Shown piece by piece: positions 1 to 64,000 of a stretch of DNA of 64,000 nucleotides. Below the pieces are notes generated by a model, which did no database searches, was not told the DNA's origin, and saw nothing but the letters and a program-made list of their open reading frames with translations. The position numbers and the translations under genes are program-made. How positions within the stretch are numbered: position 1 is the stretch's first letter; every line of letters begins with the position of its first letter. The stretch covers positions 26,352,001 through 26,416,000 of the forward strand of contig NC_087436.1 of assembly GCF_036321535.1 (NCBI RefSeq), in the 5' to 3' direction. The DNA is from Camelus dromedarius. Lineage: Eukaryota.

Positions 1-441
1 TTATTTTCCTAAATATACAATTTTGCTACTTAATAAGAGTTAAAATAGGCCTTTTTCTGCTTCTATGTTTACTGCAATATATATTAAAGTAAGTGAAAAT
101 AAGGTAGCAACTTAATAAATGCTTCTTCTCCAAAATTCAAGTAACCTCTGCAATTTATGCAAGAGATCTAAATTTATTGCTTGACTCTCTTAAGATTCTG
201 ACTTTTTTATTTTTGGCTATCATTATAGAACCAATTAATTTTTTAAAATCACTTTATTAAAAATGATATCTTAAGAAATACAACAGTTGTTTCTTTCCTT
301 TCCTTTCCTTTTGTTAAGAAGTCCCCATTTAACCTGAAAAGAGCTAGTAGTGACCGCAGTTACTAAGAATTCCAAGCAATAATTGCATGAGTTCGGTAGT
401 TATTGGCATGAACAGCTTATCGTACTCACATTCACTGGGCA

Positions 442-442
<1 letters not shown>

Positions 443-472
<30 letters not shown>
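443..472 (+). repeat. Compound microsatellite (GTT)n(GGT)n
   Basis: Read directly: gttgttgttgttgttggtggtggtggtggt. Confidence 0.95.
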
Positions 473-704
473 CTTTGTTTTAGTACTGCCAGGATGATTA
501 CATGTACTAGTAGAATTCTAATATAGTTTTTTTAATTAAAAAAAATAGTTTTGCCAGATGATAGCAGCAAACAGAACTCTATCTGCCAGAGGAAAAAAAA
601 TTACAGAATCTAAAATAACCACCTCATTTCTGGCAAAGAATAGTTATATCAAGAATCAGGTGTGACAGAGTAAAACTGCAAAAGGACAGTGTCATCCTCA
701 CTTG

Positions 705-880
705 CCAGGTTTGGAGTCCCTGATAAGCCAAACCTGCTGTGTGATGTTGGCAAAGCACTTTTCAATATAGTGACCGTCTGATTATCTATCTTCTAAAATG
801 CAAACAACAGTTCATGCCTTGTTAGATTGCTGATAGGGTTACATAAAGTAGTGTATGTGAAAACCCATAGGACAATGCTA
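705..880 (+). mobile_element. MIR SINE, highly diverged
   Basis: MIR core-like motifs 'gctgtgtgatgttggcaaagcactt', 'atcttctaaaatg', 'gtatgtgaaaaccc'. Confidence 0.6.
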
Positions 881-1254
881 GCATTTTACAACAATAACTA
901 CAGTGTAATGAGTGCTTTCTATATACCATTTGCTCTTCTGAGAATTTGGTATGAATTTTCACAGTGATTTGCAAACTTCATTTTCATTATTTTGCTACAT
1001 TAAGGATGCACCTGTTTTTTGCTCATTCTCTTTATAATGAACTCATTTTTAATTCTTTCTTGTTCTCTAGAATTATGGGTCGACTAATAATACATTTTTT
1101 CCTGTCACACACACTCACATACACACGTTTATATTCAGATATGCCTCTATTATAATATATTAACAATACTTTTCCAATACCAGCTTAATACACTTCATTA
1201 CTTCTGATGTTACACATTTCTGCTTTGAGAAATGCTGCCCTGCCTTATATATTA

Positions 1255-1450
1255 TAATTCTTATCACAACCCACAACCTCAGAGGGGAAATCACAGATAT
1301 TATTAATTTTTAAAAATTTTTTGCAAATAAGAAAACCAAAGCAAAGAAAATGTAAGTTGTTTTTTCAAAGTAACACTGAAATTTAATGTGACAGAGCCAG
1401 GTTTCAACCCCAGGACCCCCTATATTCAAATTCTGTTCTCCTAACAACTC
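1255..1450 (-). mobile_element. MIR SINE, diverged
   Basis: Reverse MIR motifs 'ttttgcaaataagaaaaccaaagc', 'gtgacagagccaggtttcaaccccagg'. Confidence 0.7.
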
Positions 1451-4400
1451 TATTATGGCATATTTCTCATGAGTAAATCAATGGATGTTTCTACAGCAAT
1501 TATGCTTCATTTTTTCTTTTGATCTTAAGCTCACACAGTTCAGATATATGTTTAATTCATATTATTATATGCCTCAAGAATAGAAAGTGTTGTCCTATCT
1601 AACTTGTAATTAATAGAGATATGCAAGAAGTAGTGATTTAACATCTTTGCATTGTCAATCAAGACACTTTCCTCCTGGCAAGAGCCTTAATATCAATAAA
1701 GGGCAAACCCAAATTCAATTATTTTCTTTAACTGCCTCAAGATCTTTTCTCTAATATTCTGTCACCACTAAATTATCCTAAATAGAATTTGGTTAATTTC
1801 CAAGTAAGAAAACTAGCCTGGGATACCTCAGAAGGAGATTTTCAGGTATAGCTTTATCTGCCAGGTTCTTTCTGATGTTTTAACCTTGGCGTATGAACAG
1901 AAGCTCTGACCTCATCTAGAACATGTTACTATCTCTCTTCTTCTCCACTTCCTGATATCTACAGCCCCTCAGGAGCAGCAAAGGAAAAACTCACAAACAG
2001 GTTCCTTTTTTTAATCTAAAAATTTTACTTTAAAAAAGCCCAATAATGAGTTTTCCTAACCAAAACTTTATCTTTACCTGACATAAATCCCCCTTCCCTA
2101 AATTTTGGAAATTCTGTGACCACTTACTTTTCTTAATTTCTCTTCCTGTTACATTGATATATTATTACCTCACAGAATTCTTAACTCAGCACATTGTGAA
2201 AACAGTAAGAAAATGGGTGGTAAGAATTATAATTTTCAAATGCACTTTGAAATGATAACTATGTATCTCTATATATTATATAGATATGTATATACATAGA
2301 GAGGTTAAGCAAACAGCAACGAAGGTTGATTCTAAAATCAACCTTTATTGCTCATCACTGAAGAATTGGTGATAAGATAATTGATTTGGCTAAGAAAATG
2401 GTGACAGTCTAGTCTAGATTCTTCTTTGTTTTGTCTGATTTTCCTCCTGTCTCATGTCATTTTTCTCACTTCTGAGATTTATGCTTCTTGCTTCAGGACC
2501 CTTATTACTAATTGTTTGACAGAGAGGCCTCATCATCAAAGTACTAAATTTTTGAATCCTTGCAGTTGCAAAGTTGAAAAGGAATAAAATATTTTTATAA
2601 TGGGAAATTATTTAGTACTAAAATATCAACTCCTAACACTAGTTCCTATTCAAAACCTACCCCCCACAACATACACATGCACACTAAATATAAGGATTAA
2701 TCCCTGAAAATATCTTGCCAATTTTTGGATGCTATAAACATCTCATGGAAGAAAGAAAATAAAAAAGGAGACTGATTACAATGTGAATTTGCACATATCT
2801 GGGCAAAGATACAGAATTTCATGATTCAACAAAGTGAGATAGAGCAAAATTATTTACTACTTAAAACCATCGAAAATTGTGTATATGGCAGAGTTCACAG
2901 GTTTACAATTGAAAGGACTATTGACAAAGATGATGATAAAGAGCCTGTGAAAGAGATGATTTAAATATCAAGTGAAGATGAGAAATCTGTGAAAAACAGA
3001 TAGTCCTCAATTATTTTTACTGATAATCATTTTGGGTATCTTTTTTTTAGAAGTCAAATGTGAAGTGAAGAGTGTTATGTGGTGCCATCCTACGGCAATA
3101 AAATGATAATAACATAAATAAAATATTAACACTTGAGTCATTTTTGTTTAACTTGACATTCAGAATCCTGCTGTGGACCAGTTCCCAGCTAGTGAGCCAA
3201 TTCTTAATACAATAATGTAGAGAGGTAATGGCAAAATAGAGAAACAAAGGAAAAGGAAGGAAGGAAAGTAGGAAGCCAAGAAGGCACAGGACTTAGAGTG
3301 ACTTACAATTAACTATTTAGATTACAGCTTTCCAAATATAGTTTCAGAATTCACTGCCTGTAGAAGTAAGTTCTATCTTTAGGCAAACATTAAATTTGGC
3401 AAGTATTAAATTTGCAGGTAGAATCAAAGTACCACGACCCCTATATATTGCTTCCACCTTGCAGAGAACAATATATTATTACTAAGACTGTTATCATTGT
3501 AAGTCGTAAAGGATTGTTACAACACTATTAAATTTATTAAAGGAGATATTATACAGAAATTTCTGGGTGAACTGCCTGACTCATAGTAGGGATTGAAAAT
3601 TCTTAGTTCATTCTTTTTTGAAGATAGCAGGAGACTTAAGATAACAGTGTATTTGTTCCCACTAATAAATAGATTGAGTATATGGGTCAAATTTAGGCCC
3701 TTGATTATTCATGGGGGAGAAGATCAATTGTTACTGCATTTCTTCCCACTTCTTCATCCCTCTTCTTTCAATTTTCAGAGAAGGAAAACTTATATTTGCA
3801 GAGTTATATCTTCATGATTTCTCATCATTACTTTTCAACTTTGACCTTTAATTTCACTTGTACATACTTCTACTTCAATTTCATTTTAGTATATAACTAT
3901 TTTTAAATATTATGTATATTCTTTTGTACTCGATTCATTTTATATGACATAATTTTATTTAAACAGAAATAAAATAATTGATTTCTTAATTTATTTAAAC
4001 AATCAATTGACATAGATATCAGATGGAAACTAAGGCATTTACTCAAAAGAAATGTTAATGATGTTTCTTGAAATGTATATTCATACTCCAAAGAACAGAA
4101 TTTTAAGAGGAGAATTGAGGAACATTAAAAATTATAGTGTCAGCATTCATGTAATGTTGCTTTTATATCACTTATTTTGCAAAAATAAAGAAAAAAATCT
4201 TCATTTCTCCTCACAGAGTTATTTTTAACCAGGTGTCAGAACTAAGCATTGCTATCAGAGTGCTGAGTTTGTTGGAAACAGAAAATGCTTCTTTAAGGTA
4301 CAAGTAATATACAGTGAATCTGCTTGATAAACATGATTGCCTAGTCAAAAATTGCATTCTGCCAGAAAGTAACTGTATTTAATATGGCTACACAAATGTA

Positions 4401-7334
4401 AACATTTACAGACTGCATCAAGGAAAATTATAAATATCTGACATCACTTGGGATGCAGTTGATTATGTTTTTGGGCAGCATTTTTATGGAATTTATATTG
4501 CATCAAAAATGCTGACAAAATCAACATTTTATATTATTTAAAAAATTATAAGGCTGTTCTGTGACAAATTATGATTGATGAGCACATTTATTTAATATAT
4601 GCTTTTTAGTCAAAGAGTTTCCTTTGAAATTACATAGCTATATCTTGTTTTCAGTTATTTTTAATAATGTTAAGTCAAAGTCATTTTTTACTTTGATGGA
4701 GGAAAAAGTGATTTTAAGAACTATTTTCAGTGAAATTATTTTAGCGAGATATATAAAACTCTATCTCTATAGGTCTCAGATGATCAAACTCCTTTTTCCT
4801 CCTGTGTAGTCTGAAGAAACTAAAAAGAGTGCTGATATTTTCATCTGACTGTCCAGCTTATAAGCTTAGGTGAAAAGTTCTTCTGTTTTCCCTTGATATC
4901 TATTTATCTTGAATTTTGTAATGATAAATTCTAAGACAATGAATAACCTTCTTCAATAGTGGTCTCTTGATAGATGTTGAGAACTTTATTCTTGGCTCTG
5001 GTGTTCCAGAATGGCTCCTGTTATGTCTGAGTGCTCATCATCCCCACCCCTGTGGGCCACTTTGCACACACTCAATACTGGCCTGAGGCAGAAGCATTTC
5101 TACTAGAGTGACTCAATAAACTCACAAAGCACTCTATCCATTTTCCTTCTCTTTCCTGTCCTATAGCCTGAAAATCAAAGGACTTTTACACTGCTTCACA
5201 ATTGTTTGAGTTTCATGAATTCTCAACCAGTGGAAGTTAATTGGGCTAAGCGCTTGGAAATGCTTGGATCATAATGGTTGTTTATCAGGAGAAAAATGTT
5301 AAGAACGAGGTCGGATCCTACTAGAAGGTTTTGGGATAGTCAGAGATCCCATTGCAAAGACCTGTTACCTGGATTATTGGGGTAATTTATAATTGATCTA
5401 TGCTTCTTGATATCAGAGAGGATAAATAGTTTTAGCTCAGACAATTTCACTCTTATTTCATATAGGGGCAGAAAATACTTTCAGCTAACTGATTCATAAA
5501 TTCTATGTTGTTTAAAAGGTCTTTTTTTCTTCCTATTTTCTTCAAAATTCCTCCTTCCCAAACTCACCATTTTTACACAATTCTTACACAAATCCCCTGT
5601 ACTTCTATATCTTTTTCTAAAAGAGGATCCTTGAATGTCATCTTAAAATAGGTACATTCCAAATGATTAATATAGAAGCATTGACAAATGCTTTATTTTT
5701 ACTGCTCATTATACTTTTATCGATACGAAGTATTTTTGACTGAAACTAATAAAGATTCTCTGGTGATGTGAAATATCTCGATCACATGTAACAAGTATAA
5801 TTAAATGACAAAATATTTTAAAATCGATGTTTTAATGTCAATGGGTCTGTCTAAAAGTAGGCAAAAATAGAGGAAACTAGATGCTTGAAAGAATGGAAAT
5901 GAACTGGCTCCAACTGCTTGTAACTTACTTGGCTAAGGGTATTCCTTAAGCTCCTAGGCACAGCAAAGTAAGCAGTGTCAACTACTTGAGGTGTCAGAAT
6001 ACACAACTCAAGGATAACAGACCATAAAAACAAAAATAAAAACTGAAGCAGAAGTCCAGACAAAAGGGAGACATTAAAGGGGTTGCACTCTAAAATTTCT
6101 TTGTAAATTTTGCCCAAGTCATTGCCCAATCACTGAATTATACCATGGCAAAGAGACTGCAGTGTTCCTGTAAACCCGGCAACTGTAACCTGACAGAACT
6201 GACTGAAGACTTCTGCTGTATTCCACTCCAGAGAAAACAGTTTGGAGTCTGTTATAGAAATAAGTTCATAGCCTCCTAGAACAAAAATCAACCATCTTCA
6301 AGGCAATGTAACTAAACTTGGGGTGGCTACAATATACTATTCAAAATGCCTATTAAAAGGCAAAAAGTTATCAGACATAACAAGGAATAGAAAACCATAA
6401 CTTATACTGATGAAAACAATCAAGAGTTGTTCAACAGAAACAGAGCCTCAGGTGACCCAGATGTTGGAAGAAGCAGAAAAGAGCTTTAAAGGAGCTATTT
6501 TAAATATATTCAGGAATTTGAAGGAAAATATAGTCATAATGAAATGAAATATATTGTCTCTCTGCAGAGAATTGACAAATATAAAACTAAAAAACATGGA
6601 AATTCCAGAATAATCAGTTTAATCAGTGAAAGGAATAATTCACTGAATGGGCTTGACAGTAGTGTTTAGATTGTAGAAGAACAAGTCAGTGAACTTTAAG
6701 AGATATCAATAGAATTGATCAAATTTCAACAACAGAGACTCAGTAATCAATGGAACAAATTTAAGGGGTCTAATGTTTATGTAATTTGGCAGCCCAGAAG
6801 ATGAAGAGAGAGAGTAAAACAAAAAGGTATCTGAAAAAAAACAGTAGAAAATTTCCAAATTTTGTGTATGTTTCTATCTACAGTTTGAAGGAACAAACTG
6901 AATGCCAAACAAGATAAATACAAAGAAAACCAAATTTAAACATTTCATAGCACAACTGATAAAACGCAAAGATAAGGAAAGGAGCCAAAGAAAACTGAAA
7001 TAGTACATGCAGGGAAATAATAAGAATGAGACTGATCTTGTATAAGAAAAAAAATGAGAGGACAGAAAAAAAATGGAGCAAAATCTTTAAGGTACTGAAA
7101 GGAAACAAAAATATCAATAGAACACTCTATATTTAGCAACTCTAGTCTTTAAATTGAAGTTGAAATAAAGACATTTTCAGATAAAAGAAAACTGAGAAAA
7201 CTATTTTCCAGGAGACTTGCACTACAAAAATGCTAAAAGATGTTCTTTGAATTAAAGTGAGGTAACATTAGACAGAAACTTAGATCTACATTTAGAAATA
7301 AAGAGCACAAGAAGTAATAAATATGTGGGAGATA

Positions 7335-7677
7335 ATATGTGGAATCTAAAAAACAAAAACAAAAACAAACAAACAAACAAAAACAAAGCGTAAATAAAGG
7401 ACAGAAATAGACTCACAGACAGAGAATACAGACTTGTGGTTACCAGGGGGGTGGAGGGTGGGAAGGGATAGACTGGGATTTCAAAATTGTAGAATAGACT
7501 ACACTGTATAGCACAGGGAAATATACACAAAATGTTATGATAACTCACAGAGAAAAAAATGTGACAATGAGTGTGTATATGTCCATGAATAACTGAAAAA
7601 TGGTGCTGAACACTGGAATTTGACACAACATTGTAAAATGATTATAAATCAATAAAAAATGTTAAAAAAAGAAAAAA
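7335..7677 (+). mobile_element. Young 5'-truncated L1 3' end (camelid-type) nested in the old L1
   Basis: L1 3'UTR with AATAAA and an A-tail, flanked by a perfect 16-bp TSD aaatatgtgggagata (7319-7334 and 7678-7693). Confidence 0.92.
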
Positions 7678-8387
7678 AAATATGTGGGAGATATAGTTCT
7701 AATTTTGTAAAAAGATATATGACTGTTGAAAATTAAAATTATTACACCAAATGTAGTTTATAAAACAGCACAAAGAATGAGGAGTTAATTGAAATGATAC
7801 TGTTACAAGGTTTATATATTCTGCCCAAAGTACTACAATATTAACTCTGAGTAGATCATGATGAGTTAGAGTTGTATATTGAAATCCCATGATTCAATCA
7901 CTAAAAGCTATTTAATTAACCTAATAAAATACAGGAGTATAGAATGGAGGGGAAAAAACTCATAGGACAAAGAAAAACAAATAGTAAATGGGAACCTCAG
8001 TTCAACCATATCAGTAATTCTATTGACTAGACCAAGCATTACAATTAAACAGTAGATTTGCCAGTGTGGATTAAAAAAAAAAAAAAGCCCAACCATATGT
8101 TGTCTATCAGATATACACTTTAGATACAAAGACATAGAAATATTCCAGGTAAAATGAAGGAAAATAAGTTTGGGTGACTATATTCTACCAGACTGTGCAG
8201 ACTTCAATACAAAGATTGTTACCAGAAATAAAGAAGGAAATATCCAATGTTAATAAGATTGACTAATCAGTAAGATTAAACAGTTATGTGTGTATGGACC
8301 TAATAGATTTTCAAAATACATGAAGCAAAAAACTGACAAAACTGAAGGATCAACAGACTGGTAACAATCATAGTTGGGGATTTTAAC

Positions 8388-8433
8388 ACAGCTCTCTCAG
8401 CAATTAATACAGCTCTCTCAGCAATTAATACAG
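8388..8433 (+). repeat. 21-bp tandem duplication inside old L1 ORF2
   Basis: acagctctctcagcaattaat x2, followed by acag. Confidence 0.95.
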
Positions 8434-9941
8434 GATTCAGAAGATTTGAACAGAACAATCAACTATCACAACATAAGTGAAATTTACACAATATTATGCC
8501 CAGCAGTCACAAGATACATATTTTATCAAATGCACATAAAATATTCACAAAGATAAACTATATACTGGACCATAAAAAGGTCACAATACATTTCAAAAGA
8601 ATAAAATGTTAGAGAATGTATTTTCTGATCACACTGGAATTAAATTAGAATCAATAATATTTTATCTAGAAAATCACCGAATAGTTAGAAATTAAACAGT
8701 ACAGATAAACCAATGCTCATAGGGAAAATTTTAACATCAAATGCTGACATCCAAAACCAAAGTTTTACAACATTGATCTAAAACTTCTTTCTTAGAAAGC
8801 TAGAAAAAAAGAGTAAACATAAAGGAAGTTAATGGAGATTAATAATAAAGAAAAGAGAAGAAATCAATCTTATCAGAAGAATAATGCACAAAATTAACAA
8901 AACCAAAAGTTGGTGCTTTAAAAATATTAAATTCAAAAAACATGTAACAAAATGGATCAAGAAAAGAAAAAGAATAAATTACTGATATCAGAAATGGAAG
9001 AAGTTATGACACTTAGAACCTAGAGATATCAGAGTAATAATAAGAAATTACAATAACTTTATACTAATAAACTCCATATTTTAGGTGACCTGAAAAAATT
9101 TTTAAAAAACAGTTATCAAAATTGATACAAAAATTCATTTTGTTTTTAACTATTTGCAACAAAGAAACTTCCAGTTTTTTTTAAATATAAATATTACATA
9201 TAATGTTTAAGAAGAAATAATGTCAAACTTACACATAATCTTTCAGGAAAATAGAGAGAAGAAAATATTCCCCAAATGATTTTCCTAAGTAACATGGTTT
9301 CTCATTCTAAAACTTGTTAGAAATGCCATAAGAAAAGAATATTACTGATCAAAAGCCTAGATACAAAAATACTTAAGAAAATATTAGAAAATTGAACCTA
9401 CCACTACATAAAACAGGAAGAATATTTTATGAATAAAAATATATATTAAGGAAAGCTGGTGTTTTAAGATGATTTTATCTAAGCAAAACTGGCTACATTT
9501 TAAAGAGGCAGAAAGAATTTCAAAGCAAAGTGAGAATTTAATATTAACATCTGCAACACATTGACTATTAATGATTATGGTTAGTGGGATTGGTTTCCTT
9601 GTGCAATTAACATTCAGGATTACTTAAAACAGTGTTACTTTCTCATAAAACCAAACTGAAATTTTTCGGATATCTGGAAGATGCTTTGAAAAGTGCAAAG
9701 GAAATGAATGCTAACAAGAAGTAGACTGGAGTTGAACATAAATTGATAAGTCTATGAAAATGGTGCTTGAGTGTCAAGTATCCATTCATTGAAGATCTCC
9801 CTCTAAGTCAATGATGTTATTAGTAAAGTCCCCAGACTCCTGAATACTAAGAATAAAATACATGACCTGCGCTAAGGCATGAAATCTTTGATATAGTAAA
9901 AGTAAAAGCCAAAGTCTCAATTATAAATTAGCTTCAAGAGG

Positions 9942-10048
9942 GTGCTTTTATAAAGAAAACTTTATAAAGAAGTTTTTTTAAAGAAAAACTTTTTCTTTAA
10001 AGTTTTTATAAAGAAAAACATAGTGCTTTTATAAAGAAAAACATAGTG
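9942..10048. repeat. Complex micro-duplication/inversion cluster
   Basis: gtgcttttataaagaaaa at 9942-9959 and 10023-10040; repeated tttataaagaa snippets; inverted repeat at 9977-10001. Confidence 0.9.
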
Positions 10049-12234
10049 AAAGGACAATGAAACAAGAAGAGGAAGCTAAATACTTCCACAAGTTTTTTGA
10101 CGACTTTAATGAACCCTAAACTGAGTTGTTTCAAATTCATTTCAATTTACTCTTTTTAAGTCATTGAAAGCTAACACAGTTTGTACTGAGATGTGAGTAT
10201 TTATAAACTCAGGAGCTTAGGCATAGTCAGACAGTAGTTTGTTTCAATACTCCAGTTCCTCTTGGATGCCGTCCCACACATATTCAATAGATATTACTAA
10301 TGGCTCCCCATATTTCCTTTTAGGAACAGAGAACTGGTCAGAAACACTCAGTGGATTGCCTGATCTTAACATAAAGTTCACAATTCTTTATATGGCATTC
10401 ATAAACCTATGTAACCAAATTTACCTTTTTTTATTTACTTCCTGCCAATTTTTAGTCTTTAAATTAATGCCACTGTTCTCAGTCTAAGTTTAGAACTAAA
10501 GAACCAATAGACATTGGAGTTATTAAAATATATATCAAAGTGCCAGCATTACTACTAACCAAAATCTATGTCTTTAGGTCTGTTGGTCAAGTAGGCCCAA
10601 TCATAGAATAAAAACATGTAATCGCCCAGACACTGGTATCATAATATTCCTCTCATTGTCTAGTTAATAATACTGAAAACTTTCCTTAGTTTTTCAAGGA
10701 TGGTTCCTCATTAACATCGTTTTTTTATAAAGCAACAATAAATATTTATCATGATATTAATTATCAATATTTAAATATTTCATTCTGTTGGAGCACAGTG
10801 TTAAGTTTAAAAACAAGTGAAAGTGAAATAATTCAATTTCAGAATATATCCAGTGTTTCATCCTTCTGTTTCCGTGTGAGTCATCCTTTCAATACTTCTA
10901 TGACAGTGGACATTAGATTTCTGTTTCAAGTCTTCCACTATATCTTTTTTAGCTATGAAGAGGAGTTGGAGGAAGGCTTTGTTAGAATGAGGTAAAAAGA
11001 GTCTGGAAAAACATTATCTGTTATAACTATGTATATATTGTATATTGTATAAGTTATCAATTGAATTGTTATAAGCCAGACACTCTACTAAAAAACACAA
11101 CTGTAAACAAGGCAGACATAGTATGTCTTAACAGAAATTAAAGACCAATGTGAAACAGACATGTAAACAGGTATCAATGGTATTATGAAGTTAAGTGATA
11201 AATTAGGTATGCAATAGGCTAGAATGTCAATACATACAAAGAGGTTACTTAATCAGTCCTTAGGGGGATTTTTTTTCTTCCTTGTGTAAGTAAGATGAAT
11301 TATCATTCATCTACTGACATCACTTGGAATCAGAGAAATTAAAGAATAGACAATTTCCTGAATTAAGTTCACTTAATTTTCTTTGTGCATGCTCTTCCAA
11401 CTACTGGAATGTTCTTTTCATGGAACACCACCTTAGTTCTTAGTTAGACTTCAAAGATTCATTTTAAGCCCTATCTAGCAAACATGCAATGAACCACTCT
11501 GCCACTAACCTCATACAAAACAGACTCAGTGCCAAATTGGTTGCTGCTCCTTTGGGACACCACTTGTCTTGTACATCTGTCTGTTTTTTAATCTATTGTA
11601 CTCTATGTTAAAGGCTGTGTAGCTTAATGATTAAAAATATGGACTTAACCTTACTGCTTTTAATGACTGAGAGAGTACTTGGGTTTAAATCCCAACACTG
11701 CCATCAGGCAAGTTTTATTTTGAAAAGCTTGCCGAGGACTCATTAGCTTGGGATTACAATAAAAGGGCGTGTTTCCACGAAATACTAGGTTCTTATTGAT
11801 TTTAAGCCCTCGGGGATCTTGGATTCCCAAACTTTTAAGTTAATATAGGTTTCTTCATATACATTCTGCCTCCTACTTATTACTGCCACCAGAGTTAAGC
11901 TTGCCTGAACAAAATACTGTGGTGCTTCAAAGAAGAAAATCCAGTCTATCAAAATGGAGAGACAATTGCTTTGTGTTAAACTCAGTACAAGGGAAAAGAA
12001 TGAGTGAATGGACTACCCAATGAAATTCCTTGATCCCTTAATGTCACCTGATGCTGTTCCTCTTGCCATTGGGGTTTGCCAGACTAAAAGCCATGGCATT
12101 CCCAGGAAGATGAACCCTAACCCAGCTACACAATCATGGGGATCCCAGGGCTACAGCTGCTGACCCTGTCAGCAAAGTCAGAATTTGTGGATCAGTACCT
12201 CAAGTCCTCATGGATATGGTTCTCACTAAGGTAC

Positions 12235-12625
12235 CTGATAAATTAAGCTGTTTTGGGCTGCAAATACTAGAAATCTAAACTCAAATGACATAAACATTAA
12301 GATAATTTATTACAAAGTGTAGAGATAAAATCATTTCGACTTTGGTGAATTTAGTATCTTTATCAGGAGTGCAAGTTCTTTCCATTTTTTCCTGTTCATT
12401 TATCCTCAGTATATTGACTCTCTTCTTTTCAGCTGAAAAATGGTTTCAGAAATTCCAGACATCACATTCTTACACATCAATGTCTGGAGACAAGAAGGAT
12501 CATCTTTTCCTTAAGTCCTCATTATGACCTACTTACTCTTTCCATTACCAGAAGGCTTCTAACTTCTCACTGGCTGGAATTGGGGCACAAGGACCCACCT
12601 AAGGCAATCACTGCAAAAGGAAAAT
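12235..12625 (-). mobile_element. MLT1 (J/K-like) MaLR LTR, diverged
   Basis: 'ttttgggctgcaaatactagaaatctaaactcaaatgacataaac' and 'tctcactggctggaattggggcacaaggacccacctaaggcaatcactg' resemble reverse old MLT1. Confidence 0.65.
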
Positions 12626-14712
12626 AATTACATATTTTATAATTAGAGAAATACCAAACTGAAAACGTTAAACATTTACATGGCCATCAGTATTTTATGG
12701 CTGAGACAAAATTTATTACTAAAAATAGTGATTTCTTTTTATTTGAATGAAATTTTCAAGAACAATTTGTAATCTACCAAGAAATTGCCTGCTTCATCAT
12801 TCACAGGTTCTAAGATGTTTATTATTACTATTTGCAATGTATTCCTTTGGAAATTTAATTTTTTTCATAATTGCTACAGGCATTTATTAATTTCTTAGGC
12901 ATTTAATTTCTCCATATGTAGAAATTACATTACATTCTGGAAATGTAAAGTTCCAGAAACTGCACCAACTTTACAGACAACTGAGGCCAAAGGAAAGGAA
13001 AAATAAAAGGAAACCCCCCCCAAGACCTCTCACTGACCATATGGCTAATTGGTTATTTATCAAGTTTAAAGCAAAGCATGGTAGTTGGACAGAGGGTCAT
13101 ACCATAGTGATATGGTTTCACGTTGATTGAATCAATTAAAATTAATTATATTGCTGTACTGTGGTCACTCAGAGAGGACAGACTGGTTGAGTAAGTTATG
13201 TGTAATAAGTTCTGTTGGACAGTGGAAGGACATGACAGTTTAAAAGAGCAATGAGGTTACATATACTAGGTCTTGTTTTAGTTAACATGGAGGAGGAAGA
13301 CTTTCATTATTCACATTTGTATACTAACTGGAGGAACTTCTTACTGATAGAAAATTTGTTATGCTTTAGAATGCTTCATGTCTACAGCCAGCCTTGAAGT
13401 AAAAGCCCTTGAATTTGGCTGTTAATCTTAGAGAAAATAGTTGATATATTTTTAGAGAAGCTCATGAACTTCAGCCACAAATCCATGCCTTCATTATTGA
13501 TGAATAAAGCTTTACAGTAGGTTAGTAGAGGAGCTTTATGTATCATTATTTTAATAGCATCACTTTCCTAAAGAAGGTACATTTAGCAGTGTGAAATGTT
13601 AGCAATCATGGGTCTCCTCTTTACTGAGGATGGAAAAGTTATCTTCTTTCATCCGAGACACCGAAAGCACTTAAAGGACATTATCTCATTATCTCTATAA
13701 CATCCTCTGACAGAATTCGCTTGTAGTATAATTCCCATTTTATTGGTGGATAAAGTCATGCACATTATGGTTTTATAATTTAGCTAGGCAGCTGGCCTGC
13801 CCTGGCAAAAGAGCTTTCAGCTTTACTTCATCTTAGAAATTTGTCTCATTTATGTCTTCACATTTCTAGTGCAGACATGACCTTAATGTTCCCAGAAACC
13901 AAGTATTTAAGTGGTCATTTGTCCAATGACTTTTTTCCTGAAGAAATGTTTCTGAATTATATTTTATTTCATTTTGACATGAAAGAGAAATGAACAATAT
14001 TTTGGATAACTGATAGAAAGTGATTTGGATCATTTTCTAGATTCAAATGAATAGTAGAGCTCTTCAGCAGTATTTTTTTGTTACTATTAAATGGCTTTAG
14101 TTACTCTTAACAGTTACTTTAAATATTTAAATTTGTAGCTTTTAAAAATCAGTCTCACTCAACTCTATCAGACATGTGCAAATTAAATCCATGACACTTG
14201 TATATGGTTCCCTTAGGAGTTAAAGAAAAACATGTTAAATGTCGTCTGAGATAAACAGACTAAAACCATGATGACATAAGAGCTTTTATTAGCACAAATG
14301 TGCCAACTTAATGAAAACCATTTAATTTATTTAAGACAGAGGATTGTATTACCCTTTATCAAGTTTTACAATTAGTTTGTTTTTTTGAACTAAAAGTAAA
14401 AGGTAGACAAATACAAAGAATATTTTTGCAGTGGTTATATAGGTTTACAAAATAATATGAAGGCACTCATGGAAATCTGAATCATGTTTTGTCCAGGAAG
14501 GACTGAAAAGACTATAATTCATAACAGATGACATTATTAATCAGTATAGAGTATATAGTACAGAGAGTAAGAGGGTGAGTGCAGACAGAAAAAGGGAATA
14601 TGGAGCTGTAATAATTATTCTGTGCCTCTTCCTTGTCTCAATTTTCCAAGGAAAATTTTATTAAATACCTCTTCTATGAGGTATACTTCAGAAACCCGAT
14701 ATGTAGGTACAA

Positions 14713-14830
14713 TTTATTTTATTTTATTATTTTTTTATTGAAGTACGGTCAATTGTAATGTATCAGTTTCTGGTGTACGGCACAGTGTCCCAGTCTTGCA
14801 TGTACATACACGTACTCATTTTCATATTTA
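14713..14830 (-). mobile_element. Short L1 3' end (artiodactyl/camelid-type)
   Basis: T-rich tail followed by 'ttattgaagtacggtcaattgtaatgtatcagtttctggtgtacggcacagtg'; no clear TSD. Confidence 0.75.
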
Positions 14831-16890
14831 GAGACCTAGTATACAGAACTATAATTCAAACATGAGTCTATCCTTCCAAGAGTTATATATGTATATTACT
14901 ATAAAAATTAAAACCAAGGACTAGTAAGCACAGTGAAAAGAAAGTGGATATCAACATATACTTTTTTGTACTTTAATTTCTTTCTTGTACTAGAGATCTA
15001 ACAAATCTATTATGGCCCAAAAGGGGATTGTTACATGCTCCACTGTGATAGAAGAATGGGGAGTAAGAAAGGCAAAGCTTTTTTTTTTTTTTTTTTTGCT
15101 TTAAAAGTAAAGTTGGAATATACACTTTATGATGAAAGCTTTTATGCATTTAATGAAAGCTCTGGACTTCACTAATGTGATAGAAAATACTGAAAGGATT
15201 TTTAGCAGATGTATAATTTTGACAGATAGATTATGATTGAGTTCTAAAAACTTGGGACTTTGATCTATTATTAGAAAAATGTATTAATATTTTCATTTGA
15301 GGGCTGTAAGATTATAATAGATTCCTTTTCCATTCCAGAGAGCCATACAATTAAAGTCTTACTCTCAAAGATAATATGTAACATTTTGACTTAGGTTCAG
15401 AGTATGTACATACAATCTTTTTAAAAATTTTATTTTAAAATAAGAATCTTTCAACACACTTCCCCATGGTCGTGTTGTCAAGCTGGAAGTTGATCTTGTC
15501 TTTCTTGGAAATAAACCAAAGTAAGTCTTTGCTACAACCCCAAATTAACATAAAAATAAATAGAACTGTGCCAGTGTATAAATTTGACCCAGATTGTGCT
15601 CAAGTTGTAGGATGAATCATTTAACTGTAGTGGAAGAATTGCTTTTGAGTCAGAAAAATACTGATTATTATTATTTTTGTGTTTAAAACATTATCCTATT
15701 CTATAATGACTCATAATATGTACAGAATAAAATACAACATTCCTTGAAATATTCAAATAATAAAGGTGACTTACCAAATATCCACATTAAAAAAAGATAC
15801 ACAGTGTTGTACAGTGGTCTCTATGTCTTAAACTAAGCCAACTTGAAAGAAATGTTTGTTTAGTGACCTAAGGGTCAAAACCGCTGGGATCCCTGTTCAG
15901 ACAAGGACAGGCAGGGGATTCCAAAGATGACTGTAGGGCTCCACAGTGTAAATCTGGGAGCATCTTGACAGAAGTATGTCAGTTCTGACCTTAACTCCCG
16001 CTGAATGCCTTGTTCCTGTGAGAGAAAACCTCTCTTCTGCTGAACTGTTCAAAATTCATTTCCAATGTGCATTTGCTCTGCTCCACTCTGTCTGAAAATA
16101 TATGCAGGCAAAGTTGATTGACAGCCCTCTAGTTACCATACCATGAAGGTTGAAACCAGAAAGGCTATAGCTCTAATTCACTGACAGCTGAAAGCTACAG
16201 AACCTAATTTCTTAGGTTCGTTCTTAAATCTCTGCTCATTGTCCCAAGAGGAAAACAAATAATGGGGGATTACATAGGACTAATGGAACTCTGTATAGGA
16301 TAAGGGTGTAAATATGGAAATTGCAGTCATAAATTCTCTGCTCTTCTGAGAAGAAAAGAAATCACATTTATTCAAGTACTTCTCACAAAGATGGTTGATG
16401 AAATCATTTCATTTAGTAAGAAATATTTCTTTTTCAAGTAGGAAAATACAGAAGGCACATTTTCCTTATAATTTAATAATTAGTAAAATATAAAATTTTC
16501 CTGTAGAAAGATACTGAAATTCTGACGTAAACTGTCAACTGCCTCACCAAATATTCAAACCTAGCACCATTCTCTCTTTTTCATCTCTAAAATTCAGGCT
16601 ATGCAAGCTCGAGTCTTGATTCCTCTCTCTTTCTTGCATCTAGCATGATTCTATGGAAGAGGTCTGGTTATTGAATTATACTCTGAAGTTTAACTCGTGC
16701 TTTCCTTCCCTCTTCCTCCCACCCTCTTCTAACATAAACATGAATGTGATAGTAAGATGCAAGAGCTGTCTTCCAGTAATGGGAGAAACTCTCTCCCAAA
16801 TGAGATATATCAATTTGAACATTATTGATCCTTTATATTCTTTTATCCCAGTTTCTTGTTACATGAGAAAAATAATCTTATTTAAGCCAC

Positions 16891-17359
16891 TACAGTATGT
16901 TGAATAATTGCCCCCCTCTAGATGCTTTCATCCTAATCCTCAGAACCTGTGACTATGATACCATCCATGGTAAAATGGACTTTGCAGATACAATTTAGTT
17001 AAAGATCTTGAGATGGGACTTTATTGTAGATTATTGAGGGAGCCTAAGGTAATCAAAAGGTTCTTTTAAGTGACAGAGGGAGGCAGGAGGGACAGAGTCA
17101 GAGTCAGAGAGAGATTTAAGATGCCACCCTCCAGATTTTGAAGATGGAAGGAGGGTCCATGGGCCAGGTAATACACACATCCCCTAGAACCTAGAAAAGG
17201 CAAGGAAACAAATTCTCTTCTAGAGCCTTCAGAAGGAAACAGGCTTGCTGACCCATTTGAGACTTCTGAAGTCTAGAACTGTAAGTGAATGAAATTTGTG
17301 TTTTCTTAAGCTGCTGTGTTACTGGTAATTTGTTACAGCAATAATCAGAAACTCATTCA
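16891..17359 (+). mobile_element. MLT1D-like solo LTR inserted in an older MLT1 LTR (host about 16680-16890 and 17365-17406)
   Basis: Typical MLT1D motifs ('ggactttgcagat', 'aaggcaaggaaacaaattctcttctagagccttcagaagga', 'ggtaatttgttacagca'); 5-bp TSD gccac/gcccc. Confidence 0.85.
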
Positions 17360-17729
17360 GCCCCAATTTCTAGTATTTGCAATATAACTCAATCTTAATT
17401 GAAACAAGAATTCTTAGAGCTCAAAAAAACAGTCCAGAAAAGGCTCCCAAAGAAAACTGTAAAGCCAGCTAAATTTATCCCAATGGTAAATGATTCTTCT
17501 TTTGTTCAAGAATTCATGGTTAAATATTTATTTAATATGGAGAAATTTTTTAAAAACAGTACTTTCAAGAATGATCTAACTTGTTCAACAGTTTTTTTTT
17601 TTTCAAGAATGGTAAAATTACAGTGAATACACTTTTTTGAGAATGACTGACCCTTTAATAACATCCTTCAAAGGCTAAACATTTACTTAAAGTGGATGTT
17701 ATATGTAAATGCTTATTTACTAATGTCTT

Positions 17730-17875
17730 TTTTTAACATTTTTTATTGATTTATAATCATTTTACAATGTTGTGTCAAATTCCAGTGTAGAGCACAATTT
17801 TTCAGTTATACATGAACATATATTTATTCATTGTCACATTTTTTTCTCTGTGGGCTACCATAAGATCTTGTGTAT
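17730..17875 (-). mobile_element. Young camelid-type L1 3' end, same family as 7335-7677
   Basis: Reverse complement aligns with about 7521-7670; possible 7-bp TSD atgtctt (17723-17729 and 17876-17882). Confidence 0.88.
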
Positions 17876-17949
17876 ATGTCTTAAGCAAAATGGTATATGT
17901 GTGTATAAACAGACACACACACACAATTCAGGTTAATGGAGGAGTTAGT

Positions 17950-18230
17950 AGATGTGTCAGTTTCTTCAAAGTCTCCCACAGTCCTGCCTCCTGGCATAAA
18001 TGCTTTTGCATAATCTCTATCCTTGTGTGTGGGCATGACCTTTGATTTGCTTCTGACCAATAGAATATAGCAAAGGTGATGAAATGTACATGGTTGCATT
18101 ATATACGATTGCAGCTTTGGTCTTGCTGGAGTCTCTCTCTTTCCTTGCTGCCTTTAAAGAGACTCATGTTGTGAGGAACTGAGAATGCCTCTGGGAACTG
18201 AGTGACCTCCTGCTGAAAGGCAGCAAAGTT
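17950..18230 (+). mobile_element. MLT1 (E/F-like) LTR, partial
   Basis: 'gtgggcatgacctttgatttgcttctgaccaatagaatatagcaaaggtgatg', 'gaggaactgagaatgcctctgg'. Confidence 0.7.
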
Positions 18231-18784
18231 CCCCAGGGATAAAAGTATAGAAAGCACTGCAGTGATACACCTTCAGCCCCTGAAAACTGCTTTTTTGGGC
18301 TTTTTGTTCTTGTCGTTGCTTTGTTTTATTAGCTGAACAATAGTACTCTTATTTCAAGACCACTGCTAAAGTAACAACAACAACAAAATAGAATCTAAGC
18401 CACTTATACAACCGTGGCTCAAGTCCAGCCTGGCTCCATCCATCCAGTTGTGTATTAGTCCATCTATTAATCCATCCATTTATTCATACAACAGAAAAAT
18501 GACTTTAGTGTATATCATCTTCCAAGTCCCAAAGCAGGAATTCTTGATGATACAAGATGAAGGACAGAGCCCAGCCTCATTAATTGCTTATTATCTGCCT
18601 TACCCTAAATTTCCAGGCCCAAACTAGATCTATTTTAGGGGGCATATAAGTCAATCCTGGACTCATATGTCATCATTCAGCAGGCATATACTCTGTGACT
18701 AAAGTTAACTCTAATACAATTTGATTGACTCAGTTAGTAAGTGAATCCTTTTTAAAGAATAACATAGCACTTAAAATTATGAAT

Positions 18785-18985
18785 ACGTGGTGCTGAGTTT
18801 TGTAACTGAGTAAGAACTTTCAGCATGCAAATTTCAGCTACACCACTTTCTAGGCTTGTTACCTTGAGCAAATGACTTATGTAAATGTGTTTCCTCATCT
18901 GTATAGTCAGGATTACCATAGTACCTAACTAGTCAAATTGTTGGGAGATCTAAATGAGAAAATATGTAAAACATCTGGAACCACC
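18785..18985 (+). mobile_element. MIR SINE
   Basis: 'gttaccttgagcaaatgactta...tttcctcatctgtatagtcaggattaccatagtacctaac...aaatgagaaaatatgtaaa'. Confidence 0.75.
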
Positions 18986-19779
18986 CCCAAAAGAGTTTAA
19001 TGGATATCATATATAATTACGGATGAAGTTTCTTCCCCATTCGCCTAGTCTTCGTGAGGTGAGATTGTTCCTTAAACACTCCTAGCTCTTTCTCCACTGC
19101 TTCTTTCCCACGGAGGTGAGGGAGCTGTCTGGTAAGTGCTGGAGGTGCAAGTATGCATTCTTGGCCCAGTCCCTGCCTCCCTCCTTTCTCCTGGGGATCT
19201 GGCTGTTTCCCAGAAGTACGCTTTCTGTTCTAATGTTTGGGATGTCAAGTATTTTACAAGGACAGCTGTGTTCCTTTGGAGGAAGAGCAGCCATTTTCTA
19301 GCTATGTGTTACCAGTATAAGTCTACCTAAACCTGAGCCGCAGTTTAAGAACATATATGTGATTTTAATGAATGGTTATAATGTATATTTTTTACTAGTT
19401 AGGAATGTATTTCAGGAAAAGAGTACCAGTCAGAAGATGATTTTTGAGATGACGTATGTGGAAATTTTTTTTTTTTTTATGTTCTACCATTTATCTCAGT
19501 AAAATTTTGACAGCTTTAGTCTCAGAGAAACAAAGAACTTCATGATTCTCAGATAAGAAAAACGTGGTAAATAGCCTTCATGTATACACTAAAGATCCCA
19601 TGTGAAAATTTCCCCTATATGAGTTGATAGCTAATATAAGGAACCAGATTATCCACATATAATTAATGACTCTTCTCAGTAAACTGGAAACTAATTTGAA
19701 AAAATTTACTAATTTTTTCCAAATCTATTCATTACATACTAATATTTAAATATTAAATTGCATAATTTTGGCTATAGTA

Positions 19780-19926
19780 TTTTTTAATTTTTATTTTATT
19801 TATTTATTTGGGGGGATAATTAGATTTATCTATTTATTTATTTTTAGAGGAGGTAATGGGGATTGAACCCAGGACCTTGTTCTTGCTAAGCATGTGCTCT
19901 AGCACTTAAGCTATATTCTCCCCCCC
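19780..19926 (-). mobile_element. tRNA-derived camelid SINE (Vic-1-like)
   Basis: Reverse complement of the 41551 element: tRNA-like head with A box (tagcttaagtgctag) and B box (ggttcaatccc), and an AT-rich tail. Confidence 0.88.
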
Positions 19927-19969
19927 TAGATTATACTATTTAAAAATGTTTCTTAAGTACTGTCTTACA

Positions 19970-20330
19970 CCACAACTGATTGTGTAAGTTGGTATTGTTT
20001 TGAAAAGCAATTGATGATACGTATTAAGGTTTCCAAATAGTTATATAGATTACCCAAATATCTTATGTAATCCATCCTAAAGAAATAATCAGAAATAAAT
20101 AGAGTAATATTTCAGCACATATATGTTTCTTAAAACAATTTAAAATTGTGAAAAATTAAAAGAAACCTCAGTAGTCAATGATATAGAAAGACCTAGTAAT
20201 CTTTGATACAGCCATAACTTCTAGTTTAGACATTGCTACAGTTAATGGCTATAAATTATAGTTAATGGCAAGAGTAAGCAAATGTGCAATAATCTTAAGT
20301 CAAAAGCAAAGTTTCTAAAATTATGTCGAC
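19970..20330 (+). mobile_element. Old L1 (L1ME-like) 3' fragment
   Basis: 'ttttgaaaagcaattg', 'atccatcctaaagaaataatcaga', 'aaaaattaaaagaaacct'. Confidence 0.5.
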
Positions 20331-21917
20331 AGTATTATAGCAGCAATGTTAAAACAACATGAATATAAACCACAATAGCAACAATCTACAAGGAAACTCC
20401 AATACAAAATAGGGATTATTTTAAGGTTGTGGTTTTCAGGCTGTTCCCCAAATCTCTCCCTCTTTTGTTGTATTTTCAATTTTCTAAATAACCATTTTTG
20501 TTTTGTAATTACTTTTTAAAAAATTATTACCTTTTTTACTAGGAAAACATTTTCCTATTTTACTTATTTAAAAACTCAAAGTTCACTGATTAAAATTTTG
20601 CTTAGAATTAAAACATACATCCAGCTTATTGCTATAATAAATTTTTGGCTCCCTAGTTAGTGTGGATTACAAATCTCCATAGTACATTTAGAATTTTTAA
20701 AGCAATGCATTTGATTTAATTTTGAGATTAACTGCAGGAGGCAATCCTGTGTATCAGCAGGATCAGCATATGTATTCAGGTAGATTGTCCAGGTGGTGTC
20801 AGTAACTGCCCACCTCTAACACCAACTCCCACCTCTTATCAAGCTGCATCTGCTGATTCGTCCAAGCATTTGAACTCTGTTCATGGCTGGGATTCAGATA
20901 TGTACAGGGGGATCTAGTGAACCCATCTTGGAGGAGCCAAGTAGCCTTTCAGAAAGAAATCCAGCACAATTCACAGGACCTGGAATGGAACACTCAGTCG
21001 TAGACAGCTCTGTGTCCTAAGAAATGATTGCTCATAAGAAAGAAAGAGTTTTAAGATCTGGGCCCTTAAACAACTTTGTCACGGGATCTCCCTAAAATAC
21101 TCATAGTAGGGAAAGGACACTTTCCCTACTAGCAAAGAGAAATGGGAACTTTATCCATGTCATGCAGTTAGGGTACATCATTTGACAGCCCAGTAAAGGG
21201 GCAGATATGCCAGCAGTGCATGAAGGAGGGTGGGCATCTGTGGCAGATTGTGCACAGCAATGTGGGCATGGCCTAAGCAGCACCCCCTCCACCCCTCCTA
21301 CAAATGGATGTGGCTTATAAAGTTCCTGGGTGACAAGAGTGGTCAGTGGCAGTGGTGTCTCCTGAGACTGCGGGAATATGGTGCAAAAGCCTGGGGACTG
21401 TAACCCAGGGGCTTGAACAATAAGTTTCCACAGTGCATTGAATACTCTGGGAACTGAAAAAAAGTAAAAGAAAAAGAAATGGAAAGAAACCTGAAAAAAC
21501 AATGGCCTGCTGCATTTTTGCAGTTAAGATATCATCCATCTAGCATGCCATGAATATGACTTTTAATGTGATTTAATTAGGCTGGTTCGGTTTAAGGACA
21601 TTCAAGTAACTTATTTTTCCTCTTTCATCTATCAAGTGGCAAGTGAAGATGTATGTGTTACATCTATATCATGTTTTTTGCAAGATTATAGTTAAGTAAT
21701 GCTCAATACATTTGCAATTACAGTACGTTAAAATAGTCTATTTTATGCTGATGCAAACTCGACCCAAAATACTTGTTACAAATTGCATTTACGTTTTCAA
21801 TATTTTAAGAAAGATTTGAGTGTGTTAATGTCCCTAGAAATAATTCACCATTCTCTTGGTTGTCAAAAAATAAAATAAATTTGGAATTACAGAGCATGTG
21901 TGAGCCCTGAATCAGAG

Positions 21918-22038
21918 CTGGAAGATACCTTAGAGATAATGCACTTCAAGGTTCTCATATTATATGCAACAGATATGCAAAAGCTACTGTAGAGAATTAA
22001 TTAACTTGCCCAAATCACATAGCTAGTTAATAACATGC
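21918..22038 (-). repeat. MIR-like fragment; copy 1 of a 121-bp local duplication
   Basis: Matches 22683-22803 at 112/121 nt by eye; reverse MIR-like motif 'taacttgcccaaatcacatagctagttaa'. Confidence 0.85.
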
Positions 22039-22441
22039 CTGAAGTCACATAACGAGGCAATGGCAACAGTCTTAAATCCACGTCTCCACTACAAAGTACT
22101 GCCAACTCTGGTTTTGTTTCTACTCTCTGATAATTCAGAGAACTTTTCACTAAAAATGAAAAATGGAAATTAACCTGAGACTGGAATAAGTAGACTGGTT
22201 AATACTTCAGTGGGGCAGTTATGTGAGTATAGCTAGTTAATAAAAGGAGTGTATCACTGTGGTAATCAACTACTCTTGGAAGTATATCTGTACAAATTAG
22301 GCCAGTATGCAATTAGTGAATTTCATATATTTCATTTCAATTACCCTTTGTTGTATTTTGAAAAATTAAAATGATCCTACTAAGAAATTACTTATTGTTT
22401 GTATTCTTAGACTTTGATTGTAGGAAAGTGGTCCATATCCT

Positions 22442-22682
22442 TTTTGGGGCCCAGAGTAGGCTACTCCAAATGTGCCTCAATAGCATATCAATTATTTTAA
22501 ATTAAAATTACTTAAGAAATGACCAATACAAGAGGGACACTCTGGCCTTCTCTTCTGTCTCCCTGAAAGTAGGAGGTAAAGCTCTTATGTGAAAAATGCA
22601 CTCCCTGCACCTGGAGGTGGAAGGACACCCTTAACATCAAAGATGATAGGAAATTCAGGCCAAGAATCCTATGTAAACAAAC
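22442..22682 (+). mobile_element. ERV1 LTR (MER34-like), 5' half only
   Basis: Collinear with the 5' half of the LTRs at 39778 (+) and 54289-54834 (-); stops abruptly at 'atgtaaacaaac'. Confidence 0.8.
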
Positions 22683-22803
22683 CTGGAAGATGCCTTAGAG
22701 ATAATGCACTTCAAGGCTCTCATATTATATGCAATAGATATGTAAAAGCCAGTGTAGAGAATTAATTAACTTGCCAAAATCACATAGCTATTTAGTAACA
22801 TGC
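22683..22803 (-). repeat. Copy 2 of the 121-bp duplication
   Basis: Direct repeat of 21918-22038 at an offset of 765 bp. Confidence 0.9.
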
Positions 22804-22903
22804 TTCCTGAAGCCATATTCTTTCATCTCCTTGCAGGCCTACCTGCATGTTTTAAGAATAGGATCCTACCATACCTCCCTAGATTTCTGTCACAGTTTCA
22901 GGT

Positions 22904-23080
22904 TGTAAGTAGATTTAGCTTCATACCTTCCACTTGCCTGTGCAGAGCCTCTCTCCATCCTTTTTCTCCTTACTCTCAGCCCAGAAGGCAGAGCTATATG
23001 GCTGGCATCAGCAGAGTTCTCACACCTTCCAGCTTTCATCTGGATTTGGCCAATGAGAAGCATCAAAGAATTTTGAAGAG
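22904..23080 (-). mobile_element. LTR16-like ERVL LTR fragment
   Basis: 'tatatggctggcatcagcagagttctcacaccttccagctttcatctggatttggccaatgagaagca' resembles LTR16; orientation uncertain. Confidence 0.5.
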
Positions 23081-23562
23081 TTGATATTAGAGGAATTATA
23101 TCTTCCGGCGGAGAAAGTCCTGAGAGAGATTTTCAGTTGGCTCCTTGCTTCTGGAAACCATCTAAATTGTCAGTCAGGAGACATTCTGGACCTGCTGTGG
23201 TTTTGTACCCTGATCCTTGAGAATCCTGAGCCTGAGCTCTGTGCCATTTCTAGGTCAACCAAAGTGCAGGAATCTGCTTTCTACTAAGTGGCCTGAATCC
23301 AGTGATAATTTCTGTGTAGAATTTCAGGACCATGACCAGCAGGTTGTTCTGCTTCTGCAAACCAGGATCCCAACATGAAACCAAGTTTTAATTGCTCTAA
23401 AGTTGAACAGAGGAAAAACACTACTCTTATGTCTGAAAAAAGACCTCTACACAAGCTGCGATGTTGCCTTCCTGCTACAAGTGCAACTGAATTGCTTTAC
23501 TTTGCAGAAATAGGTGGAAACATCTTGTTTTAGCTGAGAAATATGTGAAAGAATAAAGCATA

Positions 23563-23722
23563 GACCTGTGCTGTGCAATACTGTAGCTACTAGCCACATG
23601 CAGCTAAATAAACTAAATTAAATAAGAGTAAATATAATTAAAAATATAGTTCCACTTGTCACTTGGTTATTGGTGACTAAATTGAACAGCACAGATTGTA
23701 GAATCTTTCTATCATTGCAGAA
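23563..23722. mobile_element. MER3/MER33-like hAT-Charlie DNA transposon remnant
   Basis: 'gtgctgtgcaatactgtagctactagccacatgcagcta' and 'tttctatcattgcagaaagttctagtacagcact'. Confidence 0.75.
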
Positions 23723-23844
23723 AGTTCTAGTACAGCACTATATAGTAACCATTATGGAAACAGACTTATTCAAAACACATTTAGGATCAACTCTCTAAAT
23801 CTTCTGGAGCTTCTTCAAGTTAATAAAGCAAACAAAGAAATAAA

Positions 23845-24062
23845 AGCAGCTGACATTTATTGAATATTAATAAAATGCCAGGCCCTGTACTTGGTTCTTC
23901 TCGTGGATTAATTCACTTAATCCTCAAAAATCTCTATTACTTGTATATTATTAGTATCCCACCTACTAGTATTTTTACAGCTAGTAATTGGTGCAGGCAA
24001 AATTAGAATCCAGATAATCTGACTCCAATGCGTAGATCTTAACAATCACACTCTACTGACTT
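23845..24062 (-). mobile_element. MIR SINE
   Basis: 'acatttattgaata...tgccaggccctgtact...ttaattcacttaatcctca...gaatccagataatctgactcca'. Confidence 0.75.
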
Positions 24063-24228
24063 CCTAAAAACTGGATACTGAATTATTTGGGACTTTTATT
24101 TTCCTATGAATGAAAAACACCAGGTAACCATTATAAAGTAAAATAAGACATTTTTTTAATACCTTGCAAGTATACAATGTTTCTCAAGAAGATTTTAAAA
24201 TGCCTCTATCATATGAATTGAATACCAC

Positions 24229-24694
24229 TGGCAATGAAAAAAATTAATCAATAGTCAATCTAAGAAATAAATGGGGAATTTTATTTGAGCCAACTTGAGG
24301 ATTATAACCCAGGAGCTAGTCTCTTAGAGAGCTCTGAAAACTGTTCCAAAGAGGTAAAGTGAGAAGGCCAGTATATATGTGATTTTGGCAAAGGGGTCCG
24401 TGCAGTCAAGCTCACATCTCAGTAGAAGGTTGCTGCTAGCTTTCAGGAACAGACATCGTAGTTAATGATTCAGTGCTCTTATAAGTATGGGAAGATGCAA
24501 GAAACTGTGTTCACAAAATCTTATCCTAAAATATTTAGTTATTTTGAGGGCCAGTTCTGTTGGTTATCCCAGAGCACAAAGTGCCTCATCCTGATCTCCA
24601 CTCTGAATACCTTTTGGGTTATATTTTATGTCAGCTAGTGCAGTGACTAATGACTTGATTCTTGTAGAACTGGATAGTGATTCTTTATTTTATA
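24229..24694 (-). mobile_element. ERV1 3' LTR (related to 39853-40286)
   Basis: Minus-strand AATAAA ('ttttatttgag'); shares 'gaggattataacccagga..agtctct..gagagctctga' and 'gtatgggaagatgcaaga' with the 39853 LTR; preceded on the minus strand by a polypurine tract. Confidence 0.8.
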
Positions 24695-24706
24695 GTTCCT
24701 TCTCTT

Positions 24707-24729
24707 TGCAGTCAAATGCTCTACCACTG
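24707..24729 (-). pseudogene. tRNA-Cys(GCA) fragment (nt 13-35), tailless retropseudogene
   Basis: Minus strand CAGTGGTAGAGCATTTGACTGCA is identical to the D-arm-to-anticodon part of mammalian tRNA-Cys-GCA as I recall it; flanked by 17-bp direct repeats at 24691-24707 and 24730-24746 (15/17 identical). Confidence 0.88.
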
Positions 24730-24746
24730 TACAATTCCTTCTCTTT

Positions 24747-25570
24747 GAATCTTAATTTCGACCAAGGTTTGGGAAGCATTTTGTGATCAGTTTGTCCCAC
24801 GGTGCTAGGAATGCTTATTCCTAGATCAGGGGAGGATTTTGTTGATAGGCTACTCAATGTAGCTTATTACTGGACTAGGCCCTGTTAACAGTAACCAAAA
24901 GCCTTGAGACCACCTATCTTACTAATTATTATGATCCAGGAAATTGTCCCTCTTGTTCCTTCTTCCCATATCTAGAGTTACACTATTACAATCATTGATC
25001 TTTTAAAACTATATTTTTGATCAATCATTTCATCTAATCATCATTAATTTTATCTGAGGCTCAGTCACACATTTGGTAATGCAAGAAACAATAATCTTGT
25101 AAAATAAGCAGAATACAAGTAACATAGCTAGTAACATTAATAAAGTCATTAAGTAAATATTTAAGTTAAGAACTTCCATTAGATGTAGCCCAGTACCTCT
25201 CCAGTTCCTCTGACCAGTCTGTTCTGCACCAGTCTGTTATTGCATCTTTAAGGCTAATAATATATTGGCATTGTACATAAAGTTCACCAAAGATGTCTGC
25301 TTGTACAAGGCAAGCAGTGGGTCATCGGGACCCCTTATAAGATTGAGATAGGAGTGCTGTCTTCTAAAGAGTTACATGGCTGGTGACAAAAAAGGAAAAA
25401 CTGATCTTTATGGTTGAGTAGGTATTTCTGCCATTGGGGAGGTCTGGTTAACATATAATGCAGCTGCACAATGCACACTACAGGGAAGGGAGAAGGCCAA
25501 AGGGCAGAGGGAAAGTTTTATGCTTGAATTTTCATTGTCTTACCTTAAAGTGTGAATTTTTATGTCATCA
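24747..25570 (-). mobile_element. ERV internal sequence (3' end), degraded
   Basis: Contiguous with the PPT and 3' LTR; no intact ORF; right boundary approximate. Confidence 0.5.
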
Positions 25571-26784
25571 CCATATATTTCCTTTAAATTAAAAAATCTA
25601 GAGTATATTAAATTTCATTTTATTCAAGACAGTTTGGCCATTGTTAAAAACATACTGGTAATTTGTACAGAATTTGGGAAATATATTATTGATAACTCAT
25701 TCCTTTACAAACATCAGTAGGATGTATATGCTGTTTTCTTTATTTTTTATAAATTAGCTACTCTTAAAACATCTCAATTTTTAAAAAGTAAGAAAATTAA
25801 TTGGCATAATAGTTGATGATTTAGTTCCCTTAAATCATTTACTGTGTCATTTCAGGGCCTTAATTAGCATAAGGTTAAAGTGCATAAGGAAAAAATTATG
25901 CTTAGCTATGGTTATAATCATTATAGCCATGATTAAGAAATGAACATTTTACTGATGAGTAGCATTGTTAGCACTATTATTATTAATTATATTCAAATAT
26001 AGGACTTAATCTTTAAAAAAATGTTTATTTTTTGTTATCTCATAAATTGTGTCTTTGGAGCACTACTACCCTTCTATTTACATAATATAGGAACATACAG
26101 GAAAAGTAAATTCAGTAATGAAATATTTTAATGTCTTATTGTAGCAGAAATATATAGATTACAAAACTAAAATTAATTTTATTTGCATACTTACAAAGAT
26201 ATCTTTAAAATAATGAAATATCTTTTGGTAATAAATGTGTCTTTTTGCAAATAGAAAACTGCTTCTTCATTTTTTTCTTATTGGCAGCATTTTGGTTTTG
26301 CATAAGTTAGTGTTTCCTGCTGTGCTAAACATTAATTCAGAAAGGATGATTGACAGCAACTTAGGTATTCAAAGGCCAAGTTGCACAGATCAGACCAGAT
26401 TAACTTCTTTACTTCCCAATATTCAAATAGGATATTTTTTTGATACCCTCAAGAGGTTTCTGGAGATTGCAGTGCATCGTTGCATCTACTAATTGCTCAT
26501 CATGTTTCTCAACCTGTATGGAAAATGACAAGTGAGATTTTTCCACAATATGCTTCTTCTACTGTTGAAGGAAATTTATTTTTTGGGAAAAAAAAAAAAG
26601 CGGGGCAATACAGCATCATTCATTGTGGTTTTGAAATTTGAAATTATATCCATAACCATATTTTCAATTATTATTTATTAATATTTTAGGACATTAAAAG
26701 TAGGAAGCATATTGACTTTTTTTCTCAGTCACTTTTCTAAGTAGTATCTCTGTAGTATCCATTTAGTTGACAAGTTATGTACTG

Positions 26785-27385
26785 TGTAGCAAAGAATTAA
26801 CTTGGTAGGCCTGGGTTGTGCAAACCCTGTACATTCTAAAGAAAGGTTTAGCCCTTGACTAGCTCCTGGGACATAACTCCTAAAACCTTGCAGTATCCTG
26901 CTTAATGGGAGTGTTTTTGTTTACCTGAAGCTTTGGCTGTTACCAAGTGGTCTATGCTAACAATCTAATTTAAAGTGGAGTTCTCAGGCCATGCAGTATC
27001 AGTTTGACTTCTGGAGGGGCTGGAGACTGAGGAAACCAAGTCTGCCAGGCAGATGCTCCATACCTACATGATCAACCCCCAATAAAACCCCTGGTCACCA
27101 AGTCCTGGATGAGCTTCCAAGGTCGGCAACACTTCGTATGTATCATCACACATATTTACTGGGAAGATTGAGCGTTATCAGCACGACTCCATAGGGAGAA
27201 TACAACTGGAAACTTGTGCCTGTCTCATTTGGACTCTGTCCTATGCCCTTTTTCCCTTTGCTGATTTCAGCTGATTTCTGTTTATAACAGCAAACTGTAG
27301 CTGTGAGTAGATCAGCTTTTCTGAGTTCTCAGAGTCTGGTGGATCATTAAACCGGAAGGTGGTCTTAGGGATCCACTGAAAGCAC
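26785..27385 (+). mobile_element. MER21-like LTR
   Basis: 'ctcctgggacataactcctaaaaccttg', 'cccccaataaaacccctgg', 'gagaatacaactggaaacttgtgcctg', 'gctttttctgagttct'-like motif. Confidence 0.75.
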
Positions 27386-27889
27386 ACATAGCAGGCACAT
27401 GCATACACACTTGCTGTGTGTATGTGTTTGAAAGCACTTCTAGGATCTTTCTACATTTCACCTCATAGAATCATAGTATTACTAACTTAGAGTCGTATGT
27501 AAGCCCACATATTGTCTCTTTCTCTATAATTCCCAAAGGTTATCAGATAAAAATATTGAGATTTTCACTTTTAAATATTGGATATGGATGGGGTATATTC
27601 TAAATTACACTGGCATTTCTTACATGAGATTGTAATGTACATACATGTCAGACACTACAAAGTATTTTATGTGAATTACACTCATCTTTAGGAGATCTAT
27701 GATTTTACAGCAATGGATTTTCTTATTTACTTCAGTTCTTCTGCTCAACACTTTAAATCTCAGTTATATAATCTCCAATAAGCTATTTTATAGTTTAACA
27801 TAGAATTTAAAACTTGATATAATATAAATTATTTTACTAATGTAGACCTTAATAATTATTTGTTTTAATCATGTTCATGTAGGGATCTG

Positions 27890-28975
27890 TATGTAATGAA
27901 AACAGAATTCCAATTCTGTGGTAAAGGGATGAACTAGAAATTTAAAAATGATGTTGAAAAAAAAGCAATTATTTGTTGAAAAAAGAAAAACTAAAAAGAA
28001 AAAAAAATCTACCTGGAACATAAATTTGATCAAAGTGAATTAAAAATAAATATTTATGCATATATATTCTCATATATATGCACACATACATGCAAATACA
28101 TATTCATATATATAACAAAATTGAAAATGTTTTATTAAGTGGAAAGTCGCTTCTAAATCAAATAGTAACCTTAAAGAAAAAGAATGATGATTTGATCCTA
28201 TAAAATTAAAACTGTTTATGAAATTGAGCAGGACCCTGATGGGCCTGTCCCAGGTACAAGCCACGCTATGTCCCTTTCTTGTCTGGCCTTCCCTGAGTTC
28301 CAAAGAGCAGACTTAAACAGTTAATAATTAGAACAATAGAGTCATAGGATTCCTAGTTCCTCCTGAAGGTGTATAGATAACAATCTGACATATATCTTTG
28401 AGTTGTTCTGCAGAAACTAAGACCCCTCTCAGTGGAGGATGGTGATTATATGCTGACCACAACTTCGTAGACCCCAGACTGGTTTCAACCAGTTGGTGGA
28501 TGATTAAGATTCCCGAAACATCACCCTATTGTCTCACCACCAACCAATCAGAAAAATGTCCATGCACTCTGTGACCCTCACCTCTGATATTGCCTTTAAA
28601 AGGCCCTTGCCTGAAAGTCATTAGAGAGTTCAGGTCTTTTGAGCACTAGCTTCTCATTCTCCTTGCTTAGCACCCTGCAATAAATAATATACTTTCTTTC
28701 AACATGACTGGGAGTCAGTGGATTGCTTTGCTCTGAGTCAGCTTTTTTGGTAACGTTTATAATAACAAGACCGTGAAACCAAACTCAACTGAGAGCCTAG
28801 GCAAAAAACATCTGCAATATATGCAACAAAAAAGGAAAATTATAAAGAAGCCTTACTTAAAAAAGAAAAAAATTAACGAAAATTATGAAGACATTTCACA
28901 AAGAATAAATGTAAATGACCAAGAAATGATAGGAAAGTTTCTTAACATAGAGCTCCAATTATGAATCTTTTTCAA
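27890..28975 (+). mobile_element. Old L1 ORF2/3' fragments interrupted by the LTR at 28219
   Basis: 'gatttgatcctataaaattaaaactgttta' resumes after the LTR; 'gaagacatttcacaaagaat'. Confidence 0.5.
28219..28755 (+). mobile_element. ERV1 solo LTR
   Basis: Starts with TG; CCAAT and 'tttaaaa' TATA-like motifs; AATAAA near 28679; 4-bp TSD ttta on both sides; homologous to 59133-59760. Confidence 0.88.
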
Positions 28976-29024
28976 AAAGTGGCCTTTTTTTCTAATAAAA
29001 CATATCATTTGACAGTTTATTTAG

Positions 29025-31090
29025 TTTTCTTTAGATTTTATTTTATAAGAGCAATTTTAAGTTAAGGAATATTTAGCATAAAGTACAAGAGATTTTCCAT
29101 ATACTGTATCACCTGCCTCCATGCACAACTTCTGTTATTATGAACAGCCCCCAACAAAGGGCACCTTTGTTACAATTGATGAACCCACAATGACACATCA
29201 TAACCACCCAAAGTAAGTAGCTTACCTTTGCACATTACTTAGTAAACACATAGCTTACTCTATGAGTTGGACAAATGTATAATGACATGTATTCATCATT
29301 ATAATATCATACAGACTATTTTCACTGCTGTAAAAATCTTCAGTGCTCAGCCTACTCATCCCTCTCTCCCCCTCCCCGAGCCTCTAGCAACAACTGATCT
29401 TTTCATTCTCTCCATAGTTTTGCCTTTTCCAGAGCGTCATATACTTGGAATCATACAGTATGTAACCTTTCCAGACTGACTTCTTTCATTTAGTAATATG
29501 CATTTAAGATTTTCCGTATCTTTTCATCGCTTGATAGCTCATTTCTTTTTAGTACTAAATAATATTCCATTGTCTGGATGTACCATAGTTTATCTTTTCA
29601 CCTACTGAAGGACATCTTGATTACTTTCAATTTTTGGCAATTATGAACAAACTGCTATAATCATTCCTGTGAGTGTTCTTATGTAGACATAAGTTTTCAA
29701 ATCCTTTGGGTAAACACCAAGGAGCACAATTTCTAGATCTTACAGTGAGAGTATGCTTACCCTTATAAGAAACTAACAAACTGTCCTCCAAAGTGGCTAT
29801 ACCATTTTGCATTCCCACCAGCAATGAATAAGATTTCTTGTTGCTCTACAGTTTGATCAGCTTTTGGTGTTGTCGGTCTTTCAAATTTTGGTCATTCTAA
29901 TAGGTATGTAGTGGTATTTCACTGTTGTTTTAACTTGCATTGCCCTGATGACATATGGTGTGAAACATCTTTTCATATGCTGATGTATCATCTATTTATC
30001 TTCTTTGGTGAGGTATCTGCTATGATCTTTGGCTGACTTTTTAAATCTGGTTGTTTGTTTTCTTACTATTGAATTTTAGAAGTTCTTTGTGTATTTTGGA
30101 TAACTGTCCTTTATCAGATATGTCTTTGGCAAGTATTTTCTTGCCGTATGTGGCTTGTCTTATCATTCTCTTGACATTGTCTTTCACAGAGCAGAAGTTT
30201 TGAATTTTAATAAAGTCTACTTTACCAATTACTTTTTCATGGAACATAATTCTTTATAGTTGTATCTAAAAAGCCATTGCTATAACCCAGGTCATCTAGG
30301 TTTTTGCCTACATTATCTTCTAGGAGTTTTACAGCTTTGTGTCTCATATTTAGGTCTATAATCCATTTTTTAGTTAATTTTTGTGAAGGTTATTAGATTT
30401 GTGTCCAGATTCCTCTTTTAGCTTTTGGATATTCCAGTACCATTTGTTGAAAAGACTATCTTTGCTCCTTTGTCAAAGATCAGTTCACCATATCTATGTG
30501 GGTGTATTTTTGGGCTCTCTATTCTGTTCCATTGATCTATTTATTCTTTTTCTAACACCACACTTTATTACTATAGCTTTATAGTAAGTCTTTTATTTGG
30601 GTAGTGTCAGTCTACCAACTTTGTTCTTCTTCAGTATTGTGTTGACTATTCTGAATCTTTTGCCACTCCAAATAAACTTTAGAACCACTTTGTCAATATA
30701 TGCAAAATAACTTGCTGGAATTTTTGTTTTAGATTCCATTGAATCTGTAGATCAAAGTGGGAAGAACTGACATCATGATATGCTGTATCTTCCTATCCAT
30801 AAACAGGAATATCTCTCCATTTATTTTGTCTTTGTTTTTTAATTTTGTTCATCAGTGTTTTGTAGTTTTACACATATAAAGCTTGTACATATTTTGTCAG
30901 AAAAATACTTAGGTAATTGACATTTTGATATACTTATATAAATGGCATCATGTTTAATTTCAAATTTCATTTGTTTATTGCTAGAATACAGAAAGTGATG
31001 GACTTTGTATATTAACCTTCTATTCTACAACTTCATTATAGTTGCTTATTAGTTCCAGGAGGTTTTGTTGCTGCTGTTGTTACTCTTTTT
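29025..31090 (-). mobile_element. L1 (L1MC-like) 3' 2 kb: end of ORF2 plus 3'UTR
   Basis: Reverse L1 motifs 'ccaaagtggctataccattttgcattcccaccagcaatgaataag', 'ccagtaccatttgttgaaaagact', 'gaagaactgacatc'; listed ORF 30041-30247 is L1 ORF2-like (KVDFIKIQNFCS). Confidence 0.92.
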
Positions 31091-31434
31091 GTCATTCCAG
31101 GAGTTTTTCATCATTATTTTGCCACTTCCCCCAGAATTTATAAGTCTCAGAATTGCCCACATTGAGCCTTTAGCGATTTTTCAATTACAGTTTTGATTTT
31201 CCTACCCTGGCATTAGTTTCTATGGTGATTTCTACTCATGAGTCTCTGCTCTGGTGAGCCATGATTCCCTGTATTTGTCTATTTGTCTCTCCAGTCTTGG
31301 GTGCTGAGTACTTACTTCACTTATGGATCCTAGAATAGTTGTTGATTATTTAGTCTGTTCAGCCTTCCACTTGTTTTTTAGGATGGAATGGCAATTTCCA
31401 AGCTGCTTACATGTGGAACAGGAAACCAGAAGTC
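31091..31434 (-). mobile_element. L1 extreme 5' end (L1M 5'UTR)
   Basis: Minus strand starts 'gacttctggtttcctgttccacatgtaagcagcttggaaattgccattccatcctaaaaaacaagtggaaggctgaacagactaa', like old L1MC 5' termini as I recall them. Confidence 0.65.
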
Positions 31435-32554
31435 CAAATGTTATTTTTAATTATGGAATATGACCTTTTGTATAGTCCCATTTATACTATATATATATAT
31501 ATATATGCAGGTGTACATGCATGTATATGTGCACATAAATACAAAGAAACCAGTTTGAACAGAATCATATCACAGTTAAAATAATTATTACGTCTGGAAA
31601 GGTCAAAAACAGAGGGATGGCCTACTGGCCATGCCAGCTAGACAGGGCTAGAGAGTAAAAGTATTTTAACATTTTACTGTTAAATATATTTAACTGTTTA
31701 GATATATCACAGTGAAGTATGTTTGTGCTTTTTAAAAATTTTCAGTTTGAATACAACTTCTAATTAAGATGTCTATTTCATGATAGCCTTAATAGACCAA
31801 TTTGAAATAGAGCTTAAAGAATGTGATAACAATTTTCTTTCTTCTGAAGACAGCAAAATAAATTCTAGACAAACACAGATATAGATACAGATACACATTT
31901 GGTATTGATCCAAGAATAAGATTTCTACATAAAGTCTCTCAACTAAAATTCAGTTCTCTGTTTCATGATTATTGATTATCAGCAAGATATAATATTCCTA
32001 ACCTCAAGAAGACTGCTGTTTTATGATTGATAGGTGTTTTTGTGCTTAAATGTTACGCAGCACAAATTGCAGTACATGGCACAAATCTTGATAATATAAG
32101 ACTTGGATGTGCCTCCTGGTTTACATTGGCCTTCAACTCCAGTTGTATTATTTTAATACCTTTGAGGCAAGACCCTCCCACCCCCATTACTCATGTACAC
32201 TCAACAATGTGTCTTATTCTGTGGACTAGGAAATTGAAGTTTACAATTCAGAACTTTGTAATTTGCTGAAACTATAGAACGATTACTATACAATTAGAAT
32301 TATCACTGGTATGCTGGACTCTCAGTCCAGTACTTCTACTAACACAAACACGACAGTTCTAAAGTGCCAGAGAGGGCCTCATAGGCTGTTTCTAAACATT
32401 CAGTACTAGTGAAGCATCAGTTTAGTTTCACTTCTAAAAATAAGAATTCACTTAAAAGAAAAAAGAAAAAGGAATCTACAGTTGAGGTACCTGTTAGCTA
32501 CACTGTCAATCCTTTTGCAAATCTTCCATGATAACATCAAAATGAAAGAAGATA

Positions 32555-32805
32555 ATACTTATTATACCATTTACTACATACACAGTTCTTAGTGCCTGGA
32601 ATTTCTTAAGTGATTTAATTATCACAAAAACCTGTAAAGTAGGCAACCTTCTTTTCATTTTCCTTTTACACATGAGGAGGTTGAAACAATGAGACCTCAA
32701 ATGGCTTGCCTAAGGTGACAGTGGAAGTAATGAGTAAGTCGAGATACAAACCTAAGCCCTGTGGTTTGAGTGACCTTGTTCTTAACCCTTATTCACTCTG
32801 CCTCT
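32555..32805 (-). mobile_element. MIR SINE
   Basis: 'ttttacacatgaggaggttgaa...atggcttgcctaaggtgaca'. Confidence 0.7.
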
Positions 32806-32949
32806 TGGATGGTAGAAATCTCTCTCAACTCCCTATGTTAATAAGCTCTGTTTTATGGCATCGCAACATGAAAGTAATTGTTTAACACAGTGCTAGTCAC
32901 ATAGTAGGAACTCAATTTTAAAAACTCATCATATTCTTTTGAATGTCCT

Positions 32950-33120
32950 CTTGTTTGTAGTCTTATCTTCCCTACTAGATAGCAGACCCCATAAAGGTAG
33001 GATCACATCCCTTATTTTCCTCTGGGTCTCCTACTAGGTCCAGAATTGTGGTTTACCTGAAGTAGTTGTTGTTTAAGCATTTGTTAAATGATGATCATCG
33101 AGTAAATTAATGAATAAAAG
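32950..33120 (+). mobile_element. L2 3' end
   Basis: 'tcttatcttccctactagatagcagaccccataaaggtaggatcac...catttgttaaatga'. Confidence 0.6.
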
Positions 33121-33271
33121 ATGAAGTAAATTTCCATATGATTGAATAAGTAAATGAAAGAAAGGGTTTTTGGAGAAAATATTCAGTTCAGTATTAGAAG
33201 ACAGTATCTTAAAATGTTACTAAAGATTTCCTTTGAGAAAACAGTGGCAGGAAAGCTTTTCATTCCAGCTC

Positions 33272-33302
<31 letters not shown>
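33272..33302 (+). repeat. (TG)n microsatellite
   Basis: Read directly. Confidence 0.97.
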
Positions 33303-33820
33303 TTCTTAATAGAGCTTGGGATGCTCGATCTGTGCTCAATGTGTTTGTGGCTGCTTCAGGATTATTATATTCAGGCAGGAGAGTTCAGTTAGACTAATTT
33401 TCCCCCTGAATTTAAATGTGGATGCCTCCTTTAGGTATTGTAAGTGAGGTTAATGAAACGTTAACTTCCAATCGTAGTTGGAACCATTTATATGCTAATT
33501 ATTAAGCAAAGACAACCTAAAAACAAATATGCAGCTGCACTCAAGGCACTTTTAAAAAACATTGTCCTTATGGTCACTGCTATTTCTTAACTCATCCAGA
33601 ATGGCTTCTTTTATCCAGTTATTCCCTATGTAGGTTTTCTCAACTTAGATTACATTGAAAAGAAGTTAGGTTGCTTTACATCCTCCTCTGACTTTATACC
33701 ATTCACTTCAAAATACCCTACATTTCGTACGGCACACGGAACAGAGAGAAATACCTGCTGCGTAATGGTCTAAGAATTTTCACATAAATAATATTAAATA
33801 AACAAGCACTTTGAGACATT

Positions 33821-33871
33821 CTGATAATCACAGTCATGTTATGATCATGTTATGATCATGACTGTGATCAG
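33821..33871. repeat. Quasi-palindrome enclosing an 11-bp tandem duplication
   Basis: Inverted repeat atcacagtcatg (33827-33838) / catgactgtgat (33857-33868); tcatgttatga x2 (33834-33855). Confidence 0.9.
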
Positions 33872-35110
33872 TTTACTTTTTAGCAGGTGTTTTTACTTTA
33901 ACTTTTTTAGGTGTCCATGAGAGGCATAATACCAAATATACTGAAAATTCCTCTTGAAAGATGTATGCTATAGAATTATTGTTATTATTGGGTTTTACTT
34001 TTGAAATGATTTTTCTCTTTAAGGAGAGTTTAGTTTTATAGTGTCTGTGTTGAGAGCCACTGAAATGGAATCAGTGAACACAGTGCAGTCACAGGCAGGG
34101 ACAAAATTTCACTCTGGTTGAGAAAGACCTGTTTCATCTGGAGTTTTTGCTTAAAAATGTGTTTGTTTTTTTAACCTGCCCATGTGAACAAAAAACTGTT
34201 GATTGCAAGACACAGATGAACTTCTTTCTAAAATTTGCCTCTTTTCTTTAGTCAGAAAGCTTAGAAGTAAGATTTGTCATTTCTTGTCCACAGCAGTTGT
34301 AACAGATTTTTTTTTCTTAAAATGTTAGGGCCATTGATAACCAGGTAACACAAACTTCCTCCTATTTATTCATTCACCCAGGCAATCCTTTGTTAAGCAA
34401 TGACCATGTGACTGGCTCCAAAGCAGAGCTCTACTTTAACATAGCTAACAGCCTTGCCAATGGAGGGTAATAGGTAAATTCCTACAGGAAGTGACTCCTG
34501 TATTAAATTTCTCCTATCAAAATATATTTAATATAATTGATCTATTTTTGAATAACTAATGCATGCATAGAACACAATCTAGAAGGTACACATTGATGTA
34601 CCTTTCAAAAGTATATCTACCTCCCACTCCTATCTTTCAGCCTTCCTATATCTTCCCTAGATACACATTCAACTGCCAACATGATGGGTAGGCTGTAAGT
34701 AATAAGAATTTGATTATCGAAGGCCATTTCTGAAGTGGGGGCAAGGGGAGCAGGGACACAGAACCATGAAAAGTAAAGATTTGAAGAATCACAGAAAAAT
34801 ATTTCAAAAAATCTGAGGCGAGAAATTGGTTTATTGGGGAAGAGGAGAGAAAAACTGGTACAAGAGCAGGCTAGAGGCAAGGAGCTGTAGTCTCCTTTTG
34901 AAGTCAGAGCACTTTCTCTTTTACAACATTTTAAACATTCATCATCATACGTGTATTTAATATTACGTTGACTGACTAGAATAAGTTTTAACCTACATTT
35001 ATTGAATACCTAATAAGTACTAAGCATAGGTATAAAAATGTGAGCAATATATGGACTCTGCCTTTCAGGCAATTACTGTCGGTTGAGGTAAACAAATAAA
35101 ATTATGACAC

Positions 35111-35754
35111 TATCTGGGGATAAATAATGAAAAACAAAATCTCCTCCCAATTCAGGAAATCTCTTCACAAAGGCAGAAGAGAAAGAAAACAGTTTTATTA
35201 TTGAATAAGCATGACAGTACAATGTGATGCCCATCACAGGAAATCTGCTAAGAAACTGCAAAGACAGAAAGGAATCTCACTCTTTTATATAGCCAGGCAG
35301 ATACAGCCCATCACCTACATGTTCCCAAGATAAACAATATATAGTTCTCACTAAGAGGACTTGACAGCACCATTTTTCACACATAGTTTTTCCTAAATTC
35401 ACTTAGTAATTGGGATGGCCGTCTGTATTATCCAAAGTAAAAATAAGTTCTCATATATTTATGACATGTAATAGTTTTGCAAATTGAAGCAAGTCTCCTA
35501 CCCTCCCAGGACTACTATCTTCCTTGATGATTACATTTTAAAGACTCAGTTCCCAGGTCCATGAGTCAGACTTCCATGGGCCACAGAAGCTTATTTAGCA
35601 TTTAAAAGCAGTTATGTATATTTCAAAGACCGATAAAACTCAGTAAGTTTTCTAAAGTAAATGTTCGAAGAAAAGGAGAGAGTGGAAGTCTCTTCCCTTA
35701 TTTTCAACAGGGAGAATTTTTTTTTTTTCTTTTTCAGCTTGCATTTACCCATAC
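35111..35754 (-). mobile_element. ERV1-type solo LTR (same family as 41969-42682)
   Basis: Collinear homology with 41969-42682 ('ttattattgaataagcatgacag', 'taagaggacttgacagcaccatttttcac'); minus-strand AATAAA and TATA. Confidence 0.82.
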
Positions 35755-38700
35755 AATCTTCCCTTTATTACTAAGATATAGATACAGTGACACTACAGAT
35801 TTTTAACTCCCCTTGCTGTAGTCACCTTTCTCTGGGTAAGTTGTCACCCTCTAAATAACCAGCAACTCCATAGTAAAGTATAATGTGAAGCCATTGTCAG
35901 ATTCTGATCAAATAACAAAATCACTAAATTTTAAAAAATCCATACATTGTTTGCCTGGAGTAATAATCTTTGACTATATCATATAAATGGTAAATGGTTA
36001 CATCAAATTCTTAATTAGGAACACACAAAATTGTTCTTAGTCTTACATTAATTTTACAAATAGTTGTGATGTCTTTATTACTTGCATTTTCAAATGAATA
36101 ACTAGCTAAATATATCTGTTCCTTATAAAGTCTTATCCAATCTAAGCCTAAGTAATAGCTTAACCTGATAATCTAAATTTTTAATTAAGCATTTTCCTTG
36201 TAAGGCACAGTAAATTTCCCCGGAATTTCAGTCATAAGTACCATCACATTTGTACAACAATTTAGGCCCTTTAGTAATTGTTCTGTCTTCCCACGATTGT
36301 TCCTAGATATGAAACGCAAAGACGTTTGTGGCCATCATGTAGAATCAAGGTCTTCGTATGAGGCACACATTGAAAGGTAAAGATTGAAAGTCCAATATTC
36401 AACATATGTGGCTTTAATGGTTTTGAAGATAAAGACACCCTATGGACCACTTGTTTTTTTGCACAGGGTCTAAATTTATAGTCATATAATTATAACAGGC
36501 AACTAATATAAACTAATATAAAATCTACATGACTAGCAGGCATTCACCTTTGCTCACCTATCAATATTGGGATTAGAGATAGCTATTATCTCAAAGTTAA
36601 TCAAGTGACATTAGAATTGTCTTTTCAGAATCTATATATAAATGCCAAATTTCTTTTTGTCTATTATTAGGATTTTGTTGTTGTTGTTATTTCATTCTCC
36701 AATCAAACCAGTGAACAAAACATTTTTGTGTCATATTTAGAGCTTGAGTACCTGGATGCATATTAATTACCTTTACTTTTTTATTATCAAAAATGACTAA
36801 TGAAGATAATCCATTTTTACTCTATCAATAACCAGATAGCTTAACTTGTAAGTCCAGACCCTGTTATACTGGAAGTACAATTTAAAACTGATTGGAAAAG
36901 AGATTGTGGGAACCATTTCTGAGAGTACAGAAAGAAAAAAATAATTTAACGAGTGATGTGTTTGTTTTCTAATAAAATATGATTTTTAAAATAACTGAAA
37001 CAACTTTACTGTGAATGGGACAGCAGTGCACCAATAAGAACATTAATAAAACTTTGCTAGAATACCTCCATTCAGTTGAGGTATCAGTATACATAATTCT
37101 GGAAAACTAAAATTTCCTTTGTGGGAACCACAGTCTAGTTGTCTTGAGAAGCTAGATTCCCATGGGGAACATGACTCCATGAGGTTTTTTGTTTTTCATT
37201 TCAATAGCAACAGTTGAAAAGGTCTCTCCCAGTATGATGACAGCCTGTCTTGTCTTTCCTGTACAACATTTCTGTGTGGACAAAATCTGGTCAGTAGGGG
37301 TGGCTGACTTCTCCCGGGTCCTTCTAGATCCTTATGACTTTATGTCTCAGGGTTTCTAAGGAAAACAGAAGCCCTTATAAATGTTGAACATAATTATGAC
37401 AGAATTCAATCAAATCACATTAAAGACGTGGTCTCAGACCTAAATTTATGGGCTTGCCACACATAAATTTAAAGAAAAAGATTCTGTGTTTTCTGGTAGG
37501 AATTACTCTGATTTTCAACAAAGCTAGTGGTAAAGCTGAAGACCATCTTGACATAATAGGTTTCAGAATCTTAGTTACTGAATTTTTCAGAATTTGATTT
37601 ACTCATTCTGTTTTCCAGAGAACTAGGACTTTAGGAATCTGTAAATATTTGCATAATTACTGGATGATTTGATGAAAATCAAATTACTTTCTCTTCTCTG
37701 TCTGATTTAAAGCTCTGGTAACACAAAAGTAGAAATTATGTTCATCGTAAGAGTCTTTTCTACCACCTGAACATTGTATTTTTTTGAAGAAGGAAAGATT
37801 TTAGGCATCATATGTACCATAACTAGATAAAATTTCTTAACCTTATTATAAATTTTGATTTTATGAAATTCCACCTGTTTTTTGGTAAAGTTGGTCAGGG
37901 AGAACTTCCTGTGCTTATCTTGGGAGTAGCCTGTAAAGAATTCCACTGACAAATAACACATTTAAAAAAATGTTTTTAATAACTTTATCTCTTTGAAGGG
38001 GATAGTAAGAGTCTAATGTCTTTAAAATCCCTGTTTTATTCAGATGATTCTGTAGATGGCTGAACAACACTAACTAAGCAAATGGGAACTGTGGGACAGG
38101 AATTATTTTGTTAGGTAATTCTCATAATCCAGTCAAATTTCTTTTAGCAGCTTTAACAATCCATCTTTTTAGTTTAGTGTATTTTTTTTTAAATGAACAA
38201 ACATTTCTTATTCTATCAGAAGCAGAAATTCTAAGTTTGGAATTTGCCGTGTTTTAATAGTGGCTTTTGTAACTCTATCAGCACAGTGAATCACTGATAT
38301 CTGAGTAGACTCTTAACAAATCACCTATCACTTTTCCATGAGAGATTTATAGTAGTCATAGAAGTAAAAAACCCTCTAAAAAATTGCTTTGTTGTGTGAC
38401 AGATGCCAAACATGTATTTATTATTAGTAGATATAGTCTATATTCATTTAAAATTCAGAACCAAGAAATTCAGCTCTAATAACTGCTGTCAACTTGATCT
38501 GCTTGTGCAGACTTAATTCTGTAGCTGGATGAAGCCCCTCTGAAGGAGCTCCCTTCAGAGGACGGTCGGAAGGAATCATTCCCTTTAGTAAAGAGCGCTA
38601 ATGGAGCAGCCAACACAGCTGTCTTTAAACTTTTTTTCTTTATCTGGCTCTATATGGTGCTCACCTGCATAGCTGTTGCTAAAATTTGAGTAATAATCCT

Positions 38701-39852
38701 GCCTTACCTTCCTATCACCTTTTTCCTTAATGTGGACTTTGGCATTTGGCAAGAGAGCCAAAATAAACCAGGTTAGAGCCAAAGGGCAGTTTTGATTTGC
38801 CCTTGGATCCATGACAATAATTTCTGAGAAAGTCTCAGCAAACCACTGATTAGATCAGTCAGGAGGAGGCTCACCCCTCTTCCGGGTACACCACTGCAGC
38901 TCCTCCCAGCTGACCGTTAGCATAGGCTTCAGTACTACTCTCAGGAGCCCCAGCCCCTTTTAGGACTCTGATGCCCTTAGACTTTCATGGTTGTGGGGAG
39001 TGGCAGAGAGTTGGCTTCCTTGCCCACCATACACTTTAATGTGGTGATCTTGTGGACCCTGATGTGCTTATCTCATCTAAGGAGCAAAGTCTGCTGTTTG
39101 CGTAAGTCCATGCAGTACGGTGGGCACCCCCAGCTGTGGGGTTTTGAGCCAATAACATGCCACTGAGTGCTTCTGTAGCCTTCTAGAGTCACAGGGGAAA
39201 GAAGCCTTTAAATGAGTAACATCAGCTGGTGAGAAAGGCATGTCAATCACCCAGGAGTTCTGGGTCATTTCTCAGTCGTATCAGCTTTGCTCATAATCCA
39301 AATAGGAAGCGCTGATTTTCTTTTCTGTAAGAAAAATGTAAATTATATGGCACTTTGGTTTCCCTTTCTGTATTATTTATCAGTTTAACACCTTGTTTGT
39401 TTGCCTTTTTCCAAGTCACCTTCTATGGAGGCACAGCCTCTCATCCAAGTTCTCAGTTATTCCCAGTCAGGCTTCTTGATCATGTTTGCTTTCCTAGATA
39501 CATAGTGTGTGGAAGAGAATTTACTCATAGAGGTGAATCTGGGCTGAGACATGAAGTGGGCACAGGGCCAGGCCACAAGAATGGGTCCTCCTGGGTCCTC
39601 CAAGAGGGCAAGTAATGTGTTACTGGTTCTTTTTTATAGGGAAATTCACTAACTAAACAACATCCACCACATCCTCTCCCAGAGAGCCAATGTGAGCCAG
39701 GGAAAGATAAAGAAACACAGGAGCAGCAGAGGGGTCGGGAAAAAATAGGAGACTTCTGTGAAAGAAAAAGTGCCTTTTGTTGGGGCCCAGGGCAGGCCAC
39801 CCCAAAATATGTCTCAATGGCAATTGATTATTTTGAATTAAAGTTATTTAAG

Positions 39853-40286
39853 TATCAACTGAAGAAAAATGCACAACCTAAAATTTGCGGGTTAAGTTTT
39901 ATTCAAGGAGCTTACTGAGGACTATAGCCTGGGACACAGCCTCTCAGATAGCTCTGAGGAACTGCTCAGAAGAGGTAAGGGAGGATAGAGGTAAGAAGAA
40001 GTATGGGAGTTTTGCTGGAAAAAAAAATGTAGTTAAACATCAGAAGATTTCTGCTAATCACAAAAAACCAGACATATCAAGTTAATAATGATTTCAGTGT
40101 CTTTCTATGTATGGGAAGATGCAAGAGTCTGAACTCAGTGAAATTATTTCTTAGATATGTATCTTAACTGAGGCCAGTATCCAACAAATAGAATGCTTTC
40201 TGGTTTTATCCATCCTGAATTCTCCTCAGGGTGTACCATCAGGGGTGGCTACAGTGGCTGATGGCAGGCAACATTCTTTGCTCACA
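39853..40286 (-). mobile_element. Nested ERV1 solo LTR (related to 24229-24694)
   Basis: Interrupts the host; TSD taag/taaa. Confidence 0.82.
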
Positions 40287-40544
40287 TAAACAACTGCAGA
40301 TGCAAGAGGGACTTTGAGTTTCCCCTTTGTCTCCCTGAAAGCAGGAAATAAATCTCTCATGTGCAAGGTACACTGTCTGCATCTGGAAGTAGGAGGACAC
40401 ACTTTTCACCAAAGACAGGGAATTCAGCCAAAAAGCCTGTGTATATAAACACATTGCTATTTCTGTAATTTAATACACTAAGCCCAAACTTTGTTTATAT
40501 TCTTCACTAATTAAGCACCCAAAGCCTAAATTTCTTTGTCTTGT

Positions 40545-41077
40545 TGTCAGGAAGGAAGAATTTTTTTTCTACCATTCTAGGTTCTTCTGGTTGGTCTAAG
40601 AATTAAATTGACATAAGACAGATTAACAGGAGAAAAATTTTAAATTTAATAGCATATATACATGGGAGAGATCCAGGAAAACTGAGTAACTCACCCAAAG
40701 AGCTGAAGCCCTTACGAGGATGTTGGGAGTAGTGACTTGGGACCTCAAAGGGGAGGCAGGCAACTTACATGGAGATGGAAAAGCAAATGTTTGGTAAGCA
40801 AATGTTTGCTGGACCACGCAGAGACAGTGGGACACAGAGAAGGATTTTAACAAACAGATTTTGCTAGGTTCCTCCCCTGTCTACACACCTACTTCATACT
40901 ACAGTTATCTATGGTGATAGCTCCCTTCCTGGAACAGGTCTTCTATCTGCTTTCTTTTAGACAGTTAGCAGAGAGGACAAAATTTCTTCCTTAGGCTTTT
41001 GGGCCTTGACTGTTTTCAGCTAGAAATAATCCGCATGCCAAAGAGACATTTTGGGGTAGCAAATTTTGTTCCCCTAC
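40545..41077 (-). mobile_element. Nested MER34-like LTR (subfamily of 50477 and 60972)
   Basis: Reverse complement aligns to 50477-51027; TSD ttgt/ctgt. Confidence 0.85.
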
Positions 41078-41550
41078 CTGTCAGTTTCCCACAAATTTAC
41101 TGTGTCTTTGTCTAAAAAGTATAAAAGCAGCCTGCTTTCGCCACTTCTTAGATCCCATTTCTATGAGACCATACACACAAGTTAAAATGTGTTTCCTGTT
41201 CTCCTGTTAATCTATCTTGTGTCAATTTTATTATTAGTCCAGCCACAAGAACTCGAGAAGGGTAGAAGGAAAACTCCCCCTCCTGACACCCTCATTCTCA
41301 TAGTTCTTCTTCCGTTTTTCTCAATCTTTTCATCTGGCTATCCAAATCATTTCGCATTTTCTCCTTAGATGATATTCATCCTGTATATGCCAGCACTTCA
41401 TTTGCTTGGAATGAGACTTGTCTAAGAACTCCAGCAAATACATTAATTTATCTGAATCAAAAGAACCATCCACAGGCAACTGCACAACTGTATTCTCATA
41501 TACCCATTTCAAATATGACAGAAATATTAGCTTTTTGAGAGAAAGATCTG

Positions 41551-41689
41551 GGAGGAGGGTATAGCTCAAGTGGTAGAATGCATGCTTAGCATGCATGAGG
41601 TCCTGGGTTTAATCCCCAGTACCTCCTCTAAAAATAAATAAATAAACTCAATTACCTCCCCCTCTAAAAATTAAAATAAAATAAAAAAA
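41551..41689 (+). mobile_element. tRNA-derived camelid SINE (Vic-1-like), full length
   Basis: 'ggaggagggtatagctcaagtggtagaatgcatgcttagcatgcatgaggtcctgggtttaatcccc' (tRNA-Ala-like head), A-rich tail, perfect 14-bp TSD gagagaaagatctg (41537-41550 and 41690-41703). Confidence 0.93.
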
Positions 41690-41968
41690 GAGAGAAAGAT
41701 CTGAAGGCAGTATTCTTGGCTTCCTATATTTGCCAACCATAGGGTAATGCTATGGGATTTTAAAGTCTGTATTACCCATGCTTCTTTAATAGTAAAATAC
41801 TGGATTTAGAGAGGGTGGTCTGTCAAGCTAGTATTTCAAAAGAGTAAGCAACAAGGAGGGAGACTTTTTATAACTTGGGGTTTCTCACTTGACTGTTGTG
41901 AGGCCACAGACCTTCAACTCCTCCACTCAATTCGGGAACTACCAAATATTCCTCCTTATCACCATAAT

Positions 41969-42682
41969 TGTTGAGGAAATGTAATTTTAAAAAAATCTCC
42001 TCGCAACCCAGAAAAACCTCTCCACAAAAGGAGAAGAAAAAGAAAACAGCTTTATTATTGAATAAGCATGACAGCGAATGGGATGCACATCAGAGGCAGT
42101 CTGCTACAAAATTGCAAGACAGAAAGGAATTTCACCCTTTTATAAAGTCAGGCAGATGCAACCCTTCTATACAGTGTTCCCAAGATAAACAATAACTAGT
42201 TCTCAGTAAGAGGACTTGACAGCACCATTTTTCACATGCAGTTCATCCTAAATTCACTTGGTAATTGGGGTGAGCATGCATGCTAGCTAATTGACTTTAT
42301 CCGTAGAAAAATAAACTTGTCACATCATTATGGCATGAGGTAGTTTTGCAACTTGTAGCTAGGCACCCACAAAAGTTAAGCACCTATCATTCCACAGAAA
42401 CTGGGAGATAGGGGCCCTATCTTTGTTGATGATTACATTCCAAAGAAATTGTTCCCAGATGTTTGAGTAAAACTTTCCTGGGTCTTAAAGCTGGCAACAG
42501 ACTTCTTTAGTTTTTAAAAAGATTTACAGACATTTCAAAAGAGACAGAGAAAGAATTTTCAATTTCAGGTTGTCTGAAGTAAATGCTCTAAGAAAAGGAA
42601 AGGAATGGAAGTAAAATCTCTTCCCTTATTTTCAACAAGGAGAACACATTTTCTTCTTTTTCTATTTTTCTTTCTCCTTACA
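41969..42682 (-). mobile_element. ERV1-type solo LTR
   Basis: TG...CA termini; homologous to 35111-35754. Confidence 0.82.
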
Positions 42683-43714
42683 TATACAGATATCTTATTG
42701 GAGATAGAAAAACAAAGTCATTCTTGAGAACAATAAAAGTTACTAAGACTTTTGAACTAGGCTTTGAGACATGAGTTGGAGAAAATCATTGGGCAGACAG
42801 ACATAGAAATTTAGGGCACTACAGGAATTATTGATTGATGAAGACTATCAACATTTAAGGATCCCACAGTTTTGGTTTTTTTTTTTGAATAGTCATAATT
42901 CCATTATCATTTCTTAAAATATTTGAGACCTATTATCACAAAAAACATCACATATATTTAGTTACATATAAGTTACACGATTATTTCTTGTTATTGTTTA
43001 TTAGCTTTGGTTTGTGATCTTTATACTCATTACTACCATGTCTATCATTCTTCTGGGAACTTTATTTACATTACCTCCCATTCCCGAAGTATCTTTCTAA
43101 TTTAGGAATTACAATTCATGCTTAACAGAGGAGAGCAGATGGTAATTTTCCAAAGTAATCACAAAAGTAGTAATTGGAGAAATCTGGATTTCAGTTCAGT
43201 TCTGGTTGCCTGCAAAACTTGACATCTATTTTATTTTGTCTCACAGATTTTCAGTGAAAATTCTATGTACAGAGAAATTACATACACACACCTATACTCA
43301 TATATATTTTTATGGATGCTATTTTTTCCCCTATGCCCTTCTGTGTGTGTTTGCATGTGTTCTTTCAGGAGAAGTCATAATACAGAGGGAAAAAAGTCCT
43401 TGTTCACAGCAACATGGTCTAATTTCAATAGAAAGTTGAAGCAGCATCTGCTTCTTTTTTGTTTTGTTGTATTTTATTTTTTATTTCACTATATAACTCT
43501 TGAGTGCTGACTGTTCCCATGTCAGCTGAGCTGCACAGAACACTGCACATACTCTATATCTAAGCTAGAACAAGTGGCACCCTTCTAACCACCCTGAGGC
43601 TTGGAGCAAAAGCTAGGAGATTTCATTGCTATATGATTGAGCGGGAACAGAGAGGGAAGTAAATGATCCCACATGCAGTTTCTGTTTTTCTTTTATCAAA
43701 ATTCTGCTTCTGCA

Positions 43715-45768
43715 TCCTAAAATCAGGACAAGGCAAGAATGTCTGCTCTCAGTACTTCTATTCAACATTGTTTTAATAAGAGAGATTAGAAAATAATTTT
43801 TTTAAAGGCATCAAGACAAAAAAAAAAATAACCTATCACTCTTTGTGAATGATCTAATCTTATCTATAGAAAATTGTAAGGAAAACACTAAAAACTACAG
43901 CTATAAGAATCAATAAACCAGTTTAACAAGGATGCAAGATACAAAAATCAATGTTTTACGTACTAACAATGAACAGTCTGGAAGTAAAAATCAAGAAAAA
44001 ATTACTTATAAAATGATATTAAATAAAACACTTGGGAAAAAAATTAACAAAAAAAGTAAACCTTACACTCCAAAAAAATAAAACATCACTGAAAAAAACT
44101 AAATACCTAAATAAATGGAAGATATCCAATGCCCATAGGTCGGAGTACTTATTAAGATGACAGAACTCTGTATATTGATTCAGTGCAATACCCACCAAAA
44201 CACTAGTTGTTCTTTTTCCAGAAATTAACAAGCTGATCTTATATTCATATGGAAACATAACATACTTAAAATAACCAAAACAATGCCAAAAAGAACAAAG
44301 TTGGAGGACTCAAGCTTTCTTTTTACAAAACTTGCTATAAAGCTGATGATAAAAACAGTGTGGTATTGACATGAAGATAAATGGAGATAAAAGAAAAAAT
44401 TCAGTCTATAAATTCATACTTTTATGGTCAGTTAATTTTTGACTTTTGACGAGAATGCCAAGAAAATTCAATGGGGGAAAAGGAGACTTTCAAAACATGG
44501 TGCTGGGACAAAAGTAAAACAATAGAGTTAAATGATTTTCTCATACTATACATATAAATTACTTCAAAATGGATCCTAGAACAAAATCTAAGACAATTTT
44601 TTAAATTCTTAGAATAAAATATAGGAGTAGATTTATATGACCTTGAGTTAGGCAGATTCTTAGATGTGACAACAAAGACACAATTGACAAAAGAAAAATG
44701 GATAAATTAGACTTTATCAAAATTAAAATGTTTTCTGTTGCAGGTAGTGCTGCCATTAGTAAATACAATACCACCCACAGAATGAGAGAAAATATTTACA
44801 AGGCATATTATCTGAATAAAGGGCTTGTTTAAAAACTAGTAAGAACTGTTAACTCAAAACTAAAATGAGAAATAACCCAGTCAAAAATATATAAAGGATC
44901 TGAATAGACATTTTTCTAAGGATGATACACATATGGCCAATAAGTACATGAAAAGATACTTAAAATCACTAGTCATCAGGGAAATGCAAATCAAAACCAC
45001 AATGAGATATCACTTCACACTTGTCTGAATAGCTGTTATCAATAGGACAAGAAATAGCAAGTATTGGCAAGGGTGTGGAGAAGGGACCCCTTTTGCACTG
45101 TTGGTGGGAATGTAATTTGGTGCAGCCACTATGGAAAACAATATGGTGAGTCTTCAAAAAATTGAAAATAGAATTACCATATGACCCAGCAATTCCACTT
45201 CTGGGTGCTTACCTGGAGAAAATGAAAACTCTAATTTAAAAAGATATATGCACTCCTATGTTCATTTAAGCATTATTTATTATAGCCAAGATATGAAAAC
45301 AACCTAAATGTTCATTGATGGATTAATGGATATAAATACAGATATAAATATAGATATATAGACATAGATGTCATCCGTAATAAAGAAGAAAATCTTGCCA
45401 TTTGCCATAACATGGATGGACCTTGATGACATTATGCTAAGTGAAGTAAGTCAGACAGAGAAAGGCAAATACCATATGATTTTACTCATATGTGGGGAAT
45501 TTAAAAATCAAAACAAACAAACAAAAACCTCATAAATACAGAACAGATTTATTGCCAGAGGGGAGTGGGTTGGGGGTGGGCAAAATGGATGAAGGGGATC
45601 AAAAGCTACAGACTTCCAGATATATAATAAATAAGTCATGGGTTGTAATGTACAGCATGGTGACTATAGCTGATAATATTGTACTGCATATTTGAAAGTT
45701 GCCAAGAGATTAAAGCTTAAAAGTTCTCATCACAAGAAAAAAGAAATTGTAAGTGTGTATGGTGATGG
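43715..45768 (+). mobile_element. L1 3' portion (RT to 3'UTR; L1MA9-like 3' end), non-coding
   Basis: 'aatcaggacaaggcaagaatgtctgctctc', 'catcagggaaatgcaaatcaaaaccacaatgagatatcacttcacac', 'gtaatgtacagcatggtgactatag'; no poly(A) tail. Confidence 0.92.
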
Positions 45769-47629
45769 CAGGTGTCATTAAAAAAGGAATGCGGGTACAT
45801 GTAGAAAGAGGGAAGCCAGGGGTAGTCATTACAGTAAGTGTGAACATGATGTAGATTCTCCCGAGTCACAAGACAGAGACTCTTTGCCTTTTGCTCCTAC
45901 CCTTAATGCCACCTTCAGAATACGAACAGGCATTGGTGTCTCTGGAATGAAAGGAAGCTCCTAGGAGTGGGAGGTGATGGAGTCCTAGAAAAAGTGGGTA
46001 AGAGCCACTACAATAAGGCTCATTTCCTGTCCAGGGACAGAGGATATTAGATCAATAAAGTACAGCATCAGCCACAAACAAGTATCCATAAAGACCATGG
46101 TCCTCATACATCCACACTCACACACACACATCCCAGCAGTGAGATGAGATGGGACACAACACTGGAGGTCAGAGAGGTGGGGGAGGCAAATCTTAAGTTC
46201 CTTATTTAGGTGAAAAACAGTGTTCAGGGAAACTGAGGGATTTACGAGTTTTTAGTTTCTCCCAGGGAAGATTTTGTTATCAATGATCAATAAAAATTCA
46301 AGAAGCTTCCTTCGAGTCCTGAGGCTTTCCATCTCATGACTGCACGTTTATTCTCTGTATTTGCAGTGATATTGTTCTCTCTGTGTGTGTCCTTCTCTCA
46401 TGGAGTCTCTAGATTCTTGATTGGAAACACTGCTTGTATCTTTTCCTTAGAAGAAGGATGCCAATCTAGAACAGTACCACAGCAAAATGCCATGCTCTAT
46501 CCACTAGACTCTGGTAAGTGTAAAAGAAATAAGCTTTTCCTTTCTCCTGTTAATTTGCACTAGTCAGGAACAAGTGGGTATATAGGAAGATTTGCACAAC
46601 TCAGCCTCTAAAAAGATATCAAGAAGACATGCAAAACCCAGAGTAATCCTTGGATCGATAGGAGTGGGAGCAAGAAGGTGTTCCTCGAACCCTCTTTCAA
46701 CTTTAGAAGCTAGAGTAGATGCATTTGGAACTCTTCCTGGTGGTAGAGTGCCGTGACTGTGTGTAGATTGCCACTGTCTAATTAAATGAGATAATAGATT
46801 AATACAATGTAGTTTGAATGACAATCTGAATAATTTGACAATTGAAAAATAACTTTATTATTATATCAGGCATTGCTGAGCATGTTATGGCTTTTTGAAA
46901 TTGCTCGGTATAATACATACAATATGGTTTTACGGTTAATTAGCAAAATATATATACAATATAAAATATCAAGAGGTCTGGTAAAATATAAGCATAAGTT
47001 ATTTTTGACAACTTTCATCTTGACATTTGACCCAAATAAAAGTATGTCTTATTTCTATTTACAAAGTTGTATTTAGAAATACATACTAGAATGAATCAAA
47101 CTGTTAACTGATGTGTTAAGGATTAATAAATCATTATATTTGGTTAAGGAATCACTTTAGAGTTTCACTCTGAGAATATACATCTGGTAATTTGACATGT
47201 TCTATTGGAAAAAAATTTTTATTGTTAGACTACGTATCCCCCTTTACAAAATGCCAAACTTTTACAAAATTTATATGAAATTATTTTTATTTTTATTCCA
47301 TCGAATTTTATTCTCATCTGACAGGTTTTACAGTAGATAATTTTTCTTGTTATAAAAAGAGAAGTAAAATTTTAATTTCATAAAATATAAACTTGTTTCA
47401 AAGGAAAATTTTTTTCCTATGAAGCATTTATTCTTAGTAAGAGTGAAATTATTTTTATTATAGTTTTATTTTAACCATATCTTAAATTTTGGCTTTCTGC
47501 CCTTTAATTTTGGAATCTCTCCTAAATCTGTGATTCCAATTGCAAGCCTAGACTAGCACCCATCATTATCTTCTATGGTAAAGATACCTGGTCTGATTTT
47601 TTTTTTAATAATAAATTGTGAAATACACC

Positions 47630-47712
47630 TTGTTAGAGGCAATTCAAGTTGCCTACTCAATAGCCATTTTCTCCCTTTTCCAGTGAATCACATTTTCGTG
47701 TATGTGTATGTA

Positions 47713-47755
<43 letters not shown>

Positions 47756-48066
47756 GGATAGCTGTGTGCTTTAGCCCAGTGAAGAAATAATAAAAGGTAA
47801 CATGGACAGAAAAGAGGCACATGTAACAATATCATCCCTAGATCTTCAAGCAAACATTTTACCATAGATAATAGGTCTTAGAAAAAATATCCAACCAAAC
47901 GAGGACAGCAGAGCAGAAATGGATCTTTGATGACACAAACTGCTGACAGAGTTCCACAATGGTACCTGCCTTCAGACTCTCCAAAGTAATAAATGGTTTT
48001 CTTATTGTTTAAGTTATTGTTAATAAGATACTATGATTCTAGCCAATGAAAGCTAGTCCCAATACA
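47630..48066 (+). mobile_element. MLT1 (J-like) LTR, diverged
   Basis: 'tgcctactcaatagccattttctcccttt', 'gacagcagagcagaaatggatctttgatgac', 'ttattgtttaagttattg'. Confidence 0.65.
47698..47756 (+). repeat. (GTGTAT)n hexanucleotide microsatellite
   Basis: About 9 units read directly; it produces the VCVC and YTYT pseudo-ORFs. Confidence 0.95.
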
Positions 48067-49139
48067 TCCTCATTCATCTCTCTAAGCCAATTAAGGGAAA
48101 TAGTTTATCAACCTGAAAAGCAATTTTACATGATGTCCATGTTTGCTATTTATAGATAATACTGGGGACTTTATTATCTTGAACTAATGCAAAATATGTT
48201 TTTTTAAAGTATTCACAGAGAATGAAAGTCTTAGATTTTGTCAAATTTTAAATCTGCATTTTTAATAATGCTGCACCTTTATTGTTTCTGATTGGCCTAT
48301 ATTCTTGTATCCACTCAGAGTAGTTTTCAAAAACACAAAAATTATAGAATTATCCTCTAAGTCAGAATAAAATCTTACCTAGAAATGTGAGCCATTATAT
48401 AATACATTAAAGCAGAGTTGCTTTGATGGAAGATAGAAAAGGATATAGTAACATTTTCAAGTCTGATTTTTTCATTTTCTCTTGTGAAGCACAATTTGAA
48501 AACTATGTCCTACAGCATTCTACCCTAACTGTATTTACCTAATTTCTATTCTTCCTCTGGAATCCAATTCAAGCTTGTTCTCCAATTGTAGGAGAATTTT
48601 AATAGTACAACAGTTTACATGAAGAGCAAATAAGTTTCAACTGCCTTTGTCATATATTATGAAGAAATATAGCAAGTATAGTATGTTGCTTGGAGCCTGA
48701 CTGACATCTGTTCATCCTCTCTTACCCTTGCTTTTTATAATTGCACATAATTCTTACCTGTCACTTGATGGCTTTAATTTTTATATAATGAACTAATGCA
48801 AATATATTAGAACACCTTTCACCTTCAGTGAATAGAATCTAAAAAAATCACCTACAAAGTCTGAGTACCTAATGATTCTTTAGGGATCACTCTTGCACCC
48901 TTAGCTTTCAAAACTCACCCACCTTCTTGGCCTCCTTTCTGGCCTGCTGTTTCCTCATTCTCACTCTAGGTACTTGCAGGGATTTGAGTCTGCCTTGAAC
49001 CTCAGCCTAACCTAATTGGTGATCAGGATCCCTCCACTATTGTCATTTCCTTCCCCAGGATTGATTCTTGATTCTCTTTAGCCATGCTCACTTGAATTCT
49101 TTGAGACCACTGTTTGACCAACACAATGTTTTTGTAGAA

Positions 49140-50340
49140 TTCAAATTCTAGTGGGATGTAGTGGTATCTCACTGTGGTTTTGTCACATTTTTCTGATGAC
49201 TAGAGTTCTTTTCCTATGCTTATGGTCATTTGCATATTTTCTACTGTGAAATGTCTATTCAAAATTTACCCATTTTACCAAATTTGTTTGTTTGTTACTG
49301 TTGAGTTACAAATTTGCTTTATTTATTCTGGATACAAGTCACTAGTCAGATATTTGCTTTTCAATTTATTTTCTCAATTTGTGGCCTACCTTTTTATTTT
49401 TGTAAAAGTACTTTTGAAAATAACATTTTTTGATAAAGTACAGTTTATACTCTTTTTCTTTTATGATTCATACATTTTTGGGTCCCAAGATCCTTTGTCT
49501 AACCAAAAAGATTTTCTCACACGTTTCTCATTTTCTTCTAGAAATTTTATAGTTTTAGCTCTTAGGTTTTAGTTCTTACGATTCATTTTGAGATTTTTTA
49601 AATATAGGTAAAGTAAGTACTGAGGATAATTTCTTGTCATATGAATATCTAATATTTTTGTTGAAATAACTAACTCTTCCAATTAAATATTCTTGGCATC
49701 ATTGTCAAAAAATCAATTGACCTTAGATATATGGGTCTATTTCTGGATTCTCTATTCCATTTAATGCACTAATATGTCTATCCTTACACCATATATGCGT
49801 TATTAAGGCTGCTATAACAAAGTACCACAAATTGTGTGGCCTAAACAACAGAAATTTGTCTCACAATTCTGGAGGCTAGAAGTCCAAGATTGGCAGCACC
49901 ATGCTCCCTGAAGGTGCTAAAAAAAGATTTATTCCACACCTCTCTCCCAGCTTCTAGCAGTTTTTTGGCTGTGGGAAGATAATTCCATCCCTTAAATGAC
50001 ATTATGACATTCTTCCTGCACACATGTCTGTGCCCAAATTTCTTCTGTTTGATAAAAACACCAGTCATATCAGACTAGGAGCAACTATGATGACCTTATT
50101 TTACCTTTGTAAGCACTCTGTCTCCAAATAAGGTCACATTCTGAGATACTAGGGGTTAGGACTCTAAGATATCTTTATGGGAAGTGGGGGAAAGAAATTA
50201 ATTCATAACACACTGCTGTAAAAGTTTTATTTACTATAGCTTTATAGTAAGTTTTGAAATCAGGCAGAATAATATCTCCAAACACATAACTTAAAAAAAA
50301 AATTAGCTATTCTATTTTTTGGTCCATTTTTCCATAGTAT
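49140..50340 (-). mobile_element. Old L1 fragment interrupted by an MLT1 LTR
   Basis: 'gtagtggtatctcactgtggttt', 'ttttcttctagaaattttatagttttagctctt', 'tatagctttatagtaagttttgaaatcagg'. Confidence 0.82.
49792..50210 (-). mobile_element. MLT1B/C-like solo LTR
   Basis: 'ggctgctataacaaagtaccacaaa', 'tctcacaattctggaggctagaagtccaag', 'tctccaaataaggtcacattctgagatactaggggttaggact'. Confidence 0.88.
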
Positions 50341-50379
50341 AGAAATTGAATATGTACCCTACCAAAAATTCAGGACAGT

Positions 50380-52190
50380 GGCCAAACCTTGAGATTTACA
50401 ACCATGAATTATCATCATATTGATGAGATCAAAACCATAAAATGAATGAGTTCACTAAGGAAATAAGTATAGATAATGTAGGGGAGCAAAATTTGCCACC
50501 CCAAGATGTCAATTTAGCATACATGTTATTTTGAACTGAAAACAATCAAGACCCAAAAGATTCAGAAAGAAACTTTGACCTTCTCTGTTACCTAACTAAA
50601 TAATTTAAATAGAGGGCCTATTGTAGGAATAGATCTATTCTATAGTATGAGCTAGGTGTGTAGACAGGAAGGAAACTAGCAAGTCTGTTTGTTAGCATTT
50701 CTCTGTGCCTTACTGTCTCTACATGGCCCAGCAAACATCAGTTTACCAAAAATTTGCTTTCCATCTCCATGTCAAATGCCTTCCTCCCCTTTGAGGTCCC
50801 AAACCACTACCCCAAACATCCTCTGTGGTCTTTAGCTGGGGATACTATTTAAGGTGAGGGTTTTGGCCATTTTAGCAAGTTATTCAGTTTTCCTGGGTTT
50901 CCCCCATGTATACATGTTACTAAACATTTGTTTGATTTTCTCCTGTAAATTTGTCTCATGTCAATTTAATTCTTACACCAGCCAGAAGAACCTAATAAGG
51001 TGGAGGAAAATTTTTTCCTCTCCAATAATAAAAAAGTGAAAAGGCCCAAGGGTTAAGCTCTTGAGCACTCCAGTGTTTAGAGAATAGGAGTTGGAATATG
51101 AGAAGGAAACAGCAAGGGAAATGGAAAGAAAATGAGATGAGTGTGAAAGAAAGTACACAAAATGAGTATGATATTTATACTGAATGAAGACGATATTTCA
51201 GTGAGAAATGACCAGTTTGGTCAAATGCTGCTGATAAGCCAGGTTAAGAAGAGGATTTAAAATTGACTGTTGGATTTAGCACTGTAGTGTTTTGGTGTTG
51301 GCTTGGGTACTGTAGTTTGGTGGCCTGGATATTTTGATTGGACAATCAGATGGAAAACAAACAATGAGAAAAAGGACTCAAAGTGTGTGGAACTCCTTTG
51401 AGAATTTGTGCTAAAAAGGAAAAAAAAGCAAAGAGAGAAAAATGATAGTGATTTTTAGACAGAAATAATATCTAGTTTTAAGGCTCAAGGGATAAACTAA
51501 TAACTGATGCCACATGTAAGAGCGGGCATTTCTGGGGCAATATTCTTGAACTGATGAAAAGAGATGAATAAAATGCACAAATGGATGGTTGGCCCTGGCT
51601 AGGGGCAGAGATGATTTATACTAAGAGACAAATTACGTAGCCAAGACACAGGTAGATATGTAGGTACCCTGGTGGGAAATCAATCATGTGTTCTTTTAAT
51701 TGTTTCTATTATTTAATTAAAAACAAAAGCAAGGTTATCAGCTGAGAATTAGAAAAATGAAGGCTGTTTTATATACTTATATGGGGAAGAGAGATGTGAT
51801 AGTTAAACAGGAGAATTAGAGTATCTGTAGATTTAGGGAAGATATTATAACTGCTCAGATTAGTGGTCGCTGATGTAAAATAAAAACAATCAGCATGGTT
51901 TTGTGTTTTTTCTCCAGTCATACTCAGCTAAGCAGTTCACACATGTAATGATAAAGCTTTGATATCATCAGAACAGTACTTCAGTCAAAAGAGTTTTATT
52001 AAGATAACAACCAGAAGAATTAAATATTTGTATAAGGCAACGATTTTAATGGCTGACCATGGAATTTAGGCTAGATAGGAAGGAAAGCTAAGAAATGAGG
52101 TATGTACGGACATAGAAAAAGTAGTAGAATCGATGGATTGTGAGATCTGATAATTAATGGAATCAGGAAACTATAGAAAGTGAGCTGTTA
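50380..52190 (-). mobile_element. L2 LINE remnant interrupted by the LTR at 50477
   Basis: 'gtcaaatgctgctgataagccaggttaag', 'tgttggatttagca', 'gcaaggttatcagctgagaat'. Confidence 0.7.
50477..51027 (+). mobile_element. MER34-like ERV1 solo LTR
   Basis: Starts tgtaggggagcaaaatttgccacccc; perfect 4-bp TSD ataa; homologous to 60972-61534. Confidence 0.9.
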
Positions 52191-52899
52191 GCAGACTTGC
52201 TTCTCCTACACTTTCTTGAATCTACCTTTCTATTTTTACCTAACTTTAATTATTAATTTGTTGTGTGCTTCTTTTATCTCTATAATTTTATTCACATAGC
52301 ATTTCGATTTTGAACCATAAAATTTAGAACCACAATTTATATTTTTATATTTTCCAATAAATATTAATGTTTAGTTTTTCTCACTTGTGTAGAAAATATC
52401 TTGAGAGCAGAGACTATGCCTCTGTTTATTTATTTCAGTTTTGAAAATTAATTTTATTTTAGTTCAGCAACAAACACACACACATTGCGACAATTTTCTA
52501 GATGCATTCACACTCAGATTTTATTGGTTTATAAGACAATCACTTATTTTTCTTGTAAGAAGCATGCCTGTCTTCTTAAAGGAGAAAGAACATATCATGA
52601 AGAAGAAGGAATAATCAAAAAATTATTAGTTAATTTTAAAGAATATGTTGAATTGCATGAAGCATGCAGAATGAGGGGGTTAAAAATATAGGAGAGCTAT
52701 GATAATCCTTTCTTCAAGGACCCCAAAGACTTGGGAAAGGATGAGGTCATATTACTTTTAACATTCCTTTTTTAATTGGTAAAATATGAATATTTGGGTG
52801 TAAATGAAATAAGATTTTCTTTTATGGGTCTAATAGATTGAGTGTGAACCTGCCAGATAACTTTAATGTTCTCTTAAAATAAAAGATGATTTCAACTTT

Positions 52900-53490
52900 T
52901 AAGAAAAGAGTTAGCTGAAAAGAATAAGGTTTTGAGGAGAGTGGTGAAAACTTTAAATAGGTAATATGGATAATGGACAGATGATTGAATCAGAAGGAAC
53001 AACTAGATATCTGGGTAGAGTGAAAAGCACTACCTAGGTTTGAGGTCACGGATTTATACTGGGTTCAGTCCAGTAGTTGTGTGAGTTGTATCCAAATAGC
53101 ATTCTGCAGGCCAAGTGGAGTAATAGAGAGGATATAGGGTAGATCCATTGGAGTATTTAGGATGTACTTAGTGGGTGAAAGAGAAGGGTAATGGAATGAG
53201 GCAGCTGAGTATATTAGCAAGGAAAGACAAAGTGAAGCACTCTGGAGATGGATATAAAAGTTAAGGTCAACATAGAAATGGAGTTTGATAAACTAGATAA
53301 AAGGAAAGAACCAGGGAGTAAATATCTCAACTGATGGAAAAGAAGAAAGTAGAGACAGCATCTGGAAGAGGAAATTAGGAGACTAGAAGACTGCTGTTAG
53401 AGTGAAAAATTTGATTTTAAACTTCTGCATTGTGAAGATGATAAAATCTAATATGTTGCCATGTCCGAAGAAATTACTGATAAAATTCAC
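52900..53490 (-). mobile_element. Probable L2 remnant
   Basis: Purine-rich strand bias continuing the upstream L2. Confidence 0.4.
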
Positions 53491-54288
53491 ATGTGAGCAT
53501 ATTGTTAAATATCAGTGTATGTTCGTTGGTTGATTGTAAGTTAGTGTTCAACAGACTGATACTCAAAGTTCAGTGGCTAATGCTGCAAAATTTTAATTCA
53601 ATTTCTAGTTAAATCTAGATACATAACTACCTGAGGTTCAAGTTTGCTTTCCATGTTTTTGCTGATATTTTCTGCAGTTTCTTATTGATATCCTATAAGC
53701 ACTAGTCTTTCTGAAATGCAATGGCATGAATTTTGCTTATGTTTTTTAAACTTTCATATCACCATGGTTATGGACAGTAAAATGGCAGAAGACCACTCTA
53801 AAACTTTCAAGACATCTAATCACCTGAAATATAATAATACATTTAATAAATCAGGATATACATGAAAATAAAAATGTCACTGTTGCTGTGGTTCAGATAT
53901 ATCAGGAAAAAAACAACTATGGAAAATGGATACCTTAATTCTATTATCTCTAATCTAAATTTCTAATAATAAAATTAAAAGGTGAACGTTGCTTTTATCA
54001 TTTGCACTTATCTTTAGATAAAGCCCTCAATTTTAGCATTTATATTTGTAAGTGTGCTGGGTTGTCAATTTTACTGAACTGAAAAATGTTGATTTGCCGC
54101 TAGCTTTTTCTATTCAGCTTATGAAATTGCTTTCCCTTTAAATTACTGATATTTATTCATTCAAAAAGAGGATAGCAGTAGGGACGTAGTGCTTTGGTGA
54201 TTTCACGTAACTTTAGTCACCCTTCATCCAAATAGGAACTGTATTTAAAAGAGTAAAAAAGGGTTTTAAAAAATAATTAAATTGATTT

Positions 54289-54834
54289 TGTTTTGGAGGG
54301 GGAAATTTTCATCCTACTCCTCTTAAGTTCTTTTAGTTGGTCTAAATAAATTGACACAAGACAGATGAACAGGAGAAAAAAAAAATTAATTTGTACACAT
54401 GGAGGTCTCATAGAAATGGTACTCAAGGAGTGATCAAAGCAGGCATCCTTAAACTTTACAGACAAAGAAACAATAAATTTGTGAGGAATTGACAGGACAA
54501 AGAAACTTAGGCTTTGTGTGCTTAATCAGTGAAGAACCCATACAGACTTTCGGCTTAAATAAATATTAATATAAATTAGTAAGGAAGTAACAAGATTTCT
54601 TTATATAGCCTTTAAGGCCCTGACTTTCCTATCTCTGGTGATAAGGATGTCAGTCTACCTCCTGGTACAGGGAGGGTACCTTTCATATTAGAGATGTATT
54701 TTCTGTTTTCAGGGAGACAGAGAAGAGGGTCAGAGTGTCCTTCTTGCACCAGCTGTTTTTTAAGTAACTTTAATTCAAAATAATCAATATGCCACTTTGG
54801 CATATTTCAGGGTGGCCTTCCCTGAGCCCCAACA
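54289..54834 (-). mobile_element. MER34-like ERV1 solo LTR
   Basis: TG...CA termini, TSD attt/gttt; homologous to the 39778 host and the 22442 fragment. Confidence 0.88.
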
Positions 54835-55869
54835 GTTTAAAAATACTAGACTAATTTTTGCTAGTTTTTGATCGTACAGATGAACCTAATGGCAAAATAT
54901 GTTGATTGCTAATAAAGTCATTTAATATTCTACACACCTGCATATTTATCAGCTCTAAGTGCAGTCTAGCAATCAGCAATATCCCCATGATAACTCTCCT
55001 GTGGTGCCTGGCAAGATAATATAATGCCTGATGAGCAGTAAGGTACTCTTGAACCAAGAGGTAGTCAGCTCTCAATTTTGGTACAAAGGAAATGAGTTCA
55101 CCCTGCTGCCCCAGGCAGTGGAGCAAGTGGAGCAGAGCACCCCCGGGCAAGGAAAACCCTAGCAAGTCTAATCATTTAAAAAAGGTCTGCAACCTTTCCA
55201 AAGATTTTTAAAAGATGAAACAGACTGTTATACGCCTATTAATAATATATACTTAACAGCAAAATGCTTTTTCAGTGAAAGAGTCTTGTAATTTAGAAAG
55301 TAGAGTCCTTATTAGGTGCTGTATGCCTAATAAAGCATTGTAATAAATAGCTGTTCCAAAAGAACTGCAGCTCATAGATCTTTCTTGGGGCATGATGACG
55401 CTTTGAAGAGGGTGTATGTTCCTCGCTGTCATTAACACTAATGGAGTTACACTTGTGTACATATTTTACTATTTATAATGCAATGTGCAGTAATAAGGCC
55501 CTGCAATATTTGCTTTTCTATTACTAAGCCAAGAACTAAAAAGCAAACTGAGCACTTTGGGGAAACTTGAAGTACTGTATGATTGTATGCATGGCCCGGA
55601 CCATACTTTGTTGTAACATTTGCTCAGGATATGGAAGAAGTGCAACTTATTCACCTTTCTGTCACCATCTAGATTGGGACCTGGTATATTACAGATAGCT
55701 AAATATCTGTTGAACAAAAAAACAAATGAATGGTACATTCTAGATTCTTCTTAAATTTTTCTTTCCTTTGGAACTAAAGACTACTTAATAATCCACTGTC
55801 CATATATTTCTTACTAAAACAAATAATACATAAAATAAAGAAAAATAATGCAAGATGACTTCTCACTTG

Positions 55870-56520
55870 CACTAATTTATTCTCTATATATTTATCAAAT
55901 GCCTACTTTGTGCCTGGCACTTAGGACAGATCAGTGGAAAAAAAAATAGACAAAAATCCTTGGTGTCATGGAACTTACATTCTCATGGGGAAGGAGAGAC
56001 AATAACTGTAATTAATAGTAATATGTAAATTAGATTATATTAGAAGATGATTCAATTTTGTGACAGAAAAAAAAAAAGTAGGGCAGGATAAGGGGAGTCA
56101 GGAATGCTACTTTAGAGGGAGAGATGTAGCAGTTTTAAATAAGATAGACAGGGAAACCCTCACTGAGAAGGTGAGACATACAAAAGGTAAAGAAATGAGC
56201 CACATAGTCATCAGAGGAGCAGAACGCAGAAGAAAGCTCAGGCAGTGAAAAGGTGCTAAGGGAAGAATATATCTGCCATGTTAGAAGAGCAGGAAAGACA
56301 ATGTGGCTGAAGCATTGTGGAGAGAAGTAGAAAAGTGGGTCAGAGAGGCAATGGGGGACCAGATTAAGTAGAGCCTTGCAAGCCATTGTTAAGGACTTTG
56401 GATTTTAACTCTGAACCAAATGTGGAGCTGTTGGAGAGTTTTGAGTGAATGACCTGGCTTCTTTGTTAAGTATTAACAGTTAGGAAATAAGAGTGGAAAC
56501 AGGTAGAGCCCACCACAGTA
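55870..56520 (-). mobile_element. L2 3' region (resumes at about 57898-57985)
   Basis: 'atttatcaaatgcctactttgtgcctggcact', 'gtcatggaacttacattct', 'agccttgcaagccattgttaaggactttggattttaactctga'. Confidence 0.85.
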
Positions 56521-56573
56521 CTGCAGGGATGGAAACATTTTCTCTTCTTCTCTTCTAGATTCTTTGGTTGATC

Positions 56574-57098
56574 TGTTACCGGCAAAAGGGAAATAAGAAT
56601 TACCTCAGTTCTTAGACACCCCCCAAAAAAAAGAATTTTTACACAAGAGACAGAAAGTGTGATATAAGCAAGATTTTTATTAGTGAAGTAAAAAGATAGT
56701 AAAAGATAGTACACTTCCGAGATTTGGCAATGGGCCATTCCAAGAGAGGAAAAGTGGCACCACTCCTTTGTTTTCCATCTTATACCCTGGCTTAGGGGCA
56801 TTTTTGTGATTGACTGATTGGTTAATGGCTCAAGTTCTTTGAGTGAACAGGTTGATTAACAACTCAGCTCTGGCACACCCATCCACTTTTGGGCAGGTTC
56901 ATGGGGTCAGATTACTCCAGGTCCTTCTCTTTGGGCAGCTGCAGCGTTTTGATTTTAACTGGCTTCTTTTGCTGGCTCTCATTTAGGGAAAATAAAAATT
57001 TCTGGAGTCCCTTTTACTGAATGCAGAAGTGCATGGGTTGTTTCTTTTGCCTTCCTCTCCCCCTGTTCAGTACTCATTCCTATCTAAACTGCCTAACA
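56574..57098 (-). mobile_element. Nested ERV1 solo LTR
   Basis: TGTTA...TAACA termini, perfect 4-bp TSD gatc, minus-strand AATAAA. Confidence 0.9.
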
Positions 57099-57464
57099 GA
57101 TCTAATAATTAAATCTATAGAAGACAGATTAACAGGAGAAAAACAAAATTGCACATGTATGGAAGCCTCATTAAGATATAAAGACTCCAAAGGCAGCCAG
57201 GTAACTGAAGCTTATATAACATCCTGAGCTAAAGGGGGTAGGGAAATGAGGATACAAAGGGGAGGAAGATCATTCACAGGAAGGTGAGAGAGATTCTTGG
57301 GAAAGACAGGTTGCCCTGTTATAAAGATAAGTTTGCTAGGTAAAAAGTATCTCTGGTAATGGCTCCCTTTCTGGATCAGGCCCCTCTCCAATGTAGATTT
57401 AGGGAGTTGAGAGTGAGATAAAGAACTTTGCCTGAATCTACTGGGTTTTGATTGTCTTTAGCTC

Positions 57465-57831
57465 TGTTAAAAACCAAAAATTAAACCCAATAAATTTAAA
57501 GATTAACTGGTTTTATTAAATGATGTATGAATAGTAAGAAACCCATCTAACAAACACAAAGGTGCTCTGAGGAGTTGTACAAAATGGAAAGTTTTTAAAG
57601 GCAGAAAGGAGATGGGAAAAGAAAGATAAGTGGATTATCTCAGACATGATCACCTTTCCTTAGGGGAAGGGAGTGGGTCTTGTGCAGTTACCTTACTAGG
57701 AAAATTCCAGACTTAATTTGTTTAAAATTCCACTCCTGGGCAAGTCTGAAACTACCATTAGGTGAAGTATGAAGTCTTGGTGGGGCTTAGAACAAGTAAT
57801 TCCATCTGGGGCTTGGTGTTTCTTTTCAACA
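57465..57831 (-). mobile_element. Nested ERV1 solo LTR
   Basis: TGTT...AACA termini, perfect 4-bp TSD gctc. Confidence 0.9.
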
Positions 57832-58023
57832 GCTCAAAATAATCCACATGCCAAAGTGACATATTTTGGGATGACAAATTTTGCTTCCCTTCATTACCTT
57901 ATGTATTCAATGTGCTGTGTAAGATAAAGACAGAAGGTGAGAATGAGTTCCAAATTTTTAGCCTGGGCAACCTGGAGTGAAAAGTTAATAATCTAAAAAT
58001 TATGTAGACAAAGTATTAGTGGA

Positions 58024-58912
58024 TGTAGGGATCCCTAAGCTAGGAAGCCCACCAAAATGTGGGTTCTTGTCACCAGCTGTGAAAGAATTTGAGCAGAGGG
58101 CAGAGGGACAAAATGAAAAGCTGCTTTATTGCTCAGAAGGGGAAATGGAAGGAAGGTGCTTGAGCAGGGAGAAGGGAAGAAAATCGCTCAACGAGGAAAA
58201 AGTGCTTGAGCGGGGAGCTGTCAGCCAAGATGGCTGGTAGAGACAGCTCCAGCCCAGGTTGGGCCACATGAACTTTTATGAGAGGCTTCCATCATGGTGT
58301 CATCATTCCGAGTGTGCAGCCAATCAGTCCTTGTTTGAGTTTTTCAGTCCTTTTGTGGTTGTTGTCATGGCAGTCATTAACTGTCATGGCATTGGTGGGT
58401 GTGTCATTTAGCATGCTAATACATTACAGTGAGCATTAATATAATGAGGCTCAAGGTCCATTGGAAGTCATATCTTCTACCATCTTGGACTGGGTGGGTT
58501 CTAACCAGTTCTTGTTTCTTCTGTGTAGCTGTCTCCTGAGACTCAGATAAGAGTAATTGGTTTCTATTTGAGGGAGGGGCAGATTCTGGAGACAACAGCC
58601 TTGGTAATGCAAAGAAAAGTTGCTTTTAATCAGAATGCCTACAATCTAGTGGACCCAGCATCCCCCTCAATAAAACATCTCCAAAGATTCTGTTCAGCCA
58701 TGAAAGTTTTATAGGGAAATGAAGGAATAATCTCAGTTAATCGTTGAGATAGGTGGTCAGAGATGCTGCCATCCCCAAATGCCTGCAAGCTTATCCTAAT
58801 CAACTGCTTGAGCCAGCTCTTCTGTGACTCAGGGAGGCCTGGGAGACATCAACTTATGTATAAACAAGAAGCAGGGGTTGACGGGGTGCCCACAAGGTCC
58901 TGCTCACTTTCA
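58024..58912 (-). mobile_element. ERV1 LTR sequence, probably two abutting LTR pieces (junction near 58608)
   Basis: Minus-strand AATAAA near 58125; the right end is the reverse complement of 'tgaaagtgagcaggacc', like the start of the 28219 LTR. Confidence 0.65.
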
Positions 58913-58979
58913 AAAGTACAATGAATTGTGTAGTATCTTAGAATCTGTGTAGTGTACTGTAAAAAATGTAGGTGACATA

Positions 58980-59760
58980 TTCACTGAAAATTATGCTTGA
59001 AACTAAGTCCCCCTAAAACTGAGTTCCCCTGTCAAGACTATGATTAACCTCTCTAACTAAACATTTATTCCCTTTCTTATCTTATCCCTGTTCTCCTCAG
59101 GATTAAGGAACTTGAAAGAAAGGGGGAGGGGACTGAAACCTAGCAGGACCCTATGGGACCTTCCCAGGTACAAAAGCCCCTCTCTGTCCCCCATTTCTCC
59201 TTTGCAAAAAAAAGCTTTAGTCTCCTAGGCCTTCCCTGAGTTTCAAAGAGCAGACTCAAGCAGTTGCTAATTAGAGAAGTGAGAGAATGCAGAAACAAAA
59301 GTAATCAAGCAAGAAAGGTAACCACAGCTTAAACAATAGTTCAGTGATAAAACAGAGTTCTAATTCCTCCTCAAGGGGTATGCATAACAACTTGACGAGT
59401 ATCTTTGAGTTGTTCTGCAGAAACTAACACTCCCATCTAGGTGGAGGATGGTGACTTCATGCTGACAATAACCACATAGATCCCACACTGGTTGGAACCA
59501 GCAGATTGATGATTAAGATTCCTAAAACATCACCTGTCCACCAGTCAATCAGAGGAAAGTCCACAAGCTACAACTTTTACCCCAAATGTTGCCTTTAAAA
59601 ATTCTTCCCTGAAAGCCATCAGGGAATTCAGGTCTTTTGAAAAGGAGCTGCCCATTCTCTTTGCTTGGCACCCTGCAATAAATGGTGTACTTTCCTGCAC
59701 CACAGCCCAGTGTCAGTAGATTGGCTGTACAGAGGGTGAGCAGATCCAAGTTCAATTTGA
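58980..59760 (+). mobile_element. ERV1 3' LTR (59133-59760) with polypurine tract and a short internal remnant
   Basis: 'gaaagaaagggggaggggac' directly precedes 'tgaaacctagcaggaccc'; homologous to 28219-28755; AATAAA near 59677. Confidence 0.82.
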
Positions 59761-59854
59761 AAATGTGTTTAAGAAAATAAACTCCAAATCAGGGTCCAAA
59801 TGAGAAAGGATCTTGTGTTTGGGCTTAATGACTGCCTAGGTCAATCCCAAAGTT

Positions 59855-60260
59855 CAATCATTCATTTTTTGCATTCAACAAATATTTTTGGACTACCTAT
59901 TTTATGGCAGATGCTGTTCTAGGGATTGGTGATAAGATAGTATAAAAATCAGGAAAAAAAATTTATCCCTTGTAGTTTACCTACAGTTGAGGTACAAATA
60001 CAGTGAGCAAAATAAATTAGTAAAATATTATAAATGTTATATAGTGATAAATGCTTAGAAGGAAAAAAATATATATATATCAGAGAAAGGGAATATAAAA
60101 TGACTGGGCAAGAAGGTGTTGAAACTTTTAAAAAGAATGGCCAGGACAAGTACCACTGGGAGGTGACTTTTAAGTAAAGACATTGAGGAAGTGATGAAGC
60201 TAATATAAAGATACTTCTGGAAGATCATTCCAGCAGAGGAAAAAATAAACCATGAAGACC
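59855..60260 (-). mobile_element. L2 3' end
   Basis: 'cattcaacaaatatttttggactaccta', 'ggaggtgacttttaagtaaagac'. Confidence 0.8.
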
Positions 60261-60971
60261 TTCTCATTCAGACTGTCAGCAAAGCTCTAGTATGGCCTGA
60301 TAAAGGAGAACAATGAGGATCAGTCCTCAAAGAGTCTTCCAAATTGACCCAAGATGATCATCACAGCAGAAAATTGTCATTTTGTGATCTCTCATCCCAT
60401 TCTGGATTTGGAGTTTAGGGACTAAATTCTGATCCCATCTACAGGGTGGGAAAAGAGATTCAGCCTACTGAGAGAATTGAACATGATCATTTGAGGTATT
60501 TTAGAGACTGAGGTGATTCACAGCTGAGTGGATAGATTCTATCTTTATCTTTGGGAATGCCTAAATGTTTGGTGTTTGACTCTTGGCCAACATAAGGGCA
60601 GTAGGACTTATGATATGCCGTATAACATCTAAGCTGCTCTTAGCAACTCCCAAGGCAACCCCCATGGCTAATTTCTTTATTGATGGCTTAAGACTAGCCT
60701 AACTGGTTAGATAAGCCTGACTTGATGGTATGAATGTAGGGATTTATAAGAATCCTTCATTTGAAGCTTCACTCATTGATGCCTGTCCCAAAACTCACAC
60801 TCCTTGTACAGATCTTGGCAATTCAAGGCATGTTAAGCATATTTCATGAATATGGTTGGGTCCATGGGCACCTTATGCTGTGGAATGCCTCTTGGACACA
60901 TGATGCATATCAGCATTCTTTTTCTTTCCCTGCACATATCCTTTGCTTTTAAATAAAAGCCTTGTATGAGT

Positions 60972-61534
60972 TGAAGGAGAGCAAAATTTGCCACCCCAAA
61001 GTGTATCTTTGGCATGTGGATCATTCTGGGGGAAAAAAAAAAAGTCAAGGCCCAAAGGACTCAGGAAGAAACTTTCCTTCCCCTTAATTGCCTAAAAGAA
61101 TGTAGATAGAGGACCTGTTCCAGGAAAGGAACATCACCATAGAAAGCTATATAGTATGAACTAGGTGTATAGACAGGGCAGAACCTAGTGAAGTCTGTTA
61201 AATTTCTCTCTGTGTCCCACTGTCTGTGCATGGCCCAGCAAACATTTGCTTACCAAACATTTGCTTTTCTATCTTCATGTGAATTGCCTTCCTCACCTTT
61301 GAAGTCCCAAACTACTACCCCAACATCCTCTGTTGTCTTTAGCTGAAGATTGTATTTAAAGTGAGGGCTTTGAACATTTTAATGAGTTACTCTGTTTTCC
61401 TCAGTCTCTTTCGTGTGTACATGTTGGTAAATTTTTGTTTGATTTTCTCTTGTTAATCTGTCTCAAGTGAATTTAATTTTTAGACTGTCCAGGAGAACCT
61501 AGAAATGTAGAGGAAAATTTCTTCCTCTCTGACA
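60972..61534 (+). mobile_element. MER34-like ERV1 solo LTR
   Basis: TG...CA termini, perfect 4-bp TSD gagt; homologous to 50477-51027. Confidence 0.9.
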
Positions 61535-62269
61535 GAGTATATTCTGTGGAGTCTACTAAGCTGTTTAAATATTCCAACTGGATAAAACAATATAGGTACC
61601 AGTGTAAGAAAAAGAGCTGTCACAACCAAGGTTTATAGTACGTGCACTTAGATAGATCTGGAGAGTCAGAGATGTGTAGCTACCTCTCTGCCAGCATAGA
61701 AAGATCACTCCACTCACTCTACATACTCACCATCTTCATTGTTAGTTGATACATACTGTAATATAAATTTAAATGCTGACGTATACCAAAAAACTGAGTG
61801 CCTAAGATTTTTAGGAGATGTTCAGGTCATTCATAGTTAATTGAATATGAAATAAATATAGTCAAATATATTCTGGAAAAGCTTCAATTATGACAAAGTA
61901 TCTTTTTATTAAGAAAAAGGGAAGGGGCTTTTATTTGTTACGCTCTCTGATTGTTCTCTAGCACTTACAATAGAGGCTGATACATCAAAGACATTCAATA
62001 AACACTTGTTGAAAGGATAAATAAGCCACAGTGCTGAATTTAAATACCAGTACTTTATCACATATCATGTCTATCGATAGGTGAATTAGAGCATTTAAAT
62101 TAATTCTGTGACATATAAAACATATCTGGGACTTAGATAGTAGCAGGATGTTTCTCCAAACTGTTGGCCAGTCATCCTGGAAGCATAAGCCTTCACGTCT
62201 ATTATAATCACTTTCCTAGGCAATGTCTTACCATAGTTGACTGACTATTAGTTGAACACATGAATGTAT

Positions 62270-62540
62270 GTAGATTACAGCAGATATTTATTGCTCTTCA
62301 GTCACCCAGAAAGCATTCACCTTTCTTTTGGGAAAAAAACATACTTTGGAGTAGCAAATTCTTTAGCTCATTTTTAGCCTCTGAGACACTGAAAGTTATA
62401 GGTGATGTCCTTTCTGGTGCTGGGTTTAAACTTTTTGTTTAATTATTTAATTCCCCTTAGATCCTTAAAATAAATCCCAATTGTATTCAAAATTGCCAGA
62501 CTTAAGTTTCTTTTGTCTACAGCCAAATGACCATATCTGT
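62270..62540 (+). mobile_element. Old MLT1-like LTR fragment
   Basis: 'aaataaatccc...gccagacttaagtttcttttgtctacagccaa'. Confidence 0.45.
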
Positions 62541-62982
62541 TAAAGTAAACTAAATATGTTATGTGAGGAATACTATAGCATGTAGTTATAGTTTTTCAGC
62601 TTTAAAAAATGAAAGAGGGGAAGATGTAGCTTATGACTAAGGGAGAAGCTGTGAATTTTGAAAGGTTTTGCACTGCTTCTGAGAATTCATGTAGATTGTG
62701 TCATGCTTCATAACATGCTTCAAATAAAATAAAAAGGATTGGAAGCAGAGAATTTCTGCCCCTAAGCTCATTTATGGTTGTTTCCATTTCTAGCTCTTTC
62801 TCTGTTTAGTATTTGACCTCAAAGAGTCAAATATAGTAACAACCACTATGGATTGAACTTCTCTCAAAACTAACTGTTAATGAAAGCAGTAGGCTGCAGG
62901 CAGGCCTTTTCTAAATAAAATTGAATCACTTTAGTTGTTTGTATTATTGATGCTTAAAATATCCTATATGACGATTCCACAT

Positions 62983-63735
62983 TATGATACTGTGATTTAT
63001 AATAAAAATAACGTATTTGGTTTTTGTCCCCAGTTTGGACACAGAGTTCATAAAGCCCTTGGAATTTCCTAATAAGAGTAATAAATGCCTCTTGATATTC
63101 ATAACAAATCCTTTTCAACCACACCTGAGTTTATTTTAATGAGGTGGCTTTGGGAAAGTGCTTAAATATGGGGGCTGGTTGCCAAAAGAAGGAACCAAGT
63201 GAAGAGAGATGGAACTTTCATCCCACTCTGGGGCTACTGAATAAAGCCTACATTAAAAAAAAGGGGGGGGTGTTCAGAGAGATTCCAGGTTGATGGACCC
63301 ATGGAGATTTGGGGAGAGTGGTGCACCTCTTCTCACATACCTTGCCCTATGCCTCTCATCTGGCTGTTCCTGAGTTATGTCCTTTTATAATAAGCCAGTA
63401 GTTTAGTAAGTAAACTGTTTCTCTGAATTCTGCGAATCACTTAGCCAATTAATTGAACATGAGGAGAGGGTACTAGGAATCTCTGATTTATAGTCAGTAA
63501 ATCAGAGGCACAGATGACAATCTGGACTAGAGATTGATTTTTAAATGAGGGGCCACAGTCTGCTGGGGCTGAGCCCTTAACCTCTAGGATCTGACGTTAT
63601 CTTCAGGTAGTATCAGAACTGAGTTAAATTTGTGGGACACTCATTCAGTATCCCTTGAGAACTGGAGAATAGATTGATGTGGGCAAAACCTCTGCATACC
63701 TGGTGCCAGAAGTGTGAGTGTGATAGTAATGTGGA
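62983..63735 (+). mobile_element. MER21B-like LTR
   Basis: 'tgtgatttataataaaaata', 'aaagcccttggaatttcct', 'accacacctgagttta', 'catctggctgttcctgagttatgtcctttataa'-like motif, 'gagcccttaacctctaggatctgac'. Confidence 0.82.
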
Positions 63736-64000
63736 AGTAAGAGACATAAAGGAAGAGTAAGTCTTTTCCAACACATTGGACACATATTTTTACATATGTT
63801 TTTGACTTTTTATTTGCTGACAACCATTTGAGATTCATTTAGATAAGAAATATATGATTTCCTTAGTTATTAAAAAGTTAAATATTTTAAAGTTGTTTCC
63901 AATCTTTTCTCCCAATTTTTATATTTCCCAATTCTTTCCACCAATTGAAAGACTGTATAGCATATATATCCTTGTATATCAATACTTTAAACTCAAATAC

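Follow-up and report, generated by a model that had tools for sequence, protein, structure and literature searches.

Structure of the insertion

The minus strand at positions 24691-24747 of the window, the 64,000-nt stretch of Camelus dromedarius DNA analysed here, reads as a direct repeat, a short insert and a second copy of the repeat, in that order. The two repeats form an 18-nt target-site duplication (TSD) that is identical at 16/18 positions, with two mismatches, and the second repeat directly abuts the insert, with no A-tail or oligo(A) tail between them. The preliminary description had given the same order, the same lack of a poly(A) tail and a 17-nt repeat; since C at 24747 and C at 24708 match too, each repeat extends by one base (17 to 18 nt), leaving an insert proper of 21 nt. 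One repeat and the insert together measure 39 nt (18 + 21), the usual gap length in pairwise alignments with paralogs of the host element. The TSD caller scores the locus at 13, with 0/300 mismatched-flank controls reaching 10.

Table 1. Features of the insertion, its host element and other repeats in the window
Feature	Position	Strand	Description
Host LTR-like unit	24229..25570	-	~1.3 kb; TG..CA ends; ~20% diverged from paralogs
Host 4-nt duplication, left	25571..25574	-	ATGG
Host 4-nt duplication, right	24225..24228	-	GTGG; 3/4 match to left copy
Open stretch	25033..25209	-	59 codons; hydrophobic run
TSD copy 1	24730..24747	-	18 nt, CAAAGAGAAGGAATTGTA; TT immediately before
Insert proper	24709..24729	-	21 nt, tRNA-Cys-GCA nt 13-33; blunt 5' junction; 5'-truncated
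CA overlap	24707..24708	-	tRNA nt 34-35 (last two anticodon bases), shared with second repeat; putative priming microhomology
TSD copy 2	24691..24708	-	18 nt, CAAAGAGAAGGAACTATA; 16/18 identical to copy 1
Inner LTR-like part	24229..24695	-	Follows PPT-like tract; AATAAA at 24285; 63% like repeat at 39916-40161
tRNA-Ala-like SINE	41550-41704	+	Intact; perfect 14-nt duplication; head called as a tRNA-Ala(AGC) gene by ARAGORN
Direct repeat	21910-22038 and 22675-22803		129 nt; 91% identity; 765 nt apart
LTR-like repeat pairs	35157-35733/42014-42661; 28285-28725/59228-59723; 50477-51022/60972-61529		76-90% identity

The insert proper shows no mismatch to the tRNA-Cys-GCA genes of the genome. Joined to the CA overlap, it forms a 23-mer that equals nt 13-35 of eight of the animal's own tRNA-Cys-GCA genes (23/23), its last letter being the last anticodon base, so that the 3' end of the piece falls at nt 33-35, in the anticodon loop. 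The 23-mer has 30 exact matches in the 2.3-Gb genome and its reversed control none; ARAGORN calls eight of these 30 as tRNA-Cys(GCA) genes and places their anticodon at nt 33-35. The proposed identity with tRNA-Cys-GCA nt 13-35, ending on the anticodon, thus stands when checked against the ARAGORN-called genes of this genome, and by this match the piece is derived from a cellular tRNA-Cys-GCA. We take it to lack a B box and to hold only part of an A box, and expect no function of it. At the site itself an Rfam scan gave only chance snoRNA matches (best E 4.9), a result of little meaning at such length, and the single ARAGORN call over the window was the SINE head named tRNA-Ala. Old LTR elements are abundant in the window.

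A genome-wide family with one end point

At up to two mismatches, the 23-mer has 124 genomic matches, compared with 0 for the control. When a whole gene served as the query, 26 of the 40 scored matches were near-full-length, 25 of these lying in three clusters; half-length pieces and a single 79% match came next. About 25 tRNA-Cys genes are found in the three clusters (C2, C7 and C16), and their subtraction leaves roughly 100 of the 124 matches as fragments; dispersed near-full-length copies number at most two among the 40 scored, versus ~100 half-length ones. Fifty-three of the 124 matches were read from 100 listed (30 exact and 23 with one mismatch), comprising eight genes and 45 other loci; the listed matches passed over are those in the gene clusters and all with two mismatches.

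Counted by 3' endpoint, as the preliminary description had suggested, the tRNA match stops at nt 35-38 in 45/45 non-gene loci, with identity below 15/25 beyond nt 35. The unbroken match past nt 35 measures 0 nt in 35 loci, 1 nt in one, 2 nt in seven and 3 nt in two. A pattern over nt 9-29, which takes no account of where a match ends past nt 29, yielded 11 Cys-type fragments among 30 loci read, a set overlapping the 45, and none of the 11 stops before the anticodon. A TSD scoring at least 8 flanks 38/45 non-gene loci (null 3/300), the other seven being without a convincing TSD. In 26 of the 38 copies with a TSD, it begins exactly at CA; C stands at the start in 0/14 SINE TSDs (P=1e-5), a small control whose TSD starts are blurred by A-tails. 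A is the second base in 11/14 of these SINE TSDs, as is usual in L1 targets, so template ends at nt 34 and nt 35 are not separable.

The locus had been read as a genomic fossil. The insertion is real, and the ~100 similar copies in the genome had been overlooked. Within this family, the study locus differs only by its 5' truncation, found in 3/45 copies, and by its strongly purine-rich target, the only one of 45 with at least 11/12 purines. The copy begins at tRNA nt 13, as a claimed 5' truncation implies; given how rare such truncation is in the family, the missing 5' part may instead be a later small deletion. Two fragments on C11, at 59.0 Mb (L016) and 63.4 Mb (L017), have nearly the same flanks and are probably one insertion later duplicated, so the 45 sister loci represent at most 44 independent events.

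Proposed mechanism and state of the template

Very probably, the locus is a tailless tRNA retropseudogene that arose through the action in trans of LINE-1 (L1) ORF2p. The endonuclease would nick the bottom strand at TT/CAAAG, and the freed 3' end would pair, over two bases, with the CA forming the last two anticodon bases of tRNA-Cys-GCA. Reverse transcription would then run toward the tRNA 5' end and stop early, after nt 13, with a second nick 18 nt away giving rise to the duplication. L1 ORF2p is the presumed enzyme on account of the signature, namely TSD length and the TT/CAAAG target. The TSD, the missing A-tail and the CA overlap agree with the tailless L1-type insertion proposed earlier, and the priming microhomology, then put at 1-2 nt, is 2 nt. 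At the time of insertion the host would already have been a decayed LTR-like repeat whose purine tract was simply a good target; given the ~100 Cys copies, the other tRNA types and the preference of L1 for TT/purine-rich sites, landing there should need no special cause.

The state of the template can be approached through the sister copies. Thirteen of 42 5'-complete copies match the five upstream bases of a gene at no fewer than four positions (null 7.7%, P=1e-5), the comparison drawing on the upstream bases of eight tRNA-Cys genes. These leader-bearing copies (L002, L004, L006, L007, L008, L013, L019, L020, L029, L068, L095, L096 and L107) end at the same place as the others, and 29/42 have no clear leader. 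The bases preceding nt 1 in the leader-bearing set resemble gene upstream bases and read GCAGA five times. Such gene-like bases suggest precursor templates and particular source genes, and on the 13/42 count a good part of the Cys family would come from precursor tRNA. At the study locus a leader is unreadable because the truncation removed the 5' end. G follows CA in 10/45 sister loci, and the corresponding position of SINE targets is G in 4/14 (P=0.72), so there is no excess pairing past the end.

An intact tRNA, often a precursor, primed inside the anticodon loop has about an even chance of having been the template. A precursor cut in the anticodon loop is possible at a rather low probability. 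That second reading is suggested by the one stop base, which leader-bearing copies share, and by the lack of any sign of pairing beyond it. We tentatively consider that the ~100 Cys copies may record a site-specific cut that precursor tRNA-Cys in the nucleus receives in its anticodon loop, in the germline or early embryo, with the 5' piece copied by ORF2p through a 1-2-nt clamp. If true, this would correspond neither to the published internal-priming model nor to the mature tRNA-half model.

A cleaved mature 5' half, inserted by the same L1 route and so leaving a fossil of a germline tRNA fragment, is unlikely. It would account for the very sharp end inside the anticodon loop, for the absence of excess pairing, which fits a physically ended RNA, and for the 29/42 copies with no clear leader. 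Law et al., in the accessible part of their report, suggest that 21 human tRNA/L1 chimeras had tRNA halves as templates (10.1101/2025.02.02.635956; PMC13174262), and OTTR data, as given in the available text, show that most tRNAs yield halves in mouse sperm (PMC12140624). Against it, the leaders in 13/42 5'-complete copies with the same end point mark those templates as precursors, unlike mature halves. For 5S and U2, Noll et al., in the available sections, found neither RNA ends nor tailed copies that coincide with truncation sites, and they prefer internal priming (PMC5322556). In human sperm, most 5' fragments measure 29-33 nt and about half derive from Gly-GCC, according to the accessible part of PMC11883963; the human tailless spectrum does not follow that Gly-GCC-dominated pool, on counts not normalised for gene number in which all Gly together lead. 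The cleaved 5' half put forward in the preliminary description is accordingly unproven, leader-like bases being present in 13/42 sisters and the locus having lost its own 5' end to truncation. Any other state of the template is very improbable.

The host element and the age of the insertion

Homology between the host and its paralogs spans ~25570 to 24230 and ceases at both ends in the scored matches, with 36/39 other scored matches covering at least 1,240 of the host's 1,339 nt. The 4-nt duplications of the paralogs are perfect in 7/24 and match at 3/4 positions in 6/24. A polypurine-tract (PPT)-like tract lies ~840 nt inside this 1.3-kb unit and is followed by the inner LTR-like part. The 5' part of the host shows no relationship to this inner part (score 26, against 24 +/- 3 for shuffles), so the host is not a deleted two-LTR provirus. 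No 5' LTR or second copy of the inner LTR-like part occurs within the host unit or the 64-kb window, and no parent two-LTR provirus was found among host copies.

A pair of host elements on C19, separated by 11 kb and 83% alike, was considered as a provirus and rejected, two more similar copies lying nearby. In the interval are found L1-like repeats, a chaperonin-10-like retrocopy and a GC-rich island, and no flank is common to other copies; in stretch L092, between two C19 copies, the island spans 136-1156 and the retrocopy ~3750-4080. Four host-element copies occupy ~36 kb at C19:34511456-34547016 and are 81-86% alike, closer than other paralogs.

Judged by its sequence organisation, the host would most likely be a long solo LTR with a relic ERV 3' end inside it, as if an LTR had been enlarged by taking in such an end. 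Like solo LTRs of the ERV1 type, a class in which we presume it belongs, it has TG..CA ends, a 4-nt duplication and AATAAA near the 3' end, and stands alone; it differs in being ~1.3 kb long and in enclosing both a PPT-like tract and an LTR-like part. The probable origin of this tract is a genuine ERV 3' end or PPT-LTR border. The tract is probably not a working PPT, because the host behaves as one 1.3-kb unit with its own TG..CA ends and 4-nt TSD. The open stretch upstream presumably resembles the end of an env transmembrane/tail region; Pfam returned nothing for it (E 4.5). The target had been described as an ERV PPT plus the start of the 3' LTR: the duplicated bases do comprise the PPT-like tract with the start of the inner LTR-like part, and the latter is not the 3' LTR of a two-LTR provirus.

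An insert-like match with fewer than five mismatches occurs in 0/31 paralogous host loci. In pairwise alignments, the insert is missing from 29 paralogous copies, each of which has a single purine tract; in many of them the gap is a clean 39 nt. Alignment of other element copies across the junction, proposed earlier as a check, therefore upholds a locus-specific event. In both repeats, positions 6 and 12 are A, a base found there in 6/31 and 2/31 paralogs, respectively; these shared locus-specific bases imply that the target had diverged before being copied, and they tell against a duplication as old as the element. They could alternatively have been inherited from a parent element. The insert and repeats show 2 changes versus 5.8 expected at the host's age (P=0.07), in a weak test that is biased because the locus was noticed through its perfect tRNA match. 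This test lends weak support, in the same direction as the shared bases, to an insertion later than the host element.

These observations bear on the proposal that the ERV, while being reverse-transcribed, picked up the fragment at its plus-strand priming site. The duplicated target does consist of the purine tract and the first bases of the inner LTR-like part, the locus is unmatched among its sisters in purine content, and its orientation is that of the host. The same junction nevertheless occurs at dozens of non-ERV sites, locus-specific bases are common to both repeats, and the host inserts whole, with its own ends and no second LTR. With the PPT-like tract enclosed in a complete 1.3-kb unit and the repeats sharing locus-specific changes, neither the capture nor a priming-site role is sustained, and we regard this origin as highly improbable. 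The retroviral link of the insertion is incidental.

Source and authenticity

A source in an abundant tRNA-derived SINE, instead of tRNA-Cys, has a negligible probability: the SINE head is close to the piece over nt 9-29 (1,468 matches at one mismatch, mostly SINE-type), but all SINE loci read diverge from tRNA-Cys at nt 30 and the insert matches Cys through nt 35, and no Cys-headed SINE subfamily appears among the 40 scored matches to the whole tRNA-Cys gene. Equally remote are an assembly error and a chance resemblance within a local tandem duplication: the sequence is short and its repeats differ at two positions, but the genome-wide expectation for a 23-mer match is 3-5e-5, and a 253-nt contig spanning 24568-24820 shows 0 differences in 4/4 public runs carrying four organism labels. 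The tRNA-Cys insert is apparently fixed across the close relatives sampled, the site being filled in all four runs. None of these four runs, all from close relatives, contains an empty ortholog or allele.

Comparison with known systems

The locus would be a previously unreported copy of a known class, presenting every testable sequence feature of tailless retropseudogenes. It is ordinary, being one of ~100 similar copies in its genome and belonging to a class already catalogued in humans, and represents a neutral insertion that could serve at most as a presence/absence marker. A literature search retrieved no report of the locus, nor of the pattern of leader plus sharp end, which does not by itself prove absence.

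Tailless tRNA retropseudogenes are the subject of Schmitz et al. (2004), as described in the accessible parts of PMC5322556 and PMC2912911. Noll et al. (2015) characterise them by 3' truncation at loops, no tail, an 8-35-nt TSD and target complementarity of 2-18 nt, with unprocessed tRNAs among the sources (PMC5322556, available sections), and Kojima (2010) reports short 3' microhomologies for the class (PMC2912911, available sections). The locus agrees in being 3'-truncated at a loop, without an A-tail, with a TSD inside the 8-35-nt range and at least 70% identical, with 2-nt target complementarity and with Cys-GCA, a leading source. The class derives partly from unprocessed tRNA, as the sister copies here suggest for this family.

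In the accessible material of PMC5322556, human tailless copies number 71 for Cys-GCA, 67 for Gly-TCC, 66 for Gln-CTG, 28 for Lys-CTT, 16 each for Glu-CTC, Gly-CCC and Tyr-GTA, 15 for Val-CAC, 13 for Gly-GCC, 12 for Val-AAC, 9 for His-GTG, 7 for Glu-TTC and 3 for Lys-TTT, for the 13 isoacceptors asked, not normalised for gene number and with all Gly together at 96. Of the 71 Cys-GCA copies, 36 are 33-38 nt long (supplement file 2), and 33/71 form a second length peak at 40-46 nt. Aligner overrun may explain that second peak: in the camel genome, BLAST extended three copies known to end at nt 35-37 to 42-45.

The locus departs from the Noll set in being also 5'-truncated, at 23 nt, and in coming from a different mammal. 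It would fail the Noll filter, which wants 5'-nearly complete copies of at least 30 nt; the available text notes that 5'- and 3'-truncated forms exist (PMC5322556). The Noll target consensus starts with A/T, whereas the target here starts with C.

The origin of tailless retrocopies is disputed between internal priming and cut RNA, as argued in the accessible parts of PMC5322556 and PMC13174262, respectively; PMC6789731, in its available part, concerns U6/L1 ligation and decides nothing here. The Cys family, which combines ~100 copies and a single end point with a fixed CA junction and leaders that can still be read, offers a clean test set for ORF2p priming and precursor tRNA turnover. The tRNA/LINE-1 chimeras of Law et al. 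contain, in the accessible text, a half-length tRNA ending near nt 37 and an L1-type TSD, with halves proposed as the template (10.1101/2025.02.02.635956; PMC13174262); the locus differs from them in having no L1 sequence joined. With 5' tRNA halves (tiRNAs) it shares an end in the anticodon loop, but mature halves start at nt 1, and many sister copies carry precursor leader bases.
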